From Oxalobacteraceae bacterium (lineage in GTDB: Bacteria > Pseudomonadota > Gammaproteobacteria > Burkholderiales > Burkholderiaceae_D): a stretch of DNA of 64,000 bases. The position numbers and the translations under genes are program-made. The notes below the pieces were generated by a model that saw nothing but the letters and a program-made list of their open reading frames with translations, was not told the origin of the DNA and searched no databases. The stretch spans positions 278 to 64,277 of the forward strand of contig JAHFQV010000007.1 in NCBI GenBank assembly GCA_023259175.1. Direction: 5' to 3'. Position 1 is the stretch's first letter. Each line of letters starts with the position of its first letter. Of this stretch, positions 1 to 64,000 are shown piece after piece.

Positions 1-2
1 TG

Positions 3-386
3 TTGTCCGCGTTTCAGATGGATAGGACGCAAGGTGAATGGTTGGCTGCGGCACAGGCTTTATTTGATTACGTTTTAGGTCGCAATCCCAATCAAATGAG
101 TTTTGTCACCGGTTTTGGCACGCGCTCCCCGCGTTTAATTCATCACCGACCCTCGGCGGCCGATGGTATTGACGCGCCTATTCCCGGATTTTTGGTGGGT
201 GGCCCGACTTTGGCGGATCGTAATGATTGTGGGGCAAGCGCCTATCCATCGGCATTGCCAGCCAAATCCTACCTCGATGCGATGTGTAGTTATTCGACCA
301 ATGAGGTGGCCATCAATTGGAACGCGGCCTTGGTTTTTGTGAGTACAGGTTTGATTGTGATGAGCCCAGTCGGCGTGGGGCAGTAG
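3..386 (+). CDS. Glycoside hydrolase family 9 (endoglucanase/cellulase), C-terminal part; 5' end outside window
   Basis: DYVLGRNP, SFVTGFG, HHRPS and YSTNEVAINWNAAL match GH9 signature regions, including the catalytic Glu in NEVAIN. Confidence 0.85.
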   Translation: MSAFQMDRTQGEWLAAAQALFDYVLGRNPNQMSFVTGFGTRSPRLIHHRPSAADGIDAPIPGFLVGGPTLADRNDCGASAYPSALPAKSYLDAMCSYSTNEVAINWNAALVFVSTGLIVMSPVGVGQ

Positions 387-595
387 AAGGGCGGTTGTAG
401 GTACTAAGGAAGGTAAAGCTCCTCAACACGGAGGAAAATCGAGAACGTCGATATTGGACAGTCTTTTGGGTTTGTATTTGATTTTTTTCTGGAAAAGAAA
501 TAATGTATTTGCTGTATTTTGTGGTTTTGCGGTATGTTGTCGCATACCGTGGCAAAAGAGGGTGGGACGATTTTCTTGAGATCTAGAAAGGTTTT

Positions 596-1237
596 ATGAC
601 AATACAAATTCTTAGTTCGCAAATTGCTACGCTCGCGCCCAAGGCGCTGGCCAGTTACCTTGCTGCTTTTGGCGTGGCGCAGGCTGCGTTTGATAAGCAT
701 GGTATTTCTGCGAATGCTTTGCGCGTGGCGCATTTTATGGCGCAAGTTTTGCACGAAAGCGGGGCGTTGGGGTTGGAGTACGAAAATCTGAGTTATAGCG
801 CTGAACGCCTTCCTGTGGTTTGGCCTAGTCGTTTTAAACCTAAGGGGCCGCTCGATCCAGCACAATATGCGCGCAACCCTGAAGCCCTGGCCAATGAAGT
901 GTATGGCGGTCGGATGAATAATACGGCACCGGGGGATGGCTTTCGTTATCGCGGTCGCGGTTTATTGCAGTTGACGGGCAAAGACAGCTATGCTCAAGCG
1001 ACTACTATGGTGCGACAATTTACTCCCGATAGTGCCGATTTTGTTGCGGATCCAGATCAAGTTGTCAGTACGCTTTGGTGCGTGGAAGTGGCTGCCGCCA
1101 TTTGGGATGCCAAGGCTTGCAATGCATTGGCAGATCAAGACAATATTGAAGCGATTACCAAGAAAATTAATGGCGGCACGGTCGGTTTGCCAGAGCGTCA
1201 GCAGTGGTTGGTGCGCACGAAGGCGGTATGGCCTTGA
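596..1237 (+). CDS. Glycoside hydrolase family 19, phage-endolysin (lysozyme) type
   Basis: AHFMAQVLHESG, ENLSYSAERL, DGFRYRGRGLLQLTGKDSY and KKINGG motifs; no signal peptide; AGAAAGG RBS upstream. Confidence 0.85.
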   Translation: MTIQILSSQIATLAPKALASYLAAFGVAQAAFDKHGISANALRVAHFMAQVLHESGALGLEYENLSYSAERLPVVWPSRFKPKGPLDPAQYARNPEALANEVYGGRMNNTAPGDGFRYRGRGLLQLTGKDSYAQATTMVRQFTPDSADFVADPDQVVSTLWCVEVAAAIWDAKACNALADQDNIEAITKKINGGTVGLPERQQWLVRTKAVWP

Positions 1238-1246
1238 TGGCGTATT

Positions 1247-2149
1247 TTAGTCGAGTTGATTGGCATTGAAACGATTAATGCAATCACGTATTGCTGGCAA
1301 TAACTCACTGGCACTCATGCCGATAGGACCTATGCCTGCTGCGAGCAAATGATCGGCGGCTTGGCCGTGGATAAAGCAGGCAGAGATGGCGGCGTCATTG
1401 AGTGCGCTGTTCGGCAAGGTGGCCGCATGGCTAGCCATGCTTTGCGCCCACAAGGCAGCACATAGACCAGCAAGTACGTCACCTGTTCCGGCGCTGGCGA
1501 GACCGGGATTGCCAGTCGGATTGAGCCATAGCTGTTGCTCAAGATCGGCGATTAAGCTTCCTGCCCCTTTGAGAATAATGTGTGCACCAAATCGTCGTGC
1601 AAGTTCCAATGCGGCGCTTGGGCGATCTGCTTGCACCGTGTTGACCTCGGTTTGCAATAGACGGGCTGCTTCCAAGGGATGCGGCGTGAGTAATGTGTGA
1701 TGGCCTGCGGCCCGACGAGCGCTGAGATTGCTTTGTAAATTTGCTGAGGCGGCGATTAAATTAAGCGCATCGGCATCGAGTACCAAATAGCGTGTTTCAA
1801 CTAGTCGTCGACAGAGCTCCATTTGCGCGTGAGCGGACGTGCCCAAACCGGGGCCGAGCACATGTACCGCGAGTGGATGCTGCATTTCTTCGGCTTTTCC
1901 TAGCATTAATTCTGGATGCAAAAGGTCAACATGGGGAATGGCATGGTCGGCGCAAATAAAGCCCACATAGACGCGTCCAGCGCCCGCAAAAAGCGCGCAG
2001 CGTGCGGCTAACAAGGCGGCTCCGAGCATGCGTTCCGCGCCGCCTATCACCAGCACCTCACCATGATTTCCTTTATGGCTTTCTGCTTTGCGCTTGGGTA
2101 ATTTGGACGCGATTTGGTGGGCGTCGATTGTGCGTGGCTTGACCGTCAT
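1247..2149 (-). CDS. nnrD: ADP-dependent NAD(P)H-hydrate dehydratase (YjeF C-terminal domain only)
   Basis: SHKGNHGEVLVIGG, GPGLG, LVLDADALN, LTPHPLEAARL, ILKGAGS, LASAGTGDVLAG motifs. Confidence 0.9.
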   Translation of the reverse strand: MTVKPRTIDAHQIASKLPKRKAESHKGNHGEVLVIGGAERMLGAALLAARCALFAGAGRVYVGFICADHAIPHVDLLHPELMLGKAEEMQHPLAVHVLGPGLGTSAHAQMELCRRLVETRYLVLDADALNLIAASANLQSNLSARRAAGHHTLLTPHPLEAARLLQTEVNTVQADRPSAALELARRFGAHIILKGAGSLIADLEQQLWLNPTGNPGLASAGTGDVLAGLCAALWAQSMASHAATLPNSALNDAAISACFIHGQAADHLLAAGIGPIGMSASELLPAIRDCINRFNANQLD

Positions 2150-2916
2150 AGCAGGGTTTGAATAAATACGAGTGCGCTCTGAAAAATCTGTTCGATGGGT
2201 TTTACGAAATAAGCTAGGCTCAAATTGAGCATTAAAAAACCGAGTCCTATCGTAATGGGAAAACCAATTCCGAATAAATTTAATTGCGGCGCGGCGCGGG
2301 TGAGGATGCCAAGGGCGACGTTTGCAATCAAGAGTGCGGCCACGATAGGTAGCGATAATAACACACCGATCTTAAAAACCTCTTCGCCCCAAAGCACCAG
2401 CTTAATCACCTGAAAATGTCCTTGAATGGGGACATCTAAAGGAAAGCTTTGAAAGCTCATGACCAATGCTTGAAAAAGTAAATGATGAATATCGAGTGCG
2501 AGAAAAAGTAGGGTAACTAAGATCACCAAGAGTTGACTAATCGCGCTAGAACGGCCGCGCGTTTGTGGGTCGAAGAAAGTCGCGAATCCTAACCCCATCG
2601 TCAAACCAGATATTTCACCCGCCATTTCAACACCTGCGAAAACCAGTCGAATCACAAAGCCCATCGCTAAACCGATGATGATCTGTTCGCAGAGTACGAG
2701 TATGCCTGGCAGTGAGAGCATATCGACCGCGTTGGGTGGCGCAATATTAGGCGCGACGATCATCGCCAAGGTGACACCTAATAAGATTTTGCTCGGTACC
2801 GGAATGCTGTTATTGCCTAGAGGCGGCGCGATGGCAATGCAGGCGAGAATACGCGCTAGAGGCCAAAGAAAACCCGCTAGCAAGTTTAGAATTTCCTGAG
2901 TAGAAAAGCTGATCAT
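2146..2916 (-). CDS. fliR: Flagellar export gate protein FliR
   Basis: Hydrophobic 256 aa; EQIIIGLAMG, GLGFATFFDP, RAAPQLNLFGIGFP motifs; position after fliQ. Confidence 0.95.
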   Translation of the reverse strand: MISFSTQEILNLLAGFLWPLARILACIAIAPPLGNNSIPVPSKILLGVTLAMIVAPNIAPPNAVDMLSLPGILVLCEQIIIGLAMGFVIRLVFAGVEMAGEISGLTMGLGFATFFDPQTRGRSSAISQLLVILVTLLFLALDIHHLLFQALVMSFQSFPLDVPIQGHFQVIKLVLWGEEVFKIGVLLSLPIVAALLIANVALGILTRAAPQLNLFGIGFPITIGLGFLMLNLSLAYFVKPIEQIFQSALVFIQTLL

Positions 2917-2928
2917 TTTTTTGAAAAA

Positions 2929-3198
2929 CTAGCCCGCCACGTTCGCAACTCCACTTAAAATTTCGCGTAAATAATCCACTAAAATGGCCAGCATCCAAGG
3001 CCCGGCAATAATCAAGGTGATGAAAATGCCGACCAACTTTGGAATGAAAGAAAGTGTGGTTTCATTGATCTGGGTCGCGGCCTGAAAAATACTCACGAGA
3101 AGTCCAATACCCAATGCCACCAAGAGCAAGGGTGCGGAGATGAGTAAGGTGATTTCCATTGCGTGGCGACCTATGCTCATGACTGAATCGGGGTTCAT
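2929..3198 (-). CDS. fliQ: Flagellar export gate protein FliQ
   Basis: 89 aa; GLLVSIFQAATQINETTLSFIPK. Confidence 0.97.
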   Translation of the reverse strand: MNPDSVMSIGRHAMEITLLISAPLLLVALGIGLLVSIFQAATQINETTLSFIPKLVGIFITLIIAGPWMLAILVDYLREILSGVANVAG

Positions 3199-3221
3199 GA
3201 GATCACTCCTAGTTTCTAGGT

Positions 3222-4007
3222 TTAATAAAAACTACGCGCTAAAGAACCAATTAATAACTGCCAACCATCGACCAAAACGAAAAGCATAATTTTGAAAGGC
3301 AGCGAAACAACCGAGGGTGATACCATCATCATTCCCATCGCCATTAAGACGCTCGCTACCACCATATCGATGATGAGGAAGGGAATAAAAATCGCAAAAC
3401 TGATTTGAAATGCAGTCTTCAATTCGCTGGTCATAAAGGCGGGCACTAAGACGCGTAGCGGCGTTTCTTCGGGAGTTTGTAGTTGCGGTGTATTGGAGAG
3501 TTTGACATACAGTGCGATGTCACTTTCGCGGGTTTGCCTGAGCATGAATTGCTTGAGTGGTTCAGCACCATTTTCCAAGGCTTTTTGTAGTGTGATTTTA
3601 TTTTCAGTTAGAGGTTGGTAAGCGTCGACATATATTTTGTCGATGACCGGACCCATGACGAATAAGGTGAGAAACAGCGATAGACCCACCAAGACTTGAT
3701 TCGGTGGTGCTGATTGCGTACCCAAGGCTTGCCGCAACAAGGAGAGGACGATGATGATGCGGGTAAAGCTAGTCATCATCAATAGTGCGGCAGGGATGAA
3801 GGAGAGCGCGCTTAAAAAAATCAGCGTCTGCACACTCAAAGAATAATTTTGCCCTCCATTTGAATTGCTGCTCGTGGAAATAACCGGTAGCCCACTAGCA
3901 GCTTGAGCCCATACTTCATTCGGCGCGATCAATAGCGTCAGCAATAACAGCGTCAGTAGCAACAGGCTGTTCGCTGAAAAAGGGACTGATGTCGATGGGG
4001 ATTTCAT
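3222..4007 (-). CDS. fliP: Flagellar export gate protein FliP
   Basis: [51 protein letters not shown]. Confidence 0.97.
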
Positions 4008-4439
4008 TTAGTGTGGCTCGCTGTTTTGTTTTTCCAGCGTTTTTTTTAGCCACTGCGAAAACGCAATTTCTTTTGAATGTGCGACTGGCGTTTCGCTTTC
4101 CTGTTTGGGGAGACTATGTAAAGTGTTGATGCTCTGTGCGCTGACACCGAGCACCAACCATTGATCGGCCACTTCAATGATTACAATTCGTTCTCGCTGG
4201 CCGATAGACAGGCTAGCGACGAGTTTGAGGCCTAGCTTGTTGTTCGTTTGCAGCGGTGCCCAGCGTTTCACAATAAAAGCCAAGAACAGCATGAGTCCGA
4301 TCACGATGGCTAAGGCGGAAATGATTTGCGCTAAACCTAGACCGGAGGCCGCGTTGAGCTTGTCGGATTGGGCTAAGGCAACGGGACTGGTCAGTGTTGC
4401 TGTAAAAAATAAAGCGTAAGGTAGGCAAGAGGGGCGCAT
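4008..4439 (-). CDS. fliO: Flagellar export scaffold FliO
   Basis: One TM segment followed by LSIGQRERIVIIEVADQWLVLGVS; synteny fliN-fliO-fliP. Confidence 0.9.
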   Translation of the reverse strand: MRPSCLPYALFFTATLTSPVALAQSDKLNAASGLGLAQIISALAIVIGLMLFLAFIVKRWAPLQTNNKLGLKLVASLSIGQRERIVIIEVADQWLVLGVSAQSINTLHSLPKQESETPVAHSKEIAFSQWLKKTLEKQNSEPH

Positions 4440-4481
4440 GATCTAACTCGCTAGGTCGCGTGGATCGGTTCAGCGTTTCAC

Positions 4482-4913
4482 TTATTTATTGAGCTTGCGT
4501 ATCCGTTCTGCGGGCGTGACGATGTCGGTTAAGCGAATCCCAAATTTATCGTTGACCACCACCACCTCGCCCTGCGCAATTAAACAACCGTTGACCAAGA
4601 CATCCATCGGCTCCCCCGCGAGGCCATCGAGTTCAACCACTGAGCCTTGGGCTAATTGCAGTAAGTTTTTAATAGCGATTTTTGTACGTCCTAATTCGAC
4701 CGTGAGTTGTACTGGAATATCGAGGATAAAATCGATGTCATTATGGGTTTGAGCCTGCGGCCCTTTACTGCCAAAATCTTCAAACAGTCCAACCCCAGGC
4801 GTGGCCGCTGGCGTTGATTTTTTCGTGGCAGCTTCTGCGTCGGCTTTTTCTTGCTCAGCAATGGCCGCACCCCAATCATCTTCGCTGATGGGGTTGTCGT
4901 TGTTGTCATCCAT
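4482..4913 (-). CDS. fliN: Flagellar motor switch protein FliN
   Basis: ILDIPVQLTVELGRT, GEVVVVNDKFGIRLTDI (SpoA domain). Confidence 0.97.
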   Translation of the reverse strand: MDDNNDNPISEDDWGAAIAEQEKADAEAATKKSTPAATPGVGLFEDFGSKGPQAQTHNDIDFILDIPVQLTVELGRTKIAIKNLLQLAQGSVVELDGLAGEPMDVLVNGCLIAQGEVVVVNDKFGIRLTDIVTPAERIRKLNK

Positions 4914-5919
4914 GATTTTCTCCTTGCGCTACCTCGTGTACAACTTCGTTAACGCTGGAACCGAGTAGCTTGTCAACGCGCAGCGCGTATTGACCATTGA
5001 AAATTCCGTATCTGCATTCCATGACGGGCGTGCCATCAACCTTGGCAGAAACAATTTCTGGGACGGAAAGCGGAATAATGTCGCCTTCCTTCATATTGAG
5101 TATGTCGCCCAAAGTGACGCGTGTCGTACCCAGATCGGCGACGATTTCCACTTCGGCGATCTGTATTTGCTGGGTCATTAAACGCACCCAGCGCTTATCA
5201 ATTTCCAGTGTTTCGCCTTGTAAGCTACTGGTGAGCAGATCGCGAATTGGTTCTATCATCGAGTAGGGCATGCACATGTGCATTTCACCGCTGACAGGAC
5301 CCAATTCAATCGTAAACGTCGTTGAGACCACGACTTCATTGGGGGTCGCGATATTGGCAAATTGCGTGTTCATCTCAGAACGGATGTATTCGAATTGCAC
5401 GGGATAGACCGGTTCCCAGGATTTGGCATAGGTCGCATAAATAATTTCGAGTATGCGTTGAATGATGCGCTGTTCTGTCTGCGTGAAATCACGACCCTCG
5501 ACCCGGGTGTGAAAACGGCCATCACCGCCGAACAAGTTATCGACGATAAGGAACACTAAGCCTGGGTCGAGCACAATCAGTGACGTGCCGCGCAGTGGCT
5601 TCATGTGAGTTAAATTGAGGTTGGTAGGAACGACTAGATTACGGATAAATTCACTGTACTTTGAAACCTTGACCGTACCGACCGATACCTCGGCACTGCG
5701 GCGCAAAAAATTGAAAAGACCGATGCGTAAAAGTCGAGCGAAACGCTCATTGATGATTTCCAAGGTTGGCATGCGTCCACGAACGATGCGTTCTTGGGTC
5801 GCCAAGTTATAGGGGCGCACCCCCGAAGTGTCTTCGAGTTTGTCGTTGTCGTCCTGGTCGCCGGTGACGCCCTTGAGTAGCGCATCAACCTCTTCCTGTG
5901 AGAGAAAATTGTCAGACAC
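4906..5919 (-). CDS. fliM: Flagellar motor switch protein FliM
   Basis: N-terminal CheY-binding LSQEEVDALL; RGRMPTLEIINERFARL; GGDG motif; GTG start. Confidence 0.97.
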   Translation of the reverse strand: MSDNFLSQEEVDALLKGVTGDQDDNDKLEDTSGVRPYNLATQERIVRGRMPTLEIINERFARLLRIGLFNFLRRSAEVSVGTVKVSKYSEFIRNLVVPTNLNLTHMKPLRGTSLIVLDPGLVFLIVDNLFGGDGRFHTRVEGRDFTQTEQRIIQRILEIIYATYAKSWEPVYPVQFEYIRSEMNTQFANIATPNEVVVSTTFTIELGPVSGEMHMCMPYSMIEPIRDLLTSSLQGETLEIDKRWVRLMTQQIQIAEVEIVADLGTTRVTLGDILNMKEGDIIPLSVPEIVSAKVDGTPVMECRYGIFNGQYALRVDKLLGSSVNEVVHEVAQGENHG

Positions 5920-5922
5920 GAT

Positions 5923-6429
5923 TCATTGCACAATAAATGAGGTAAAAAATACGCCACTAACCTTTTGTGGTTCGCCTTTGGGTTCAAATGGAACGTTGAC
6001 TTGTTCAATAATCTCGGTGATCAGTTTGTCTTTGCCTTCTGGTGTCAATAATTCAGCGGCATCTTTGCTCGACAATAATAAAATCAAGCGACTCTTAACC
6101 TGAGGGGCATTGCCTTTAATGAGCGCGCTTTGCGCTTCGTCGGGAACTTGCAGTGTCATTTGCAACTGCAAATATTTGTCCCCCGCATCGGATTGTAAAT
6201 TGACGACAAAGGGTTCAAGCGGCAAGAAAACCGGCGGCTTTTGTGGCTCGGTGTGGGCTTCTTTTTCGACTTTTCCATGACCTTTTTTCGACAGGAAAAT
6301 CGCGGCACCACCGCCAATTGCGCCGAGTAAAACGACCGCTGCAACAATGATAATGATGAGCTTTTTCTTGGACTTCCCAGGCGCAGGTGCGGCGCCGTCT
6401 TCAGCCGGTTTTGCAGGTGCTTTTGACAT
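5923..6429 (-). CDS. fliL: Flagellar basal body-associated protein FliL
   Basis: Lys-rich N-terminus, single TM, LEPFVVNL, VFFTSFIVQ C-terminus. Confidence 0.95.
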   Translation of the reverse strand: MSKAPAKPAEDGAAPAPGKSKKKLIIIIVAAVVLLGAIGGGAAIFLSKKGHGKVEKEAHTEPQKPPVFLPLEPFVVNLQSDAGDKYLQLQMTLQVPDEAQSALIKGNAPQVKSRLILLLSSKDAAELLTPEGKDKLITEIIEQVNVPFEPKGEPQKVSGVFFTSFIVQ

Positions 6430-6659
6430 TTTGATCTCTCACTTTTTAAGAGTGTCGATACGCTCAAACTCATTATCGCGCATCGCCAAATTCGTCATCG
6501 CCAAAATAGAATGTGGTTTAGGTGCCAAATCCTAGAAAGACCGAGAAAGTGCCAAACGCTCACGCTCAGAGTCCCTGATTTGATTATAGTGTTGTTTCGC
6601 TGCGGCAACGCTATAAAATTACTGTTTTTGCGCTTGCTCATCCTCCCGCTACAACAGCG

Positions 6660-8267
6660 TCATACAAAAGTATCCACACTGCCGCTACGTTGATTCGTTC
6701 TTTCCTGAATCGAGGTTTGTAGCTTGTCTATGCCTTGTAGCCTTGTTTCGGGAGCCGCTGGACGGGACGCGGTAAAATTAAATGGCGCATCCGGCGATTG
6801 AAATGCTTGCCCTGAATGGGCTTGCGCGCTCACCGAAAACCCAGCTAAAGCAATACCCGCACTGTCTAGCATTTCGCGCAATTGGGGAGCGGCAGCGGAG
6901 ATCGCTTCGCGTACATCCAAATGTGAGGAAACAAAGCTGGCATCGACCTGGCTATTACTGATACTTAAAACGACTTGCAGCGGACCGAGATCGGGTGGAT
7001 TGAGTGTGAGCTGTGCGGACTGTTCACCACCAGCGACCATCCAGGTGATTTTTTGTCCTAGCGCATTGCCCCAGCTTGGGCTGCCAACGCGGGCGGCGAC
7101 GTAGTCGGATGAGGCGACGTTTTTGGCGATTTCGTTGACGACTAGTTGTTGAACTTGGGTATTGGGCGTGGCCAGCTGATCTATGTTTTGCGGTGCTTGG
7201 ATGGCCAGTGATTTTTCATTGCCTCGACTATTTTGTACAGCATCATTGTCTGCACCCGCGCGTTTTACGTCGCCGATGGCATTGAAGTCTAAGCTAGATT
7301 TGCCGCGCGATTTTGCGACGCTCTTGCTGTCGGACTGACTGCTTTCCAATGCACTAAGTTCACCCATTTCGCCCACTTTGGTCGGCTTGAGCTTGCTCGC
7401 TAAATCTGTGTTGACTTTGCCATCGGTGTTCGCTGCAATGCGCGTTTCTGGGTTGCTGTGATTGGCTAAATTTCTTAAGTCACGTAAGTTGGTTTCGTCC
7501 AATTTTCCAATTTCCTGGACGGCTGGGTCGGATGCTGCGAGTGGCTTGATTAGGTCTTTTGCGAGTTTATCGGTGGGGGTTTTTTCTTGCCCGTCTAGTG
7601 AAATTTTGCTCGCTAAGTCGCTTAGCTTGCTAGTGAATTGCCCCCCGTCTTGTTCAAGGCCTTGTTTGCCTGAAGTGAGCAAGTCTGTCGCTATATCGCT
7701 GCTATTCGCGTCCTTAGCTTGAAGCTGATTTTGCAAGGCTAAATTCGCAGAAAAATCTCCTAGCTGTCCTTTGATCGAACGCAGCGCCGCTTGGCTGTCC
7801 TCGCCCGAGCGCATTTGCTTTTTATTGATTTTTTGTAGGCTCGTTGTATCTTTGATGAGGCTCTCTTGCAGGCTGATATTGGTAGGCTGATCTTTAGAAA
7901 ATTCAGCGCTTGTTTTGTTGGCGATATCTTGTAGTAAATTGAGGTTGAGTGCGAGCGCCGACGGGTTGCTAGTATCTGTGCTTTCCTCGTTGGAATTCTC
8001 ATTTTCCGTATCGTCTTCTGCGTCAGCCCTTTGCTTTTCTTTATTGATTTTTTGCGGAACGCTAGCCTCGCTCATGCCTGTATTTTCGCCGCTCTTGCGC
8101 ATCGCGTTGGCGTCATTATGCTCATGCTCTTTTCCAAGGCTTTGATGTTGAGCGACTTCATTTTTTAAAACTTGTTGAAAGCTGTTATTGGTCTTTTGCT
8201 CAGGGGCAGGGGGAGTCATCACTTTATTTTGCGATAGGATTTGGGTGATCAGCATAGTCTTTTCCAT
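6660..8267 (-). CDS. fliK: Flagellar hook-length control protein FliK
   Basis: Long low-complexity N-terminus plus C-terminal WGNALGQKITWM...AQLTLNPPDLGPLQVVL; position after fliJ. Confidence 0.9.
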   Translation of the reverse strand: MEKTMLITQILSQNKVMTPPAPEQKTNNSFQQVLKNEVAQHQSLGKEHEHNDANAMRKSGENTGMSEASVPQKINKEKQRADAEDDTENENSNEESTDTSNPSALALNLNLLQDIANKTSAEFSKDQPTNISLQESLIKDTTSLQKINKKQMRSGEDSQAALRSIKGQLGDFSANLALQNQLQAKDANSSDIATDLLTSGKQGLEQDGGQFTSKLSDLASKISLDGQEKTPTDKLAKDLIKPLAASDPAVQEIGKLDETNLRDLRNLANHSNPETRIAANTDGKVNTDLASKLKPTKVGEMGELSALESSQSDSKSVAKSRGKSSLDFNAIGDVKRAGADNDAVQNSRGNEKSLAIQAPQNIDQLATPNTQVQQLVVNEIAKNVASSDYVAARVGSPSWGNALGQKITWMVAGGEQSAQLTLNPPDLGPLQVVLSISNSQVDASFVSSHLDVREAISAAAPQLREMLDSAGIALAGFSVSAQAHSGQAFQSPDAPFNFTASRPAAPETRLQGIDKLQTSIQERTNQRSGSVDTFV

Positions 8268-8327
8268 GGTCTACTCTCCTTGCCCTAGCTGTGCCGCGCA
8301 TTGGGTTTTGCGGGCACTTCAATTTTG

Positions 8328-8774
8328 TTAGGAATTACGCTTATAGAATAGCTTTCTAGCGGCGAATTCATCGGCTTGCTTCTGCTCTCTTTGTGTGTCT
8401 CTGTGTTCGGCTTGCTTTAGCTGTCGATTTAAAAGCGTTTGATAAGAGAGCCTTACTTTTTCGCTTTCTTGCCAAATTAATCGATAGTGTTCCTGCTTAT
8501 ATTCTGCGTCTTGTAAAATAAGTTTTTGTCCTTCAATTGCGGTATCAAGTTTGCCGATGAAATTTCTAAAATTAAATAATTGAGTCACGGCCAGCCCAGC
8601 CTGGCTTGTGTTTTGAAAACGAAGTTCGTAGTCAATTCGGTATTGGGCGAGCAAATTTAATTGCTCTTTCGCTTCGTTGGCGACGCGGATTGCGTGGCCT
8701 AAATTTTTAGCCGCATTTTCCACGTCCTGCGTTGCAAGTTCCAGTAAAAGTACAAATGACCGCGAATCGACCAT
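8328..8774 (-). CDS. fliJ: Flagellar export protein FliJ
   Basis: 148 aa coiled coil, QYRIDYELRF, NFRNFIGKLDTAI, EQKQADEFA; position after fliI. Confidence 0.92.
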   Translation of the reverse strand: MVDSRSFVLLLELATQDVENAAKNLGHAIRVANEAKEQLNLLAQYRIDYELRFQNTSQAGLAVTQLFNFRNFIGKLDTAIEGQKLILQDAEYKQEHYRLIWQESEKVRLSYQTLLNRQLKQAEHRDTQREQKQADEFAARKLFYKRNS

Positions 8775-8806
8775 TACCAGCTCATTTTATGATTGTTCAT
8801 CGAATT

Positions 8807-10198
8807 TCATCCTGCGAATAGAGCGGAAAGTCCATCCATGCTCTCTGAAATACTCGCCTTTTCCAAGATGTCCTGTTGTAGAAATTGTACAATCCTAGGG
8901 TGGCGTAGAATGGCTTCATCCAAGACAGGATCGGCTCCGGTGACATACGCACCGACATTGATTAAATCGCGACTGCGTTCGTAGCGTGACACCAATTGTT
9001 TGAGGCGACGCGCGAGCGCTTGATGTTCGGGTGTTGTGATGCCGTGCATGGCGCGGCTGATCGATTGTTCTAAGTCGATTGCTGGGTAATGCCCACTGTC
9101 GGACAAGCTGCGATTGAGGATGATATGGCCGTCTAGAATGGCGCGAGCGGCATCGGCAATCGGGTCTTGTGCGTCGTCGCCTTCGGTCAACACGGTGTAG
9201 AAGGCGGTGATCGATCCGCCGCCTACTTTGCCGTTACCTGCACGTTCGACCAAGATCGGCAATTTCGCAAAAACAGAAGGTGGATATCCTTTCGTGGCAG
9301 GCGGTTCGCCGATGGCGAGCGCGACTTCACGTTGCGCCATTGCGTAGCGGGTTAGCGAGTCCATGATTAACAATACGTCTTGGTGCTGATCACGAAAATA
9401 CTCAGCGATTGTGGTGGCATAGGCGGCACCCTGAAGTCGCATCAAAGGCGGTACATCGGCGGGTGCGGCGACCACCACTGCACGCTTAAGTCCCTCTTCA
9501 CCTAAAATTTCCTCGATAAATTCTTTCACCTCGCGACCGCGTTCACCGATTAAGCCAACCACGATCACATCGGCATTGGTGTAACGCGCCATCATGCCTA
9601 ATAAGACGCTTTTACCCACGCCGGAGCCGGCAAATAAACCGAGGCGTTGGCCACGCCCTACGGTGAGCATGCTGTTGATGGCGCGCACCCCGACATCGAG
9701 TTTTTCTTTGATCGGCGCGCGCTGCAAAGGGTTGTAAATGCGAGCACCTAGCGGTGCAAAATGGGTGCTGTGCAGGGGGCCGGCTTGATCCAAAGGGCGA
9801 CCATTGGCATCCAAGACGCGTCCGAGTAGTTCGTAACCCACGGGCAGATGGCGAGTACGGTCGGCCTCGCGGCGCAAGGGATGCTGCCGTGAGCCGAACT
9901 GCCGTATCGGTGCCGGATAGACCGCAGCACCGGGGGTGATGCCTTGCAGATCGCTTTGTGGCATTAAAAAAAGGCGTTCACCATCAAACCCGACGACCTC
10001 AGCTTCAATTTTAATTTTGTTGTGCAGTTGTATCTGGCAGGAAGCTCCGACCGCCAATTGTATTCCGACCACTTCGATGATTAAGCCCGTGACTTTGACG
10101 ACCCGTCCGTAAATTTGCTCGGTCTGGATCTCTTTGATATGCGCGGCTTGGCGTGCGAGATTGCGCGCCCATTCTTTCGCATTGAGTTCAGTTGGCAT
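8807..10198 (-). CDS. fliI: Flagellum-specific export ATPase FliI (start moved to MPTEL)
   Basis: Walker [19 protein letters not shown], Walker [22 protein letters not shown]. Confidence 0.97.
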
Positions 10199-10883
10199 GG
10201 GGATCATTCGGTGAAGTTGCTTCGCTTTTTTCCGAGGCAATGAGTTCATTGGTCACTTGTTGCCAACGCGTGCGATAGCTGGCATCGACAAGATGATGCG
10301 CAGTTTCGATACGGCAGCCGCCGCGCTCTAATTGGGCATCGACCAGGATGCGCATGCCAATTTTTTCTAAACGATTGCCGCTGATTTCGGTGATGAGTGC
10401 TGCGTCGGCAGGGTGCAGAAAAAGATAGGCTGGTTGGGTCACTAAGGGCAAGCTCGCAATCGCATCATCGACCACTTTCGCGATAATTTCGGGATGCAGT
10501 GTGAATAGAGCTTTGCTCATTGAGGCGGCAATTTCGCTTGCCAATAAGCTGAGCTCGGTACCGACACTTTGATGTACTTGGTTGAGTTGCTGGCAGAAGG
10601 AAAGACTCAAGTCTTCGATTTGCGCAAAAATTTGCATCGCTTGATTTTGCATTTCATCGTAGGCTTTTTGATGGCCTTCTTTATAGGCAATCTCGTAGGC
10701 TTCCTGGTAGGCGATTTTATAGGCATCGCGATACGCACGTTCTTTTTGTGCGGCCAGATCGGCTTCAGTCAAACGGACCCTGAGCGCTTCCTGCTCAACT
10801 TGCCCTATGCGCTTATCGCCAAATGAATTGAGCTCCCACCTTTGGTAAGGCGATTGCTGCTCTTTTGATAGAAGCTTAGACAT
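10188..10883 (-). CDS. fliH: Flagellar assembly protein FliH (start moved to MSKLL)
   Basis: YQRWEL N-terminal motif, [19 protein letters not shown]; position between fliG and fliI. Confidence 0.92.
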
Positions 10884-11871
10884 ACGCGTCTTCGCCTTTT
10901 GCACCTAACATGATCTGACCTTCGTCGGCCAAACGGCGCACGATGAGTAAAATCTGTTTTTGCTGTGCTTCGACTTCTGATAAGCGAACCGGGCCTTTTG
11001 ATTCTAGGTCTTCACGCATCATTTCTGCAGCACGTTGCGACATGTTCTTGAAGATTTTTTCTCGCATGTCAGCATTGGCACCTTTGAGCGCGACAATCAA
11101 AGAATCGGATTGAACTTCACGCAAAAGTAATTGGATGCCGCGATCATCGATCTCCATGATATTGTCGAAGACGAACATTTCATCCATAATTTTTTCCGCC
11201 ATGTCGCCGTCATATTTGCGTAAGTTTTCCATGATGGAAGCTTCATTTTCGCCGCTCATGAAGTTGAGGATTTCAGCGGCAGCGCGAACCCCGCCTATCG
11301 ATTTTTTCTTCAGGCTTTCATTGCCAGTTAAGAGCTTGGTGAGAACATCATTGAGCTCGCGCAAAGCGGTCGGTTGAATGCCATCCAAGGTTGCGATTCG
11401 AAGTACCGCATCATTGCGTAAGCGCTCGCTAAAATTATTTAAGATTTCGCTGGCTTGATCGCTTTCCAAATGAACTAAGATGGTGGCGATAATTTGTGGA
11501 TGTTCGTTTTTGATGAGTTCTGCGACCGAGGCAGAGTCCATCCACTTCAAACTTTCGATACCGCTGGCATCCTTGCCGCCTAAAATTCGATTAAGTAGTG
11601 ATGAGGCCTTGTCATCACCCAAGGCCTTGGTGAGCACATTGCGTATGTATTCATCCGAGTCCAAGCCAACCGAAGAACTGAGGTCGGCTTGCTCCTTAAA
11701 TTCTTCCAGAACTTTGGCGATATTTTCGTGCGGAATCGCACCTATGCTGGCCATCGCCGCACCGATTTTTTGTACCTCACGCGGGCCTAAATGTTTCATG
11801 ACTTCCGCCGCCGCGTCTTCGCCCATCGCGAGCATCAAGGTTGCCGCTTTTTGTACGCCTTCGTCACTCAT
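10876..11871 (-). CDS. fliG: Flagellar motor switch protein FliG
   Basis: EHPQIIA, GGVRAAAEILN, MFVFDN, KNMSQRAAEMMREDLE, GPVRLSEVE. Confidence 0.98.
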   Translation of the reverse strand: MSDEGVQKAATLMLAMGEDAAAEVMKHLGPREVQKIGAAMASIGAIPHENIAKVLEEFKEQADLSSSVGLDSDEYIRNVLTKALGDDKASSLLNRILGGKDASGIESLKWMDSASVAELIKNEHPQIIATILVHLESDQASEILNNFSERLRNDAVLRIATLDGIQPTALRELNDVLTKLLTGNESLKKKSIGGVRAAAEILNFMSGENEASIMENLRKYDGDMAEKIMDEMFVFDNIMEIDDRGIQLLLREVQSDSLIVALKGANADMREKIFKNMSQRAAEMMREDLESKGPVRLSEVEAQQKQILLIVRRLADEGQIMLGAKGEDAYV

Positions 11872-13555
11872 TGCTCACCCACGATTTGATGACATTGGCG
11901 ACGATTTTAGGGTCACTTGTGGCCAGTTGTTTCGCCATGTCGAGGTTAATTTCATATGCGTTGATTTGCTTTTGTGCTTCCTTCTGTGCTTCGGCTTCCT
12001 CGCTGATTTCGACAGCACTGCCTTCTTGCTCTTCCTCAGCCATTTTTGCGGCTGCTTCCTCTAGGATTTTTTTCTCGGCGAGCGCACGCGCATCGCGTCC
12101 TAAAATTTCGTTGAGCGTAGGTTTAAGGTAGGCAAAAAATAGGTAAAGTAAGAGTAGTGCGCCGATGATGTATTTGCCGATTTCCTTGACCGCTTGCAGC
12201 ACGTCCGCTTGCTTCCAAAGGGGCACTTCTTCAGCAACCAGTTTTTCAGGTGTGGCAAAGGGTGTGTTGACCACATTCAGTGTATCGCCGCGTTCTTTGT
12301 TAAAACCCATGGCTTCTTTTGCGAGGTCGATGATTTGGTTTTTTTCCAGTTCGGTCAAAGCGCGGGTTTGGGTTTTGCCCGCTTTGTCGAGTTCAGCCTT
12401 ATAGTTCACCACCACGGCCACTGAGAGCCGCTTTAAGCCACCCATGGCTTGTTGGGTATAGCGTACTGTTTTATCGACCTCGTAGTTGACTGTGGCATCC
12501 TTTTGGGTCAGACCTGAGGCACTTGCGCTGGCGGCACTGGCGCTCGTGGTCGCAGCACTGCTAATGGGAGCCGTCGCTGGCGCAGGCGCTTGATTACTTA
12601 AGGCACCGGGCACGCCACTTGCGCTGGCTGCTTTGTTATAGCTTTCGCTGCTTTGTTGGCTGCGTATCGTACTCGCTTCGGGGGGCGTATTGGGGTGAAA
12701 ACTTTCCGCGGCTTGTTCGCTTCTGGAAAAATCAATATCGGCACTGGCTTCGGCACGGACATTTTGAATTCCAACGATGGGCGAAATGATCGATTCCACT
12801 TTTTTGACGATGTTTTGCTGCACCTCTTGTACGTACTTCAGTTGTGAGGGATCAAGATTGTTATTCGCTGTTTGTTTGCTAGGGTCAGAAAGTAGGCTGC
12901 CATTTTGATCGACTACGGTGACGTTTTTGGCGGAGAGTTCTGGGATGCTACTGGCCACCAAATGAATAATGGCGCTCACTTGTTGTGGGTCTAGCGTGCG
13001 ACTTGGGTAGAGGTTGAGTAAGACGGAGGCCGTTGGTTTTTGCTGTTCTCGCACAAACACCGAGGCTTTAGGAATTGCCAGATGAACCCGCGCTGTTTGT
13101 ACTGCGGACACGGCTTGAATCGAGCGTGCCAGTTCGCCTTCGAGCGCACGTTGAAAATTAACTTGCTCCAAGAATTGAGAAATGCCGAGTTTTTGGTTTT
13201 CCATCAATTCAAATCCGACATTGCCACCTTTGGGTAAGCCTTGGGCAGCAAGTTTGAGGCGCGCATCGTAGACTTGGTTCGCAGGAACCAAGATGGCGCT
13301 ACCGCCGTCAGAATAACGATAGGGAATATTAAGCTGCTGCAGTGTTGCGACGATAGCGCCGCCGTCTCTATCGCTGAAATTGGAGAAGAGTACGCGATAG
13401 TCGGGCGATTGACTCCACATCCAAATACCAGCCATGATGGCAATCGTGACCGCTGCTCCTACGGTGAGGAAAAGCGTGCGAATCGCAGGTGTTGCGTTGA
13501 TGCCCAAGATTGCGTTTGGTGGGGCTGTCAAAATGGCTTCATCGGCGCTGGCCAT
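11864..13555 (-). CDS. fliF: Flagellar M-ring protein FliF
   Basis: Two TMs; GFELMENQKLGISQF, FQRALEGELARSI, ARVHLAIPK, GVPGALSNQ. Confidence 0.97.
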   Translation of the reverse strand: MASADEAILTAPPNAILGINATPAIRTLFLTVGAAVTIAIMAGIWMWSQSPDYRVLFSNFSDRDGGAIVATLQQLNIPYRYSDGGSAILVPANQVYDARLKLAAQGLPKGGNVGFELMENQKLGISQFLEQVNFQRALEGELARSIQAVSAVQTARVHLAIPKASVFVREQQKPTASVLLNLYPSRTLDPQQVSAIIHLVASSIPELSAKNVTVVDQNGSLLSDPSKQTANNNLDPSQLKYVQEVQQNIVKKVESIISPIVGIQNVRAEASADIDFSRSEQAAESFHPNTPPEASTIRSQQSSESYNKAASASGVPGALSNQAPAPATAPISSAATTSASAASASASGLTQKDATVNYEVDKTVRYTQQAMGGLKRLSVAVVVNYKAELDKAGKTQTRALTELEKNQIIDLAKEAMGFNKERGDTLNVVNTPFATPEKLVAEEVPLWKQADVLQAVKEIGKYIIGALLLLYLFFAYLKPTLNEILGRDARALAEKKILEEAAAKMAEEEQEGSAVEISEEAEAQKEAQKQINAYEINLDMAKQLATSDPKIVANVIKSWVSNE

Positions 13556-13754
13556 ATTGGGTCTCCGAGATACACAAAACGATCAACTTTCGCACCAATC
13601 AAGAAGCAAGCTGTGCGATTTTCTATGTCATCTATTGTGCTAGGAAAAACGGCATTCAAATGCAGGAAAAAAGCCCATTTCATGAGTCTGCTCTGCCTTA
13701 AGCATCACCGCTCCGATGCTAAGCTTAGCCTATCGCAAATCTGGGAGAATTCAA

Positions 13755-14096
13755 GTGGAACTCGGGGGCATCGATCGTGGGCGTATTACCGCCATGCTTG
13801 CGCAGATCAAAGAGGCGCAAGCAAAAATGGAAACTGGGCTTGCCAATCCAGTCAGCGCTACTGAGCCGGGCAAGAAAAATTTTGCCGATGCCTTGAAAGG
13901 CTCCTTGGAGCAGCTCAGTGCCGCGCAAAATCATTCTCAACAATTGGGTCAGAAATTTGTGATGGGCGACGAGAGTGTAAATTTGTCGGATGTCATGATT
14001 GCGATGCAAAAGGCGAATATCTCCTTGCAAACCACGATACAAGTGCGGAATAAATTAGTCTCTGCATATCACGATATTATGAATATGCAAATTTGA
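13755..14096 (+). CDS. fliE: Flagellar hook-basal body protein FliE (GTG start after GGAGA RBS)
   Basis: LSDVMIAMQKANISLQTTIQVRNKLVSAYHDIMNMQI; divergent from fliF. Confidence 0.95.
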   Translation: MELGGIDRGRITAMLAQIKEAQAKMETGLANPVSATEPGKKNFADALKGSLEQLSAAQNHSQQLGQKFVMGDESVNLSDVMIAMQKANISLQTTIQVRNKLVSAYHDIMNMQI

Positions 14097-14112
14097 AGTT
14101 TAAGTCGCTTCC

Positions 14113-14874
14113 CTAAATCGCCCCAGTCAGTTTGGCATTTCTTTCGCGTTCCAGTTTCATGATATAGCGCTGCACCGAAGCTAAGGTGCGACTCGAGAGT
14201 TCGATAAAGGCGCAGCCTACGCGGCGGGTCGTTTTGCCGTTTAATAGAATTAATTCTTGAGAATTTCTTACCTGTAGTTTGAGTTCTATCATGCCGACGC
14301 TAGGCAGATCGATTACGCACTGCTCGTATTGAAATCCAATCTGGTTGTTGATCGCGCGTTTCTCGTCAAGTAAGGCAATCCCGCCGCAGCTAATGTCTAC
14401 GAGTGAAAATTTACCCAGCTCGGAAGCTTGTTCTCCATCCATTAGGATATTGCATTTAATAGGATTGGAAATCGGCGTATTGATGCGATAGTATTCGCGT
14501 CTTTGCAGACGGATGAGGTTGCTTGGGATGGGCATTTGTAATGCCGGTCTCGCTTCGAAACTGGTGCGTTGCAGTTTGGACGAGGAAAATTGTATGCTGA
14601 TGCGGTCGAGCAGGCCATCGAAAAATACCGTCGAAGCTTCGAGTATATGTTGATTGGCTGTCGGGTTGGGCGCACTGTCGATGATGACGATATTATTGCC
14701 ATCATCAATGTCCAGCACTGAGGTGATGTAGACCTCGGAGCCACCGTTGATCATCATGCTAATTAATTGCCCTTTGTCTCGAAAGCCGCGCAATAAGGCG
14801 AGAATTTCGCGACGCGATTCCACTTGATAGGGGCTTTGGTTTTCGGTTCCAAGCGAGGGCAAATTCGTTTGCAT
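14113..14874 (-). CDS. ycgR: c-di-GMP-binding flagellar brake protein (YcgR N-domain + PilZ)
   Basis: Intact PilZ motifs QRREYYR (RxxxR) and DISCGG (DxSxxG); flagellar context. Confidence 0.9.
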   Translation of the reverse strand: MQTNLPSLGTENQSPYQVESRREILALLRGFRDKGQLISMMINGGSEVYITSVLDIDDGNNIVIIDSAPNPTANQHILEASTVFFDGLLDRISIQFSSSKLQRTSFEARPALQMPIPSNLIRLQRREYYRINTPISNPIKCNILMDGEQASELGKFSLVDISCGGIALLDEKRAINNQIGFQYEQCVIDLPSVGMIELKLQVRNSQELILLNGKTTRRVGCAFIELSSRTLASVQRYIMKLERERNAKLTGAI

Positions 14875-14924
14875 AATGATTTGCGTCCGAAGTTGAGAAG
14901 TGTAAAAAATCAGGATTAATAAGC

Positions 14925-15221
14925 TTAAGGCGCTTTATCTGATGGTTTTTGCGTTAAGCCATTTTCTATATGGTATAGCCATGCGAGTAGTTCTGCAACT
15001 ACGCGGTAGAGACTTTGTGGGATATGTTCATCTAAGTCTACACGCATGAGCAAACTCACGAGTTCTTTTGACTGATGTAGCGCGACACCGTGTTCTTGGG
15101 CGCGCGCGATGATCTCCTCTGCAATTTTGCCACGTCCCTTAGCCACGACCTTGGGCGCAGGCTCATTGGCCTTGTAGGAGAGGGCGACTGCCTGTGCCAG
15201 CTTTTGCTTAGAGTCCGGCAT
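14925..15221 (-). CDS. FlhB cytoplasmic-C-domain-only protein (EscU/YscU/HrcU family, FlhX/YlqH-like)
   Basis: QAVALSY, APKVVAKGRGKIAEEII, LDEHIPQSLYRVVAELLAW; no TM part and no NPTH site. Confidence 0.88.
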   Translation of the reverse strand: MPDSKQKLAQAVALSYKANEPAPKVVAKGRGKIAEEIIARAQEHGVALHQSKELVSLLMRVDLDEHIPQSLYRVVAELLAWLYHIENGLTQKPSDKAP

Positions 15222-16539
15222 CGTGTTCCACCTTAAACAGTTCAATTCGGGTCGCCTGTTGATCGAGTGCAGTTTTTAGCTCGATAGCGTGGCCGCGCAA
15301 AATATCGGTGCACTCAGCTTGTTTGACCTTCAAATTGAGTGCGACTTGTTCTTTCTGTAGGCGTAGATTGATGGAGATACGGCCAAGCTTAGGGAAATCG
15401 ATTTGTAGTTGGCTAGAGACGACCGCATCGGCATCTTCATGGTTGGCCTGTCGGTTGTGGGCAGTATCGGCGTTTTTCTGAGTAGCATCAAATTCTGGAA
15501 TGGTGATATTCCATCGTATGGGAATGTCCGGTCTAAGTTGCATCGCCATTTGTAGATTCTGATTGTCGATCAGGCTTAATTGTTGTTGGACGATGCGCGT
15601 GAGTGGGCCATCGAGCTTGTTGAGTGCTTCGTTGGTCAATGAGCTAGGGCGGGCATCCAACTGGGCGTGCTCAGCCAATAATTGCGCCTGCGGTTCACTC
15701 ATCAAACTCTGTTGCGTGCGTTCACCACGAACGAAGGCTAAGACGTGGGACTCATAAAATAGCCCGCTGTTTTCTATGGTTTGCTTTAAGCGATCTCGTA
15801 TTTGACTAGCCCATCGATCAGGGCTCTCAGTCTGAATCGTTTCTGCAGAGATTAAATTGCTTTTGCCGACAATATGGGGGTGCGCGGTAGCACTGTTGTC
15901 TGCATTTGCTGGCGGTAGCAAACGTGCGATGAGTTGTGCCGTTGGGCTAAGTTCGATTTCGCTACTGTTCTTAATGAGGCCGAGCCGGTCAAGCGCTGCT
16001 CCAGGTGTATCTTTAATCGCGGAGACATCTGTTGCGGACACTTGTTGGGCGCTGATCGTATTGCTGCTTTGTTTGCCCACAGACGAAGCAAAATTATGCT
16101 GCTTCGCGCTACTAGCTAATACTTGGCCGTTCGCGTTCACGGTCTCTTTGCTAAGCTGAACAGCGTTAGCGCTGAGATCCCTGCTAGAGGGATTTTTGTT
16201 GTTCAATTTTAAGGGGTTCAGAATTTTAACTTCTTGCCCATTTTGCATTAGGAAAATCGCTAGTGCTGTTTCCTTGGAAGGCTTCAGAATGAAGTGTTCG
16301 CCTAGTTGAACCGGGCTTGAAAATTGTAGGTGTAGGGTCAAGTCCTGAACTTTGGCCAAGACACTCCCATCGCTTAATTGTTGAATGATGGCGGCATCGA
16401 TACGACCATTTTGTGCGCGGGCAAAAACCTGTGCGATCACATCTTGCTTATAGGCGAACATACTGCGGGCAGTTTGTACCCCATCAACCCCCAATCCATC
16501 GAGCGGCGCAAGACGGAGTTGAGGGAGTAGTTCGTCCAT
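15208..16539 (-). CDS. Second FliK-like protein (C-terminal Flg_hook-type domain)
   Basis: IENSGLFYESH motif and C-terminal LQIDFPKLGRISINLRL; overlaps the FlhB-like gene. Confidence 0.72.
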   Translation of the reverse strand: MDELLPQLRLAPLDGLGVDGVQTARSMFAYKQDVIAQVFARAQNGRIDAAIIQQLSDGSVLAKVQDLTLHLQFSSPVQLGEHFILKPSKETALAIFLMQNGQEVKILNPLKLNNKNPSSRDLSANAVQLSKETVNANGQVLASSAKQHNFASSVGKQSSNTISAQQVSATDVSAIKDTPGAALDRLGLIKNSSEIELSPTAQLIARLLPPANADNSATAHPHIVGKSNLISAETIQTESPDRWASQIRDRLKQTIENSGLFYESHVLAFVRGERTQQSLMSEPQAQLLAEHAQLDARPSSLTNEALNKLDGPLTRIVQQQLSLIDNQNLQMAMQLRPDIPIRWNITIPEFDATQKNADTAHNRQANHEDADAVVSSQLQIDFPKLGRISINLRLQKEQVALNLKVKQAECTDILRGHAIELKTALDQQATRIELFKVEHDAGL

Positions 16540-16544
16540 GATAT

Positions 16545-16880
16545 TTAAAGTTGTTGAGCACCGTAACTTTGTGAGAGTTGGTGTTGATTGTGCGTGATTT
16601 TCATCAGCTGGTTGAGTTCTTCCATCCACGGTTCTGTGATGGCACGTATCGCTTTATCGTGGGCGAGTATGCTTTTGATGAGGCTGATTTTTTTTTCGCG
16701 CATCGCCTCGGATAAATCCTCGGTTTGTTCGTATTGCTGGAGTACTGCTACTTCCTCGCTACAGTTCTTTTCGAGAAGTATCAGGCGATCCCAGTCGCTA
16801 TCGCGAGCTGCATCTAGCATGTGTGCACTAAGCACCTCAATTTGCTCGTAGATGGCGAGCATTTCATTACTGGTCATCAT
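16545..16880 (-). CDS. fliT: Flagellar chaperone FliT
   Basis: MLDAARDSDWDRLILLE, ILAHDKAIRAITEPW; position after fliS. Confidence 0.9.
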   Translation of the reverse strand: MMTSNEMLAIYEQIEVLSAHMLDAARDSDWDRLILLEKNCSEEVAVLQQYEQTEDLSEAMREKKISLIKSILAHDKAIRAITEPWMEELNQLMKITHNQHQLSQSYGAQQL

Positions 16881-16883
16881 CGC

Positions 16884-17357
16884 TCAAGCCTTGAAAAGAG
16901 TTGTTTGACGTGGTTCAAGCGGATCATTTTTTGCGATGGGCGCTTCCACTGAGTGGTTCGTTTTGTCCGGTGTAATCGCTTCCCACGCAAGTTTCAAGTC
17001 ACGGAGTAGATTTTGAACTTCGGTGACCGGAACAGTATCATTGTCGAGATTGGCTTGGATCAAACGACCTGCCATGTATTCGTACAAGGCATCTAAGCTT
17101 TCGGCAATTTCACCCCCCGCACGTTTGTCCAAACTGGCCCTGAGTCCATTTTCGATAATCGCGATGGCTTTCGAAATAGACTGCCCCTTGGCAGCGAAAT
17201 CCTTAGCCTTGATATGGGTGAGCGTATGACTTAAAGCGACGATAGCGCCGTCGTAAAGCATCACGATGAGCTTATGCGGGCTCGCGGAAATGACTCCTGT
17301 TTCGATGCCAACTTTGGCATATGCACTAGCGCCTTGCGATTGTGATGAGCCAAACAT
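16884..17357 (-). CDS. fliS: Flagellin export chaperone FliS (start moved to MFGSS)
   Basis: AYAKVG, ASPHKLIVMLYDGAI, LDALYEYM, AWEAI. Confidence 0.96.
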   Translation of the reverse strand: MFGSSQSQGASAYAKVGIETGVISASPHKLIVMLYDGAIVALSHTLTHIKAKDFAAKGQSISKAIAIIENGLRASLDKRAGGEIAESLDALYEYMAGRLIQANLDNDTVPVTEVQNLLRDLKLAWEAITPDKTNHSVEAPIAKNDPLEPRQTTLFKA

Positions 17358-17391
17358 GAGTAACCTTTCTGTCGATTGATTCACATTCGAT

Positions 17392-19410
17392 CTAGAGTTT
17401 ATTGGTGCCTGTGAGTGCAGCGAGTTGTTGGGTTAAAAAAGTGCTGGTATTGTTCAGGCTACTAATGGTCCGATCAAGTGCGGTGAATTGTGCGCGATAG
17501 CGTGCCTCGGTGTCGATTAGGCGGCTATTGAGTAAGGCGCGTTGATTGCCGATGTCTTTAATGGTTTTGTTAACGCCTTCAGTTGAATTGGCGATGGTTC
17601 CGCTGGTGCCTACGGTGGAAGCAATGAGTGTGACTAATTGGTTGGCGTAGCCGCGTGAAAAGTTCACTGTGCCGCGCGCGCCCGTGACACCACCTGTGAC
17701 AGAAACTTGCAATCCCTCGGAGTTGGTGCCGCTACTTCCTGTCAGAAATTGACCCACTCCCGTACCCCCAACACCATTAAAACTACCGGCTACATTGACC
17801 CCTACCGTTCCTGCTAAATTGCTACCCGTGAGTGCGGCTGCACTGGTGCCGGTATCGCTCGCAATCGTCACGTTAGATGCACTACCATAGCTGGCCGATT
17901 GCAGTTGTAAAAAGCCACCGCCGGTGATGGTTGCAGCTACCTTTGCACCGATGCTTGAAAACGTACTCGTACCATTGATCGAGGTTTGCACTAGTGTCGC
18001 TAGTTGACTGGAAGTGTAAGTCCCCGCAGCTAAGGAAACTGAGCCGACGACCCCATCGAGCGTGACATTAATTTTGGTACTAGCGGCGATCGTGGTATTG
18101 CCCGCGGTGAGGTCAGTATTGCCGACCAAAGCCCCTTGGGTCGCCAAGGTACTGACATTGACGGTATATGCGCCTTGTTTTGTGGCCGCGGTCGCGGAGC
18201 TGTATTTGACTAGGCCATCACTGGCTTTTCCGATGGCGGCGAAGATGCCGGAAACATCGCTAAAAGCATTCGTCAATGCGGCTTGTAATTTGGTGGCATC
18301 ACTACTTAAGGTGCCATCTTTTTGAAAGGTAATGCCAATGGAAGTGAGCGTCGTATAGGTGCCACCCAAGCCATTGACCGCGGTGGCAAGCGTTGTGCGT
18401 AGTTGGTCTTGCACACTACGGGCTGTCGCATCGCCCAGCAATACGCCTCCTTTTTTACTGGCCGCATCGTAGCCAGTTAAAGTTTTTAGGGTCGCTTGTA
18501 AATCGTTATAGCCTTTCACAAAGCTATTGATGAAGTTTTGAACGGCAGAGGTGTTGGTGGCCAGCGTTAAACTGGCCGTTCCGATTTTACTTAAGGTAAC
18601 GGTACTGCCTTGTATTGCTTCTGTAACCGTATTGGAGGCGCTGGAAATTGAAATGCCGTTGACCGTGAATGCGGCATTTTGCGCGCCCGTTGCCTCGGTC
18701 AAATTTTGCGTGCCGGCCGGATTGTAATTGAGCAGGGTCTGCAGAGTCGCGTCGCCCGTGACCGTTACTTTGAGACTGGAGGTGGCACCAGTTTTGCTGG
18801 AATTGAGTACCAAATGATAGGGGGTCGCGCTGCCGTCTCCGACGATGGACGCAGCGACACCAAGATTGGCCGTATTGATCGCGTCTCGTATGCCTTGCAG
18901 ACTATTATTGGTGCTGTCGATGGTGACTGAACCCGTGCCTTGATTTCCATCCTGGGTATAGGTCGCGCCGGTATAGACACCCGCACTTAAACTGCCGCCA
19001 CTAATCGTCCCAAATTGAAACGCAATTGTTGTGCTGCTGCCGCCGCCTATGGCAGATGTAGTACTGGTTTGACCTGCGCTTTGTACGATTTGGGCCTGCG
19101 CTAGTTTAGTGACATTAAGATTGTAAGTGCCGGCCGTGGCGACCGAAGAGGTGGTCACGCCAGCGACGCTGGTGTCGCTCGAAGTGGCGCTCAAATTCTG
19201 AAATGTGGCGCTGCTATTAAGCGCAACGAAATTGCTTTGGAAGCTGTTTAAGGCACCGCTCAGCGTGCCGTAGGCGGTCAGCTTGGATTGGTAGCTGGCT
19301 TCTTTTTTGGCGAGGTTAGTTAATGGTTGACTCTCGACCTGCATCAGCTTGCTGATCAGACTATTGACATCGAGATTCGACCCTATCCCTGTTGATTGTA
19401 TGCCCACCAC
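17392..19410 (-). CDS. fliD: Flagellar filament cap protein FliD
   Basis: GIGSNLDVNSLISKLM, VTKLAQAQ, AQNAAFTVNG, EARYRAQFTALD. Confidence 0.95.
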   Translation of the reverse strand: MVGIQSTGIGSNLDVNSLISKLMQVESQPLTNLAKKEASYQSKLTAYGTLSGALNSFQSNFVALNSSATFQNLSATSSDTSVAGVTTSSVATAGTYNLNVTKLAQAQIVQSAGQTSTTSAIGGGSSTTIAFQFGTISGGSLSAGVYTGATYTQDGNQGTGSVTIDSTNNSLQGIRDAINTANLGVAASIVGDGSATPYHLVLNSSKTGATSSLKVTVTGDATLQTLLNYNPAGTQNLTEATGAQNAAFTVNGISISSASNTVTEAIQGSTVTLSKIGTASLTLATNTSAVQNFINSFVKGYNDLQATLKTLTGYDAASKKGGVLLGDATARSVQDQLRTTLATAVNGLGGTYTTLTSIGITFQKDGTLSSDATKLQAALTNAFSDVSGIFAAIGKASDGLVKYSSATAATKQGAYTVNVSTLATQGALVGNTDLTAGNTTIAASTKINVTLDGVVGSVSLAAGTYTSSQLATLVQTSINGTSTFSSIGAKVAATITGGGFLQLQSASYGSASNVTIASDTGTSAAALTGSNLAGTVGVNVAGSFNGVGGTGVGQFLTGSSGTNSEGLQVSVTGGVTGARGTVNFSRGYANQLVTLIASTVGTSGTIANSTEGVNKTIKDIGNQRALLNSRLIDTEARYRAQFTALDRTISSLNNTSTFLTQQLAALTGTNKL

Positions 19411-19442
19411 GTTCCCCTCAAATGTATTGGAACTTTATATGA

Positions 19443-19469
19443 TTAACGGCAGACGCAAATCGGACTTTA
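19443..19469 (-). promoter_or_regulatory. Sigma-28 (FliA) promoter for fliD-fliS-fliT
   Basis: Minus strand TAAAGTCC-N11-GCCGTTAA, compared with consensus TAAAGTTT-N11-GCCGATAA; 32 nt upstream of the fliD start. Confidence 0.8.
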
Positions 19470-19517
19470 GAGGGGTTTTTTATGCCTATTTTAAATCTGT
19501 ATGCATCTTTTTTATGC

Positions 19518-19895
19518 CTAAGCCTCTTGCTTAATCAAAAGCCCTTGAAATTTGTCGAGTGATTTTGCGATTTCCACCGCCTCGATAGAAGGAATTTGTC
19601 GTAGTACTTGTTTAGTCTGTTGATCAACTACCTTGACGATAACTTCTCGGGCATCGGTATCAACACTAAACTCTAGATTTTGGGAAAAAGATTGCACCGC
19701 TTTGTTTAATTCGCTGACGGCGCGATTAACTTCTTCCGCGCTGGGGCGTTTCGCAACTGGGGCGACCGGGTTGTTAGTAGCAGGCGCAGTACCCGCCGTA
19801 TTGACCACCGGTTGGGGTGTGGGCGTACTAATCTTATCTGCGATCAGTACCCCAGATTGCACATTACTTGTGAGCGATCGGATGTCCATGATCAT
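19518..19895 (-). CDS. flaG: Flagellar protein FlaG
   Basis: LEFSVD, VIVKVVDQQTKQVLRQIPS, GLLIKQEA; located between fliC and fliD. Confidence 0.93.
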   Translation of the reverse strand: MIMDIRSLTSNVQSGVLIADKISTPTPQPVVNTAGTAPATNNPVAPVAKRPSAEEVNRAVSELNKAVQSFSQNLEFSVDTDAREVIVKVVDQQTKQVLRQIPSIEAVEIAKSLDKFQGLLIKQEA

Positions 19896-19911
19896 TTCCT
19901 TTAAGTGAATA

Positions 19912-19943
19912 ACCCCCGACCAAAAAGCGCTTGGGCGGGGGGT
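19912..19943 (-). terminator. GC-rich hairpin between fliC and flaG (attenuator or mRNA stabiliser)
   Basis: Minus strand ACCCCCCGCCCAA-GCGCTTT-TTGGTCGGGGGT followed by TATT; weak U-tract, so possibly leaky. Confidence 0.6.
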
Positions 19944-19988
19944 GAATCTACATCAATGAAGTTGAGGTCACCCCATTTGATTTTGGCC

Positions 19989-21476
19989 TTATGCTCGTAA
20001 GAGCGCAAGGACACCTTGTGGTAAAGCGTTTGCTTGCGCCAAAATCGCTGTACCGGCTTGTTGTAAGACTTGTCCGCGAGTCAATGCTGCTGTTTCTGTA
20101 GCGAAGTCTGCATCACGGATACGGCTGCGCGAGGCGGTTAAATTTTCTGCACCGGTTTGCAAACTGATCACCGCTGATGAGAATCGGTTTTGATATGAAC
20201 CGAGATTCGCGCGTGAGGTATTGATTGTTTGCAGCGCCGCATCCAAGGTCGTGATCGCCGCCAGCGCACCAGCTGAGGTGCTTAAACTAAGTGAGGAGAC
20301 ACCTGCACCGACCGTCGTTGTCGCAGAGGTATAAGCACCCGTCAAGTTAGCTGCCGTCAAGCCAGTACCCGTACCATTGGCCAATGTGACACCGGCTGAA
20401 CTGGTTGAACTCAGCGTAAGCGTCGAGGTTGAGATGGTGGTGGTACCCGTCGCGGCTGTACCGATACCCGTTACAGCAGCACCCGCAGCAGTGTTGGTTG
20501 ATAAAGTAACGGTGACGTTACGACCATCGGCAGCACTCAAAGCCACCGCGCCAGTGGAGGTGCTAAATGTTGCCGTAACACCGGTTTGAGAGCTAATTGC
20601 ATTGACGGCGGCGGCCACTTGCGCACCGCGTTGTGCACCGGATGTTGATGCAGCCAATGCACCGAGATTGACACCGTTAATTGTGACATCACCTGAGGCA
20701 ATCGCGGTACCTGCGGTGGAGGCCGTACCGGTCACGGCAGTGGTGCCGACTGTGGCTGTTACACCGGAATTGCCACTGATAGCGTTGATGGCATTGGCTT
20801 TTGCGATACCGCTACCGGTTGAGTTTGAGAAGGACACGCCGTCAGCAGCTGAGGCACCAGTTTGATAGCCATTGATCGACAAATCACCGGCCGCTAAAGC
20901 GGTGGTAGTGACTGCGCCTGCGCCAGCGACCGTTGTAGAATAACTGGAGCCTGAACCTACACCCAAGGCTGCTGAGCGTGCGCTCGAGATGGAGGTGATG
21001 TTGATCGAATCGTTTGCCGTATTGTTGGCGCCGACTTGAAAGGCTTGTGAATTGAATGTGCCGTCGAGCAAATTGACACCGTTAAAGTTAGTGCTATTGG
21101 CAACACGGTCAATTTCAGCAATTAACTGGGTTGATTCTGTGTTGAGCGCTGCGCGGTCAGTTGCACTATTACTCGCATTCGAGGATTGCACAGCTAGGTC
21201 GCGGATACGTTGTAAGTTACTGGTGATTTGGCCCAATGCGCCCTCAGCGGTTTGCACCAGCGAGATACCATCATTAGCATTACGTACAGCTTGATTTAAG
21301 CCGCCGATTTGGGAGCTTAAACGTTCGGAGATCGCTAAACCAGCAGCATCATCTTTCGCACTATTGATGCGCAGACCTGAAGACAAACGTTGTAACGAAA
21401 GGTTCAGTTGGTTTTGCGATGTTGTTAAATTGCGCTGCGCATTAAGCGAGGCAATATTGGTGTTGATGACAGCCAT
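19989..21476 (-). CDS. fliC: Flagellin
   Basis: MAVINTNIASLNAQRNL, QRLSSGLRINSAKDDAAGLAIS, SRIRDADFATE, QAGTAILAQAN; TAAGGAG RBS. Confidence 0.98.
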   Translation of the reverse strand: MAVINTNIASLNAQRNLTTSQNQLNLSLQRLSSGLRINSAKDDAAGLAISERLSSQIGGLNQAVRNANDGISLVQTAEGALGQITSNLQRIRDLAVQSSNASNSATDRAALNTESTQLIAEIDRVANSTNFNGVNLLDGTFNSQAFQVGANNTANDSINITSISSARSAALGVGSGSSYSTTVAGAGAVTTTALAAGDLSINGYQTGASAADGVSFSNSTGSGIAKANAINAISGNSGVTATVGTTAVTGTASTAGTAIASGDVTINGVNLGALAASTSGAQRGAQVAAAVNAISSQTGVTATFSTSTGAVALSAADGRNVTVTLSTNTAAGAAVTGIGTAATGTTTISTSTLTLSSTSSAGVTLANGTGTGLTAANLTGAYTSATTTVGAGVSSLSLSTSAGALAAITTLDAALQTINTSRANLGSYQNRFSSAVISLQTGAENLTASRSRIRDADFATETAALTRGQVLQQAGTAILAQANALPQGVLALLRA

Positions 21477-21559
21477 GATAGGACTCCTTACTTAGATTTT
21501 CAGTGGGGCGATGTGCCTTAAACGTTGGCCTGTTTAATGCCGGACCGCCGTTGAATCAG

Positions 21560-21586
21560 GTAACGGACCACTCCTTAAAAAATTGA
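21560..21586 (-). promoter_or_regulatory. Candidate proximal sigma-28 promoter for fliC
   Basis: Minus strand TCAATTTT-N11-TCCGTTAC; correct spacing but degenerate boxes. Confidence 0.4.
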
Positions 21587-21643
21587 GAAAATCCTCGCAA
21601 ATAAATCTTGTTTTTTACTCTCAAGTTTTAATGCTCTTTCCGT

Positions 21644-21670
21644 TTTACGGCAAATTAAAAAAAAACTTAA
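21644..21670 (-). promoter_or_regulatory. Candidate distal sigma-28 promoter for fliC
   Basis: Minus strand TTAAGTTT-N11-GCCGTAAA; 7/8 and 6/8 match to consensus. Confidence 0.65.
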
Positions 21671-21866
21671 GGGGTGATTTAAGGAATAAATGCACTTCTT
21701 TTCGTCTTATGCGCTAGGCGTTTTTCCAATAACATGGAAATAAGTCCCCACAGCCTCTGAGTTTAGCGCGCTAAGCCTGTTGCGCTCTCGCCCATTTTAA
21801 TTGTGCTGCCTATCGGGAAGTGGTAAAACGTGAGTAGCGCGAACTTGCAAATGCAATGAGAGGCTA

Positions 21867-24074
21867 GTGATGGGTAAATCCAGTTTCAATTCAAGAGCTG
21901 CTTTACAAGACGCTAAGCGTTTGCATACTGCTGGGAATATGGAGGATGCTAAGGCGGTATGCTCACGCATCTTGCAACACTATCCTTTACATCAAGAGGC
22001 CTTGTATTTCTTGGCACGCTTATGCGCCGATATGGGCTTTTGGGATGAGGCTTTGCTTTATATACAAAAAGCTTTTTTGGTGAACTCAACAATGCCCGGT
22101 GAAAGATCGGGCTATTTTGCGATCCTGAATCACTACCTCGCTGATAAGCAATATCCCAAATTAGAACAAGCAAGCCGATGGTTGACCAGCCATCTTTCTA
22201 AGGATGGCATCGCTTGGGATTATTTAACGGTGAGCTTGTTGGAGCAGGGGCGCTACTTTGACGCGCTTGAGGCTGCACAAAAGGCAGTGAAGTTTTTGCC
22301 GACCAATGTCCATATTCAAAATAATTTAGCCTATGCGCTGATCGGCTTAGAGCGCTGCACGGAAGCGGCCGCTATTTTGCGAGTTGTTGTCCAGACTGAA
22401 CCGACGATGGCTTCGGCGCACAATAATTTAGGCAATGCTTTACGTTATAACGGCGACTACGAGGGGGCAATGAAGTGCTTTGAAGCGGCGATCGCGATTG
22501 CGCCTGAAACCGCCTATTTTTACAATAATCTAGGGCTCACTTACCGCTCTTTAGATCGCTATCAATCCTCGATAGATAGTTACCAAAAGGCTTTGCAAAT
22601 TCAGCCTGATTTGGTACAGGTGTATCCGAATTTGATTGATGTTTACCGGCAAGCAGGCATGGTACAACAAGCGATAGAATGTGGACAACATGCGCTAACG
22701 CTGACGCAAGAGTTGGCCGAAATTTGGGGCGCATTTGGCGATGCCTTGCGGGATGCTGGACAACTCGATGCCGCGATTGAATCGTATGTGAAGGCGGTGA
22801 GTTTTAAAACGGACAGTGAGTCTAGTTTTAATCGAAAAATATATACGAATATTTTGTTTTGCCTGAACTACCACCCCGACCTTGATGCCGAAACGATCTT
22901 TAGCGCATATCGTGAATTTGATCAGCGATTTGCACTGTCTCTGAAAAAGCATTGGCGGCCATTTAACACACCACGCGACACACAAAAGAAGCTGAAGGTG
23001 GGCTACCTTAGTCAGTCATTTTACAATCAGGTCTGCAAATTTTTCCTAATACCTTTGCTGGAAAAGCATGATCGTAGTCAGTTTGAGATTTACGCTTACG
23101 CCCAAATTCCTTACGAAGACGAAACGACCGCGCACTACAAGACCTTGGTTGACCATTGGGTTCCTATCCGCGAATTGATGGACGATCAAGTTGCTGAACG
23201 AATTCGTGCCGATGAAATTGATATTTTGGTGGACGTTTCGGGGCACACCAATTCCAATCGTTTGCTGGTGTTCGCGCAAAAACCAGCGCCAGTTTCTTTG
23301 CACTGGTTGGAATATGGCTACACCACCGGTTTAAGTGCAATCGATTATTTCATGACAGATCGGGCCAGTGTGACTGACGATTGTGGACATTTGTTTTCCG
23401 AGCAGATATGGATACTCGATAGTCCCGCCTATGTTTATCGTCCCGATACGCGACTCGCCATTCTCAACGACTCACCCGCTGTACGAAATGGCTATGTGAC
23501 TTTTGGCAGCTTGTCGCGTACTACCCGCATTAATCATCGAGTGGTACGTATTTGGGCCGCGATCCTTGATGCGGTGCCAGACTCGCATTTGATTATCAAT
23601 AGCGGCGATTTTAAAGACCCCAGAGTGCAAGACGAGATGGCTGCGCGGTTTATGCAATACGGCATTGCACGCTCTCGGCTAGAAATTAGTTTTAGCTCGC
23701 CCTCGTGGGAGGTGCTTAAACATGTCGATATTGGTCTCGATTGTTTCCCGCACAATTCGGGCACGACTTTATTGGAGACCCTTTTTATGGGGATCCCATT
23801 TGTAACGCTATTAGGTCGACCATCAGTGGGACGCATCGGTGCCAGCGTTTTGAGCGGTATGGGACGCACAGAATGGATAGCCAGTTCTGAAGAAGAATAT
23901 GCGCAAAAAGCCGTGATTTTGGCGCACGATTTAGAGGGCTTGCAGCACATGCGCCAATTCATGCGCGCTGAAATGCAAGCCTCTGCATTGATGGATGAAC
24001 CCGCTTTTGCACAGGCTGTGGAGCGGGCGTATCGGCAGATGTGGACACGCTATTGTGAAAGGAATGGGGCATGA
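21867..24074 (+). CDS. TPR + GT41 (OGT/SPINDLY-like) protein glycosyltransferase; putative flagellin glycosyltransferase
   Basis: Multiple TPRs ([27 protein letters not shown]), then [55 protein letters not shown]; divergent from fliC. Confidence 0.88.
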
Positions 24075-24841
24075 AAGCGGTGATCTTGGCGGGCGGCTTG
24101 GGAACGCGTATTTCTGAAGAAACGCATTTAAAACCCAAACCCATGATCGACATCGGAGGTCATCCGATTTTGTGGCACATCATGAAAAGTTATTCGGCGC
24201 ATGGCGTCAATGATTTCGTCATTTGTTGCGGCTATAAAGGCTATGTCATCAAAGAATATTTTGCGAATTATTTTTTGCATATGTCCGATGTGACTTTTGA
24301 TATGAGTAATAACCACATTGAGGTGCATGAACACCATGCGGAAGACTGGCGGGTGACCTTGGTGGATACCGGCGATGACACCATGACAGGGGGGCGTTTG
24401 CGTCGTGTCGCCGGCTATTTACAAGATGAGGACGCTTTTTGTTTTACCTATGGTGATGGTTTGTCGGATGTGGATATTCGTGCGCAGATTGCCTTTCATC
24501 GCGCCCACGGAAAATTGGCGACCGTGACCGCGGTGCTGCCACCGGGACGCTATGGTGCGCTCGATCGTGACGGTGATAGTGTCAAAGGATTTACCGAAAA
24601 GCCGCGCGGTGACGGTGGTTGGATTAACGGTGGCTTCTTTATTTTGTCACCGAAAGTGCTTGACCTCATTGCGGGCGATGCGACCAGTTGGGAAGCTGAG
24701 CCGCTGACCCAACTGGCGCGAAAAAACGAGTTGATGGCTTTTGAACATGCTGGTTTTTGGCAAGCGATGGATACACTACGTGAAAAAAATCTGCTAGAAG
24801 AACTTTGGCAAAGTGGGAGAGCGCCTTGGAAGCGTTGGTAG
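24071..24841 (+). CDS. rfbF: Glucose-1-phosphate cytidylyltransferase
   Basis: [47 protein letters not shown]. Confidence 0.96.
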
Positions 24842-25959
24842 AGCGTTTAAGCGCGAATCCCGATCCCGCTTTTTGGCGCGGTCGGCGGGTGGCCGTGACT
24901 GGGCATACGGGCTTTAAAGGCGCAATCCTAGTGCACTTCTTGTTACGTCTCGGTGCCAAGGTATCGGCCTTTTCTTTGGCACCTCATACCACACCAAATT
25001 TATTCGATGAGCTGGCATTACATCATCGTTGCGCGAGTCAAATCGGCGATCTGCGTGAGTTTGAGACGCTTAATAACTGGCTGCTCGAGTCTCAGCCTGA
25101 AGTTGTTTTTCACCTGGCGGCGCAAGCTTTGGTGCGGGAAAGTTATCGCCAGCCCGCTGCAACCATGAGCAGTAATTTTGTCGGGACATTACATTTGTTG
25201 GAAGCCTTGCGCCAGCAAAGTAGTGTCAAAGCCGTGGTCTGCGTGACGACCGATAAAGTTTATCGTCAAAGTGAAATTGCCCATGCATTTAGCGAAAATG
25301 ATGCCCTAGGTGGACACGATCCCTATAGCGCCAGTAAAGCCGCTTGTGAGATTTTGATTGAGTCCTATCGCTTAAGTTTCCTGCAGCATGCCAGTATCGC
25401 GACCGCGCGTGCGGGGAATGTGATTGGTGGCGGAGATTGGTCGGCTGAAAGGCTCTTGCCTGATGCAGTACGCGCTTGGCAGCTCGACGATGTGCTGGAA
25501 ATTCGTTCGCCAGATGCGATTCGTCCGTGGCAGCATGTGCTAGAGGCCTTGACTGCCTATTTGATTTTGGCTGAAAAATTATTTGCTTCGGAATGTGAGA
25601 GCCGTGCCTACAATTTTGGCCCCGATGCGCGAGATGCAGTCAGTGTGCGGCGAGTTTTGGACTTGGCGCGACAATATTTTGGTCGAGGTGAAATCGTAGA
25701 GCATTCTGATTTAGCGAGTTTCCATGAAGCGCAAGTGTTAATGCTCAATACCGATTTGGCGAGAACGCAATTGGGTATTGCGCCAAGGTGGACTTTAGAA
25801 ACGGCGGTTGCGCGCAGCATGCTCTGGTATCGTCAGTTTGCGCGGGGTGTTTCTGCAGCGCGTTTGTGTGATGAGGATATCGCAGCTTTTTTGTCGGATA
25901 CGCAAATCCATGAGCATGAGCAAGCCGGCATGCAAGCCAATGAGGTGCGCGATGGATAA
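24805..25959 (+). CDS. rfbG: CDP-glucose 4,6-dehydratase (start uncertain)
   Basis: [66 protein letters not shown]. Confidence 0.95.
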
Positions 25960-26515
25960 ATCCCTGCTCAGTAAGCCCACGTTTATCCGAGGTGTGGAAT
26001 TGCTTTGCCGCGTACAAAGACAGGATGAGCGCGGCTATTTTGAACGTCTGTATTCCAGCAGTATTTTGCAAACTTGTGGCTGGCAAGGAGGTATTGAACA
26101 AGTCAATCACAGCGTCACACTTGGCCTAGGCATTGTGCGCGGCATGCACTACCAAAAACCACCCTATGCCGAATACAAATTGGTCTCTTGTTTGCGGGGT
26201 GTGGCCTGGGATGTGGTGGTGGATTTGCGTGCTGACTCAGCTAGTTTTCTGCAAACGTTTGCGGTTGAACTTTCTGCAAAAAATGCGCAAGCCATTTTGA
26301 TACCGCCTGGTTGCGCACATGGATTTCAAGCCCTGAGTGCTGAGCTGGAATTGCTGTATTGCCATAGCGCGTCTTATCAAGCTCAATTTGAAGCAGGGGT
26401 GAATGCACTTGATCCACAATTGCATATCGCTTGGCCGCTGCCGATTGCGCAACGCTCGCCGCGTGATACCGACTTTGCGATGATCGCCGATGACTTTAAA
26501 GGAGTGTGGCTGTGA
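25952..26515 (+). CDS. NDP-4-keto-6-deoxyhexose 3,5-epimerase (RmlC/RfbC family)
   Basis: DERGYFERLY, QVNHS, VRGMHYQ, KLVSCLRG, DVVVDLR, IPPGCAHGFQAL. Confidence 0.9.
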   Translation: MDKSLLSKPTFIRGVELLCRVQRQDERGYFERLYSSSILQTCGWQGGIEQVNHSVTLGLGIVRGMHYQKPPYAEYKLVSCLRGVAWDVVVDLRADSASFLQTFAVELSAKNAQAILIPPGCAHGFQALSAELELLYCHSASYQAQFEAGVNALDPQLHIAWPLPIAQRSPRDTDFAMIADDFKGVWL

Positions 26516-27741
26516 AATGTCGACACTGCGCACAAGCTTTGCAATATTGCTGCCTCGATTTGGGCTGCGCTCCGCCATCCAATGCGTATTTAACGCCGGC
26601 GCAATTGCATGCGCCAGAATTGCATTTCCCCTTACGTTTATATGTGTGTGATGTTTGTTTTTTGGTGCAAACGGAAGACTTTGCCCAGCGTGAATTTTTG
26701 TTCGATCAGGACTACGCTTATTTCAGCTCGTTTTCTAGCAGTTGGTTAGCGCATGCGCATCGTTATGTGACGCAAATGCAGCAGCGTTTTGCATTGTCAG
26801 AAGAAAGCTATGTGTTGGAAATCGCCGCCAATGACGGCTACCTACTGCAATATGTCCAAGCGCTAGGAATCCCTTGTTGTGGGATAGAGCCGACCGCCAG
26901 CACTGCCGCCAGTGCGCGGGCAAAGGGGCTGCGTATTGTGGAAGGTTTTTGGGGGGAGGTCTTAGCAAATACCCTGCTCGAAGAAGGGCGACAAGCCGAT
27001 TTAATCGTCGCCAATAATGTGCTGGCGCATGTCCCCGACATCAATGACTTTGTGCGCGGCTGTGCCTCTTTTTTGAAGCCTGATGGGGTCGCAACTTTTG
27101 AATTTCCACATCTGCTTAATATGCTGCAATTGAATCAGTTTGACACTGCTTACCACGAACATTTTTCTTATTTTTCTTTGACCGCAGTCAAGCGTATTTT
27201 TGAAGCGAATGGTTTGACTATTTTTGATGTCGAGCATTTGCCAACTCACGGCGGTAGTTTGCGGGTATTTGCGCAGCGCTCGCAAAAGCCGCAAACACTT
27301 TGGCATAGCGAGCAAGTCGAAGCTTGTTTGACGCGTGAACGAGAGGCGGGTGTCGATCGCCTCAGTTTTTATGAACACTTTCAGCGTACCGCAGAAGCCG
27401 CTAAGAACGCATTGCTGAGCTATTTAATTGAGTGTCATTCACAAGGCTTACGGGTGGCGGCATACGGGGCTGCGGCGAAAGGAAATACGCTCCTGAATTT
27501 TGCTGGCATACGCAGCGATTTGTTGGCCTATGTGGTGGATAAAAATCCGTCCAAGCAAAACAAATTTTTACCTGGAAGCCGACTGCCAATTGTCGATATG
27601 GCGCATTTGATCGAAGATAGACCTGATCGAATTTTGATTTTGCCTTGGAATCTGGAACAAGAAATTAAACAGGAATTGATGCAGGTAATTACTTGGCCGG
27701 TACAGTTATTGACCGCCGTTCCGACCTTGACGCGTGTGTAG
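26512..27741 (+). CDS. SAM-dependent NDP-hexose 3-C-methyltransferase
   Basis: Zn ribbon CRHC...CDVCFLVQ, EIAANDGYLL, NNVLAHVPD, YHEHFSYFS, C-terminal AAYGAAAKGNTLLNF; AAAGGAG RBS before GTG 26512. Confidence 0.88.
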   Translation: MKCRHCAQALQYCCLDLGCAPPSNAYLTPAQLHAPELHFPLRLYVCDVCFLVQTEDFAQREFLFDQDYAYFSSFSSSWLAHAHRYVTQMQQRFALSEESYVLEIAANDGYLLQYVQALGIPCCGIEPTASTAASARAKGLRIVEGFWGEVLANTLLEEGRQADLIVANNVLAHVPDINDFVRGCASFLKPDGVATFEFPHLLNMLQLNQFDTAYHEHFSYFSLTAVKRIFEANGLTIFDVEHLPTHGGSLRVFAQRSQKPQTLWHSEQVEACLTREREAGVDRLSFYEHFQRTAEAAKNALLSYLIECHSQGLRVAAYGAAAKGNTLLNFAGIRSDLLAYVVDKNPSKQNKFLPGSRLPIVDMAHLIEDRPDRILILPWNLEQEIKQELMQVITWPVQLLTAVPTLTRV

Positions 27742-27756
27742 ATAGAGGGGGTTAGT

Positions 27757-28245
27757 ATGATAGAAATTCATCCGGATGCAAAAATTTCGCGTTGGGCGGA
27801 TATCGAGGACTCGGTGCGTGGTTCGCGGATTGTGGTCGGTGCTGGGTCTAGCATTGATAGCTTCGTTAAAGTCAAACCAGCCGGTGGCAGCGGTGATTTA
27901 ATCATTGGCGATCGCACTGTGATTAATTCTGGCTGTGTGTTTTATACGGGGAATGGCATTCATATTGGCAATGACGTGGCGATTGCAGCCAATTGTTGTT
28001 TTGCACCCGTCAATCATGCCTATGCCGATAAAAATACGCGTATCAATCAGCAGGGGTTTCTGCCCAGCCGAGGCGGTATCATCATCGAAGACGATGTTTG
28101 GATTGCGGCGAATTGCGTGATACTGGATGGTGCGATTTTGCGACGTGGTTGTGTGGTGGGCGCGGGCTCTCTGGTGCGCAGAGAGTTGGAAGCTTATTCG
28201 ATTCATGTTGGTAATCCTTTGCGCTTAATCGGGTGGCGAAAATGA
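27757..28245 (+). CDS. Hexapeptide-repeat (left-handed beta helix) acyltransferase
   Basis: LIIGDRTVINSGC, IHIGNDVAIAANC, IIIEDDVWIAANCVILDG, VVGAGSLV, VGNP. Confidence 0.88.
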   Translation: MIEIHPDAKISRWADIEDSVRGSRIVVGAGSSIDSFVKVKPAGGSGDLIIGDRTVINSGCVFYTGNGIHIGNDVAIAANCCFAPVNHAYADKNTRINQQGFLPSRGGIIIEDDVWIAANCVILDGAILRRGCVVGAGSLVRRELEAYSIHVGNPLRLIGWRK

Positions 28246-29066
28246 ATACTTCAGTGCAAGCGACGATTGTCGGTGGACGTGGATTTATCGGGCGACATTT
28301 GGCGCATGCGCTACGTGTCCAAGGTTGGCAGGTGGATGTGGCAAAACGCCAGGATGCAAAACTCTTTGCCCAAGAACTCGGACATGTTTTCTATTGTGCG
28401 GGTTTGACCGCCGATTTTCGGCAAAACCCATATGCGACCGTGGATGCACACGTCACCATGTTAGCTAATTTATTGGAGTATTCGAGCTTTACCAGCCTCA
28501 GTTATTTATCGAGCACACGGGTGTATGCGGAGGCGAGTAGTACCGAGGAGAGCGCTGCATTGCGCACCCGCCCTGAGGTGCCAGATCATTTGTATAATTT
28601 ATCCAAACTGATGGGGGAGAGTTTGTGCTTGCAAAGTGGTCGTGATGTGCGCATCGTGCGACTGTCCAATGTGTATGGTCGTGGTATGCCGCAACAGAAT
28701 TTTTTGCAAGCCGTTTTGAGCGAAGCCTACGCACAAAAAAGTGTGCGCTTTTTAAGTGCCGCTAGCTCGAGTAAAGACTATATTTCGATTGAGGACGTAG
28801 TCCGCGCTATTCCGCACATCGCTTTAAATGGACGCAAGGATATTTATAATTTGGCGCAAGGGACCAATACCAGTCACCAAGAAATTGCTGATTGGTTGAG
28901 TGCGCAAGGTATCGTTTGCAGTTTTGCGCAGGATGCACCGGTAACCTGTTTTCCCGTGATTGATATGCGTAAAACCAGCAGCCTGTGCGGTGCTGCACAG
29001 TCGAATTTATTGCAGGATTTAGCGCCACTTTTTCAGGCGATCAATAATTTAGATGAGGCTCTATGA
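28242..29066 (+). CDS. NAD(P)-dependent sugar epimerase/reductase (extended SDR); probable 4-ketoreductase
   Basis: GGRGFIG Rossmann motif, YLSSTRVY, YNLSK (YxxxK), RLSNVYG. Confidence 0.82.
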   Translation: MNTSVQATIVGGRGFIGRHLAHALRVQGWQVDVAKRQDAKLFAQELGHVFYCAGLTADFRQNPYATVDAHVTMLANLLEYSSFTSLSYLSSTRVYAEASSTEESAALRTRPEVPDHLYNLSKLMGESLCLQSGRDVRIVRLSNVYGRGMPQQNFLQAVLSEAYAQKSVRFLSAASSSKDYISIEDVVRAIPHIALNGRKDIYNLAQGTNTSHQEIADWLSAQGIVCSFAQDAPVTCFPVIDMRKTSSLCGAAQSNLLQDLAPLFQAINNLDEAL

Positions 29067-29812
29067 ATCCCATAGCACAATTTGAAGCCGAGCGCGAAGA
29101 ACGTATTGCGCAACTGGGTCAAGACACCGCATTTCAGGCGCAATCCCGTTCATGGTTAGAACAGAGTATGCGTAAGCAATATGTGTATAATTTTTCGTGG
29201 CTGGGACGACCGATTATTCAAAATCCGATCGATATGGTCGCGATGCAGGAATTGATTTGGCGTGTGCAACCGGATTTGATTATCGAAACAGGCATTGCGC
29301 ATGGTGGATCGATTATTTTTTCTGCATCCATGCTGGAACTCAATGCTGCATGCGGAGGTAATCCCGAGGCGCAAGTGATCGGTATCGATATCGATATTCG
29401 GGAACATAATCGACTCGCTATTTTGACGCATCCTATGGCCAAACGCATACGTATGGTGCAAGGTTCGAGCGTGGCGCCTGAAGTAGTGGCGCAAGTGCAG
29501 GAAGCTGCGCAAGGGCGGAGCAGGATCATGGTGTTTTTAGACTCTAATCATACCCACGAACATGTACTGGCCGAGCTAAATGCCTACGCGCCTTTGGTGA
29601 GTGTGGGCAGTTATTGCGTGGTCTTCGATACCTTTGTCGAGGATGTGCCTGCGGACGTTTTTGAACAGCGCCCTTGGGCTCCCGGTAATAGCCCTAAGAC
29701 GGCGGTGCATGCTTATCTCGAGGCGAATCGGCAATTTGAAATCGATCAGAGCATGCATCATAAACTGCAAATTACGGTGGCACCGGATGGGTTTTTGCGG
29801 CGTATTTTTTAG
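29063..29812 (+). CDS. CmcI/cephalosporin-hydroxylase family protein, probable sugar O-methyltransferase
   Basis: YNFSWLGRPIIQ, QPDLIIETGIAHGGS, FLDSNHTHEHVLAEL, SVGSYCVVFDT. Confidence 0.85.
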   Translation: MNPIAQFEAEREERIAQLGQDTAFQAQSRSWLEQSMRKQYVYNFSWLGRPIIQNPIDMVAMQELIWRVQPDLIIETGIAHGGSIIFSASMLELNAACGGNPEAQVIGIDIDIREHNRLAILTHPMAKRIRMVQGSSVAPEVVAQVQEAAQGRSRIMVFLDSNHTHEHVLAELNAYAPLVSVGSYCVVFDTFVEDVPADVFEQRPWAPGNSPKTAVHAYLEANRQFEIDQSMHHKLQITVAPDGFLRRIF

Positions 29813-29813
29813 T

Positions 29814-29868
29814 GTTTTAGGAGCGAGTTTTAGGGCGCCAGCTTTAGGGTGTCAGCTTTAGGGTGCCA
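29814..29868. repeat. Four tandem degenerate 13-14 bp repeats, consensus GYTTTAGGGYGYCA
   Basis: gttttaggagcga / gttttagggcgcca / gctttagggtgtca / gctttagggtgcca fill the gap between convergent stop codons. Confidence 0.85.
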
Positions 29869-29871
29869 TGC

Positions 29872-31527
29872 TTACGGAGCTATCACGACACGATTTTTGC
29901 CACTGCGCTTGGCTTCGTACATGGCTTGATCTGCGCGTTTGATTAAGGTATTTTGATCTTCTTTTGCACCACGTAAGGCGATACCCGCACTAAAGGTGAT
30001 GAAGATGCGTTTATCGTCCACAGTAAAGAAATGCGTCGTGAGTTCGCGTTGGACGCGAGTCATGGCGCGTGCGGCTTCTTCTAAAGTTGTTTCTGGCATG
30101 AGTATGATAAATTCTTCTCCACCATAGCGGGCGATGACATCAATTGAGCGCAAGGTTTGTTTGACGATGCGCACGACATGAATCAGTGCTTCGTCGCCAG
30201 AAGCGTGGCCGTGGGTGTCGTTGAGTTTTTTAAAATTATCGAGATCAAGCATGGCGATGCACAGTGGCGAATTGCGCCGATCCGAACGATCCGCTTCACG
30301 TTCAAAAATTTCATCTAAGCCGCGCCGATTAAGACTGCCCGTGAGCTGATCTTCGCGCACCAGTTCGCTCATTTCTTCTAGTTTCGCTTCTAATTCTTTA
30401 ATCCGTGTTTCAGCTTCTTTCACTTCCTTTTGCGCCGCCAGCATGATTTGATGCGAGCGCATCGTTTCACTATGAATAGTTTGTGTTTCGTTCAAAATGG
30501 CGAGAATGATTTTCTCCACGGCCAAGGCATCGCGGGTCTCGCGAATCTGTTGGGAAAATTCGTCGATTTTGAATTGATAGGCACTCGTCGTATTGGCCAT
30601 GACATCGAGTCTATCGATGAAGGTCGCCATCATATTTTTGACGGAACTGCGCGAATCATCCAGACTCGATTTGAGTGTACCCTGTTTGTAGATCACATCT
30701 TTGAGGCTGCGCGTGGCCTCCTGCAATAGGCGATGGTCAATCGGACCGGCAATTAAATTTTGAATGACGATAATTTGACCACGCAACCAATTGTCTTCTT
30801 CGAGAAGATCATGCACATTGTTTAGCAGCAGTGAAAATAGTCGTAGCAAAAGCTCTTGCTGTTCGGCGGTGTCGCCACCGACCAGTTCGATTTGAAAACA
30901 GAGTTGTTTAACCCGCGAGGCGACTTGTTTAAACTCGGGTTCGCTCACGGCGAATTTAAGTTTGTCTGCAATCGCTTCTGACTCTGTCGCAAGTGTCGGT
31001 TTTTCTTTCAGTAAGGACGATAAAGCCATGCCCAGTGTGCGAAAAAGTGCGTCCTTCAGATGCGTTTCTTTGCTATGGCTAGGATCGAAATCATCGACTA
31101 AAGAAACCCGCGTAGCGCTAGTTGCATTGGCCGGTGGCGGGTCGACTAAGCTGATGCTATTGGATAAATTTGGGTTGACTTTGTTGAGCGTTTTGTCGGC
31201 GAGCTCGCGCAAAACTTTTGCGTATTCTTCCCAATTTTTACTCGATAAGGATCGTTGCAATCGGTGTCCAAAATTGATTAAATCGCCGCTGGATTTTTGT
31301 AAGTGATTTGCGAACGTAGTAAGCAAATTTTCTGCTTCTGACGGCGTTGGTATTTCGGGTTGGGTGTTCTTGATTTCAGACGCGTCGGGGATGCCTGCGA
31401 TTTCGTTATACGCTTTTTGATAAGCCTCTGGTGTTGGGGCAATCCGCTCAATCGCCAAGCGCTTAAAAGTATCGCGCGCAATATCGGTGGGACTCTTGGT
31501 CGAAGGGGGTAGACGTTTGTCCGACAT
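29872..31527 (-). CDS. Cytoplasmic diguanylate cyclase (long helical N-terminus + GGDEF)
   Basis: DQLTGSLNRRG, LDLDNFKKLNDTHGHASGD, RSID (I-site RxxD), RYGGEEF, AMYEAKRSGKNRV. Confidence 0.93.
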   Translation of the reverse strand: MSDKRLPPSTKSPTDIARDTFKRLAIERIAPTPEAYQKAYNEIAGIPDASEIKNTQPEIPTPSEAENLLTTFANHLQKSSGDLINFGHRLQRSLSSKNWEEYAKVLRELADKTLNKVNPNLSNSISLVDPPPANATSATRVSLVDDFDPSHSKETHLKDALFRTLGMALSSLLKEKPTLATESEAIADKLKFAVSEPEFKQVASRVKQLCFQIELVGGDTAEQQELLLRLFSLLLNNVHDLLEEDNWLRGQIIVIQNLIAGPIDHRLLQEATRSLKDVIYKQGTLKSSLDDSRSSVKNMMATFIDRLDVMANTTSAYQFKIDEFSQQIRETRDALAVEKIILAILNETQTIHSETMRSHQIMLAAQKEVKEAETRIKELEAKLEEMSELVREDQLTGSLNRRGLDEIFEREADRSDRRNSPLCIAMLDLDNFKKLNDTHGHASGDEALIHVVRIVKQTLRSIDVIARYGGEEFIILMPETTLEEAARAMTRVQRELTTHFFTVDDKRIFITFSAGIALRGAKEDQNTLIKRADQAMYEAKRSGKNRVVIAP

Positions 31528-31566
31528 GGCGCTCTTTCAGCAAATTGGCAAACTTAGAATCGCAAA

Positions 31567-32214
31567 TTATTCTACCAGTTCGTTACGGATAGCATAGTGG
31601 GTTAACTCGGCATTGTGGCGTAATTTCATCTTGATGAGAATGCGAGAACGGTATTCGCTAATAGTTTTTGCAGACAAGGAAAGTTCTTTGGCTATATCAC
31701 TAACACTCTTGCCAGAGGCGATCATAATCATGGTTTGATATTCACGGTCTGACAGTGCTTTGTGCGGTTCTTCCTCATTTCCTCGATGCAGATTGTTCGC
31801 CATTTCCTGGGTCACTTCAGGGCTGATAAATTTTAAGCCCGAAGCCACTTGTTGTAGGGCTTGCAGTAGATCGGTTGCGCTACAGTGTTTGTTGAGAAAA
31901 CCCGATGCGCCAGCGCGTAGGCTGCGTATCGCATAGATGTCTTCGCGATGCGTAGAAAAAACGAGGATGTTCAAATGCGGGAATTCGCGTTTAAACTGTT
32001 TGAGAACATCAATGCCGTTTCTATCATTGGTCTCGATCTCGATTAGCATGAGATTCGCTGGCGTGTGTCGCGCAAGCTTGAGCGCATCTTGGCCGTGGCT
32101 GGCTTCACCGACGATGCTGATATGCTCGTGACGACTGAGCACTTGCTGTATCCCGATACGCATGATAGGTTGAGGATCAACAATGAGTAATTTGATGTGC
32201 GCGTCTTGACTCAT
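31567..32214 (-). CDS. NarL/UvrY-family response regulator with atypical receiver (phospho-acceptor Asp replaced by Glu)
   Basis: REC plus LuxR HTH (LSDREYQ...IAKELSLSAKTI); NLMLIEIET where the family has DVVLLDISM. Confidence 0.9.
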   Translation of the reverse strand: MSQDAHIKLLIVDPQPIMRIGIQQVLSRHEHISIVGEASHGQDALKLARHTPANLMLIEIETNDRNGIDVLKQFKREFPHLNILVFSTHREDIYAIRSLRAGASGFLNKHCSATDLLQALQQVASGLKFISPEVTQEMANNLHRGNEEEPHKALSDREYQTMIMIASGKSVSDIAKELSLSAKTISEYRSRILIKMKLRHNAELTHYAIRNELVE

Positions 32215-32377
32215 TTCGGAGGCCTTAGACTCAACAAAACCAAAATTAGATACAGCGGCGAACTTGCATATTTCCGTAGTGCATTATGGCATGATGCAAT
32301 ATGGAAATAAAGAAAGCTGTTAGTTACGTACCACGTATAATCTAAGAAATTGAACTAGTAAGTCATCAGAAAGCGCC

Positions 32378-32938
32378 ATGAGTAAAGCATTTGTCAAAGA
32401 AGATGTGAACGACGAGGATGAAGAGTTGGGGGCTCCTGCGATTCCGGCTGGGCTTAAAAACTATATGACACCGGCCGGGCATAATCGCATGAAAACGGAA
32501 TTTCTCGATTTGATCGATAGGCAAAGGCCGGAGGTCGTCAATATCGTTTCTTGGGCCGCGTCGAATGGCGACCGATCTGAGAATGGCGACTATATTTACG
32601 GTAAAAGGCGTTTGCGGGAAATTGATCGACGCATTCGTTTCCTTAGTAAGCGGCTTGATATTGCTGAAGTGGTTGATCCCAGCCTCCATTACGGTCGCGA
32701 ACAAGTCTTCTTTGGCGCAACGGTTGAATATGAAAACCAAGCAGGTCATGTCACCATAATACGCATCGTCGGTGTCGATGAATTTGATCCGCTCAATGGC
32801 GCAATTAGCTGGGTCTCGCCCGTGGCACGCGCACTGACTAAGGCGATGCTGGGAGATACGGTGGTGTTTAATTCGCCTTCAGGTCGGGAAGAGTTGACGA
32901 TACTAAAAGTGGACTATCCCGCACCCGATAGTGTGTAG
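32378..32938 (+). CDS. greB: Transcription elongation factor GreB
   Basis: MSKAFVKE, WAASNGDRSENGDYIYGKRRLREIDRRIRFL, ISWVSPVARAL; TATAAT at 32336-32341. Confidence 0.96.
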   Translation: MSKAFVKEDVNDEDEELGAPAIPAGLKNYMTPAGHNRMKTEFLDLIDRQRPEVVNIVSWAASNGDRSENGDYIYGKRRLREIDRRIRFLSKRLDIAEVVDPSLHYGREQVFFGATVEYENQAGHVTIIRIVGVDEFDPLNGAISWVSPVARALTKAMLGDTVVFNSPSGREELTILKVDYPAPDSV

Positions 32939-32947
32939 TCGAATAAG

Positions 32948-35242
32948 CTACGCGTATTCACGCCGAATCTTGCTGACACCGTTTAAGTGTTTGATATTTC
33001 GAATGATGCGGGCTAGGTGAATACGGTCATCAATTTGAATCGTGAAATGGATCTTGGTCATATCTTTTGATTCGCCGTCTTCCATATTGACATGGCTAAT
33101 ATTGGCATCGGCTTCGCCAATTTCGGCTGCGATGCGCGCCAATGCGCCGCGTTCATTGTTAACCAAAACCGAAATCCGACAATCAAAGCGGCGGTTCATG
33201 TCTTCACCCCAATTAACATCAATCCAGCGGTCCGGTTCTTTCACCTGAAGTCGTTTCGCATTTCTGCATTCGCCACAATGCACGATCAAGCCTTGATCGC
33301 GTTTGAGCTGTCCGACGATATCATCACCGGGTATTGGTAGGCAGCAAGGTGCCAATTGGACGGATACACCTTCGCTGCCATAGATGATGACGGGCTCAGG
33401 TTTGCTAGGCTTGTCCTCACCCAGTTGTTGGAAGGGGATAGAGGGTGAATCGTTTTCAACCAAATCCAGAATATGACGGGCGACCAGCGCCGCCATACGC
33501 TTGCCGATACCGATGTCGGTGTACAACTCATCCATCGTATTGGCGCTAGATTCATTGAGGAGTTTATCAATGAGTGTATCGGGCAGATTTGGATTTAAAT
33601 GCAAAGCCATTAAAGCTTGTGCCAGCAATTGCTTGCCGAGTTCGGTCGATTCGTTGAGGTTAATCGTGCGCAAATAATGGCGGATGGCGGAACGCGCTTT
33701 TCCAGTCCGAACATAGGTCAGCCAATTGGGTGTAGGGCGCGAATTGGGCGAGGTGATAATCTCAATGATGTCGCCATTTTTGAGCTCGGTACGCAGTGGT
33801 ACAGGTTCATTATTGATCCGTGTTGCAATCGCCTGATCGCCAATGTCGGTATGAATATTGTAGGCAAAATCGAGTGCCGTCGCGCCGCGTGGCAATGCGA
33901 ATATCTTTGATTTTGGCGTGAATACATACACCGAATCAGGGAATAAATCGACTTTGACATGCTCTAAAAATTCAGCAGAATCGCCGGTTTGCTTTTGAAT
34001 GTCGAGTAATGATTGCAACCAAGCGTGGGTACGCTGTTGCAAATCGGTGAGCGATGCTTCTTCGTTTTTGTACAGCCAATGCGCGGCGACCCCGGATTCG
34101 GCGACGCGATGCATCTCTTGGGTTCGGATTTGAAACTCAACCGGGGTTCCGTAGGGGCCAATCAAGGTGGTGTGCAATGATTGATAGCCATTTGATTTGG
34201 GAATGGCAATGTAATCTTTGAACTTCCCTGGCATGGGCTTGTAAAGTGCATGTAGTGTGCCGAGCGCGTAGTAACTATTCTGCAGATTATCGACTACGAT
34301 GCGGAAACCATAAATATCTAGAACTTGCGAGAAACTGAGTTGCTTGTCGCGCATTTTGCAATAAATGCCGAACAGGGTTTTTTCACGACCATCTACCTGT
34401 GCCACGAGACCGGCTTGCGCAAGCGTATTTTTGACCGCAATCATGATCTTGTTGACGACCTCGCGTCGGTTACCGCGTGCGGCTTTGATCGCTTTGGCCA
34501 ATGTGCGATAGCGGATCGGGTAAATGTGGGCGAAGGACAGGTCTTGTAACTCGCGATAAATATTATTGAGCCCAAGGCGGTGCGCAATCGGCACATACAC
34601 TTCCATCGTCTCGCGGGCGATGCGCCTTTGTTTTTCGGGCGACATTACACTCAAGGTGCGCATATTGTGTAAGCGGTCAGCGAGTTTGACGAGGATGACC
34701 CTGACATCGCGCGCCATCGCCAACAACATTTTTCTGAAATTTTCAGCTTGCGCTTCGATATGGCTTTGAAACTCGATTTTTTCTAATTTCGACAGTCCAT
34801 CGACCAGCAATGCCACAGGCGCGCCAAAGCGTTCGATGAGTTCGTCTTTTTTAACGTCCTGGTCTTCCATCACATCATGCAAGAGTGCCGCCATGATGGC
34901 TTGCACATCAAGCTTCCATTCGGCGCAAATTTCTGCCACAGCGATGGGGTGGGAAATGTAAGGCTCACCCGATTTACGCACTTGCCCGAGATGCATTTCA
35001 TCGGAAAAGCGATAGGCTTCCTTAACCAACTTTAAATCAGCGGCAGAAAGATAGCTTGCTAGATGCGTGGTCAGCGCCGTAATCGAAGCCACTGCCGGTG
35101 CAGTGGCTAGTTCGACTTGTTGGAGTGGGTGATTTTGATTATTTGCAGTGTGGCTGCTACGGCGCTTTTTTTCGGGCGTGTTTGTTGAGGCCGAAATGTC
35201 AGCACGCGGTGGAAATCCCGAATTTTTCTCTTGCAAATTCAT
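32948..35242 (-). CDS. spoT: Bifunctional (p)ppGpp synthetase/hydrolase SpoT
   Basis: RKSGEPYISHP, intact HD motif LLHDVMED, VKLADRLHNMRTL, YQSLHT, TGS and ACT domains; follows rpoZ. Confidence 0.96.
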   Translation of the reverse strand: MNLQEKNSGFPPRADISASTNTPEKKRRSSHTANNQNHPLQQVELATAPAVASITALTTHLASYLSAADLKLVKEAYRFSDEMHLGQVRKSGEPYISHPIAVAEICAEWKLDVQAIMAALLHDVMEDQDVKKDELIERFGAPVALLVDGLSKLEKIEFQSHIEAQAENFRKMLLAMARDVRVILVKLADRLHNMRTLSVMSPEKQRRIARETMEVYVPIAHRLGLNNIYRELQDLSFAHIYPIRYRTLAKAIKAARGNRREVVNKIMIAVKNTLAQAGLVAQVDGREKTLFGIYCKMRDKQLSFSQVLDIYGFRIVVDNLQNSYYALGTLHALYKPMPGKFKDYIAIPKSNGYQSLHTTLIGPYGTPVEFQIRTQEMHRVAESGVAAHWLYKNEEASLTDLQQRTHAWLQSLLDIQKQTGDSAEFLEHVKVDLFPDSVYVFTPKSKIFALPRGATALDFAYNIHTDIGDQAIATRINNEPVPLRTELKNGDIIEIITSPNSRPTPNWLTYVRTGKARSAIRHYLRTINLNESTELGKQLLAQALMALHLNPNLPDTLIDKLLNESSANTMDELYTDIGIGKRMAALVARHILDLVENDSPSIPFQQLGEDKPSKPEPVIIYGSEGVSVQLAPCCLPIPGDDIVGQLKRDQGLIVHCGECRNAKRLQVKEPDRWIDVNWGEDMNRRFDCRISVLVNNERGALARIAAEIGEADANISHVNMEDGESKDMTKIHFTIQIDDRIHLARIIRNIKHLNGVSKIRREYA

Positions 35243-35288
35243 ACGCGGTGATTCCAAAGTGAGTCACGATGTCGGCGCTTCGCAAAAA

Positions 35289-35492
35289 TTAAAAGGGTAC
35301 TTTTTTCAGCATTTCGATACCGACTTTGCCTTCAGCGATTTCACGCAAAGCGATCACAGTCGGCTTGTTTTTTGCATCTACCTTTGGGGTGTGCCCTTGA
35401 ATCAATTGACGAGCACGATAAGTCGCGCATAGGGTTAATTGAAAACGGTTAGGAATCTGTTTGAGGGAGTCTTCAACGGTAACGCGAGCCAT
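35289..35492 (-). CDS. rpoZ: RNA polymerase omega subunit
   Basis: [28 protein letters not shown]. Confidence 0.97.
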
Positions 35493-35501
35493 GGTATTTC
35501 C

Positions 35502-36152
35502 TTAAATCGTATTGTTAACTTGTACGCCTAACTGCGCCAGTAGCGCCGTATTGCGAACGGCTTGCTGGCCGTAACGGCAGCGTGTTGCTTTGACAATGGC
35601 GCTCAATTCGGTCAGCGCAATATCAAAATCTTGGTTGATAATAACATACTCGAACTCCGGAGCGTGCGCCATTTCACCACCTGCGGCTAAAATCCTACGC
35701 GTAATGACCTCGGGTAGGTCTTGTCCCCGCTTATTGAGTCTTTCTTCTAAGGCTTCAAGCGAGGGCGGCAAAATGAATATGCTGGCAACTTTCGGGAATT
35801 GTTTTTTGACTTGTTGTGCCCCTTGCCAGTCGATTTCTAGCAGAATGTCGATGCCTGCTCGCATGGCTTCTTGGATCAGTAATTTGGAGGTGCCGTAGTA
35901 ATTGCCATGCACTTCGGCGAATTCTAAAAATTCCCCTTGATTTTTTCGCTTCAAAAATTCTTCGGGCGTTACGAAATGGTATTCTCGACCATTTTGTTCG
36001 CCGGGTCTTGGCGCGCGCGTCGTAAACGAGATGGAGAGTTTAAGCTCGGGTTCGAGTTTGAGAAGGCCATTGACGAGCGAAGATTTGCCTGCACCCGAAG
36101 GCGCTGAAACCATAAACAGGCTACCCGAGGTCGAGGGTGTGGTGTTCATCAT
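35502..36152 (-). CDS. gmk: Guanylate kinase
   Basis: [35 protein letters not shown]. Confidence 0.97.
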
Positions 36153-36167
36153 GATGACTCCCTAATT

Positions 36168-37082
36168 TTATTCGAGGTTCTGAACTTGTTCACGCATTTG
36201 CTCAATTAAAAGTTTAAGCTCCATCGCCGCATCTGCCAATTCTTTTAGTGCCGCTTTTGATCCTAAGGTATTGGCTTCGCGATTGAGTTCTTGCATCATA
36301 AAGTCTAAACGCTTGCCAACATTGCCGCCTTTGCTGATGATTTGCCGTGTTTCTTGCAAGTGTCCATTTAAACGCGCCAGTTCTTCGTTTACATCAATGC
36401 GAATCCCGTAGAGCGTCACTTCTTGCCGTATGCGGTCTAAGATTTCATCACGACTCACGCTGAGCTGGTTATGTCCCTCTTTGCTTAAACTTAAGCCCAG
36501 GGCTTCTTCCATGCGCGCAATCGCTTTTTGCTGAAACTGTTGCAAAATGACGGGTAAAAGTGGCGTGATGCGCTCGACGATTTTTTCCATCTCGCTGACG
36601 CAATTGAGCAAGACTTGACCTAAGGCGCTGCCTTCGCGTTGGCGGCTCGTGATAAAATCGCTTATCGTCGCGTTGATCAGTGTTTGGATGTTTGTTTGAA
36701 GTTGTTCGGAATCGATTTCAGCTTCTTCGATCACGCCGGGCCAGCGCAAAATGTCGGCTGCAGCGAGTGTTTCAAGTTCAGGAAAGTGACGCACTAAGTC
36801 TTGCTGGTAGGTGGCCAGTTGATTTAAAACCCCTTCGTTAAGTCGTTTGCCTTGGGTGTTGTTCGCACTCTTGCCAAAACTAAAGCGACATTCGACTTTG
36901 CCACGTTGAATTTTTTTGCTGAGGCTGTCGCGGAAGATCGGTTCCAAGGAACGGAATTCGTCATTGATGCGAAATTGTAAGTCGAGAAAGCGTGAGTTGA
37001 CACTTTTGATCTCTATCGTTATGGTGCCCGCTGGACTTTCTTGTACGCCGCATGCATAACCAGTCATACTGTAGATATTCAC
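36168..37082 (-). CDS. yicC: YicC/YloC family endoribonuclease
   Basis: SMTGYA, EIKSVNSRFLD, RGKVEC, GKRLDFMMQELNREANTLGSK, EQMREQVQNLE. Confidence 0.95.
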   Translation of the reverse strand: MNIYSMTGYACGVQESPAGTITIEIKSVNSRFLDLQFRINDEFRSLEPIFRDSLSKKIQRGKVECRFSFGKSANNTQGKRLNEGVLNQLATYQQDLVRHFPELETLAAADILRWPGVIEEAEIDSEQLQTNIQTLINATISDFITSRQREGSALGQVLLNCVSEMEKIVERITPLLPVILQQFQQKAIARMEEALGLSLSKEGHNQLSVSRDEILDRIRQEVTLYGIRIDVNEELARLNGHLQETRQIISKGGNVGKRLDFMMQELNREANTLGSKAALKELADAAMELKLLIEQMREQVQNLE

Positions 37083-37251
37083 TCGATTTCCTTTGTCGAC
37101 TTTTGTTGAGCTCGCGTTGTTGTGATTGTGAAAATCATTTTTCGGGACGCTTATTTTTGTTGGTTTGACCGTTCGTCATGTTTGTTCGAGGAGTGACGCG
37201 GTACAATGTATTATCCCTCATCTATTTTTTTACCGTAGGATATTTCGAAAT

Positions 37252-38262
37252 ATGGCAGCACAAAATAACGCACCCTTGCCAGATGGCTTAGAAATTGCCG
37301 GATACCGTATTGTAAAGAAAATCGCGTCGGGTGGCTTTAGTATTGTGTACCTCGCTTCCGATGAAGATGGAAATGCGGTCGCGATCAAGGAATATTTGCC
37401 CAGTTCCCTGGCTTTACGCCAAGTCGGTGAATTGGTACCAGCGATTTCAGCCGAAAATTTTCCCGTTTATCGAATTGGTTTAAAGTGTTTTTTCGAGGAA
37501 GGCCGGGCTTTGGCGCGGATCGCGCATCCCAATGTGGTGAGCGTTATTAACTTTTTTCGCGCCAATGAAACCGTGTATATGGTGATGGCCTATGAGTCGG
37601 GGCGCTCACTGCAGGAACATATTTTGCGCCGTCGCGATAAAGGTGAGAAACCTTTGGTATCGGAACGCTTTATTCGTAAAATGTTTAACTTGGTAATGAA
37701 CGGTTTGCGTGAAGTGCATACGAATAAATTATTGCATCTCGATTTGAAGCCCGCGAATATTTATTTGCGTTTGGATGGTACTCCGATTTTGCTTGATTTC
37801 GGCGCGGCGCGGCAAACGCTTAAAACCGATATGCCCAAGCTCTATCCTATGTACACACCTGGATTTGCGGGGCCTGAACTGTATGTTAAGAACAGTAATC
37901 TCGGACCTTGGACTGATATTTACAGCATCGGTGCGTCGATGTTTGCATGTATGGTGGGTGCGCCACCACAACCGGCGGATCAGCGCAAAAATAACGATAA
38001 AATGGAAGCTCATTACAAGAAGCTCGAAGGCATTTATTCTGCCGAATTGATCGACGTAGTGCGTATGTGTTTGAAGCTGGATCCTTTGGAGCGTCCGCAA
38101 AGTGTGTTCGCATTGCAGCGGGCTTTGTCGGTCAAGCAAGCACCGCAAAAAGAGTTGAATTTTTTCGAACGCACGAAAGTGAAAATCGCCCATTTGTTGG
38201 GTAGAAACGGGCGTGACGTGGAAGAAAAAGATTTTACGACGATACAAGAAGATACGATGTAG
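37252..38262 (+). CDS. Hanks-type Ser/Thr protein kinase (start moved to MAAQN)
   Basis: IASGGFSIVY, VAIKE, HLDLKPANI, LLDFGAAR, YTPGFAGPE, TDIYSIG. Confidence 0.93.
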   Translation: MAAQNNAPLPDGLEIAGYRIVKKIASGGFSIVYLASDEDGNAVAIKEYLPSSLALRQVGELVPAISAENFPVYRIGLKCFFEEGRALARIAHPNVVSVINFFRANETVYMVMAYESGRSLQEHILRRRDKGEKPLVSERFIRKMFNLVMNGLREVHTNKLLHLDLKPANIYLRLDGTPILLDFGAARQTLKTDMPKLYPMYTPGFAGPELYVKNSNLGPWTDIYSIGASMFACMVGAPPQPADQRKNNDKMEAHYKKLEGIYSAELIDVVRMCLKLDPLERPQSVFALQRALSVKQAPQKELNFFERTKVKIAHLLGRNGRDVEEKDFTTIQEDTM

Positions 38263-38320
38263 TTTTAGGTGCTATTCTGCATAGATGCCCTAACCGATTA
38301 CTCTAGCCAAATCATACAAC

Positions 38321-39256
38321 ATGCGATTCTCCGTTTATCAAGAAAGCCATATTGGTGGGCGAAAAGTTAACCAAGACCGAATGGGCTATAGCTTCACTCG
38401 CGATGCGATTTTATTGTTACTCGCCGACGGCATGGGCGGTCATATTATGGGTGAAATCGCAGCGACGATAGCGATGCAAACCATAGGCAGCCTTTTTCAA
38501 CAACAAGCGCATCCCATGATAGAAAAGCCGGAGCGATTTTTGGAAAAAGGCTTTCTCTCTGCCCATAATGAAATTCATCGTTATCGCCAGCTGAAAAATT
38601 TGCCAGAAACGCCGCGCACCACCATCGTGGCTTGTCTGATTCAAAATGGCAACGCTTATTGGGCACATTGCGGCGATTCGCGCCTGTATTGGATGCGCTC
38701 GGGGCAAATTTTGATGCGCACGAAAGATCATTCGCGCTTGGAGACCTTGATTGAACAAGGCAAGGTCGATCCTTCGGAACGAAGTACCCATCCTGATCGC
38801 AATAAATTATTTAATTGTTTGGGCGCGCCTCATGCGCCTATCGTTGAATTGTCAAGGCGTGCCAGTTTGCAAGCCGGTGATGTGATTTTGTTGTGCTCTG
38901 ATGGCTTATGGGGCGTATTGCCGGATCACTTATTGGCGCAAACTTTGCATGAACAAACCATCGTGCGTGCCATCCCCGAACTCGTGCGTAGCTCGGTCGA
39001 AATCGCGGGGCGCCAAGGTGATAATGCCACCGCTTTAGCGATGATGTGGGAGGGCAATGACTTCCTAGAAAATTCTTCCATTATTTCAACCAATACCCTG
39101 CCTATCGGTTCGATTGCAACCACGATACAAGTGCCGGTTGATATGGAAGGCGAAGGCGATGAGTCCGATTTATTCAATGATGAAGAAATCGAAAAAGCCA
39201 TCGATGAAATTCGTAATGCGATTCATAATTCTAGTCGAATTACGTCGAAAAATTAA
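38321..39256 (+). CDS. PP2C/PPM-family Ser/Thr protein phosphatase
   Basis: GGRKVNQDR, LADGMGGH, AHCGDSRLY, LCSDGLWG, GDNATAL. Confidence 0.93.
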   Translation: MRFSVYQESHIGGRKVNQDRMGYSFTRDAILLLLADGMGGHIMGEIAATIAMQTIGSLFQQQAHPMIEKPERFLEKGFLSAHNEIHRYRQLKNLPETPRTTIVACLIQNGNAYWAHCGDSRLYWMRSGQILMRTKDHSRLETLIEQGKVDPSERSTHPDRNKLFNCLGAPHAPIVELSRRASLQAGDVILLCSDGLWGVLPDHLLAQTLHEQTIVRAIPELVRSSVEIAGRQGDNATALAMMWEGNDFLENSSIISTNTLPIGSIATTIQVPVDMEGEGDESDLFNDEEIEKAIDEIRNAIHNSSRITSKN

Positions 39257-39271
39257 ATAAAGAGTTAATCC

Positions 39272-40003
39272 ATGTCTTCTTTTTCTCGCCCAAGTGGGCG
39301 CGCAGCCGATGCGCTGCGCAAAGTTCAATTCACCCGTCACTATACCAAGCATGCAGAAGGTTCTGTGTTGGTTGAATTTGGTGACACTAAGTTGATCTGC
39401 ACAGCCAGCATCGAAGAGAAAGTACCCGGCTTTTTAAAAGGGCAGGGACAAGGTTGGTTGACCGCAGAATACGGAATGTTGCCACGTTCAACTCATACCC
39501 GTATGGATAGGGAGGCGGCCAAGGGTAAGCAATCGGGACGCACGCAGGAAATTCAGCGTCTGATTGGCCGTTCATTGCGCGCCGCCTTTGACTTGAGTGC
39601 TTTTGGTGAGCGCACTTTGCATCTCGATTGTGATGTGATTCAAGCCGATGGTGGCACCCGCACGGCCGCCATTTCAGGTGCGATGATTGCGGCCTATGAT
39701 GCATTTCAAGTTTTGGTTGAACGTAAAAATTTAGCTGCGGTACCGCTCAAGCAATTTGTTGCTGCGATTTCTGTCGGTGTGTTTGCGGGTGTTCCGGTTT
39801 TGGATTTAGATTATGCCGAGGATTCAAACTGCGATACCGATATGAATGTGGTGATGAATGCGCAAGGCGATTTTATCGAAGTACAGGGTACGGCTGAGGG
39901 ACAGGCGTTTGATCGTGCGACTTTGAATCAGTTATTGGATTTGGCCGATCTGGGCGTGCGTCAAATCATTGCGCAACAGCGGGCGAGTTTGAATTTGCTA
40001 TGA
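39272..40003 (+). CDS. rph: Ribonuclease PH
   Basis: [45 protein letters not shown]. Confidence 0.97.
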
Positions 40004-40584
40004 GTCAGAAAATTGTTTTAGCCTCGAATAACCAAGGCAAGCTCAAAGAATTTTTTCAGATTTTAGCGCCACTCGGAATTGATCTGCATTCGCAAGCCGA
40101 ATTTGCGGTGCCGGATACGCCGGAACCCTATTTTACTTTTCTCGAAAATGCGCTCTGCAAAGCACGTCACGCAGCCCGTTTGACGGGTTTGCCCGCGATT
40201 GCCGACGACTCCGGTATTTGTGTCAATGCCTTAGCTGGTGCGCCTGGGGTACTTTCGGCACGTTATGCGGGGGACGCTAAATCGGATGAAAGCAACAACG
40301 CGAAATTGGTCGCTGAGCTCGCAAACCATGCCGACAAGTCGGCCTACTATTATTGCGTCCTCGTCTACCTTCGCTCTGAGCACGACCCGCAACCGATTAT
40401 TGCCGATGGCCGTTGGTTTGGGCAGATCATCGCTACGCCGCGAGGCGAAGGGGGTTTTGGTTACGACCCGCATTTCTATCTGCCAGAATTCGCTAAAACT
40501 GTGGCCGAACTCGATGCGAGCGACAAAAACCGTTTGTCGCATCGTGCTTTAGCGCTGCAAGATTTACTCAAGAAATTGCAATGA
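40000..40584 (+). CDS. rdgB: Non-canonical purine NTP pyrophosphatase RdgB
   Basis: [35 protein letters not shown]. Confidence 0.96.
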
Positions 40585-41843
40585 TACCGATTAAACCTAT
40601 CGGATCAATTACGCCGACCACACCCGAAGTTCAGCGCGATTTGAGCCAAGTTCCGCAGGCGGTGAAGACCCAATATTTAAGTAGTGGAATTCTCAATCTG
40701 CAGAGCTTGCCACCACTTTCTTTGTACATTCATTTTCCTTGGTGCGTGCGGAAATGCCCTTACTGCGATTTTAATTCGCATGAGGTGAAATCGGCATTTG
40801 ACGAAGTGCGTTACCTTGATGCGGTACGCGCCGATCTTGAGGCATCTTTGCCTATGATCTGGGGACGCAAAATTCATACGATTTTTATCGGTGGAGGCAC
40901 GCCCAGCCTAATGTCGGCAGTCGGTTTGGATAGACTATTGTCAGATGTACGCGCTTTATTGCCGCTTGATGCCGATGCTGAAATTACGATGGAAGCCAAT
41001 CCAGGTACCTTTGAAGCCGAAAAATTCCGGCAATATCGCTTAAGCGGAATTAATCGTTTGTCGATCGGCATACAAAGTTTTAATGCCGGCCATTTGCGCG
41101 CATTGGGACGCATTCACAATGGCGATGAAGCCCAGCGTGCAGTCGCGATTGCGCAAGAGCACTTTGAAAATTTCAATTTGGATTTAATGTTTGCATTGCC
41201 CGAGCAAAGTATTGCCCAGGCCATGAGCGACCTTGAAATCGCTTTGCGTTTTAAGCCGCAACATCTCTCGCTGTATCATCTAAGCCTAGAACCGAATACC
41301 TACTTCGCGAAATATCCCCCCAAACTTCCTGATGATGATACCAGCGCAGAAATGCACGAGCGACTCATCGCCCGCCTGTTGAGCGAAGGTTTTGAGCACT
41401 ACGAAGTATCTGCCTTTGCGCAAAAAAATAGGGCGGCGAAACACAATCTTAACTATTGGAATTTCGGCGATTATTTGGGCATCGGTGCCGGCGCACATTC
41501 GAAAATCTCGTTTCCCCATCGTATCGTGCGCCAGATGCGCCATAAGCAGCCCAAAGCCTATATGGATAATGCACTCGCTGCTCAGGCCGTACAAGAGCAA
41601 AACGAAGTCGGGCGGGAGGAATTAGGATTTGAGTTCATGCTCAATGCTTTACGTCTGCAGCAAGGATTTCCAATTACCCAGTTTTACGAAAGAACAGGTT
41701 TGACACTTGCGAGTATAGAAAAGGAACTTACGCTCGCAGAAAACAAAGGTTTGTTGTATCGCGACCACTTGCAGATTCGAGCGACCAACTTGGGACAGCG
41801 CTTTCTGAACGACTTACAAGAAATCTTTTTGGCGCAGGGCTAG
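40581..41843 (+). CDS. hemW: Radical SAM heme chaperone HemW
   Basis: LYIHFPWCVRKCPYCDFNS (CxxxCxxC), FIGGGTPS, HYEVSAFA, HNLNYW; follows rdgB. Confidence 0.93.
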   Translation: MIPIKPIGSITPTTPEVQRDLSQVPQAVKTQYLSSGILNLQSLPPLSLYIHFPWCVRKCPYCDFNSHEVKSAFDEVRYLDAVRADLEASLPMIWGRKIHTIFIGGGTPSLMSAVGLDRLLSDVRALLPLDADAEITMEANPGTFEAEKFRQYRLSGINRLSIGIQSFNAGHLRALGRIHNGDEAQRAVAIAQEHFENFNLDLMFALPEQSIAQAMSDLEIALRFKPQHLSLYHLSLEPNTYFAKYPPKLPDDDTSAEMHERLIARLLSEGFEHYEVSAFAQKNRAAKHNLNYWNFGDYLGIGAGAHSKISFPHRIVRQMRHKQPKAYMDNALAAQAVQEQNEVGREELGFEFMLNALRLQQGFPITQFYERTGLTLASIEKELTLAENKGLLYRDHLQIRATNLGQRFLNDLQEIFLAQG

Positions 41844-42010
41844 GGAAGCTTAGGGAAGGCGGGGCAACTCTCGCTGACCCTGCAAAAAATTCCGCTTTTA
41901 TATGCACATTCGGTAAATAAAGCTATTTTGTTTTTGAGTATTTTCTTGCGCGAAGGGAATATTTGACTTACCATACGACAATAAATTCCGAGTAGGCTGA
42001 GTCTTGGAAT

Positions 42011-43225
42011 ATGTCGGTACTGGGAGAAAATATGTTGCCACTCGTTTCCTTTTTACCTCTCGTCAACGCGCAGCATGCGGTGTGCGCCATTTTGCCTCAA
42101 ACCTCTACTGAGGACGGTGCGCAAGTTCTTAAGCTTTGCCTGCATTTGCAAGCAAGTGGTTCGCTTGCGAAATTACAAGCGATTCGTCTCTGCCTCCCAA
42201 TGCACACGCTTTCTTTACAGGACTTTCCTGTGAGTTTGATCGAAGATTCAAACTTTATTTTTTCGGTGCCCCGTAGCCGATTACAAGATGATAGCGCGGC
42301 ACTGCAGGTGTTTGAGCGGCAATTGCAAGATTTTGCCTTGCGCTCTTATGCCGCAAACGCTACGCGGACCCTGGAAAATCCAAAGCGACTGGTGAGTGAT
42401 GAACTGTTTTCTGGAAGGAGTCAGGCAGCTAAGCTAAGTGCAGTGAATCAGCTTCCGGTGACGCCCACTTGGCTAACGATGGCCAGCAATTTGCCGGACA
42501 TGACACATTTTTATTTGGCGCGGGAACGGGGATTTGATTTATTTTCTGGGGATTTCGCGTTTGATGCTAAGCAGGGTGTGCATAGTCGAGATTTGCGCAC
42601 CCAGACCTTGCTCCTACAACTTCTTAAACTCGTCGCTCGTGATGCAGAAACCAAAGAACTTGAACTGGTTTTTAAGCAGGATGCGAATTTGAGTTTTATG
42701 TTGCTCAAGATGGTGCGCACAGCGGCCTTTGCGCGCGCCGTCAAGGTCGCAAGCTATACCCAAGCCATTAGTATGTTGGGACGGCGACAATTGCAAAGGT
42801 GGTTGCAAATGCTGCTCTATGCGGGCGCGGAAACCGCCGGGGTAGCTCATCATCCTTTGATGCTCAGAGCGGCGTTTCGAGCGGCCATGATGGAAGGGCT
42901 TATGAAAAAATTAGAGCAAGATTGCCAGCAGCAAGATGGCGCTTTTATGGTTGGTATGTTTTCCCTGCTCGATTTGTTATTCGCGATGCCCATGCAGGAA
43001 ATAATTCCTTCACTGAATTTGCCTGAGAGTTTGGAGCAGGCTTTGTTGAACAGGTCGGGCTTAATGGGTGCCTGTTTAAATTTGGTGGAGCAGGCAGACC
43101 GTATCCACAATCGCGCCGACCTTGATGTCGAAAACCTGCTGAATCAAGCGCAATGCAGTTCCGAAGATTATTACCGCTTGCTGATGCAAGCTTATGCCTG
43201 GGTCGCACAGTTGGGACAAATCTAG
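42011..43225 (+). CDS. HDOD-domain signalling protein with degenerate EAL-like N-terminus
   Basis: GFDLFSGDF (EAL C-terminal remnant); FKQDANLSFMLLKMV, AISMLGRRQLQRWL, AFMVGMFSLLD. Confidence 0.78.
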   Translation: MSVLGENMLPLVSFLPLVNAQHAVCAILPQTSTEDGAQVLKLCLHLQASGSLAKLQAIRLCLPMHTLSLQDFPVSLIEDSNFIFSVPRSRLQDDSAALQVFERQLQDFALRSYAANATRTLENPKRLVSDELFSGRSQAAKLSAVNQLPVTPTWLTMASNLPDMTHFYLARERGFDLFSGDFAFDAKQGVHSRDLRTQTLLLQLLKLVARDAETKELELVFKQDANLSFMLLKMVRTAAFARAVKVASYTQAISMLGRRQLQRWLQMLLYAGAETAGVAHHPLMLRAAFRAAMMEGLMKKLEQDCQQQDGAFMVGMFSLLDLLFAMPMQEIIPSLNLPESLEQALLNRSGLMGACLNLVEQADRIHNRADLDVENLLNQAQCSSEDYYRLLMQAYAWVAQLGQI

Positions 43226-43297
43226 TGGGTTCATTTGCTTGGGCATAGATAAAAATATTCCCACGGTAAATCGAAAACTGGCTATAATGACGGGCTT

Positions 43298-43387
43298 GGA
43301 AGGTTGGCAGAGCGGTTGAATGCACCAGTCTTGAAAACTGGCGAGGGTGAGAGCCCTTCGTGAGTTCGAATCTCACACCTTCCGCCA
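43298..43387 (+). tRNA. tRNA-Ser (anticodon TGA)
   Basis: GGAAGGT/ACCTTCC acceptor stem, anticodon arm CCAGT-CTTGAAA-ACTGG, long variable arm GAGGG-TGAGAG-CCCTT region, GTTCGAATC T-loop, 3' CCA; TATAAT at 43283-43288. Confidence 0.97.
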
Positions 43388-43564
43388 TCTGGCCTGTTCT
43401 GGCCGCACAAATCCCTTTGATTACTTTGGTTTTCTGTCTGCGTAAATATACGTATGGAAGGCCACCATTTTCTCGCGCCTATGTTTCGATCTCTTGCTAC
43501 ACCCAGCTTTCTGCGCAGTGGCACTACTACGCATCTTGATATGAATTTTAAGCACTCGCTGTCG

Positions 43565-44557
43565 ATGCGCAAATTCGGTATGGCGATTTTGGTTTTGCTG
43601 TTCGCGGTTTTTTTACAGGCATGTTCTGCACCTGCGCTCAAACCACATCAAGCCGAACCGAGTAAAGAGGTCGTGCGCGATGCGAGTAAAGATAATGCCA
43701 AAGAGATCGTCAAAGACAATGGATCGCTGACCCAGGTGGAGATTCCACCAGTGCCCAAAATTTTACGACCTGTACGAATTGGGCTGGCGCTGGGAGGCGG
43801 CGCGGCTCGTGGTTTTGCGCATATCGGCGTGATCAAAGTATTGGAGGCCAATGGCATCGTTCCCGACATCGTCGTCGGCACCAGTGCGGGTAGTGTGGTG
43901 GGCGCGATGTATGCGTCTGGATACAATGGCGCGAGCTTGCAAAAACTTGCTATGGAAATGGACGAGGCAACTATTTCGGATTGGTCTTTGCCGATTTTTT
44001 CCAAGAGTAGTGGTGTGCTCAAGGGCGAAGCCTTACAAAATTATGTTAATAAGTTGGTGCAACAAGTGCCGATTGAAAAACTTAAGAAGCCATTCGGTGC
44101 AGTAGCGACCGATCTGAATACCGGCTTGCCCATTCTTTTTCAGCGCGGTAACACCGGATTGGCGGTGCGCGCTTCGTCTTCAGTTCCTGGGGTATTTCAA
44201 CCCGTCAAAATCAATGAACGTCAGTATGTTGATGGTGGTTTAGTCTCGCCTGTGCCGGTACGTTTTGCGCGTGAAATGGGGGCTGATATCGTGATTGCCG
44301 TGAATATTTCTTCGACACCCGACACGCAAGCAGCATCGAGTTCTTTAGAAGTTTTGATGCAGACGTTTACCATCATGGGGCAAAGCTTAAATCAGTTTGA
44401 ACTGAAAAATGCCGACGTGGTGATCAAGCCTGATTTGCCGGGGATGAAGGGCAATGATTTCAATGGTCGAAGCCGTGCAATTGCGGCTGGTGAGCGTGCT
44501 GCGAAACAAGTCATCGCGGAATTAAAAGAGAAAATAAAACGCTTCCAAGAGCACTAG
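43565..44557 (+). CDS. Patatin-like phospholipase, predicted lipoprotein (start uncertain)
   Basis: Lipobox LQAC; GGGAARG, GTSAG nucleophile, YVDGG. Confidence 0.9.
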   Translation: MRKFGMAILVLLFAVFLQACSAPALKPHQAEPSKEVVRDASKDNAKEIVKDNGSLTQVEIPPVPKILRPVRIGLALGGGAARGFAHIGVIKVLEANGIVPDIVVGTSAGSVVGAMYASGYNGASLQKLAMEMDEATISDWSLPIFSKSSGVLKGEALQNYVNKLVQQVPIEKLKKPFGAVATDLNTGLPILFQRGNTGLAVRASSSVPGVFQPVKINERQYVDGGLVSPVPVRFAREMGADIVIAVNISSTPDTQAASSSLEVLMQTFTIMGQSLNQFELKNADVVIKPDLPGMKGNDFNGRSRAIAAGERAAKQVIAELKEKIKRFQEH

Positions 44558-44579
44558 GCGGCATACTCGGAAGCGGCCG

Positions 44580-45137
44580 TTATTGCTCTGTCTCGGTCGT
44601 GCTCGTTGCTGCAGTTTCAGGAATCCGGCGTGCGCCGTTAAAACGCTTTTTCCAATAGCTTAAATCCATACTTTCGATGCGCACTTTGCCACCGGCTGAT
44701 GGTGCGTGTATGAATTTATTATCGCCAAGGTAGATGCCAACGTGTGAGAAACTTTTTTTCACGGTATTGTAAAAAACCAGATCGCCAGGTTGTAAATCTT
44801 TGCTATCGATTTTGTTGCCCTGCTTGCTAATCTCTTTGGCGGTGCGAGGCAGTTCTGCTTCGTTGGAAGTCTTGAAAACAAAACGTACAAAACCACTGCA
44901 ATCGAGGCCATTTTCCGGCGTATTGCCACCTCGTTTGTATTTAATGCCAAGTAAATTCATGGCATTGATGGTCAAGTCGGAAGTGCGGTCACGAAAATCG
45001 CGCAAGGCTGTCAATGCATTGGTTTTTTCCTTTTCCTTGGCTTCATCAGCGTGCCCCAAGCTTACTGTGCAAGCGAGCGCAATCAGAACGCAAGACTGTA
45101 ACAACCGACGGGTGGATGAAGAGAGCAATTTGAGCAT
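44580..45137 (-). CDS. NlpC/P60 (C40) cell-wall peptidase with signal peptide (start moved to MLKLL)
   Basis: LDCSGFV, LQPGDLVFY, SHVGIYLG, FIHAP. Confidence 0.92.
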   Translation of the reverse strand: MLKLLSSSTRRLLQSCVLIALACTVSLGHADEAKEKEKTNALTALRDFRDRTSDLTINAMNLLGIKYKRGGNTPENGLDCSGFVRFVFKTSNEAELPRTAKEISKQGNKIDSKDLQPGDLVFYNTVKKSFSHVGIYLGDNKFIHAPSAGGKVRIESMDLSYWKKRFNGARRIPETAATSTTETEQ

Positions 45138-45315
45138 TCGGCTATTTTTCGACTGACATGAAAAATCAAGGAAAGAATTTTTAAGTATAGCCGATTTCGG
45201 GTAGGATGAGTTTTGCAGTACAAAATTTTGCGCGGCGGTTTTTCGCATGGGCGTGGTCGGGTACGATGGTTGCGATAATAATTTATGAGTAGTGTCAGTA
45301 CAAAGGAGAAATGGA

Positions 45316-45729
45316 ATGAAGTCGAAGTTGATACTGGAAAGTAGTGATGTTAAGGCTATTTTAGTGGCTGCAGAAAACGAGGCGCTACTGCATGATTGGA
45401 AAGTGTCAATCGCGCTTGTTGATGAGGGTGGACATTTACTCGGCATGCTACGTCTCGATGGCGCTTCACCGATGTCAGCGCAAATGGCGGTGTCGAAAGC
45501 GGTTACCTCGGCTTTTGGTCGTCGCGACACCAAGGTATTTGAAGATATTATTAATAATGGTCGGCATTCGTTTTTAAGTGCGCCTGGCTTATCCGGCATG
45601 CTCGAAGGCGGCTTAGCCATTCTGCTGAGTGGTCAGTGCGTGGGAGCGATTGGTGTTTCGGGCGTGAAGTCAAATGAAGATGTGCAAATCGCCAAAGCCG
45701 GCTTGGATGCCTTCTTGGCGACTGTTTGA
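45316..45729 (+). CDS. GlcG/HbpS family heme-binding protein
   Basis: SIALVDEGGHLL, KAVTSA, LEGGLAI, GAIGVSG, EDVQIA. Confidence 0.88.
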   Translation: MKSKLILESSDVKAILVAAENEALLHDWKVSIALVDEGGHLLGMLRLDGASPMSAQMAVSKAVTSAFGRRDTKVFEDIINNGRHSFLSAPGLSGMLEGGLAILLSGQCVGAIGVSGVKSNEDVQIAKAGLDAFLATV

Positions 45730-45763
45730 ATCGCTGCCCGCCGATGCGCCTAATTCGGTGTGA

Positions 45764-47008
45764 CTAACTCGAATGACGCGCAATAAAATCGATCACTCTT
45801 GGGCAAATCAGGTCGCGCCATTTGCGGCCTGAAAAAATCCCATAGTGTCCGCAACCCTGCGCAACGTATTCTTCTTTCATATTGGCAGGTAGGCCGGTAC
45901 AAAGATCGTGTGCCGCCCGTGTTTGGCCTGCACCTGAAATGTCGTCAAGTTCACCTTCGACCGTAAATAGCGCCACGGTTCGTATGTCTTGTGGTTTCAC
46001 TCGTTTGCCTTCAACATCCCAAGTACCTTGCGGCAGTCGAAATTCTTGAAATACGGTCTTAATCGTCTCTAGGTAATATTCTGCTGGTAAGTCTAATACG
46101 GCGTTATATTCATCGTAAAACTTACGATGTTGTTCTGCTGATTCGTCGTCACCTGTGACGAGATGCTCATAAAAATCCCAATGACTTTGCGCATGTCGAT
46201 CAGGATTCATCGCTACAAAGCCCGCATGTTGCAAAAAACCCGGATAAACTTTGCGAGCAAAACCCGGGTAACTCGGTGGCACACTGTAAATCACGTTATT
46301 TTCAAACCACGAAAATTTTTTCTCGGTCGCGAGATTGTTGACTTGGGTGGGCGATTTGCGCGGGTCGATAGGGCCGCCCATCATCGTCATGGTACAAGGA
46401 AGCGCAGGGTCTTTTTCGGTGGCCATCAGGGAGATAGCCGCTAACACGGGAACCGTGGGTTGGCAGACTGAGATGACATGCAACTGCGGACCCAAGTGAC
46501 GGATAAATTCTTGCACATAGTAGATGTAGTCATGCAGATGAAACGGTCCGGCAGAGAGTGGCACCATGCGCGCATCGGTCCAGTCAGTAATGTAGACATC
46601 ATGCAGTGGCAAGAGACTTTTTACAGTATCGCGCAGCAGCGTAGCGTGGTGACCCGATAAAGGGGCGACGATTAGAATTTTCTTTTGCTTTGGCGCTCTA
46701 CTCGTGGATTTTGTGTTGAGCGCCTTCTTTTTAAAATGAACTAGGGTGCAGAAGGGTTTGATAATGATTTTTTCTTCTTTGACCTCGATCACTTGATCAT
46801 CGTTTTGGACATGATCTATATTAAATTGCGGTTTCTCGTAATCTTTTCCTAATCGATAAACTAATTCGTAGGCAGCGGCGATCTTTTGTGAATAAGGGCC
46901 GTAAGAGAGCGGCGAAGCTGGGTTGCTGAAAAATTTTGAACTTGCTGCGGCCCAGTGGGTGAAAGGGGTCAAAAATGAGCGGTTCAATTCGTGAATTTGG
47001 TACAGCAT
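45764..47008 (-). CDS. phaZ: Intracellular polyhydroxyalkanoate depolymerase (PhaZ1 type; start moved to MLYQI)
   Basis: VAPLSGHHATLLRDTV, DVYITDW, VCQP nucleophile, MGGPID, VEGELDDISG, GHYGIFSG. Confidence 0.94.
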   Translation of the reverse strand: MLYQIHELNRSFLTPFTHWAAASSKFFSNPASPLSYGPYSQKIAAAYELVYRLGKDYEKPQFNIDHVQNDDQVIEVKEEKIIIKPFCTLVHFKKKALNTKSTSRAPKQKKILIVAPLSGHHATLLRDTVKSLLPLHDVYITDWTDARMVPLSAGPFHLHDYIYYVQEFIRHLGPQLHVISVCQPTVPVLAAISLMATEKDPALPCTMTMMGGPIDPRKSPTQVNNLATEKKFSWFENNVIYSVPPSYPGFARKVYPGFLQHAGFVAMNPDRHAQSHWDFYEHLVTGDDESAEQHRKFYDEYNAVLDLPAEYYLETIKTVFQEFRLPQGTWDVEGKRVKPQDIRTVALFTVEGELDDISGAGQTRAAHDLCTGLPANMKEEYVAQGCGHYGIFSGRKWRDLICPRVIDFIARHSS

Positions 47009-47131
47009 AGTCGTCTCCGGTTTAACGAGAAGACCGCAGAATCTTGTAGGAGAGTATGCCTTACTTAATTCCGAGATCGCTGCGCAGTATACCTCTAAAT
47101 TGCTGCGACGCGTCAATAGCTGCAGTGAGCG

Positions 47132-50100
47132 TCAATTTGAGACGCTGGGGATGGAGATTGATTGCAGCAGGTCGGCGGCACCGTCAAAATCATAGCGAAA
47201 CATTTTGTTTGATAATTGTCCCAATTGTTCCTTATCAAGCGCAGTTTCAAAATCGGTATAGTTTTCTTGAAAAAAATCGATCGCATCGGCATTGGAGCCG
47301 TCAAGCAAGCTATTGAGCCGCTCTCTCAGTTCATCGAAATTGAGATGCAAATGCGATTGTTTAACCGGATTGTTGTCGCTAGGATGTAGGGTGAAATAAG
47401 TTTCTAGCTCCGATAGGCCTTTGAGTAATTCTGCGCGCGCATTTTGCCTATGCGCGACAAATTCAGGTAGCTGATAGTCAGGCAAGGCGGTCAATTCGAG
47501 ATAAGCCTCTATTTCGCACATTGCACCTTCAAGTTGGTGTGCGCCTAAGGTGGCGCTTAAGCCTTTAAGTGTGTGTATGGCGCGCTCGAATTCTTTTAAA
47601 TTAACTGTGGGTATTTCAGTTAAAACGTTTTGTAGAAGGCTGTCTTGGGATTGCAGGAAGCGATTCAATAAATGGAGGTAGAGCGCATGATTGCCAGAGA
47701 CTGATCGTAAGCCATATTTACTGTCAAAATATTGAAACTGCACCATAGGCTTGTGATCCGACGTGGCGCTTGCCCGTGAACCTAGTCTCGCTTCTTGACG
47801 GGTCCAAAGTTGTACGGTTGCAAAAAGCTGTTTGGGATCAAAAGGCTTGGCGAGATAGTCTTGCATGCCTTCCCCGACGCAACGGTCCTTAGTTCCCTTC
47901 ATGGCATGGGCGGTCAGTGCGATGATGGGGATATGGTCGTATTGACTGTGCTTGCGAATATACAGTGTCGCGTGATGTCCATCCATAATGGGCATCTCTA
48001 GGTCCATGAGTATCAAATTAAAATAATCATTGGGCCGACTTTCTAATAATTTGATTGTTTCTTCGCCGTTTTCAGTGACACTGACTTCAAATCCGATTTG
48101 TGACAAGAGTTCCACTGCGATTTCTTGATTGAATTCATTGTCTTCTGCCAGCAAAATTCGCCGATTCGAGGAGTGAGGCTGAGTTTGAGATGACAGAAAC
48201 AAGTCGTTGTGCTTAGCATCTCTGGATTGCTTGAGTTCCAGTCGGGTGGAGAGTAGGGGCTGGCTATAACTCAATGCAAAAATATTTGGCGTAATTTCAT
48301 CGTCTCTTACGATCTTGTTTTCTTCAAACAGACCCTGCCTGGGTTTTGCATCACTCGCATGGGCAATCGGCAGCCGGATTGCGAAAGAAAAAATGGAGCC
48401 TTGCCCTATCGTGCTGTCCACTTGAATGGATCCATGCATGAGTTCTATGAGTTGTTTTGAGATACTAAGCCCCAAGCCAGTACCGCCATAATTGCGGGTG
48501 GTCGAGCCATCGCCTTGGGTAAAGGCTTGAAATAGATTCTCGATTTGTTTGTCGGACATGCCGATGCCAGTATCCCGCACTGAAAATTTTAATTCCACCA
48601 TGGTCGAAGGAATTGCTGGATCATCGTTTTGTGCGCAGCTCACTTCAATCTCACCACGCTCGGTAAATTTGACCGCGTTGTTGACCAAATTGGTCAAAAT
48701 TTGTCCTATGCGCAAAGAATCGCCGATGAGATAGCTCGGTAAGTTGGGCGAAAGCTGCAGATGAAAGAGGATGCCTTTTTCGTTGGCTTTTTGCGAGGTG
48801 ATACTGGTGACGTGAGCGAAAACATCATGCAGGGAAAACGGCGCGAGCTCGATATCGAGTTTGCCAGCTTCGATTTTTGAAAAATCTAAAATGTCGTTTA
48901 TGATGCCTAATAATGAATTCGCGGCGTGCTGGATTTTTTGTATGTAATCATGCTGCTTGAGATCGAGCTCGGTTTGCAAGGCCAAGTAGGCCATTCCAAT
49001 AATGGCATTCATAGGTGTGCGAATTTCGTGACTCATGTTGGCGAGAAATTCGGACTTCAGCTTGGTTGATTCTTCGGCTTTTTGCCTTTCTTTTCTTTCC
49101 TTCGCTCTGGCATGCTCTACTTTTTGAATCGCAAGGAGCAATTGTTCTTGAGTCTCTTGTAATTCCTGATACACCCCTGCATTGTCTAAGGCGATTGCCG
49201 CATAGGCGCAGATGGTGCTGAAGATAAGTTGTTCGCGGTCGCCATAGGCATGTTCTTTGGCTGATTGTATCGTCATGACCCCGAGCACACGCTCGCCAAT
49301 GATCAAGGGCGCATATAACAAGCTCAGCGTATTGTGGGTTTCGTTTGGATTGATCGGGCGATTGTCCTGGGCACTGATGGCAATCATGAACTCTCGTTTT
49401 TCACGTACGCAGCGGGCGCAATAGGCAGCTTGATTACTTACTTCGATCTGGTGATGCGCAATCGGGGTATCGTTTTCGACACCGAAAACTTGGGTCAATA
49501 GCTCGGCTTTTTCGTCTAGCAAGTAAGTCACGAAAGTGCTCGCATCGAGCAAGCTTTGCAAGTGTTTGTGGATGGCGATAAATACGGAAGAAATTTCAAG
49601 TTTGGCGGTAATTTCTTGTCCGATTTTTCCGAGCTTGACCAAGGTGTCGCGGGTGTCTTGCAAAGCGTGAGCACGATTGGTTTCGGCGACCGCGATGAGA
49701 TGATGGTATTGCGCTTCCGCTTGTGCTTTTTCGGTTTGGTGATGATCTTCGATATTCGCCGTTTTATAAGCCACCCGAAGATTGCTCTCATATTTTTCTG
49801 CTTCGATGGCTTGCCGCGAGCAGGCCAAAGCTTGCGCTAGATTGCCAGCGTTCGCCCATGCATCGCTGAGCATAATGAGTAGCTCAGCAGGCGCATGCCA
49901 AGCCTCGATGGTAGCGCCCGCCGCACGCGCTTTTTCAAGAAAATGAATGACCGCATTTGGCTCAGGAAAATCAAAAGGCTTGGGTAATTCATGGCGCGCA
50001 TGGATTTCAGCCAAGGCTTGATACAAGCTAATATTAAGCGCTGAGAAGTTATATTTTTTGCTCAAGGCTTGCGCTTCGTCGATTGCGGTTAATGCGGATT

Positions 50101-51208
50101 CGGGTTGATTATTCAGCGACAGCGCACGGGCATAACGGATCAATGTTTGCGGAAGATCGTCCATCGATTTGGCGAGACGAAATAGTTCGAGCGAGTTTTC
50201 AAAAGCATTCAATGCATTCGGAAGATCAAGTTCAAGCATTAAGGTTTCAGCGAGCTCACGGTAGGCGATGGCCTTATTAATTCCAGCACAGTTCTGCGGA
50301 AAAAACGCCAAGGCTTCTTCCAGCGTTTGCCGACTTTTTTCGGTATGGCCGAGTAGTCTTTGTGAGCGCCCGAGGTAGGCGAAACAAAAGCCCATAATGC
50401 TAGGCCAGCCCGCTTGCTGCGCGTGGCTTAGCGCGAGGTCAATGGCTAGGGTCGCGCTTTCCAGGTCTGCGATGTTTTGAAATACTTCGCATGCGTTTCC
50501 CGCCGATACAATTGCTAGGCGCAGCATCCCACATTGCTTGGATAATTCGCTGGCTTTGAGGTAATGCCGTGCTGCTTTGGCTGGGTCGCGACGACCATAG
50601 ATTACGCCATAAGCTGCTTCAACATGAGCCGCAATGGCAGGTAAGTGACTAAAATGGGCATTGATGAGAAAGCAGCGAATCTTTTCCTTGGCAAGAAAAG
50701 GGTTGGAGAACGCGAGTTCGTAGATTTGCCAAGCTTCGGTCAGTTCTTTGCGTTTCCGATCACCACATTTTCGGTAAAACTCTAGAGCGTTCTGGCAAGA
50801 GTCATTTTCTCTTTGCGTGTCGCCCATGGTGAGGGCGAGCAGTGCATCAACGATCCACGCATCACCTAAACCGAGTAAATTATGATTCGACGCGAAACCC
50901 AATTTCCCCTGTGCTAAATACCGCTCTGCATAGGCAAAGTCGCCCATGAGTGCAGAAGTCTCAGCGCGCACTAAGTCGATGCGGGCGCGAATGTCGCGTA
51001 CTCGTGAGAGTTCTTCAGTTGTAAAATTATCGGGATGATTGGCGAGAATTTGTTCTATTTCGTCAATTTGAAATAAAGCACGCTGACAATCGCTTTGACG
51101 AATGTGCCAAGTATGCGTCACTAGGGCGCCAATATTCTCCCAGCTCTCGGGTCGTGCGTTCCGGTCTTCAGTACGTTCACGTATGTCATCTGAGGCATAC
51201 AATTCCAT
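47132..51208 (-). CDS. Cytoplasmic hybrid histidine kinase: TPR array - GAF - HisKA - HATPase - REC - HPt
   Basis: About 500 aa of helical repeats; GAF (APLIIGERVLGVMTIQS...AIALDNA); FLANMSHEIRTPMN; DTGIGM, GGTGLGL; ILMDLEMP; HTLKG; no TM seen. Confidence 0.92.
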   Translation of the reverse strand: MELYASDDIRERTEDRNARPESWENIGALVTHTWHIRQSDCQRALFQIDEIEQILANHPDNFTTEELSRVRDIRARIDLVRAETSALMGDFAYAERYLAQGKLGFASNHNLLGLGDAWIVDALLALTMGDTQRENDSCQNALEFYRKCGDRKRKELTEAWQIYELAFSNPFLAKEKIRCFLINAHFSHLPAIAAHVEAAYGVIYGRRDPAKAARHYLKASELSKQCGMLRLAIVSAGNACEVFQNIADLESATLAIDLALSHAQQAGWPSIMGFCFAYLGRSQRLLGHTEKSRQTLEEALAFFPQNCAGINKAIAYRELAETLMLELDLPNALNAFENSLELFRLAKSMDDLPQTLIRYARALSLNNQPESALTAIDEAQALSKKYNFSALNISLYQALAEIHARHELPKPFDFPEPNAVIHFLEKARAAGATIEAWHAPAELLIMLSDAWANAGNLAQALACSRQAIEAEKYESNLRVAYKTANIEDHHQTEKAQAEAQYHHLIAVAETNRAHALQDTRDTLVKLGKIGQEITAKLEISSVFIAIHKHLQSLLDASTFVTYLLDEKAELLTQVFGVENDTPIAHHQIEVSNQAAYCARCVREKREFMIAISAQDNRPINPNETHNTLSLLYAPLIIGERVLGVMTIQSAKEHAYGDREQLIFSTICAYAAIALDNAGVYQELQETQEQLLLAIQKVEHARAKERKERQKAEESTKLKSEFLANMSHEIRTPMNAIIGMAYLALQTELDLKQHDYIQKIQHAANSLLGIINDILDFSKIEAGKLDIELAPFSLHDVFAHVTSITSQKANEKGILFHLQLSPNLPSYLIGDSLRIGQILTNLVNNAVKFTERGEIEVSCAQNDDPAIPSTMVELKFSVRDTGIGMSDKQIENLFQAFTQGDGSTTRNYGGTGLGLSISKQLIELMHGSIQVDSTIGQGSIFSFAIRLPIAHASDAKPRQGLFEENKIVRDDEITPNIFALSYSQPLLSTRLELKQSRDAKHNDLFLSSQTQPHSSNRRILLAEDNEFNQEIAVELLSQIGFEVSVTENGEETIKLLESRPNDYFNLILMDLEMPIMDGHHATLYIRKHSQYDHIPIIALTAHAMKGTKDRCVGEGMQDYLAKPFDPKQLFATVQLWTRQEARLGSRASATSDHKPMVQFQYFDSKYGLRSVSGNHALYLHLLNRFLQSQDSLLQNVLTEIPTVNLKEFERAIHTLKGLSATLGAHQLEGAMCEIEAYLELTALPDYQLPEFVAHRQNARAELLKGLSELETYFTLHPSDNNPVKQSHLHLNFDELRERLNSLLDGSNADAIDFFQENYTDFETALDKEQLGQLSNKMFRYDFDGAADLLQSISIPSVSN

Positions 51209-51584
51209 AAGACCCACCTTTAAAAGAAATGCGATGGCTTATTCTGACTGATGGTTTGCGGCTTCCTATCATCTCTGCGATTTGGAGGCACCTAGCGATA
51301 TTACGGTATAACGATAGCGTACTTGAGTATAAACATTTATTTTGAGAATTGTTGTTGAGTTTTTGTGGAAAATTTGTTGAAAGTTTGTGCCTGCGTCGGC
51401 ATGACTGTTGTTAGAAACCTGCTTTTTTTCTTGGATTTTCGGGGAATTGCCCGCTTTTTTAGTCGTGATTCTCAATTGCTTACCCGTCGTCAAGCAATCG
51501 CGTTAGAATTCCAATTGGCAATTATATTGATTTGCTATTAATGTCGCCTTTGCGTGCTTAAGCTTGTTGGATTTATATATCAAT

Positions 51585-54500
51585 ATGACAGAGATTTCTT
51601 TCGATTCTTCGCTAGATTGGATGGAGCAAACGCTCAGTGGCATTGATATTTTGCGTGACTCTATTCCCAATGGCTTGGTCGCCGCCGCCGCGATGGAAAC
51701 GCGTGCACAACGGAATTCTGATGCTAAGCTTGCTGCGGGCGCCATCCTAGTTTCGGCGTTCGCTGACTATTATGAAAATCGACTGGTTCAAGCGCAAGTG
51801 AAGTTGGAACAATTAATTCCAATTTTTGAGGACACAGTAGATCGTCATGGCATGGTGTTTGTGCGAACTGGACTTGCGATCGTCTATCGTAAGCTCGGTA
51901 ATAATCAGGAAGCCCGTCGAATTTGCGAGTCGCATGTTTTACAAAATATCGGCGACGCCCCGCCACGATTGGGCATACTCGCTTTGAATATTTATGGCAT
52001 CGTGTTGCAAGAACTCGATTGCACAGAACTCGCAATACGTTATTTTTACAAAGCGCTTGAGGTTGCGACCAGCATCAATTCGGCCAGTCGCATGGCCCAG
52101 ATTACGGCCAATTTAGGGGAAGTTCTTTACATCACGGGTAACGTCGAAGCGGCTGAGGAATTATTGAGCCGCGCCAGCCAATTGTCGCCCACCGTTTCCG
52201 AAAAGTGGTTATTGCCGTTTAGTTTGGCGATGCTGGCGCTGTGTAAGATATCGCTCAATAAAAACGAAGACGCTTACGACATCATTTCGCACTTTGTTGA
52301 AGTTGACGAAAGCGAAGTGGGTTATGCGAATTCCTATCGCGCATTTTATTTTGCGGTCGCCGCCTATACGTTTTTGATGCGGGGCGATGTCACTGGTGCG
52401 CAAAGATTTAGCGCGCTGTCCATCAAATTGATCGATGAAATTGAAGACCCTCACTTAAAGCCTTATATTTGGTGGGTGAGCGGCTTTTTGCATAGAAAAA
52501 ACGGGGCTTACGAATTAGCGATCGTCGATTTGCGTCGTGCGATTGATGAAATAGGCGATAGCGGTTATATGCATTTACCGCTACGCGCAATTAAAGAGCT
52601 GGCCGAAATTTACGCTGAATTAGGCCAGTGGCAGGCGGCCTACACTGAACAAAAACGCTATTTGTTTTTATGGGATCGTGCGCAAGAGCGTTCTGCCAGA
52701 ATCCAGCTTGAAAATTTAAAGATACAGACTGAATATACCGTCGCCGAAAAGGACCGCATTCATAAGGAAGTCTTGGTAAGTGAACGTAAGTCGATGGAAG
52801 ACGAGTTGCAGCGCATGCTTACCGAGCGCGAAACGATTTTGGAAAATTCCATCGTCGGTATGTTGTTCCTCAATAAATTTGGTCGTGTGCAATGGGTCAA
52901 TACGCCTTTGTGCAAGATTTTTGGTGTCGAGCGCGAAAACGTTTTGGGGGCTTCCCTAGAAATGTTTTATGAGTCGCGTGAAATCTATCTTCGCTATGGC
53001 GCGGCAGTAAGTCAAGCCGTGCTCAAAGGTGAATCCTACGAGACCGAATTGCGTATGCGACGCAGTGACGGTTCCTTATTTTGGGTTCAATTTTCGGGAC
53101 GCGCGGTCAATAAAAACGATTTGTCTTTCGGTACCGTTTGGGTCGTCATGGACATTTCCGCTCGCCGACAGTTAGAGAGCGATTTACAAAAATCAGAATA
53201 TAACTACCGTCTGCTGGTCAATAATGTGACCGAAGGGATTGTCGTCGTTCAGGATGGAAAGATCGCTTTTGCCAATCGCTTGATTCAAAAAATTACTGGT
53301 CTTAAGCAAGAGGATTTAATTGGCTCGCCGTTTACCGATACCATTTACGTTGACGATGTAGCGATGGTCGCGTCCCGCCATCAAAGGCGTTTGCGGGGTG
53401 AGGATGTTGAACAATATTATCAAATCCGTCTGCAGCATAGGATTAGCCAAACCTTGATTTGGGTGGAGGTTTCATCGGTTCTGATTGAATGGGAAGAACG
53501 CCCAGCGACACTTTCATTTATCTCTGACCTGACCCAGCGCAAACTGCTCGAATCTCAATTAAAAGAGAGCATGGACGAACAGATGCGTTTGCAGACTTTG
53601 CAAATGCAAAATGAGCTAAAAGTGTCTGAGCTTGCGCGCCGCCATGCCGAAGAAACGACGGAAGCGAAATCCCTGTTTCTGGCCAATATGAGTCACGAAA
53701 TACGCACTCCAATGAACGCCATTATCGGTATGGCGCATTTGGCTTTGAAGACGGCTTTAAACCCAAAGCAAAAAGATTATCTCGAAAAAATACATCGTGC
53801 CGGTATGTCTTTGATGGGCATTATTAACGACATTTTGGACTTTTCAAAAATAGAAGCGGGTAAGCTTGATATTGAAGATGTCGAGTTTTATTTAGATGAG
53901 GTTTTCAATAGCGTTGCGGTTGTGACGAGTAGTAAGGCCGAAGAAAAGGGTTTGGAGTATTTGTTTGATGTTGCTCAGGATATTCCTAAACGACTGCGTG
54001 GTGATCCACTACGCTTAGGGCAGGTACTCATTAATCTCCTAAACAATGCTATCAAATTTACGGCCAACGGCGAGGTCAGCCTGCGTTGCACGGTATTGGA
54101 GCGGCAGCAAGACCGTGTGGTACTCGAATTTTTGGTGTCCGATACTGGGCTAGGCATGAGTGAAACCCAAGTGTCGAAACTGTTTATGCCCTTTAGCCAG
54201 GGCGATGAATCGACCACCCGCAAGTTTGGTGGAACAGGCTTGGGCTTATCAATCTCCAAGGGCATGGTTGACCTGATGGGCGGCGAAATCAGCATTGCAA
54301 GCGCATCTGGGCAAGGAAGTCAGGTTAAATTTAGTTTGCCGCTCGTCGCGGTTGAAAATGAGAAGTTAGCTTCACGTTCGAAGGCATTTGAAAAACTCCA
54401 TGCCTTGATTGTGGATGATCATCCCCGCGCAGCGACCCTATTGGCTGAACGACTACAATCGTTTGGACTTTCCACCGAAGTTGAAACCTCGGGAGAGAAA

Positions 54501-55862
54501 GCGCTGGCGCTCTTATTGCAGCGTGATCACGGACTACAATTTGATACCGTTTTCGTTGATTGGCGTATGCCCAATATGGACGGCAATGAGTTGATTTCAT
54601 GTTTGCGCAATGCGAGCTTGAAATGGATACCAAAAATTGCTTTGGTCGGGGTGACCGCGCGCGAAAGCCTGAGTAATCGCGAGGAATTAACCTTGGCCGA
54701 TGCTTATCTTGATAAGCCCTTTAATGCCTCCAATGTATTTGATTGTTTGGTCAATATGTTTGGTTCTCAACACCAAAATATTCAAGACAGACAAGAATTT
54801 TCAGCTCATCGCTACAAAAATTTGCGTGTTCTGCTGGTAGAAGATAATCTGGTTAATCAGCAGATCGCCACCGAGTTGTTGGAGTCGGTTGGGATTGAAG
54901 TTGATGTGGCTGAAAACGGTCGGGTCGCGCTCGATCAATTGAATGCGCATGGTGATGATCACTACGGTATGGTCTTTATGGACGTACAGATGCCGGAGAT
55001 GGATGGCCACGAAGCGACCAAGTTGATACGGGCGCAAAGTCGGTTTGACAAACTACCCGTCGTGGCCATGACTGCCCATGCTTTACTGATAGAGAGAGAG
55101 CGCTGTTTTGCCTCCGGCATGAATGCCCACGTCGCCAAGCCGGTGTCTCCGAATGAGTTTTATCAGACGATTGCGCAATGGTGTAGTCGTTTTATTTTGC
55201 GATCGAGTGTGCCACTCATTACCGATAAGGTCGCCGATTGTATGCCAGCGATCAATGGCATCGATATGCGTCAAGGTTTAAACCGAACCATGGGTGATCG
55301 GCAACTGTATTTGAAGTTGCTGCGTTTATTTGTACAAGATCAAAGTGAGGTCATTGCTTTGATACGCCAGTTACTCGCGGAGAAAAATCATGAAGGAGCG
55401 GAACGGGTTGCCCACACCTTAAAAGGGGTCGCCGCCTTGATCGGCGCAGATGTGCAATATGCTGCGGCTGATATTGAAGTCTTAATCCGGCAGGGTAGCG
55501 ACATTGAAATTTTGGATGGTAAATTAAACGATTGTGGCACCCGTTTGCGGGTGACGATCGCTAGCATCGAGCAGTGTTTGACCCATGAAAATGCGATCAA
55601 TAATTTGGAAGGCATTACACCGCGCGGGCTGGTAGTGTCGAGTGAAGATGTGTTGAACAAATTAAAGCGCTGTTACAAGCTTATTAGTAGCTATGAAGGC
55701 GAGGCTCTGGATGCTTTGGTGGAGTCCTCGGAAGAATTAAGTATCGCCTTTGGTGTTGACGTGCAAAAGCAGATTATGCGTGCCGCCAGTCAGTATGATT
55801 TTGACGTGGTGTTGTCGATCATGAAGGGCAATGCGCAGTTGGCAGGTGTAGAGTTCGAATAA
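51585..55862 (+). CDS. Cytoplasmic hybrid histidine kinase: TPR array - PAS - PAS - HisKA - HATPase - REC - REC - HPt
   Basis: Helical repeats (NIYGIVLQELD, ANLGEVLY); two PAS folds; FLANMSHEIRTPMN; DTGLGM, GGTGLGL; FVDWRMP and FMDVQMP; HTLKG; no TM seen. Confidence 0.92.
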   Translation: MTEISFDSSLDWMEQTLSGIDILRDSIPNGLVAAAAMETRAQRNSDAKLAAGAILVSAFADYYENRLVQAQVKLEQLIPIFEDTVDRHGMVFVRTGLAIVYRKLGNNQEARRICESHVLQNIGDAPPRLGILALNIYGIVLQELDCTELAIRYFYKALEVATSINSASRMAQITANLGEVLYITGNVEAAEELLSRASQLSPTVSEKWLLPFSLAMLALCKISLNKNEDAYDIISHFVEVDESEVGYANSYRAFYFAVAAYTFLMRGDVTGAQRFSALSIKLIDEIEDPHLKPYIWWVSGFLHRKNGAYELAIVDLRRAIDEIGDSGYMHLPLRAIKELAEIYAELGQWQAAYTEQKRYLFLWDRAQERSARIQLENLKIQTEYTVAEKDRIHKEVLVSERKSMEDELQRMLTERETILENSIVGMLFLNKFGRVQWVNTPLCKIFGVERENVLGASLEMFYESREIYLRYGAAVSQAVLKGESYETELRMRRSDGSLFWVQFSGRAVNKNDLSFGTVWVVMDISARRQLESDLQKSEYNYRLLVNNVTEGIVVVQDGKIAFANRLIQKITGLKQEDLIGSPFTDTIYVDDVAMVASRHQRRLRGEDVEQYYQIRLQHRISQTLIWVEVSSVLIEWEERPATLSFISDLTQRKLLESQLKESMDEQMRLQTLQMQNELKVSELARRHAEETTEAKSLFLANMSHEIRTPMNAIIGMAHLALKTALNPKQKDYLEKIHRAGMSLMGIINDILDFSKIEAGKLDIEDVEFYLDEVFNSVAVVTSSKAEEKGLEYLFDVAQDIPKRLRGDPLRLGQVLINLLNNAIKFTANGEVSLRCTVLERQQDRVVLEFLVSDTGLGMSETQVSKLFMPFSQGDESTTRKFGGTGLGLSISKGMVDLMGGEISIASASGQGSQVKFSLPLVAVENEKLASRSKAFEKLHALIVDDHPRAATLLAERLQSFGLSTEVETSGEKALALLLQRDHGLQFDTVFVDWRMPNMDGNELISCLRNASLKWIPKIALVGVTARESLSNREELTLADAYLDKPFNASNVFDCLVNMFGSQHQNIQDRQEFSAHRYKNLRVLLVEDNLVNQQIATELLESVGIEVDVAENGRVALDQLNAHGDDHYGMVFMDVQMPEMDGHEATKLIRAQSRFDKLPVVAMTAHALLIERERCFASGMNAHVAKPVSPNEFYQTIAQWCSRFILRSSVPLITDKVADCMPAINGIDMRQGLNRTMGDRQLYLKLLRLFVQDQSEVIALIRQLLAEKNHEGAERVAHTLKGVAALIGADVQYAAADIEVLIRQGSDIEILDGKLNDCGTRLRVTIASIEQCLTHENAINNLEGITPRGLVVSSEDVLNKLKRCYKLISSYEGEALDALVESSEELSIAFGVDVQKQIMRAASQYDFDVVLSIMKGNAQLAGVEFE

Positions 55863-55953
55863 TACTGAAAACAGATTTGCTCTAGTGCTTGTTTGTGATT
55901 TTCGCGGAGATGTGCTTATTCCTAGTTGGCTCCACTTGTACAATAGGTGACCC

Positions 55954-57069
55954 ATGAGTGACACAATCAAATTCGATTCAAAACAAGTAGTCCTGATTGT
56001 GGACGATACACCGGATAACATCACCTTGCTCTCTGCTTTGCTGAAGGATGTTTATCGCATTAAGATCGCGACCAATGGCGTGAAAGCCTTGCATATTGCT
56101 TCGACTCTTCCCAGTCCTGATTTGATTTTACTCGATGTCATGATGCCGGAAATGGACGGCTATGAAACCTGCCGCCGCCTCAAAGCAAATACCCTCACTG
56201 CCGATATTCCTATCATCTTTTTGACTGCGAAAAGTCAAGTTTCCGACGAAGAAATGGGTTTGAAACTTGGAGCTGTTGATTACATCAGCAAACCTGTCAG
56301 TCCCCCCATTGTATTGGCGCGGGTGGCGACTCAATTGAATTTAGTTCGCGCTCGCAATTTACTTCAAGACCAAAATAAAGGCTTGGAATATTTGGTACAA
56401 GACCGCACCCGTAAGCTCGCCAAAATGCAAGATGCGATTATTATGGCGATGGCTTCCTTGGCTGAGACGCGGGATAATGAAACTGGAAATCATATTCGTC
56501 GCACGCAAAACTATGTCGCTGCTTTGGCACGTCAATTACAAAACGTGCCGCGTTTTTCCGCTGAATTGACGGAAGAAAATATTGAACTCCTCTATAAATC
56601 AGCTCCCTTGCATGACATCGGTAAAGTCGGTATTCCCGATAATATTTTGCTCAAACCTGGTAAGTTAGACGCTGAAGAATTCGAAGTTATGAAGCTGCAC
56701 ACCGTCTATGGTCGCGAGACTATTTTGTGTGTGGAACGCTATCTTGGTGAGAGTAATGAATTTTTACGCTTCGCTCGCGAAATTACCTACTCGCATCAAG
56801 AAAAATGGGATGGCTCGGGCTATCCCGAAAATCTGGTAGGTGACGAAATCCCCATATCGGCGCGCTTAATGGCAGTCGCGGATGTGTATGATGCACTTAT
56901 TTCCAAGCGCGTGTATAAGCCTGCGTTTTCTCACGAGGAAGCACTTGATATTATGCGGAAAGGGCGGGGGACTCATTTCGATCCAGATATTCTCGATGTG
57001 TTTTTGCGTATCTCGGATGAGTTCAGTGAAATCGCACAACGCTTTCGAGAAAGCGAAGGAAGTTATTGA
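55954..57069 (+). CDS. REC + HD-GYP c-di-GMP phosphodiesterase (RpfG-like response regulator)
   Basis: LIVDD, LLDVMMP, FLTAK, ISKP; ETGNH, LHDIGKVGIPD, HQEKWDGSGYP, VADVYDAL. Confidence 0.93.
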   Translation: MSDTIKFDSKQVVLIVDDTPDNITLLSALLKDVYRIKIATNGVKALHIASTLPSPDLILLDVMMPEMDGYETCRRLKANTLTADIPIIFLTAKSQVSDEEMGLKLGAVDYISKPVSPPIVLARVATQLNLVRARNLLQDQNKGLEYLVQDRTRKLAKMQDAIIMAMASLAETRDNETGNHIRRTQNYVAALARQLQNVPRFSAELTEENIELLYKSAPLHDIGKVGIPDNILLKPGKLDAEEFEVMKLHTVYGRETILCVERYLGESNEFLRFAREITYSHQEKWDGSGYPENLVGDEIPISARLMAVADVYDALISKRVYKPAFSHEEALDIMRKGRGTHFDPDILDVFLRISDEFSEIAQRFRESEGSY

Positions 57070-57071
57070 CG

Positions 57072-57104
57072 AAAAAAAAGCAAAGGATGCCTTTGCTTTT
57101 TTTT
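57072..57104. terminator. Bidirectional intrinsic terminator
   Basis: Perfect 15-bp inverted repeat AAAAAAAAGCAAAGG-ATG-CCTTTGCTTTTTTTT between convergent genes. Confidence 0.9.
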
Positions 57105-57126
57105 GATACGTTTGCAGCCTGCGTTT

Positions 57127-58188
57127 TTAGTCAAAAACAGGTGTTTCAACGCCCAAGATTTTGTGTAATTTTGGTGAGGTCGTGGTGTACTGCATGTGAA
57201 TTTTCTTTTCAGGGAAAATATACGGCGCAGCACCAAACGCGGCTAAGGCGGCTTCGTGAAAACCCGATAAGATCAGTTTTTTCTTGCCAGGATAGGTGTT
57301 GATATCACCGACGGCGAAGATGCCTGGTACATTGGTCTCAAACTTTTCGGTATCCACCACCTTGAGCTGTTTGCGTTCGATTTCCAGACCCCAGTCTGCG
57401 ATAGGCCCAAGTTTAGGGGAAAGGCCGAAGAATACCAAGAGATCGTCTAAGGGTAAGCGGCGTGTTACGCCATCGGCACCCGTCACTTTAATCTCTGCCA
57501 ATTTTTCATCCTTGGTTTCAATGCCAGTGACTTGGCCAACGATTAATTGCATCTCAAAGTTGTCGCACATTTCTTTCATTTTTGCGACCGATGCGGGCGC
57601 TGCGCGGAAATCATCGCGGCGATGCAAAAGGATGACTGATTCGGCCTTGCTAGCCAGCGCTAAAGCCCAATCCAGCGCAGAATCACCGCCACCACAAATG
57701 ACTAAGTTACGTCCTTCGAAACGACTAGGGTCTTTGACACGATAAAATACTTGTGAACCGTCAAAAGCTTCAATACCTTCGACTTTCAAAGTGCGTGGTT
57801 GGAAGGAGCCAACACCTGCTGCAATAAAAATCGTCTTGGTAATGAATTTTGTGCCGAGTGAGGTTTCCAAATCAAAGCGACCATCAGCACGACGCTCGAC
57901 CAAAGTTACTTCTTGGTTCAGGTGAAAAGTCGGTTCGAATGGTGCGATTTGCTTGAGTAAATTGTCCGTTAGTTCTTGACCAGTACAGACGGGAACGGCA
58001 GGGATGTCGTAAATCGGTTTGTCGGGATAGAGTTCAACACATTGGCCACCGACGACAGGAAGAGAATCAATTACGTGCGCTTTGATTTCAAGCAGGCCGA
58101 GTTCGAAGACCTGAAACAGGCCAACCGGACCTGCACCAATGATTACAGCATCCGCTTCAATGATCTGGGGAGTTTGTTTGTTATCCAT
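57127..58188 (-). CDS. Ferredoxin-NADP(+) reductase, thioredoxin-reductase type
   Basis: [37 protein letters not shown]; no CxxC; adjacent to ferredoxin. Confidence 0.9.
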
Positions 58189-58285
58189 ACGACTGAGTGT
58201 TTCCTGAAAATGTTACGAAAGCGGGTTTGCGCTTCGCGCAGTTCATTTGTTTGAGTAAAATGCGCGTGATTGACGCGCAAAATTC

Positions 58286-58609
58286 TTAGCGTTGCAAGTG
58301 TTGTAGCTTGTCTTTTACGTCTTTCCACTCGTCCGCGTCTTCCAAAGGCTTAGTGGTTTTGGTGATCGATGGCCAAGCACGCGTGAGGTCGACATTAATC
58401 TTGATGAATTGTTGCTGATCGCCAGGCACATCTTCTTCAGCGTAAATTGCGTTCACCGGACATTCTGCGACACACACAGCACAATCGATACATTCGTCAG
58501 GATCGATTACCAAAAAATTAGGGCCTGCGCGGAAGCAGTCTACAGGGCAAACATCAACGCAATCGGTATAGCGGCAACGTATGCACGATTCAGTTACAAC
58601 GTGGGTCAT
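58286..58609 (-). CDS. fdxA: 7Fe ([3Fe-4S][4Fe-4S]) ferredoxin
   Basis: CIRCRYTDCVDVCPVDCF and CIDCAVCVAECPVNAI; 107 aa. Confidence 0.95.
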   Translation of the reverse strand: MTHVVTESCIRCRYTDCVDVCPVDCFRAGPNFLVIDPDECIDCAVCVAECPVNAIYAEEDVPGDQQQFIKINVDLTRAWPSITKTTKPLEDADEWKDVKDKLQHLQR

Positions 58610-58831
58610 AAAGGACTATCCTAAAAAACAAGAGGGTCGCGCGGCTAAAGAATTTCGTTAAACAAATTCGCCTAGCTGCAAAGCCTTGTATTTTAAGGTA
58701 AATTGAGTCAACCCACAATTGCGACTTAGATAAAATAGGTATAAGCAAATGTAATCCGCTTTGGGCGAGACCCTTCGCCGACGGGTGTTTGTCGGCGTTT
58801 GCGGCTTTTTTTGACTACGTGGACGAGCGAT

Positions 58832-59086
58832 TTAATCTTTTAAATCTTCGATCAGGGCTATGTATTCTTGCATTGCAGCGTCTTTGCTCGTGCCTTTAAG
58901 CTCTGCCCATGCATCGTATTTGGCACGGGCGACGAAGTCGGTCATGCCCGGCCTTTCACCGTTGACATCGCCGCTGCTGGCTTGTTTGAATAATGCGTAA
59001 ATCTTGAGCAGCGTCATATTATCTGGACGCTCGGGTAGATTTTTTGAATCGGCTTGGGCTTGTGTGAATTGTTCAGTTAAGCTCAT
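58832..59086 (-). CDS. Acyl-CoA-binding protein (ACBP; start moved to MSLTE)
   Basis: LLKIYALFKQASSGD, ARAKYDAW, AMQEYI. Confidence 0.92.
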   Translation of the reverse strand: MSLTEQFTQAQADSKNLPERPDNMTLLKIYALFKQASSGDVNGERPGMTDFVARAKYDAWAELKGTSKDAAMQEYIALIEDLKD

Positions 59087-59120
59087 TTGCTTTCTCCTAA
59101 TGGCGAGTTCGCTTAAAAAA

Positions 59121-59819
59121 TTAGTGTAAAGTGGGTTCGGCACCACAACATTGTTTATATTTTTTTCCGCTACCGCAAGGGCAATTTTCATTGCGACCTA
59201 TTTTCGCGGTTTCACGTTTCACCGTTGTGACACCCGATTTACGCAGGGGAGCCCAGAAACGGCGAATTTCGGGGATAGCGGTTTCCAATTGTAGCGACAG
59301 GTGGTGTATTTTTTCGGCACTATCGACCAAGATGAGTTCATCTTCCTCGATTTCCTCGGCACCTAAGAGATAGATGGGGCGCAAATGGTCGGCGATGGTC
59401 GATTCCCACGCTGCCTCCCACGCTTCCTCGCGTAATTGCATACCTTCCCAAAAGCCCCAAGCCCAAGTTTCGCCATCGACATATTCTTTGCCGTTTTGCT
59501 CAAATACACAAAATAATGGTTCGTATTCTTGGGGTGCGACTTCGAAAGTGATTTGTACTTCGTTCATGAAACGTGCGATCAATTGAGTGATGCGCTGCAT
59601 TTCTTTGGCGTTGTGAAATTGCGGTTCTTTTTGATCCGGCAAACCCCAGACGTGGGGCAGCCATTCTGTCATAGGGATGACTTCAGGGCCGAGTGCGATT
59701 GCCGTTAAAAAACCGTGCAAGGCATCCATCGTCATACCGTCGTCACCGACGCGATCGGACATTAAAAATTTGTCCAGCTCGTTGAATTCTTTATCGTTTA
59801 GTGGTTCGTCAAGATGCAT
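59121..59819 (-). CDS. yecA: UPF0149/YecA family protein with C-terminal SEC-C motif
   Basis: [21 protein letters not shown]; [20 protein letters not shown]. Confidence 0.88.
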
Positions 59820-59990
59820 AGCTTGGCTCAGTTGAGTGAAGGTATGTGCTTCGCCAGGATGAGGCGCACAAGCGAATTGTGTGTCGCTGTTGGTAGCACG
59901 AGCGAATATGTGAAGTGTAACGCTTTGTTCGTCATTCGGGGGAAGAATGCACGTACAATTTGGCCTATGAATTCTAAATTTAAAACAAAT

Positions 59991-60989
59991 ATGGACGAAA
60001 CCGCGTCATCAATGCCGAGTGATTTTTCGACTTTGACTGCGGAAACCGTGCTAGACGCTGTGTATGACGCTGGCTACGAAGCCGATGGTCGGATGTTGCC
60101 ACTCAACAGCTACGAAAATCGGGTGTATCGATTAGGTGTCGAAGGCGGTGCCCACATCGTTGTAAAATTTTATCGCCCTGAACGCTGGAGTGACGCGCAA
60201 ATACAGGAGGAGCACGATTTTATGCTTGCCTTAGATGCGGCGGAAATTCCTGTGATTGCGCCTGTTGTCGGACCGATAGGAGGGAGTTTGCTGCAATTTT
60301 CAGGATTTCGATACGCGGTTTTTCCTAGCGCCGGCGGGCGCGCCCCAGATGTGGATTTCGGCGATACCTTGCAAACCTTGGGGCGTGCCTTAGGGCGTAT
60401 GCACGCGGTCGGCGCACAAGAAAAATTCAGCCTGCGTCCTGAGTTAAATGGTGAAAGTTTTGGACGGCAATCTTTGCAGTTTCTAGCGCAAGAGAACTGG
60501 GTGCCCGCAGATTTGCAGCCGGCCTATTTTAGTGTTGCGCAGGCGATGCTAGATGAAGTGGATCGTTGTTTTGATCGTGTGGGTGAGTATGCACGTTTGC
60601 GTTTGCATGGCGATTGTCATTTGGGGAATATTTTACTCAATACTCAAGGCGCATTTTTCTTGGACTTCGATGACAGTCGTACCGGGCCTGCGATTCAAGA
60701 TTTGTGGATGTTTTTATCGGGTGAGCGTAGTGACATGCAAAAGCAAATGCTCGCACTGTTAGAAGGCTACGAAGCGTTTTACGAATTTAATCCCGCTGAG
60801 ATGGACTTGATCGAAGCTTTACGCAGCCTGCGTTTGTTGCACTATTCAGCTTGGCTGGCAAAGCGGTGGAGTGATCCCGCCTTTAAACTTGCATTTTCCT
60901 GGTTTGATACGCCCAAATATTGGCAGGATCGTATTTTGGAAATGCGCGAACAAATTGCGCTTATGAATGAGCCACTGATACGAATTTGA
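59991..60989 (+). CDS. srkA: Stress-response kinase SrkA/RdoA (APH-like)
   Basis: [45 protein letters not shown]. Confidence 0.93.
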
Positions 60990-61107
60990 TCGTCTTGAGT
61001 TGAGTTTTGTATTATTTTGTATTAATGAGATCGCGTACAATGGTGGGTGGAAGCTTCGTTTCAAATTGAAGCGTAAGTCATTTTTAGGATAATTGAATTT
61101 AAAGCGT

Positions 61108-61806
61108 ATGATGAATCAAGATGAATTAAAGCGAGAAGTGGCGCGAGCGGCGATTAGTTACGTGGTCGAAGGCGAAATCGTTGGTGTTGGCACAGGCTCG
61201 ACAGCGAATTTTTTTATCGATGAGTTGGCACAGATTAAGCACAAAATTAAAGCTGCGGTTGCCTCGTCGGAAGTCACTGCAAATCGCTTGCGGTCGCACG
61301 GTATTTTAGTGTTGGATTTGAACGAGGTCGATCATATGCCCGTGTACATCGACGGTGCTGATGAAATTACCGCTACGGGTGCCATGATTAAAGGTGGCGG
61401 AGCTGCTTTGACGCGAGAGAAAATCGTTGCGTCGGTCGCCAGTCAATTTATCTGTATCGCTGATGGATCCAAATTGGTGGATCGCTTAGGGCGCTTCCCT
61501 TTGCCCATCGAAGTGATACCGATGGCGAGTCAAGCGGTGATTCGTCAGTTAAATCGAATGGGTGGTGAGGCGCGTTTGCGTTTGAAAGAGGGTAAAGTCT
61601 TAGTGACTGACAATGGTAATTACATCGTCGATGTGCACGGGTTGACGATAGAAGATCCGATTGCCGTGGAAGCGCAGATCAACAATATTGTGGGTGTAGT
61701 GACGGTGGGCTTGTTTGCAGCCCATGGTGCGGACGTGTGTTTGCTTGGAACCGCGCAAGGCGTGCAGACCTTACGGTTTGATCAAACTCATGCGGTGGGG
61801 ACGTAA
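61108..61806 (+). CDS. rpiA: Ribose-5-phosphate isomerase A
   Basis: [47 protein letters not shown]. Confidence 0.97.
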
Positions 61807-61839
61807 ATGGTGACTGGCTTAGCGAGCGAGGAGAAAGTC

Positions 61840-62388
61840 ATGAAAAATTGTGGAACGGATGAGGAAGTCGTGCAAGCGACTCGCAACTGGTTGGAGCAGG
61901 CAGTCATTGGGCTTAATCTTTGCCCATTTGCGAAAAGCGTTCATATTAAGGAGCAGATTCGCTACGTCGTTAGCCGCGCGACGACCACGGAAGAATTGCT
62001 GCAGGATTTGCTTGCCGAACTTGAATTGCTAGCGGAAGCTAATCCAGAAAAGATCGACACCACATTGTTGATACATCCTCTGGTGATGCAAGACTTTTTG
62101 GATTACAACGATTTTCTCGATGTGGCCGACGCGAGCCTAGAGGAATTAGACCTTGACGGTATTTTACAAATCGCGAGCTTTCATCCCCACTATCAATTTG
62201 AAGATACGGAATTGGACGACATCGATAATTTTACGAATCGTTCTCCATTTCCGACTTTGCATCTATTGAGAGAGGAGAGTATCGATAAGGCCGTCGAAGC
62301 TTTTCCTGATGCGGAGGAAATCTACGAAAGAAATATCAAAACCTTGCGCGAATTGGGTCACGATGGTTGGAAAAAATTATTTCTCTAG
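61840..62388 (+). CDS. DUF1415 family protein
   Basis: WLEQAVIGLNLCPFA, QIASFHP, NFTNRSPFPTLHLLRE. Confidence 0.9.
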   Translation: MKNCGTDEEVVQATRNWLEQAVIGLNLCPFAKSVHIKEQIRYVVSRATTTEELLQDLLAELELLAEANPEKIDTTLLIHPLVMQDFLDYNDFLDVADASLEELDLDGILQIASFHPHYQFEDTELDDIDNFTNRSPFPTLHLLREESIDKAVEAFPDAEEIYERNIKTLRELGHDGWKKLFL

Positions 62389-62451
62389 CCTGTAGGAGGG
62401 GTTTGGTTTAGGACTTTATAGCCATACCGATATACGATTTACTTATGTGCG

Positions 62452-62495
62452 ACTTTCATTTTGGATGAATATTTTCGTCGAAAATGAAAGTTTTT
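62452..62495 (+). terminator. Long AT-rich hairpin with U-tract downstream of DUF1415
   Basis: ACTTTCATTTT-G-GATGAA-TATT-TTCGTC-G-AAAATGAAAGT followed by TTTT. Confidence 0.5.
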
Positions 62496-62761
62496 GTTCG
62501 ATACGCACTTTGTTCCTTCAATTGGAAGTGGGCGTTTTTTTTGCCGATGGAAACGCAGTTTTCCTCCACGCTTGTGTCTCAATACAGGTTTTTTTTGAAG
62601 CTATGTTTGGCTTCTTAAGGCGCGAAACAAGCTCGTCAAAAATACTTTTTTATTTCAGAAATCGTGTAAGACCTGCTCCTGAAATCTAAATTTTTTTTCT
62701 TCACATGATTTGAGGCGATTGGCTCTGCTTAAAAAGTAAGCGAAAAATAAGCTGGCAAGCC

Positions 62762-62790
62762 TTGTTATTTTGCAGGGCAGCATGTACAGT
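62762..62790 (+). promoter_or_regulatory. Candidate sigma-70 promoter for aspartokinase
   Basis: TTGTTA-N17-TACAGT, 47 nt upstream of the ATG. Confidence 0.45.
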
Positions 62791-62837
62791 CTAGGGTTGT
62801 TTTTTTGGTTTTTTCGTCACTTACTTTTGAAATTTTT

Positions 62838-64000
62838 ATGGCTTTAATCGTCCACAAATACGGCGGTACCTCGATGGGTTCTACGGAGCGTATCAAGAAC
62901 GTCGCCAAACGCGTTGCGAAATGGCACGACGCGGGTTACCAGATTGTAGTTGTTCCCTCTGCGATGTCGGGTGAAACTAACCGGATTATCGGCCTAGCAA
63001 AAGAAATTATGGCCGATCCCAATCCTCGCGAGCTCGATATGATTGCCGCTACGGGGGAGCAAGTTTCCGTTGGCCTCTTGTCGCTGGCCTTGCAGGCGCT
63101 TGGAAAAAAAGCGGTTTCCTATGCGGGCTGGCAGGTTCCTATTAAAACCGATTCGGCTTACAGTAAAGCGCGAATTTCATCAATTGATGATGCTAAAGTG
63201 AATGCCGATTTGGCCGATGGGAAAATCGTGATTATCACTGGTTTTCAAGGCGTAGATGATATCGGCAATATTACGACTTTGGGTCGGGGCGGATCCGACA
63301 CCTCGGCAGTCGCGATTGCGGCAGCATTGAAGGCGCAGGAATGCCTGATTTATACCGACGTAGATGGTGTTTATACCACCGACCCGCGTGTCGTTTCCGA
63401 CGCACGTCGTTTGAAAACAGTGACTTTTGAAGAGATGTTGGAAATGGCCTCTTTAGGCTCGAAAGTTCTGCAAATTCGTTCGGTGGAATTTGCTGGAAAC
63501 TATCGCATGCCGACCCGCGTTTTGTCGTCGCTCACTGACCCACTTATGCCTTTGGAAGAAGAGATTATTTCAGGCACCCTGATTTCGTTTGAGGAAGATA
63601 CACACATGGAACAAGCCACCATCACTGGCATCGCTTTTAATCGCGACGAAGCAAAATTAACCGTTTTTGGTGTGCCAGATAAACCTGGCATTGCGTATCA
63701 AATCTTAGGGCCGATTGCGGATGCGAATATCGAAGTCGATATGATTATTCAAAATCAATCCGTTGAAGGCAAAACAGATTTTACCTTTACCGTACCGCGT
63801 GCAGACTATAACAAAGCAATGGAAGTGTTGAACGCAAGTGTGCGGGAGCACATCGGTGCTGGCAGTATTATTGGGGATGCAAAAGTTTCTAAGGTGTCTG
63901 TGGTCGGTGTGGGGATGCGTAGCCATGTCGGCATCGCGTCGCAAATGTTTCGCACCTTGTCGGAAGAGGGGATCAATATCCAAATGATTTCCACCTCGGA
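62838..64000 (+). CDS. lysC: Aspartate kinase, 3' end outside window (absent from the ORF track because no stop codon falls in the window)
   Basis: Hand translation gives MALIVHKYGGTSMGSTERIKNVAKRV...SAMSGET; later TTLGRGGSDTSAVA, IYTDVDGVYTTDPR, then ACT domains. Confidence 0.96.
   Translation, partial: MALIVHKYGGTSMGSTERIKNVAKRVAKWHDAGYQIVVVPSAMSGETNRIIGLAKEIMADPNPRELDMIAATGEQVSVGLLSLALQALGKKAVSYAGWQVPIKTDSAYSKARISSIDDAKVNADLADGKIVIITGFQGVDDIGNITTLGRGGSDTSAVAIAAALKAQECLIYTDVDGVYTTDPRVVSDARRLKTVTFEEMLEMASLGSKVLQIRSVEFAGNYRMPTRVLSSLTDPLMPLEEEIISGTLISFEEDTHMEQATITGIAFNRDEAKLTVFGVPDKPGIAYQILGPIADANIEVDMIIQNQSVEGKTDFTFTVPRADYNKAMEVLNASVREHIGAGSIIGDAKVSKVSVVGVGMRSHVGIASQMFRTLSEEGINIQMISTS

Follow-up and report, generated by a model that had tools for sequence, protein, structure and literature searches.

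A TPR-GT41 glycosyltransferase operon with CDP-sugar genes beside fliC: a probable flagellin glycosylation island

The window, the whole 64,000-nucleotide stretch of DNA that was analysed, originates from an Undibacterium-like freshwater bacterium and carries a glycosyltransferase gene of the GT41 family next to the flagellin gene fliC, together with genes for the synthesis of a CDP-activated sugar. To our knowledge, all characterised GT41 enzymes take UDP- or GDP-sugars, and use of a CDP-sugar is not known for any of them. The operon is probably an accessory island for cytoplasmic O-glycosylation of flagellin, in which the GT41 would transfer a rare methyl-branched, vinelose-like sugar from a CDP carrier to flagellin.

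Organization of the operon and the predicted sugar

The first-pass annotation described eight co-oriented genes divergent from fliC. All eight open reading frames exist, translationally coupled, on the + strand at positions 21870–29812, and the locus contains the following features:

19989..21476, − strand: fliC, flagellin of 495 residues (PF00669/PF00700), single copy in a genome-wide tblastn search; presumed acceptor.
21644..21670, − strand: candidate sigma-28-like fliC promoter TTAAGTTT-N11-GCCGTAAA, assigned purely by consensus match (13 of 16 positions).
21870..24074, + strand: SPINDLY-like TPR-GT41 glycosyltransferase of 734 residues, about nine TPRs and a GT-B domain (PF13844, 137 bits, cut-off 25).
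24071..24841, + strand: rfbF, glucose-1-phosphate cytidylyltransferase producing CDP-D-glucose (TIGR02623 equivalog, 466 bits, cut-off 300).
24805..25959, + strand: rfbG, CDP-glucose 4,6-dehydratase (TIGR02622 equivalog, 427 bits, cut-off 278).
25952..26515, + strand: RmlC-like cupin epimerase of NDP-4-keto-6-deoxyhexose (PF00908, 164 bits; PDB relatives RmlC and NovW, E 1e-27).
26512..27741, + strand: sugar 3-C-methyltransferase with Zn-ribbon, SAM Rossmann and C-terminal domains (PF08421, PF13489, PF08484).
27757..28245, + strand: hexapeptide (left-handed beta-helix) O-acetyltransferase (PF00132; WcaF/WbbJ-like NCBIfam matches under cut-off).
28242..29066, + strand: short SDR, presumed from context to be an NDP-4-ketohexose 4-reductase (PF01370; weak RmlD matches; distant PDB relatives only).
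29063..29812, + strand: CmcI/rhamnosyl O-methyltransferase family protein, presumed sugar O-methyltransferase (PF04989, 317 bits).
29872..32214, − strand: GGDEF cyclase and NarL-like regulator, the far border of the variable slot, outside the glycosylation pathway.

The overlapping stop and start codons noted earlier were all seen on reading the sequence: ATGA at 24071 (GT41/rfbF), 28242 (acetyltransferase/reductase) and 29063 (reductase/O-methyltransferase), and GTGA at 26512 (epimerase/C-methyltransferase), the last with AGGAG 7 nt upstream. Furthermore, rfbG and the epimerase gene overlap by 8 nt (ATGGATAA at 25952), and rfbF and rfbG by 37 nt if TTG 24805 is the start of rfbG, which is supported because orthologues align from residues 1–5. 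The long-ORF start of the epimerase at 25808 was replaced by 25952. The GT41 had been assigned the start GTG 21867; ATG 21870 is most likely the correct one, giving the 734-residue length of an identical database protein. Consensus scanning placed the candidate fliC promoter in the divergent intergenic region and identified no convincing promoter for the operon.

The annotation of the TPR-GT41 as the sole glycosyltransferase stands: there is no second one in the operon or in the checked flanking genes, which are flaG-fliD-fliS-fliT-fliK-ycgR-fliF upstream and GGDEF, NarL-like, SpoT and housekeeping genes downstream. Genes for Wzx, Wzy, Wzm, Wzt, a ligase, NeuA, NeuB and an aminotransferase are absent from the operon and from the genes checked on both sides. 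According to a whole-genome search, rfbF, rfbG, GT41 and fliC are each present in a single copy. The genome also contains dTDP-rhamnose-type genes on contig C30.

RfbF and RfbG pass the cut-offs of equivalog-level profiles for both enzymes of the CDP-hexose pathway. These enzymes classically supply O-antigen dideoxyhexoses. Genes for E1/E3 3-deoxygenation (RfbH/RfbI, DdhC/DdhD), of the PLP/PMP-dependent DegT type or encoding an iron-sulfur reductase, are absent from the operon; therefore, the product is expected to retain its 3-oxygen and to be C-methylated instead. The C-methyltransferase has full-length homologues of known structure (E 4e-67 to 1e-60), KijD1 (5t64, 4e-67), MtmC (4rv9) and TcaB9 (3ndi), all matching over residues 2–387, and shares their three-domain zinc-ribbon architecture, with CRHC and CDVC as the CxxC...CxxC motif read from the translation. 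The solved enzymes act on dTDP-sugars in antibiotic pathways, whereas the context in the window is CDP-linked. The CmcI-like O-methyltransferase has no PDB relative at 1e-5.

In the proposed pathway, RfbF and RfbG would produce CDP-4-keto-6-deoxy-D-glucose, which would be methylated at C3 by the TcaB9/KijD1-type enzyme, inverted at C5 (and/or C3) by the RmlC-like epimerase, and reduced at the 4-keto group by the SDR. O-methylation by the CmcI-like enzyme and O-acetylation by the hexapeptide enzyme would yield a CDP-linked O-acetylated 6-deoxy-3-C-methyl-O-methyl-hexose, which is vinelose-like. The TPR superhelix of the SPINDLY-like TPR-GT41 would hold flagellin, and the enzyme would move the sugar from CDP to serines and threonines of the flagellin central domain in the cytoplasm, before export. 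By composition, serine and threonine make up 34% of this domain (residues 171–405). Presumably, the donor is in the CDP form at transfer and flagellin is the acceptor. We infer the identity and stereochemistry of the sugar, the order of tailoring, and whether methyl and acetyl groups are added before or after transfer.

Conservation and exchange of the cassette

GT41 enzymes are referred to here as class I if they have the donor-site signature described below and as class II if they are of the SPY/OGT type. A class I GT41 gene adjoins fliC in 12 of 19 genomes of the genus, with rfbF, rfbG, the epimerase and the C-methyltransferase genes alongside. The arrangement is kept, with each gene in its place, in 11 genus genomes other than that of the window; therefore, it is not due to chance. 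The gene rfbF is confined to the same 12 of the 19 genomes, always adjoining GT41, and is missing from all seven others; two genus genomes have a second copy elsewhere. The order of NarL-GGDEF, slot and fliC holds for occupied and empty loci alike: three genus genomes have nothing in the slot, and two have a different cassette there, comprising another GT41, DegT and WbqC. The locus has the characteristics of a flagellin island, namely glycosyltransferase and sugar genes at fliC in a strain-variable slot that holds this cassette, another cassette, or none. Two genomes, G010 and G007, have sister fliD sequences (branch length 0.03), yet the branch of G010 is 0.9 for GT41 and 0.58 for the C-methyltransferase, and their tailoring genes differ. 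The GT41 and sugar genes were swapped together between sister species with near-identical fliD.

The co-occurrence of fliC, GT41 and rfbFG, suggested previously as a check on the function of the operon, was surveyed at GT41 loci of Beta- and Gammaproteobacteria, Desulfobacterota and Campylobacterota, with a neighbourhood of 10 kb, and bears out the association. At 41 of 71 class I loci rfbF lies within 10 kb, together with fliC at 28 of the 41, and it occurs at none of the 15 loci carrying only class II GT41s. About 40% of class I loci have no rfbF inside 10 kb. Among 18 further genomes with a class I GT41, 14 contain rfbF elsewhere in the genome; the four from which it is wholly missing are all MAGs or single-cell assemblies. 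When 151 evenly sampled genomes of the order were examined, the class I motif turned up in only one further genome, which has the arrangement GT41-AcT-SDR-OMT-rfbF-rfbG-CMT on one contig.

The donor of the GT41 might be a conventional one (UDP-GlcNAc, GDP-fucose or a dTDP-sugar produced elsewhere), and a glycosyltransferase encoded at another locus might deliver the CDP-sugar to LPS, capsule or a different glycan, in which case the gene neighbourhood would merely reflect that both are accessory surface-variation genes. The donors of characterised GT41s and the classical role of RfbF and RfbG agree with this explanation, as do the second rfbF copies in two genus genomes and the dTDP-rhamnose-type genes of contig C30. 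We nevertheless consider it unlikely: rfbF occurs in the genus only alongside GT41 and always adjoining it, with no other copy in the genome of the window; the adjacency of GT41 and rfbF persists over phyla and through rearrangements of gene order; GT41 and the sugar genes have been exchanged as one unit; and polysaccharide assembly and export genes are absent in and near the operon.

It is very unlikely that the GT41 and the CDP-sugar modify another surface or regulatory protein and that the adjacency to fliC is incidental. Such an acceptor would be in line with the 13 of 41 class I loci with rfbF that have no fliC inside 10 kb, and with additional class I GT41s located away from flagellar genes in some genomes (L042, L043, L072, L086). 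However, the island occupies one fixed fliC-adjacent slot in all genus genomes that have it, and adjacency to fliC recurs in Achromobacter, Pseudomonas, Pseudorhodoferax, Rhodoferax, Nitrosomonas, Desulfopila and Azotobacter. In addition, three TPR-GT41 genes of Burkholderia territorii, from the B. cepacia complex, adjoin fliT and flagellin, which we take to be the expected place of BCAL0111/flmQ. Transfer to flagellin remains the preferred reading.

Architecture and donor site of the GT41

Both halves of the PF13844 profile also match the GT41 in the genome search, and its closest relative in the PDB is Arabidopsis SPY (SPINDLY; E 1e-101), a protein O-fucosyltransferase of the GT41 family. 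The AlphaFold model, with a pLDDT of 88.9, contains 18 paired helices (residues 9–313) followed by lobes of alternating strands and helices; its best Foldseek matches are SPY (TM 0.70–0.73), T. terrenum OGT, human OGT and XcOGT. The enzyme is predicted to have the architecture of the GT41 family, an N-terminal TPR superhelix and a two-lobe GT-B catalytic domain. Like SPINDLY (PDB 7Y4I, 8DTF–8DTI), it lacks the intervening domain of OGT, and the asparagine ladder of the TPRs is partly kept, with N187, N220/N221 and N255 aligned to SPY N300, N333/N334 and N368. SPY likewise moves a 6-deoxy-L-hexose to serine or threonine; by contrast, its donor is GDP-fucose and its substrates are plant proteins of the nucleus and cytosol.

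The class I donor-site signature, S550-R551-x-x-R554, S613-W614 and F627-P-H-N-S-G-T-T634 in the window GT41, falls at the GDP-fucose-binding residues N661, K665, H728, Y744 and T747–749 of SPY; across the subclass the motif opens with S/T-R-x. The SPY residues N661/N662/K665 correspond to S550/R551/R554, H728 to S613-W614, Y744-A-G-T-T-T to H629-N-S-G-T-T, and H495 to Q388. Judged by these alignments, GT41s that adjoin rfbF are a distinct subclass, set apart by the residues at the nucleotide-sugar positions of SPINDLY.

The essential diphosphate-binding lysine (OGT K842, SPY K665) is absent from the window GT41, where Arg554 is the aligned residue. The replacement of lysine by arginine is conservative and keeps the charge. 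Because Arg554 and a second arginine, Arg551, are invariant throughout the class I subfamily, the change suggests a different kind of diphosphate clamp and not decay. The active-site histidine (OGT H558, SPY H495) is also absent; the window GT41 and about half of the Undibacterium orthologues have Gln388 instead, and the remainder and other class I proteins have histidine. The GT41 is under purifying selection (dN/dS 0.03–0.055), which is equally strong across the whole protein in the Gln388 forms (0.033). SPY is inactive when His495 is mutated and Lys665 is essential in it, and both positions are altered here; however, the invariance of Arg551 and Arg554, the conservation of the Gln388 forms, and the lack of an alternative transferase in the operon make it highly improbable that the GT41 is a catalytically impaired adaptor or chaperone that binds flagellin, with the sugar moved by another enzyme or never.

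The earlier reading of the locus as a self-contained flagellin glycosylation operon, with the GT41 fed by a CDP-sugar pathway, is supported by four independent comparative lines: the co-occurrence of rfbF and GT41 in the genus, their adjacency beyond it, the joint swap of GT41 and sugar genes, and the donor-site residues of the subclass.

CDP-vinelose and related flagellin glycosylation systems

The flagellin locus of Azotobacter vinelandii DJ/CA, at flaG/fliC, contains counterparts of all seven sugar genes in unchanged order (47–77% identity); the DJ/CA proteins were identified by exact match (ACO78950.1 and others). In both A. vinelandii and A. chroococcum the cassette sits between flaG and fliC. 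Its partner in Azotobacter is a class II-type TPR-GT41 fused to a GT2 domain; therefore, the cassette is not dependent on class I. A. vinelandii is the organism from which the orphan nucleotide sugar CDP-vinelose was reportedly isolated in 1967 (Okuda, Suzuki and Suzuki, J Biol Chem 1967/1968). Vinelose is reported to be 6-deoxy-3-C-methyl-2-O-methyl-L-talose, also found as its 4-O-(O-methylglycolyl) ester, and we know of no acceptor for CDP-vinelose. The enzyme set encoded in the window is what a vinelose-like sugar requires. A. vinelandii differs in having two additional enzymes, a PhyH-type dioxygenase and an O-methyltransferase of the TylF type, that could convert an acetyl ester to the O-methylglycolyl ester.

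The flagellin sugar of Burkholderia cenocepacia is reportedly a 4-acylamino-4,6-dideoxyglucose, a finding attributed to Hanuszkiewicz et al. in 2014; its synthesis reportedly depends in part on O-antigen genes and does not use a CDP pathway. The TPR-GT41s of Burkholderia differ from that of the window in their class II donor site (Lys, Y-P-G-G-T-T). Because those of B. territorii occupy the position expected for BCAL0111, GT41-type flagellin transferases have very likely already been proven, and flmQ may itself be a GT41 gene. The flmQ gene of B. cenocepacia (BCAL0111) shows linkage to the flagellin cluster, and a deletion mutant has non-glycosylated flagellin and reduced motility (PMC4462625).

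In Caulobacter FlmG, flagellin is bound by the TPR domain and receives its sugar in the cytoplasm from the C-terminal GT-B domain (PMC7591256). The window GT41 would share this modular logic; the donor of FlmG differs, being CMP-pseudaminic acid. At the level of the whole genome, a Caulobacter control matches PF13844. The bioinformatic catalogue of De Maayer and Cowan (2016) includes fliC-adjacent enterobacterial islands with SPINDLY-family GT41s and others with genes for CDP-4-keto-6-deoxyglucose; however, the CDP genes belong to Erwinia and Pantoea and the 11 GT41 types to other genera, so that the two never occur together, and most of the GT41s there have a fused methyltransferase domain (PMC4875605).

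We found no published study of the pairing of a GT41 with a CDP-sugar, and gene neighbourhoods indicate that this uncharacterised pairing is widespread. The proposal that the operon is a new system holds for the CDP donor and the GT41 subclass and not for the flagellin glycosylation island, which is of a known kind; novelty is confined to the former because GT41-type flagellin transferases with non-GlcNAc sugars are probably established. With a little less than even confidence, we suggest that class I GT41s may be the first enzymes to O-glycosylate proteins from CDP-sugars, that CDP-vinelose may be a flagellin glycan donor, and that the module may be widespread and horizontally exchanged. If so, a CDP-6-deoxy-(3-C-methyl)-hexose pathway and a GT41 would decorate flagella with methyl-branched, methylated and acylated deoxysugars, and the range of the CDP-sugar/GT41 module would span Beta- and Gammaproteobacteria, Desulfobacterota and Campylobacterota.

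The operon beside fliC

Nearest relatives of the window proteins bear Undibacterium names, and the host genome is Undibacterium-like. Its flagellin gene is divergent from an operon of eight genes, as had been noticed in the first-pass annotation; the spacer between the two measures 393 nt. Upstream of fliC lie, in order, flaG, fliD, fliS, fliT, fliK, ycgR, and fliF.

19989-21476, - strand: fliC
21870-29812, + strand: operon encoding, in order, a TPR-GT41 protein, RfbF, RfbG, an RmlC-family cupin (the epimerase), a three-domain sugar C-methyltransferase, a hexapeptide acetyltransferase, a short SDR, and a protein of the CmcI/rhamnosyl-O-methyltransferase family
within the operon, + strand: RfbF, TIGR02623, 466 bits versus a cut-off of 300
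within the operon, + strand: RfbG, TIGR02622, 427 bits versus a cut-off of 278

Direct reading of the sequence identifies every one of the gene overlaps named previously, together with an additional overlap, ATGGATAA, between rfbG and the epimerase gene. The start codon of the GT41 gene is probably ATG 21870; the resulting protein has 734 residues, as does an identical database entry. The 3' end of the operon is 60 nt from a convergent GGDEF gene. The operon, as the annotation had stated, and likewise its surroundings contain no second glycosyltransferase and no gene for a flippase, polymerase, ligase, aminotransferase, or nonulosonate synthesis. The whole draft genome contains one copy each of fliC, GT41, rfbF, and rfbG.

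The number of sigma-70 promoters and terminators detected in the operon is not above that in shuffled sequence. A sigma-28 scan identified a good fliC promoter and no convincing promoter for the operon. The motif AAAAnTTTnAG-N10-12-GCAAATAA (window 21577-21604, + strand) is kept in most Undibacterium fliC-GT41 spacers, where it is positioned 170-540 nt upstream of GT41. The motif may be a sigma-28-like promoter of the operon or may belong to the leader of fliC, which runs on the opposite strand.

The GT41 enzyme and its predicted sugar donor

The best solved relative of the window GT41 is Arabidopsis SPINDLY (SPY; E 1e-101); the two proteins align from their TPRs through the C-terminal end, and the intervening domain of OGT is absent. 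The AlphaFold model of the enzyme, calculated from an input alignment of 27 sequences, has a pLDDT of 88.9 and a pTM of 0.83. The folds most similar to the model are, best first, those of SPY (TM 0.70-0.73), Thermobaculum OGT, human OGT, and XcOGT.

Residues N661, K665, H728, Y744, and T747-749 of SPY bind GDP-fucose (PMC9715652). Subclasses of GT41 were defined by reading the SPY donor-binding positions in an alignment of 118 GT41 ORFs from scanned loci. Class I enzymes contain S/T-R-x-R where SPY has N-N-x-K, P/S-W where SPY has the base-stacking His, and F-P-H-N-S-G-T-T where SPY has F-P-Y-A-G-T-T-T; class II enzymes retain the SPY/OGT pattern of the donor site. The Arg pair of the class I donor site is invariant across the subclass and looks adaptive. 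In the window enzyme, Gln occupies the position of SPY His495 and Arg that of the essential Lys. This Gln388 (window 23028-23030), which replaces the active-site His of SPY and OGT, is common to approximately half of the Undibacterium orthologues, and the rest of the subclass retains the His. GT41 is under strong purifying selection (dN/dS of 0.03-0.055 in close pairs), which still applies to the forms with Gln388.

Over its full length, the C-methyltransferase is related to KijD1, MtmC, and TcaB9, sugar 3-C-methyltransferases of solved structure, and the nearest solved relatives of the cupin are RmlC and NovW. For the SDR and the O-methyltransferase, the solved structures include no close relative. 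RfbF and RfbG would produce CDP-4-keto-6-deoxyglucose. Since the operon lacks the E1 and E3 enzymes that build 3,6-dideoxyhexoses, this intermediate would keep its C3 oxygen and be C-methylated at C3 instead. The reading that RfbF and RfbG provide a 3,6-dideoxyhexose for O-antigen was rejected because of the missing 3-deoxygenation enzymes. The pathway is predicted to yield a CDP-linked 6-deoxy-3-C-methyl-hexose carrying O-methyl and O-acetyl groups. By calculation, this sugar would add 216.10 Da per site (146.06 for the 6-deoxyhexose, 28.03 for two CH2, and 42.01 for the acetyl), or 174.09 Da if not acetylated, to Ser or Thr of flagellin residues 171-405 approximately. Ser and Thr together constitute 34% of the central domain of the flagellin, which permits O-glycosylation but is no proof of it.

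Distribution of the GT41 and CDP-sugar genes

An orthologue of GT41 with 47-70% sequence identity is encoded in 12 of the 19 genomes of the genus, and in all 12 it adjoins fliC and is followed by rfbF, rfbG, the epimerase, and the C-methyltransferase. Cultured carriers of the island include U. danionis and U. macrobrachii (loci L051 and L052). The presence of rfbF is limited to exactly these 12 genomes; the other seven have none. The tailoring end of the operon is variable: most genomes contain the acetyltransferase, SDR, and O-methyltransferase, one lacks the O-methyltransferase, and some have a DegT aminotransferase, a GNAT, and an unknown gene as an alternative. A second copy of rfbF (69% identity), located off the flagellar locus in two genomes (G002:C37:15159-15923 and G011:C54:508001-508765), perhaps serves O-antigen.

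The slot between fliC and the GGDEF-NarL genes (window 21477-29871) occurs in the genus in three states: with a class I GT41 and the CDP-sugar cassette, with a class II cassette, or with nothing. The class II cassette, present in two genomes (loci L046 and L047), combines another GT41, of 30% identity, with genes for DegT, WbqC, and a methyltransferase. In three genomes (L142, L143, and L145) the slot is empty, and the distance from GGDEF to fliC is 440-690 bp. Filled or empty, the slot is flanked in nearly all genus genomes by the genes of a GGDEF cyclase and a NarL-like regulator (window 29872-32214, - strand). In phylogenetic trees, the fliD genes of genomes G010 and G007 are sisters with terminal branches of 0.03-0.04, whereas the G010 branches of GT41 and the C-methyltransferase have lengths of 0.9 and 0.58. 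Thus, GT41 moves with the sugar genes and not with the flagellar genes. The tailoring genes of G010 are of the amino-sugar type.

Scanning the GT41 alignment against one genome per species provided 80 named loci, the neighborhoods of which were read by tblastn with the window proteins. The arrangement GT41-rfbF-rfbG-epimerase(-C-methyltransferase)(-acetyltransferase-SDR-O-methyltransferase) was found in Achromobacter, Parapusillimonas, Pseudorhodoferax, Rhodoferax, Albidiferax, Gallionella, Nitrosomonas, and Sulfuricella, and also in Thiohalomonadaceae, Chromatium, Thiocystis, a Pseudomonas MAG, Desulfoprunum, Desulfopila, and Sulfurimonas. Outside the genus, too, the neighborhood frequently adjoins fliC. 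The P. alcaligenes, P. mendocina, and P. anguilliseptica groups commonly encode homologues of the Pseudomonas C-methyltransferase, at approximately 80% identity.

In these neighborhoods, GT41 is often present as two to four paralogues or fused into giant poly-GT41 proteins. Single ORFs of 2000-2600 residues, located directly upstream of the CDP-sugar genes, are composed of several TPR-GT41 modules arranged head to tail in Pseudorhodoferax, Albidiferax, Desulfopila, and others.

Fused multi-GT41 ORFs in the compared loci
L073, 2519-8815
L080, 9776-16099
L078, 9806-15991
L087, 4334-12013
L090, 4253-12019
L095, 4442-12004

A survey of the co-occurrence of GT41 and rfbF, which the first-pass annotation had proposed, supports their association: rfbF is located within 10 kb in 41 of 71 class I loci, as opposed to none of 15 class II-only loci. 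All the rfbF-adjoining GT41s in the 118-ORF set belong to class I. Of 18 genomes checked in which the class I locus is without rfbF, 14 encode rfbF elsewhere; the others, four in number, are either MAGs or a single-cell assembly. When 151 genomes were sampled evenly across the order, two were positive, which is too sparse for cross-tabulation; both carry the GT41-CDP-sugar module. Beyond the genome of the window, the class I motif occurs in this sample in one genome only, on a 6-kb contig with GT41, the acetyltransferase, SDR, O-methyltransferase, rfbF, rfbG, and the C-methyltransferase.

Azotobacter, CDP-vinelose, and known flagellin glycosylation systems

CDP-vinelose is CDP-6-deoxy-3-C-methyl-2-O-methyl-L-talose. 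Okuda, Suzuki, and Suzuki reportedly obtained it, together with its 4-O-(O-methylglycolyl) ester, from Azotobacter vinelandii (J Biol Chem, 1967 and 1968), and to our knowledge its acceptor has never been found. Azotobacter-like genomes were selected from 201 Pseudomonadaceae according to alternative-nitrogenase delta subunits and searched for the C-methyltransferase. Exact sequence matches identified G275 as A. vinelandii DJ/CA and G206 as A. chroococcum.

G275:C55:7001-29870 (loci L137 and L140): A. vinelandii flagellin locus, flaG to fliC

The A. vinelandii flaG-fliC interval contains rfbF, rfbG, the epimerase, C-methyltransferase, acetyltransferase, SDR, and O-methyltransferase in an order identical to that in the window, with sequence identities of 77, 50, 49, 65, 71, 47, and 60%, respectively. 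The seven genes are followed by those of a PhyH-type dioxygenase, a TylF-type O-methyltransferase, and a 1257-residue-long TPR-GT41-GT2 fusion adjoining fliC. The GT41 domain of the fusion is class II, and the Azotobacter genomes encode no other GT41. Therefore, the sugar cassette is not bound to class I enzymes, and a requirement of the class I signature for pairing with the CDP cassette is rejected. Gene content makes the A. vinelandii locus a candidate cluster for CDP-vinelose and its O-methylglycolyl ester, in which the PhyH and TylF-like enzymes could convert an acetyl ester to the O-methylglycolyl ester. Literature searches returned no paper on flagellin glycosylation in Azotobacter and no relevant paper linking vinelose or a 3-C-methyl sugar with flagellin.

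Flagellin glycosylation islands are common, and the island in the window is of this known kind. In Caulobacter, the TPR of FlmG binds flagellin and its GT-B domain transfers the sugar (PMC7591256). SPINDLY-family GT41 genes have been catalogued in flagellin glycosylation islands of Enterobacteriaceae; CDP-glucose genes occur in four Erwinia/Pantoea islands, and none of the 11 GT41 types is from those genera (PMC4875605). Enterobacterial type 23 islands were considered as a prior record of GT41 with CDP-sugar genes and rejected according to the supplementary table of that study (PMC4875605). The FlmQ family was approached through synteny in Burkholderia territorii only. Its locus L146 (1565-8490) contains three tandem TPR-GT41 genes encoding proteins of 610, 836, and 829 residues with class II donor sites, adjoining fliT, a gene for a 477-residue protein, and flagellin. 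This is presumably the position of flmQ in the B. cepacia complex. FlmQ of B. cenocepacia is needed for flagellin glycosylation (PMC4462625). Literature searches uncovered neither a GT41 associated with a CDP-sugar nor flagellin carrying a 3-C-methyl sugar.

The proposal of the first-pass annotation, that the operon glycosylates flagellin by means of a TPR-GT41 fed by a CDP-sugar pathway, is the best-supported reading, and we consider it likely to be correct; the donor, acceptor, and product are those that we infer from the genes. Two things are new: a distinct GT41 subclass that occurs widely and is tied to a CDP-6-deoxy-(3-C-methyl)-hexose pathway, and the connection of the window cassette to the candidate CDP-vinelose genes of A. 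vinelandii.

In eukaryotes, GT41 enzymes such as OGT and SPY have central regulatory roles, and they are regarded as narrow in donor range. If the reading is true, this range would be extended by a bacterial subclass that is tied to CDP-sugars and has a rebuilt nucleotide pocket, and class I enzymes would be a natural system for probing donor selection by GT41s. For flagellar biology, one transferase and seven sugar genes define a compact island, which could be transferred whole for the glyco-engineering of flagellin. The comparison with A. vinelandii offers a testable answer to the questions of what CDP-vinelose is for and which genes produce it. The same reading, if true, would explain a part of the flagellar surface variation in environmental bacteria, Achromobacter, and Pseudomonas.

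Follow-up and report, generated by a model that had tools for sequence, protein, structure and literature searches.

A CDP-sugar gene cassette next to a flagellin gene, predicted to supply a C-methyl, O-methyl, O-acetyl sugar for the flagellum

Seven genes located beside a flagellin gene in a freshwater Undibacterium (Oxalobacteraceae) very probably direct the synthesis of a rare C-methyl, O-methyl, O-acetyl sugar for the flagellum, as judged from sequence. The window analysed is a 64,000 nt stretch of DNA (GCA_023259175.1, JAHFQV010000007.1:278–64277), and positions are counted from its first letter. Together with the gene for a TPR-containing GT41 glycosyltransferase that precedes them, the seven genes are likely to form a single operon within a flagellin glycosylation island, an estimate that takes in the proposed route and the vinelose-type product set out below. 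The window holds one further member of a widespread, uncharacterized cassette; among characterized pathways, that encoded by the CDP-cereose/cillose operon in Bacillus cereus comes closest.

Results

Gene content and organization

An initial annotation had placed at 24071–29812 a cytidylyltransferase, a 4,6-dehydratase, a 3,5-epimerase, a 3-C-methyltransferase, an acyltransferase, an SDR reductase and a CmcI-type methyltransferase. This set was recovered as seven intact ORFs on the same strand (Table 1), from the ATG at 24071 to the stop at 29812, with no internal stops or frameshifts in any of the seven. The genes are translationally coupled in the order rfbF–rfbG–epimerase–C-methyltransferase–acetyltransferase–SDR–CmcI. 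Start and stop codons overlap as ATGA or GTGA at 24071, 26512, 28242 and 29063, the first of these being the 4 nt overlap (ATGA) of the GT41 stop with the rfbF start, and the rfbG stop overlaps the epimerase ATG by 8 nt at 25952; overlaps at these five junctions indicate a single operon. A gap of 15 nt lies ahead of the acetyltransferase gene at 27757. Some automatic ORF starts were too long; the epimerase gene probably begins at 25952, the C-methyltransferase gene at 26512 and the SDR gene at 28242, where its ATG overlaps the stop of the acetyltransferase gene. The start of rfbG can be placed only within 24805–24835, with candidate TTG codons at 24805, 24826 and 24835.

Table 1. Features of the flagellin gene and the adjacent operon within the window
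Feature	Position	Strand	Profile evidence
Flagellin, 495 aa, presumed acceptor	19989–21476	-	PF00669 + PF00700; NF009448, 407 bits
TPR + GT41 glycosyltransferase, 735 aa; presumed flagellin O-glycosyltransferase, first operon gene	21867–24074	+	PF13844, 137 bits; many TPR families
rfbF, glucose-1-phosphate cytidylyltransferase	24071–24841	+	TIGR02623 equivalog, 466 bits (cut-off 300)
rfbG, CDP-glucose 4,6-dehydratase	24805–25959 (start uncertain)	+	TIGR02622 equivalog, 427 bits (cut-off 278)
RmlC-like cupin epimerase (3,5- or 5-epimerase of CDP-4-keto sugar)	25952–26515	+	PF00908, 164 bits
NDP-hexose C-methyltransferase, TylC3/TcaB9/KijD1 type	26512–27741	+	PF08421 + PF13489 + PF08484
Left-handed beta-helix (LbH) O-acetyltransferase, 162 aa	27757–28245	+	PF00132
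Short extended-SDR, presumed CDP-4-keto sugar 4-reductase	28242–29066	+	PF01370, 91 bits
CmcI/rhamnosyl O-methyltransferase family, presumed sugar 2-O-methyltransferase	29063–29812	+	PF04989, 317 bits

Counterpart in Azotobacter vinelandii

For over 50 years CDP-vinelose (CDP-6-deoxy-3-C-methyl-2-O-methyl-L-talose) has to our knowledge stood as an orphan metabolite, lacking an assigned gene, pathway or biological destination. The compound and its 4-O-(O-methylglycolyl) ester were reportedly obtained from A. vinelandii by Okuda, Suzuki and Suzuki (J Biol Chem 1967/68). The initial annotation had proposed that the operon could be the blueprint for a CDP-vinelose-type donor and that an orthologous cluster be sought in A. 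vinelandii. Such a cluster is present and lends support to the proposal: in strain NBRC 13581, which may differ from the strain that yielded CDP-vinelose, all seven genes are found, colinear and with 47–77 % identity (contig G001:C55, locus L088), and the cassette adjoins a TPR-GT41-GT2 gene and a flagellin gene. The draft assembly of this strain contains a sole TIGR02623 match above the cut-off and a sole PF08484 match, both within the operon; with its single cytidylyltransferase and single C-methyltransferase located there, the CDP-linked C-methyl sugar of A. vinelandii has no other evident route.

As predicted, the window product is like CDP-vinelose in its CDP activation, 6-deoxy sugar, C-methyl branch, one O-methyl and O-acyl group. 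The A. vinelandii set differs in carrying extra genes, absent from the window, for a PhyH-type dioxygenase and a TylF-type O-methyltransferase, which could convert the acetyl ester to the O-methylglycolyl ester of acylated CDP-vinelose. Lacking both, the window is predicted to specify a plain O-acetyl sugar.

CDP-sugar entry enzymes and epimerase

Both RfbF and RfbG exceed their NCBIfam equivalog cut-offs, and they are 77 and 50 % identical, respectively, to the A. vinelandii orthologs. The PDB relatives of the epimerase are RmlC, NovW, ChmJ and EvaD, and its motif residues (the His of RGMHYQ, the Lys of KLV, a Tyr and an Asp) are kept, as judged by eye. Assignment as the RmlC equivalog, dTDP-4-dehydrorhamnose 3,5-epimerase, was rejected on a TIGR01221 score of 124.5 bits against a cut-off of 155.75, while membership of the PF00908 family stands; a score of this kind is expected for a CDP-sugar enzyme.

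Tailoring enzymes

The acetyltransferase belongs to the hexapeptide-repeat family, with weak matches of the WcaF/WbbJ/Vat/LacA type, and in the PDB it is related to galactoside and maltose O-acetyltransferases (6e-14). The SDR is weakly similar to RmlD and GDP-6-deoxy-mannose reductase, with the motifs GGRGFIG (GxxGxxG), SST and YNLSK (YxxxK) intact. The PF04989 match of the CmcI-family protein is full length (model positions 2–206 of 206), and the CmcI structure is matched at 2e-5. A sugar O-methyltransferase role, which had been put forward as new for the CmcI family, is already implied by the Pfam name of PF04989, ‘Rhamnosyl O-methyltransferase/CmcI’. The protein is not the mycobacterial rhamnosyl O-methyltransferase itself (NF045824 equivalog, 94 bits against a cut-off of 400), being of the same family but another enzyme.

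Either or both of the acetyltransferase and the CmcI-type methyltransferase may act only once the sugar has been transferred, modifying the sugar on flagellin or the protein itself rather than the CDP-sugar, although we regard this as unlikely. Many LbH O-acetyltransferases modify finished glycans, and the characterized sugar enzyme of the CmcI family, the mycobacterial one that gives PF04989 and NF045824 their name, methylates a rhamnosyl residue that has already been transferred. However, the 2-O-methyl sugar and the 4-O-acyl ester of A. vinelandii were reportedly both isolated as CDP derivatives, and the window proteins share 60 % (CmcI family) and 71 % (acetyltransferase) identity with their A. 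vinelandii counterparts.

C-methyltransferase and position of the branch

The C-methyltransferase gene is the only PF08484 gene in the source genome. Its product has a three-part architecture (PF08421, 63 bits; SAM domain PF13489, 71 bits; PF08484, 182 bits), with PDB matches to KijD1 (2e-67), MtmC (2e-62) and TcaB9 (8e-61), and identity to the actinomycete enzymes, estimated from alignments, is about 30–40 %. A Cys4 zinc site (CxxC...CxxC) aligns with the cysteines of TcaB9 and KijD1. The active site of TcaB9, which we take to be Tyr76, Asn177, His181, Tyr222, Glu224 and His225 (PDB chain offset +2), is identical at every residue in a phmmer alignment to 3ndi: the Tyr lies in DYAYFSS, the Asn and His in ANNVLAH, and the remaining residues in Y-H-E-H versus Y-D-E-H.

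A CDP-linked 6-deoxyhexose with C-methyl, O-methyl and O-acetyl groups, the same general product, would not be vinelose-like if its branch were at C5, as in the noviose or C-1027 type, or if the configuration at C3, C4 or C5 were another one. This outcome appears rather improbable. C5-methyltransferases share the Pfam architecture, and SgcA3 of the C-1027 cluster, a C5-type enzyme, is 32 % identical along the full length; one of the best PDB matches to the RmlC-like protein (1e-26) is NovW, which serves as epimerase in the noviose pathway. Additionally, the SDR (47 %) and the epimerase (49 %) are the proteins least conserved with respect to A. vinelandii, and since these two set the stereochemistry, the Undibacterium product may be an epimer; as the initial annotation correctly noted, sequence does not reveal stereochemistry. 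Against this, the C-methyltransferase is 65 % identical to its A. vinelandii ortholog and 46 % identical to a B. cereus-group homolog in the rfbF–rfbG–C-methyltransferase operon of B. thuringiensis, conservation extends to the residues investigated in the 3-C-methyltransferase TcaB9, and the entire gene order is common to the window and A. vinelandii. The contrast of 46 with 32 %, from a comparison that took in the B. thuringiensis homolog and SgcA3, is no more than suggestive of methylation at C3 rather than C5.

GT41 glycosyltransferase and flagellin

The flagellin and GT41 genes are divergent and separated by 390 nt, and residues 151–400 of the flagellin are 34 % Ser/Thr. GT41 orthologs (49–65 % identity) lie upstream of rfbF in three genomes of the same genus, and the FliC–GT41–rfbF...CmcI arrangement is kept there and at loci L095, L102 and L105. 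The cassette adjoins GT41 and flagellin genes in both A. vinelandii and A. chroococcum, and in 12 of 18 genome loci the C-methyltransferase gene has a GT41 gene no more than 10 kb away. Glycosyltransferase and sugar-nucleotide genes that adjoin fliC and are conserved with it mark a flagellin glycosylation island, and we infer that flagellin is the acceptor of the sugar. Known donors of GT41 enzymes are UDP-GlcNAc, UDP-Glc and GDP-fucose; we know of no GT41 enzyme for which a CDP-sugar donor has been demonstrated. A 3-C-methyl sugar was not found in any flagellin glycan in the literature searched.

A polysaccharide destination for the sugar (O-antigen, capsule or EPS), with the location of the operon next to fliC a matter of chance, is very unlikely. 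In its favour, cassettes sharing the rfbF–rfbG–epimerase–C-methyltransferase core are also found with neither a GT41 nor a flagellin gene close by (loci L094, L097, L099, L103 and L104, and a Desulfolutivibrio plasmid on which the core lies next to GT2 genes), and 3-C-methyl-rhamnose is a known O-antigen sugar (PMC7203242). Against it, the GT41 gene of the window overlaps rfbF; no Wzx/Wzy, ABC exporter or initiating transferase was found within the operon by ORF and profile searches; the operon is flanked on one side by flagellar genes, among them fliC, fliD and fliS, and on the other by a GGDEF gene; and the joint FliC, GT41 and cassette arrangement is conserved in three genomes of the genus and recurs in A. 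vinelandii.

Discussion

Proposed route and product

The route proposed for the flagellar sugar rests on family assignments, from which its steps, their order, regiochemistry and stereochemistry are inferred. RfbF would form CDP-D-glucose from CTP and Glc-1-P, and RfbG would convert this to CDP-4-keto-6-deoxy-D-glucose. The TcaB9-type enzyme would then methylate C3 via a 3,4-enolate with SAM as donor, and the RmlC-like enzyme would invert C5 (or both C3 and C5, should it precede the methyltransferase) to give an L-sugar. Reduction of the 4-keto group by the SDR would be followed by O-methylation by the CmcI-family enzyme, probably at O-2, and O-acetylation by the LbH enzyme, probably at O-4. 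The predicted product is the O-acetyl ester of a vinelose-type CDP-6-deoxy-3-C-methyl-2-O-methyl-L-hexose. Finally, the TPR-GT41 protein would move the sugar from CDP onto Ser/Thr residues of the exposed central domain in flagellin, with a predicted residue mass of 216.10 Da (174.09 Da without acetyl).

Comparison with known systems

The initial interpretation, although supported in its CDP-vinelose-type inference, had missed the closest characterized precedent. In B. cereus ATCC 14579, BC3358–61 (Cyt, Deh, Cmt, Red) are reportedly the operon for CDP-cereose and CDP-cillose (Li et al. 2017, J Biol Chem 292:7636). This is the characterized CDP-based route to 3-C-methyl-6-deoxyhexoses for a surface protein, and the window shares its first three enzyme families. 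The order of these three genes is also that of a plasmid operon of B. thuringiensis, a member of the B. cereus group, the proteins of which are 59 (RfbF), 40 (RfbG) and 46 % (C-methyltransferase) identical to those of the window. The cereose operon differs in having no RmlC-like epimerase, O-methyltransferase or acetyltransferase, and thus yields D-series, untailored sugars; its acceptor is reportedly a spore collagen-like protein, whereas that of the window is presumed to be flagellin. The reductases are unrelated, with no tblastn match between the window SDR and the reductase of the Bacillus operon.

Pathways of the dTDP-L-mycarose, D-tetronitrose and D-kijanose type share the C-methyltransferase fold and active-site residues (TylC3/EryBIII, TcaB9, KijD1, MtmC). 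The actinomycete pathways are also alike in logic, with a 4-keto intermediate, C3 methylation, C5 epimerization (TylK/EvaD) and 4-reduction (TylC2), but they use a thymidine rather than a cytidine carrier, act on 2-deoxy or 3-amino sugar substrates and serve secondary metabolites.

Likewise, in GT41 flagellin glycosylation islands a TPR glycosyltransferase gene and sugar-nucleotide genes adjoin fliC. A survey of such islands in Enterobacteriaceae describes GT41 families and, in four strains, a CDP-4-keto-6-deoxy-glucose island type (De Maayer and Cowan 2016, PMC4875605); a branched-chain sugar or C-methyltransferase is not discussed there. The TPR-containing flagellin glycosyltransferase FlmG of Caulobacter transfers pseudaminic acid (PMC7591256).

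A possibly modular cassette

The genes for the PhyH-type dioxygenase and the TylF-type O-methyltransferase are added to the cassette in A. vinelandii, one Undibacterium species, and Acidovorax and Achromobacter relatives. A tentative extension, somewhat short of an even chance on the gene evidence, is that the cassette is the CDP-vinelose gene set, that the destination of the sugar is O-glycosylation of flagellin by a CDP-sugar-using TPR-GT41 enzyme, and that the cassette is modular. Strains with LbH alone, as in the window, would form the O-acetyl ester, whereas in those adding PhyH and TylF the acetyl group would be hydroxylated and then methylated to the O-methylglycolyl ester. We know of no precedent for acyl hydroxylation and methylation on a nucleotide sugar.

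Distribution and implications

The cassette is found in approximately 10 % of the genomes sampled in the bacterial family of the source and on many plasmids, and its genes are labelled in public records merely as ‘class I SAM-dependent methyltransferase’ and similar. If the proposal is correct, this widespread cassette would gain a functional annotation, and its enzymes would supply CDP-sugar-active catalysts for glycodiversification. A branched-chain, doubly tailored sugar would join the known flagellin glycans, and the GT41 family would have its first CDP-sugar donor. CDP-vinelose, reported as a nucleotide sugar in the 1960s, would thereby acquire both genes and a destination.

Gene content of the operon

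The seven-enzyme set proposed in the initial annotation for positions 24071–29812 is confirmed in full: seven same-strand ORFs, free of internal stops, match the expected families (see table). Three of the ORF calls were too long at the 5′ end and, from a reading of the junctions, their starts were reset to 25952, 26512 and 28242; an AAAGGAG motif precedes the GTG of the C-methyltransferase. Start and stop codons overlap as ATGA or GTGA at 24071, 26512, 28242 and 29063, and by 8 nt at 25952. Given that the GT41 glycosyltransferase gene runs into the rfbF start in the same manner, the unit comprises eight genes. A promoter and terminator scan of 21400–30000 returned sites no more numerous than in shuffled sequence, and it is the gene overlaps alone that argue for a single operon. 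Composition gives no indication of recent transfer (GC 0.49–0.51 in the operon against 0.47–0.50 in the surroundings). In the genome of the window there is only one PF08484 gene and only one true rfbF.

Features of the operon and its flank, with supporting matches
Feature	Position	Strand	Evidence
Flagellin gene	19989–21476	-	divergent from the eight-gene unit
TPR + GT41 glycosyltransferase gene	21867–24074		stop codon overlaps rfbF start
rfbF, Glc-1-P cytidylyltransferase	within 24071–29812		TIGR02623, 466 bits (cut-off 300)
rfbG, CDP-glucose 4,6-dehydratase	within 24071–29812		TIGR02622, 427 bits (cut-off 278)
RmlC-like cupin epimerase	start ATG 25952		PF00908, 164 bits; under the dTDP-RmlC equivalog cut-off
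Sugar C-methyltransferase	start GTG 26512		PF08421 zinc domain, SAM domain and PF08484
Hexapeptide-repeat acetyltransferase	within 24071–29812		PF00132; closest solved structures are galactoside and maltose O-acetyltransferases
Extended SDR, 275 aa	start ATG 28242		PF01370; motifs GGRGFIG, SST, YNLSK
PF04989 methyltransferase (CmcI-type)	within 24071–29812		317 bits, full model covered

The C-methyltransferase aligns with the solved sugar 3-C-methyltransferases KijD1 (2e-67), MtmC (2e-62) and TcaB9 (8e-61). The four zinc cysteines are kept, as are a Tyr, an Asn, a His and a Tyr-x-Glu-His, positions which we take to be those of the TcaB9 active site. SgcA3, the C5-type methyltransferase from the C-1027 cluster, shares no more than 32 % identity with it, which suggests methylation at C3 rather than C5. 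The closest named homologs of the enzyme come from Undibacterium species (64–69 % identity). One further match (P0004), from the ‘Candidatus Aquirickettsiella gammari’ MAG, is 69 % identical to the window protein, about as near as the neighbouring Undibacterium matches, and the MAG contig carrying it may be Undibacterium contamination.

A sugar O-methyltransferase role for the CmcI family, put forward initially as new, is already established, PF04989 bearing the Pfam name ‘Rhamnosyl O-methyltransferase/CmcI’. Alignment to the CmcI structure is a weak match (27 bits) that stops before the metal-binding residues could be scored. The mycobacterial rhamnosyl O-methyltransferase targets O-2 of an L-rhamnosyl residue, and the local geometry at O-2 of 6-deoxy-L-talose matches that of the L-rhamnosyl O-2.

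The colinear cassette of Azotobacter vinelandii

A CDP-linked 3-C-methyl hexose, vinelose, was reportedly obtained from A. vinelandii by Okuda, Suzuki and Suzuki. The genome searched was that of strain NBRC 13581, located through a 55-residue NifD N-terminal peptide with a 100 % match. With the window C-methyltransferase as query there is one match (65–66 % identity), and the 20 kb around it (L088) contain all seven cassette genes, ordered as in the window. Identities to the window proteins are 77 % for rfbF, 50 % for rfbG, 49 % for the epimerase, 65 % for the C-methyltransferase, 71 % for the acetyltransferase, 47 % for the SDR and 60 % for the CmcI-type enzyme. The search for an orthologous A. 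vinelandii cluster suggested in the initial annotation was thus run and successful: seven genes, one order, 47–77 % identity. On the 3′ side lie a convergent 1257-aa TPR-GT41-GT2 fusion protein and then flagellin; on the upstream side are a FliA-like sigma factor, a PilZ-HD protein and a UDP-glucose dehydrogenase. No paper linking A. vinelandii flagellin to glycosylation was found.

Both the sole above-cut-off Glc-1-P cytidylyltransferase and the sole PF08484 methyltransferase of A. vinelandii NBRC 13581 are within this operon. With one enzyme of each kind, the operon is the only evident route to a CDP-linked 3-C-methyl hexose, if the species makes such a sugar. Among the arguments that the cassette may be the vinelose pathway this is the strongest, and the proposal of a CDP-vinelose-type donor operon is supported by a colinear cluster holding the genome's only such enzymes. 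In the literature searched, ‘vinelose’ and ‘O-methylglycolyl’ returned no paper, ‘3-C-methyl-2-O-methyl’ matched solely an unrelated mycobacterial sugar, and no paper tying the seven-gene cassette to vinelose was found.

The A. chroococcum DSM 2286 locus (L089) comprises rfbF, rfbG, the epimerase, the C-methyltransferase, a 293-aa gene, a second, divergent C-methyltransferase paralog (25–27 % identity) and a CmcI-type gene, followed by a GT41 protein of 1209 aa and flagellin. Orthologs of the acetyltransferase and the SDR are absent from this cassette.

A PhyH–TylF extension

Two further genes extend the operon in A. vinelandii (L088:14158–15815); they encode a PhyH-family Fe(II)/2-oxoglutarate dioxygenase and an O-methyltransferase of the TylF family. 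The HxD...H triad is invariant in the PhyH-type family, and an Arg is conserved. The acylated form of CDP-vinelose in A. vinelandii is reported to be the 4-O-(O-methylglycolyl) ester. Such an ester would arise from an acetyl ester by hydroxylation and then O-methylation, and the left-handed beta-helix (LbH) acetyltransferase, the PhyH-type hydroxylase and the TylF-type O-methyltransferase would be exactly the enzymes this chemistry requires. The pair could convert the O-acetyl ester of CDP-vinelose into its O-methylglycolyl ester.

The PhyH-type subfamily is rare (178 clusters in 5.8 billion proteins); an ortholog occurs in none of 401 class-level sampled genomes, and A. vinelandii is its sole carrier among 201 Pseudomonadaceae. 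Of the metagenome loci (L106–L121), 15 could be assessed, having sufficient flanking sequence and a PhyH ortholog that is 66 % or more identical. TylF directly follows PhyH in all 15, with the LbH, CmcI-type, SDR and C-methyltransferase genes in the same operon. Two gene orders are found at PhyH loci, in one of which LbH has moved directly before the pair to form an LbH-PhyH-TylF block. The pair also stands after the CmcI gene in one same-genus Undibacterium genome (L093, 5710–7243). These context data are consistent with acyl tailoring by PhyH and TylF. Remoter PhyH-like genes (34–50 % identity) lie in C-methyltransferase/CmcI cassettes lacking LbH or TylF, so the family may have other targets on such sugars.

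Cassettes with PhyH and TylF are in a minority of genomes. Both genes are absent from the window operon, where a GGDEF gene is next after CmcI, and the window product is thus predicted to be a plain O-acetyl ester. Among named organisms, the PhyH-type gene of A. vinelandii has its nearest relatives in Burkholderiales (Simplicispira, Acidovorax, Achromobacter; 69–77 % identity, P0129–P0157). Horizontal transfer has probably carried the extended cassette between this order and Azotobacter.

Distribution and variation

A close C-methyltransferase ortholog is present in 20 of 200 genomes of the window's family (17 of 64 genera; three of six in the genus). Across 18 genome loci the constant core is rfbF-rfbG-epimerase-C-methyltransferase, the last two in either order, and the tailoring genes vary. 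GT41 lies within 10 kb at 12 of these loci, and flagellin was detected at 8 or more. Cassette loci in public records carry generic annotation. Plasmid records with a C-methyltransferase homolog number 154 (Sinorhizobium pSymB-type replicons, Brachyspira, the Bacillus cereus group, Desulfolutivibrio). The homolog on ~32 kb plasmids of the pig pathogen Brachyspira hyodysenteriae (H10–H14) is 48 % identical, which implies that the surface glycans of this species contain a branched-chain sugar.

Compared with the three same-genus genomes (L091, L092, L093), the window is well conserved in rfbF (80–84 %), LbH (77–79 %), CmcI (79–83 %) and flagellin (64–85 %), and less so in rfbG (51–55 %), the epimerase (49–51 %), the C-methyltransferase (62–64 %) and the SDR (57–58 %). 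For these last four, same-genus genes are no nearer to those of the window than the A. vinelandii genes are. Such mosaic conservation suggests recombination or gene replacement inside the operon.

Flagellar surroundings

Past the flagellin gene lie fliD, fliS, a YcgR-like brake, fliF, fliG, fliI and fliK. Ser and Thr make up 34 % of residues 151–400, the middle part of the flagellin. Whereas the window has one TPR-GT41 gene 5′ of rfbF, three same-family loci (L101, L102, L105) have two or three tandem paralogs, which suggests multi-sugar or multi-site flagellin glycosylation in some relatives. On the 3′ side of the operon the convergent GGDEF gene is found 59–60 nt beyond the CmcI-type stop. 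This gap contains no canonical terminator; a ~14-nt unit (TTTAGGGYGYCAGC-like) is present there in three tandem copies (29820–29870).

Comparison with characterised systems and predicted product

The closest characterised system is a four-gene operon, Cyt-Deh-Cmt-Red, of B. cereus ATCC 14579, which according to Li et al. in 2017 reportedly makes CDP-3-C-methyl-6-deoxy-gulose and -allose (cereose and cillose) for the spore surface. Later papers attest to the existence of the two CDP pathways. A B. thuringiensis plasmid operon has the same rfbF-rfbG-C-methyltransferase order, with identities to the respective window proteins of 59, 40 and 46 %; it lacks an epimerase and any homolog of the window SDR, and the window pathway thus diverges after the first three steps, which are common to both. 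An epimerase, a different reductase, O-methylation and O-acetylation are added on the window side, and the epimerase would lead to an L-series sugar.

A published catalogue of flagellin glycosylation islands includes some with GT41 enzymes, and one island type in it has CDP-4-keto-6-deoxyglucose genes (PMC4875605). Searches combining flagellin with CDP-glucose, C-methyltransferase or 3-C-methyl sugar returned no relevant paper. As a kind of system, a flagellin glycosylation island that contains a branched-chain NDP-sugar pathway is already known; the seven-gene variant is uncharacterised.

An amino sugar as product was considered and rejected, there being no aminotransferase in the operon and the nearest relatives of the acetyltransferase being O-acetyltransferases. 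The operon very probably makes a CDP-activated, C-methylated, O-methylated and O-acetylated 6-deoxyhexose. Flagellin is the likely acceptor, and the chances are about even that the configuration of the product is exactly that of vinelose. The cassette offers a direct test for an old orphan metabolite, vinelose, and raises the possibility of a GT41 enzyme with a CDP-sugar donor.

Follow-up and report, generated by a model that had tools for sequence, protein, structure and literature searches.

Gene organisation of the locus

The locus belongs to a freshwater Undibacterium and was analysed in a window of 64,000 nucleotides, which is the whole stretch of DNA examined and to which all coordinates refer. 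The open reading frames of the window include two divergent giant hybrid kinase genes, denoted HK_L (left) and HK_R (right), and a REC-HD-GYP gene. The features are listed below.

45764-47008, minus strand: phaZ, intracellular PHB depolymerase (TIGR01849, E 7e-188)
47132-51208, minus strand: HK_L, soluble hybrid histidine kinase of 1358 aa (ORF extends to GTG 51217)
HK_L domains: TPR array 49850-51208; long coiled-coil helix 49640-49849; GAF 49181-49585
HK_L kinase core: HisKA 48863-49057 (His727); HATPase 48368-48724; REC 47813-48157 (Asp1069)
HK_L C-terminal part: Hpt 47444-47671 (His1212); post-Hpt tail 47153-47338
51209-51584: divergent intergenic region of 376 nt, with the promoters of both kinase genes
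51585-55862, plus strand: HK_R, soluble hybrid histidine kinase of 1425 aa (ORF extends to TTG 51564)
HK_R sensory part: TPR array 51585-52619; long helix 52629-52820; PAS1 52839-53171; PAS2 53202-53501
HK_R kinase core: HisKA 53664-53861 (His704); HATPase 54000-54344
HK_R receivers: REC1 54381-54764 (Asp992; canonical DD/D/T/K residues); REC2 54828-55172 (Asp1133)
HK_R C-terminal part: Hpt 55317-55544 (His1277); post-Hpt tail 55650-55835
55863-55953, plus strand: gap of 91 nt between HK_R and the HD-GYP gene, without terminator-like fold (z 0.25)
55954-57069, plus strand: REC-HD-GYP response regulator of 371 aa, RpfG family architecture
REC-HD-GYP regulator domains: REC 55990-56322 (Asp61); HD-GYP 56404-57054
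57072-57104: bidirectional intrinsic terminator (A8-GCAAAGG-ATG-CCTTTGC-T8)

The most likely starts are ATG 51208 for HK_L and ATG 51585 for HK_R, based on identical database proteins and ortholog alignments. Among the four closest species, little of the intergenic region between both kinases is conserved except for a shared CGCGTTAGAATT stretch. An RRNPP-like peptide gene was considered and rejected since no conserved small ORF was found in that region (51209-51584).

HK_R and the HD-GYP gene are probably co-transcribed, as the gap between them does not exhibit a terminator-like fold. The terminator downstream is located between the HD-GYP gene and a convergent pyridine-nucleotide-disulphide oxidoreductase gene. 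It folds with -17.2 kcal/mol (z about -5.3) on one strand and -16.4 kcal/mol (z about -5.9) on the other, which bears out the preliminary description of a REC-HD-GYP gene closed by a terminator. The phaZ gene has the same orientation as HK_L and follows it after 123 nt that contain no terminator-like fold, and it may be co-transcribed with HK_L. The earlier statement that the HD-GYP gene is the only output thus holds for the immediate locus only.

Domain architecture and predicted folds

The Pfam matches of HK_L are, in order, weak TPR_2/TPR_12 matches, GAF, HisKA, HATPase_c, REC, and Hpt. Those of HK_R are TPR_12 (2e-12), two PAS, HisKA, HATPase_c, two REC, and Hpt. The third gene product consists of REC and HD_5/HD. 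These architectures match the earlier assignment of GAF to the left kinase and PAS-PAS to the right kinase, each followed by receivers and Hpt. The phosphorelay residues are all present in HK_R (His704, Asp992/Asp1133, and His1277) and in HK_L (His727, Asp1069, and His1212). The Kyte-Doolittle maxima of the three proteins are 1.55, 1.29, and 1.29. No 19-residue window reaches a mean of 1.6, and therefore no TM helix is predicted in any of them. The two divergent kinases were thus found as described before (about 1360 and 1430 aa, membrane-free), with the ORFs at the coordinates given earlier.

The AF2 model of the HK_L N-terminus (pLDDT 89.8, pTM 0.83) exhibits 22 repeat helices followed by a 70-residue helix, and that of the HK_R N-terminus (pLDDT 89.4, pTM 0.85) exhibits 17 repeat helices followed by a 64-residue helix. 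The best Foldseek matches of both models are TPR arrays, namely LGN/Pins, APC/C, OGT, Rap/NprR, and MalT domain III, with E of 1e-6 to 1e-7 to TPR proteins. Both N-termini are thus modelled as TPR superhelices, and Pfam, AF2, Foldseek, and hydropathy agree with the TPR folds without TM helices that had been proposed. Of the 400-500 aa proposed for each array, HK_L comes to about 450 aa, whereas HK_R reaches only about 345 aa before the long helix.

Consensus TPR designs were matched by the HK_R array in the PDB sequence search, and many of its residues are invariant across orthologs. No sequence relatives of the HK_L array were found among solved structures. BLASTP similarity between the HK_L and HK_R arrays was not detectable.

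Relationship between the two kinases

The H-box regions of HK_L and HK_R had been described as near-identical, and 53 of 66 residues are indeed identical. Gene conversion was rejected as the cause because the nucleotide identity of this stretch is 74% and the same codon is used in only 26 of the 53 identical residues. The likeness is rather attributed to conservation within the kinase subfamily. Both kinases are reciprocal closest paralogs in the genome, with 55% identity in the kinase core compared to 46-51% for the next two.

Both kinases also carry a post-Hpt tail that is absent from the other two hybrid kinases of this subfamily in the genome. The tail was considered as a degenerate second Hpt domain, and hhalign found no relation. 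It was also considered as a marker of HD-GYP-coupled kinases and was rejected because its hosts are diverse. The profile search recovered 1218 cluster representatives (E <= 0.001). Ten of the matches were scanned, and in eight of them the module comes after Hpt; the proteins concerned are hybrid kinases of various kinds, REC-Hpt proteins, and Hpt proteins that stand alone. The automatic database name RpfC is given to some homologs of both kinases, and weak TPR_MalT Pfam matches are also found among the homologs.

Conservation of HK_R and the HD-GYP gene

HK_R is a single-copy gene in 57 of the 84 genomes of the genus. In 24 of 25 Undibacterium loci, the HD-GYP gene follows it with the same orientation. 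The pairing is also found in two other genera, and there are roughly 60 orthologous pairs. The HK_R-type and HD-GYP genes overlap by 8 nt in L031, which is from another genus. The gap between both genes is 10 nt in L034, also from another genus, where the kinase has four PAS domains. In L032, from a related genus, the TPR array is fused directly to HisKA without PAS. HK_R and HD-GYP are kept without HK_L in 19 of the 24 other Undibacterium loci that retain HD-GYP and in two other genera.

Within the genus, the neighbourhood is conserved as a whole and much of the linkage is synteny, so only the two cases from outside the genus are taken as strong evidence. HK_R and the REC-HD-GYP gene very probably form a conserved two-gene signalling unit, a cognate phosphorelay of the RpfC/RpfG style. 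The RpfC/RpfG-like coupling of a hybrid kinase to an HD-GYP regulator that had been suggested earlier is thereby sustained for HK_R. That phaZ is functionally linked to the relay was also considered and rejected. Elsewhere in the genus, phaZ directly adjoins HK_R in divergent orientation, but this adjacency is missing in the two other genera and is therefore more likely plain synteny.

Arrival of HK_L at the locus

HK_L orthologs (N-terminal identity of 58% or more) were identified in the window and in five other genomes among the 84 of the genus. The three genes occur together in four other fully sampled species. The same locus is present in U. cyanobacteriorum (L001), a cultured species. The sister clade keeps only a REC-Hpt remnant in the HK_L slot, which is under purifying selection (dN/dS 0.12-0.25). 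The slot is empty in all 12 outgroup loci.

The concatenated tree of PhaZ, HD-GYP, and HK_R exhibits a single clade for the loci with HK_L and the loci with REC-Hpt (SH-aLRT 100). The REC-Hpt tree places the stand-alone REC-Hpt genes together with the HK_L copies at the locus in one clade (99), which is sister to full-length unlinked HK_L-like kinases. The HK_L-like kinases in other Undibacterium genomes are not linked to HK_R or HD-GYP; they have metabolic neighbours or are positioned after a NarL-type regulator. The genome of the window also has a TPR-GAF-GGDEF paralog of HK_L.

According to these trees and gene neighbourhoods, HK_L is a recent arrival, relocated into the slot between phaZ and HK_R at the base of a small clade of Undibacterium, because the sister clade has the remnant, the outgroup slots are empty, and the orphans elsewhere are unlinked. 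HK_L is best treated as an orphan kinase, which may, but need not, feed the same HD-GYP regulator.

The closest-paralog pairing with HK_R, the common post-Hpt tail, and the retained remnant are features that would make HK_L less of a bystander.

[quoted passage not shown]

The best solved-structure match of the HD-GYP domain is PA4781 (4r8z, E 7.7e-66), with alignment over the full-length domain, and the protein homolog search returned close orthologs only. Across most of the genus, the protein has 83-91% identity. The residues Glu176 (N-terminal loop), His180, His220-Asp221 (HD dyad), His249, His281, and Asp310 and the GYP, KPG (LLKPGKL), and RxYK (RVYK) motifs are present. The HHExxDGxGYP signature lacks its second His, which is replaced by Gln282, so that the motif reads SHQEKWDGSGYP (H-Q-E); the remaining His/Asp metal ligands and the substrate motifs are in place. 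This substitution is fixed: it occurs in 23 of 24 loci, in 119 of 119 orthologs from the database, and also in a second genus, whereas the HH pair is kept in the more distant ortholog L034 and in PA4781. No match to the HQE variant was found in the literature.

In PmGH, the corresponding H276 and H277 are both metal ligands and H277A abolishes activity (PMC4159591). As the H-to-Q change is fixed at this metal-ligand position, the lowering of c-di-GMP by this protein is not certain from its residues, and the preliminary inference that it does so is not supported in that form.

Sensory input

The preliminary description proposed that a protein or peptide cue is recognised by the TPR arrays. The TPR fold itself is supported by the models, but the locus contains no conserved small ORF between the kinases, no STAND NTPase domain (NB-ARC/NACHT-type P-loop) was found by Pfam, and PADLOC found no defence-family match to the TPR parts. 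The sole PADLOC match is weak and lies in the HATPase region. An Avs or defence reading was rejected on the lack of PADLOC matches to the TPR parts. No characterised soluble TPR-fronted histidine kinase and no specific work on Undibacterium c-di-GMP were found in the literature. TPR-like domains of the MalT type bind small molecules.

Proposed phosphorelay and alternative explanations

The explanation that we consider the most probable is that HK_R and the HD-GYP regulator form a cognate cytoplasmic relay, and that HK_L is a separate, relocated family member. A cytoplasmic cue would act on the TPR superhelix of HK_R, its two PAS domains, or both, and the signal would reach the kinase core through the long helix, which is probably dimeric. 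The phosphoryl group would then move from His704 to Asp992 or Asp1133, to His1277 of Hpt, and to Asp61 of the HD-GYP regulator. Phosphorylation of Asp61 would unmask the HD-GYP domain as in PA4781, where REC masks the active site until it is phosphorylated and its phosphorylation is needed for activity (PMC3774798). The partner kinase of PA4781 is not identified in that work, and RpfG-family regulators depend on cognate kinases (bioRxiv 10.1101/2021.11.05.467447). The HD-GYP domain might subsequently hydrolyse c-di-GMP or pGpG, or act through partners. HK_L would represent a separate family of modular TPR-GAF sensors, a module that in this bacterial family is joined to hybrid kinase, plain kinase, or GGDEF outputs.

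The preliminary description joined both kinases as two TPR inputs for proteins or peptides that converge through their Hpt domains on the single HD-GYP regulator and lower c-di-GMP, which we consider unlikely. Both kinases are head to head, the HD-GYP regulator is the only nearby receiver gene, the kinase cores are reciprocal best paralogs, and these are the only two hybrid kinases of the genome with the post-Hpt tail. Retention in the sister clade of exactly the REC-Hpt part of HK_L suggests that the phosphotransfer module matters here, and a partnership between adjacent TPR proteins of c-di-GMP genes has a precedent in RcbA/RcbB (PMC12282931). However, HK_R and HD-GYP persist without HK_L in most of the genus and beyond it, HK_L-like kinases elsewhere are not linked to any HD-GYP gene, the two TPR arrays share no detectable similarity, and no small ORF for a peptide signal is conserved. 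The co-occurrence of the three genes does stand, but only in a narrow clade where everything nearby is syntenic, and it fails elsewhere. With HK_L in about six of 84 species, a remnant in the sister clade, and 12 empty outgroup slots, the proposed two-input unit is not supported. It is even less probable that HK_L was gained as a genuine second input to HD-GYP and then cut to a REC-Hpt shuttle or sink in the sister clade. In that case HK_L might hetero-associate with HK_R, by TPR-TPR or kinase-core contacts, or work by way of its Hpt domain, and the locus would be a record of a phosphorelay gaining and then pruning a second branch.

Two further alternatives concern the ends of the HK_R relay. 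The TPR arrays may serve as modules for autoinhibition, oligomerisation, or localisation while PAS or GAF reads the cue, which is a possibility to be taken seriously although it is not the one we favour. Both kinases have these classical small-molecule sensor domains between the TPR array and the kinase, and the PAS module is variable around a constant TPR array, because related genera range from no PAS to four PAS. The TPR domain of RcbB in V. vulnificus is autoinhibitory, keeps the output enzyme repressed, and guides the protein to the pole (PMC12282931). On the other side, the direct fusion of TPR to HisKA in L032 shows that a TPR array can serve as the sole input, the helix between the array and the following domain is long and resembles a signalling helix, and the often invariant residues of the HK_R array would suit a defined binding surface. 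At the output end, it is somewhat doubtful that the HD-GYP protein is not primarily a c-di-GMP hydrolase and mainly acts on pGpG, binds nucleotides without hydrolysis, or makes protein contacts. The fixed Gln and the inactive PmGH mutant point that way. For PA4781, pGpG is the preferred substrate and c-di-GMP is turned over slowly (PMC3774798). A role of one of these kinds has been proposed for Xanthomonas RpfG and from some PA4781 data. Xanthomonas RpfG lacks a key His (which one is not stated) and has low activity, but a Lysobacter RpfG in which a His of this kind is also missing reportedly hydrolyses c-di-GMP robustly (bioRxiv 10.1101/2021.11.05.467447). All other metal and substrate residues of the regulator at the locus are intact, and its identity across the genus is typical of an active enzyme. 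Gln is also able to ligate metals.

The locus represents an uncharacterised, fairly ordinary version of a signalling design that is already known, and current concepts are unchanged by it; its value lies in being tractable rather than in being surprising. To our knowledge, the partner kinases and cues of many HD-GYP regulators are not known. The locus gives a clean genus-wide pairing of a kinase and an HD-GYP regulator with a soluble, expressible, and screenable input. The HQE motif is a natural metal-ligand variant that bears on which HD-GYP proteins are real hydrolases. The natural series of three states (full kinase, REC-Hpt remnant, and empty slot) could show whether genomic proximity gives rise to new phosphorelay inputs.

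Comparison with known systems

The RcbA/RcbB system of Vibrio vulnificus, which consists of a TPR protein and a TPR-GGDEF cyclase, is similar in that a cytoplasmic N-terminal TPR domain controls a c-di-GMP enzyme. RcbA and RcbB are encoded by adjacent genes and interact through their TPR domains (PMC12282931). However, the GGDEF output of RcbB is fused directly and no phosphorelay is involved, and the likeness meant here is one of architecture.

Rap, NprR, and MalT domain III are similar in fold (Foldseek TM 0.5-0.58 for HK_R), and the top fold matches of both arrays are generic ones such as LGN and APC/C. Unlike RRNPP receptors, the proteins in this work have kinase-core outputs, no HTH or phosphatase output, and no adjacent peptide gene. 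Unlike MalT, Avs, and STAND sensors, they have no NTPase domain and no defence-family match to the TPR regions.

PA4781 of P. aeruginosa (PDB 4R8Z) exhibits the same REC-HD-GYP architecture as the regulator, but has HH in the HHE motif and GFP instead of GYP. The RpfC/RpfG system of Xanthomonas is similar in having a HisKA-HATPase-REC-Hpt core that adjoins a REC-HD-GYP regulator. RpfC resides in the membrane, senses DSF, and is linked to rpfF. In contrast, both kinases at this locus are soluble with TPR plus PAS or GAF inputs, HK_R has two receivers, and no gene of the enoyl-CoA hydratase type (rpfF/DSF-synthase type) was found among the neighbours scanned at 40581-63998. With no TM input and no rpfF-type neighbour, the locus would work like RpfC/RpfG and is not an Rpf ortholog.

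Gene organisation and domain architecture

The three large ORFs of the preliminary description were recovered with small corrections to the likeliest starts of the two kinases. They are listed below with the other features of the locus.

Features of the locus (window positions)
42011-43225 (+), gene of a 404-aa protein with an HDOD domain at residues 207-317
43454-44557, patatin-like gene
44580-45620, NlpC/P60 gene
45764-47008 (-), phaZ, intracellular PHB depolymerase gene
47132-51217 (-), HK_L, TPR-fronted hybrid histidine kinase, likeliest start ATG 51208, 1358 aa
47153-47338 (-), conserved C-terminal post-Hpt tail module of HK_L, ~62 aa
51564-55862 (+), HK_R, TPR-fronted hybrid histidine kinase, likeliest start ATG 51585, 1425 aa
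55650-55835 (+), conserved C-terminal post-Hpt tail module of HK_R, ~62 aa
55954-57069 (+), REC + HD-GYP gene, 371 aa
56794-56799, codons His281-Gln282 of the HQE variant in the HD-GYP gene

HK_L consists of weak TPR matches, GAF, HisKA, HATPase_c, a single receiver, and Hpt. HK_R consists of clear TPR matches, two PAS, HisKA, HATPase_c, two receivers, and Hpt. The full set of phospho-accepting residues is present in HK_L (His727/Asp1069/His1212) and in HK_R (His704/Asp992/Asp1133/His1277), and the HD-GYP regulator has its phospho-acceptor Asp61. With a canonical acidic pocket and the Thr and Lys in place, the first of the two HK_R receivers shows no obvious sign of being a pseudo-receiver. 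No 19-residue window of HK_L, HK_R, or the HD-GYP protein is transmembrane-like in hydrophobicity, which agrees with the description of both kinases as membrane-free.

The N-termini of both kinases were modelled with AlphaFold2 from ortholog alignments. The models are confident (pLDDT 89.8 for HK_L and 89.4 for HK_R) and exhibit 22 and 17 repeat helices, respectively. After the repeats, one long helix leads into GAF in HK_L (70 residues) and into PAS in HK_R (64 residues). In Foldseek, the models matched TPR superhelices (LGN/Pins, APC/C subunits, OGT, Rap/NprR, and MalT domain III), which upholds the proposed TPR-like arrays. BLASTP gave no alignment between the two arrays.

The HD-GYP gene is closed by a terminator with a perfect 7-bp stem between A8 and T8, as previously described, and the fold is strong on both strands (z about -5.3 and -5.9). 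No terminator-like fold was found in the HK_R/HD-GYP gap or in the 123-nt gap between HK_L and the downstream phaZ, so read-through into phaZ is possible. The HDOD protein has no domain assigned in its N-terminal half, and its gene is syntenic in the close clade along with the patatin-like and NlpC/P60 genes.

Conservation of the HK_R and HD-GYP gene pair

The named homologs of HK_L, HK_R, and the HD-GYP protein belong to Undibacterium (Oxalobacteraceae) without exception. The TPR domain of HK_R has a single-copy ortholog in 57/84 Undibacterium species genomes, and the HK_R neighbourhood was scored at 25 Undibacterium loci. HK_R is followed by the HD-GYP gene on the same strand in 24 of them, with a convergent oxidoreductase gene beyond the HD-GYP gene and phaZ divergent, upstream of HK_R. 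The exception is L030 (G159), where HK_R is cut to a 415-aa TPR-only ORF (L030:6064-7296) and the HD-GYP gene is deleted, with phaZ and the oxidoreductase gene still in place. The divergent phaZ is a neighbour of HK_R genus-wide, and this adjacency is missing in two other genera.

The preliminary description had joined all three genes in one system. Their co-occurrence holds for HK_R with the HD-GYP gene, which extends to two further genera, but HK_L is not equally linked. Outside the genus, L031 has a kinase of HK_R-type architecture with an 8-nt overlap with its own HD-GYP gene, and L034 has a TPR-4xPAS kinase with the HD-GYP gene 10 nt downstream. A shorter HK_R relative in a third genus (L032:5171-8350 in G095; also L033 and L035) has the TPR array straight onto HisKA without PAS, two receivers, and Hpt, and it has neither the post-Hpt tail nor an adjoining HD-GYP gene. 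The existence of this TPR-HisKA variant shows that a TPR array could be the sole input.

Kinship of HK_L and HK_R and the post-Hpt tail

The window's genome (4.03 Mb, 233 contigs) has seven HD-GYP genes and only four BarA/TorS-like subfamily hybrid kinases. Among these four, HK_L and HK_R are mutual closest paralogs (core identity 55% vs 46-51% for the other two). Their H-box regions are near-identical as reported (53/66 residues). The same codon is used in only 26/53 of the identical residues, so recent gene conversion was rejected and the likeness is selection on the subfamily motif.

The post-Hpt tail has the pattern LxxLLxxxDxEAxDxF...(Y/F)DF(D/E)xAxxxL, for which no Pfam model and, by hhalign, no relation to Hpt were found. 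A profile search identified 1218 cluster representatives (E <= 0.001). The tail is almost always located at the C-terminus after the Hpt domain, at times in 2-3 copies, and its carriers are hybrid kinases, REC-Hpt proteins, and stand-alone Hpt proteins.

Distribution and arrival of HK_L

Of the 84 genomes, just five besides the window's own have an ortholog of the HK_L TPR domain (>=58% identity), and in four of these five the whole neighbourhood is syntenic with the window. Full-length relatives with 40-45% identity are found at unlinked loci in 18 further genomes. No HK_R, HD-GYP gene, or phaZ was found near them; their neighbours are metabolic genes, with a NarL-type regulator upstream in one case. 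The phaZ/HK_R intergenic slot that HK_L occupies in the window is empty in 12 outgroup loci, and it holds a stand-alone REC-Hpt gene (346-392 aa) in seven sister-clade species.

Stand-alone REC-Hpt genes in the slot
L011:4612-5682
L012:9404-10444
L013:4561-5739
L014:4577-5644
L015:4523-5608
L016:4656-5756
L017:9451-10506

Trees were built by quick search with SH-aLRT as the sole support. In the concatenated PhaZ+HD-GYP+HK_R tree, the loci with HK_L group with those that have a stand-alone REC-Hpt gene, and this clade is fully supported. The REC-Hpt-region tree, with HK_R C-termini as outgroup, groups the small genes with the locus HK_L copies (SH-aLRT 99), sister to the unlinked full-length relatives. 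The most economical history would be a single move of an HK_L-type orphan kinase into the phaZ/HK_R intergenic region, with HK_L staying full-length in the window's lineage and the sister lineage shedding ~1000 N-terminal residues. The case for this loss comes chiefly from the REC-Hpt tree and the full-length outgroup because the window's lineage and two sister groups form a trichotomy in the concatenated tree. The remnant is intact in 7/7 species with dN/dS about 0.12-0.25 where measurable (dS saturated), which indicates that it is maintained under purifying selection.

The two-input model, in which HK_L feeds the same HD-GYP regulator as HK_R, is rather unlikely. It is favoured by the position of HK_L beside HK_R and the HD-GYP gene, by the retention of the remnant at exactly this position, by the paralogy of the kinase cores, and by the shared tail, which is absent from the other two subfamily kinases of the genome. 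However, the tail is a widespread module that is not private to the two kinases, the HK_R/HD-GYP relay is present without HK_L in most species, and the relatives of HK_L at other loci are either orphans or partnered with a different type of regulator.

The HK_L-type TPR-GAF module was identified in 31/121 genomes and 17/64 genera of the bacterial family, where it is coupled to hybrid kinases, plain kinases, or GGDEF domains, and it is a reusable input in this family. The window's genome also encodes a 925-aa TPR-GAF-GGDEF paralog (L036:6009-8786, G000 contig C187; 26% identity to HK_L across the TPR array), so a kinase and a c-di-GMP synthesis output share one type of input in this genome. Four genomes of other genera (G001, G051, G065, and G092) have at least 12 copies of the TPR module each, in ORFs of 560-1500 aa, some ended by contig edges. 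This expansion points to a large family of cytoplasmic TPR-GAF sensors that is diversifying.

HD-GYP output

The HHExxDGxGYP motif of the HD-GYP protein has Gln at the second His position (SHQEKWDGSGYP) and thus reads HQE. This Gln is fixed in 23/24 Undibacterium loci and 119/119 database orthologs, and a second genus has it too; HH is kept in the more distant ortholog L034 and in PA4781. Both HHE histidines ligate metal in PmGH, where H277A abolishes activity (PMC4159591). The remaining metal ligands and the substrate-binding motifs are all intact, and the protein is strongly conserved, at 83-91% identity in most of the genus compared with 40-57% for the HK_R TPR. The HD-GYP protein is probably functional. 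With the metal ligand replaced, the proposed lowering of c-di-GMP is not certain. A normal c-di-GMP hydrolase, a pGpG-preferring enzyme, and a partner-binding signaller all fit the sequence, which does not separate them.

Proposed relay and comparison with known systems

The evidence best supports a cognate, co-transcribed, cytoplasmic phosphorelay of HK_R and the HD-GYP regulator on the RpfC/RpfG plan, of which we infer the functional steps. Among solved structures, PA4781 is closest to the output domain (E 7.7e-66); its active site is masked by the unphosphorylated receiver, and the protein is activated by phosphorylation (PMC3774798). RpfG-family regulators in general need their kinases (bioRxiv 10.1101/2021.11.05.467447). 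The TPR array would sense the cue and the long helix, as a dimer, would carry the signal to the next domain, which fits the modelled architecture. The TPR of V. vulnificus RcbB acts in autoinhibition and in directing localisation, and it is partnered by another TPR protein whose gene is adjacent (PMC12282931).

The protein or peptide cue proposed earlier was not supported as worded, and such a ligand is one option only. No conserved small ORF was found in the HK_L/HK_R intergenic region. Pfam gave no NTPase domain in the kinases, and PADLOC gave no defence-family hit in their TPR arrays; membership of RRNPP, MalT/STAND, or Avs was rejected on the same findings. MalT domain III and similar TPR-like arrays bind small molecules.

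Operons that pair a hybrid kinase with a REC-HD-GYP regulator are common. The literature searched yielded no characterised soluble kinase with a TPR front that feeds an HD-GYP regulator. The strong points of the locus are its clean kinase-regulator pairing, the fixed HQE variant, and the natural series of states in the slot (full-length kinase, remnant, or no gene). Although the defining features of Rpf orthology (the membrane DSF sensor and the rpfF link) are absent, the locus would work like RpfC/RpfG, with a hybrid kinase signalling to a REC-HD-GYP regulator.
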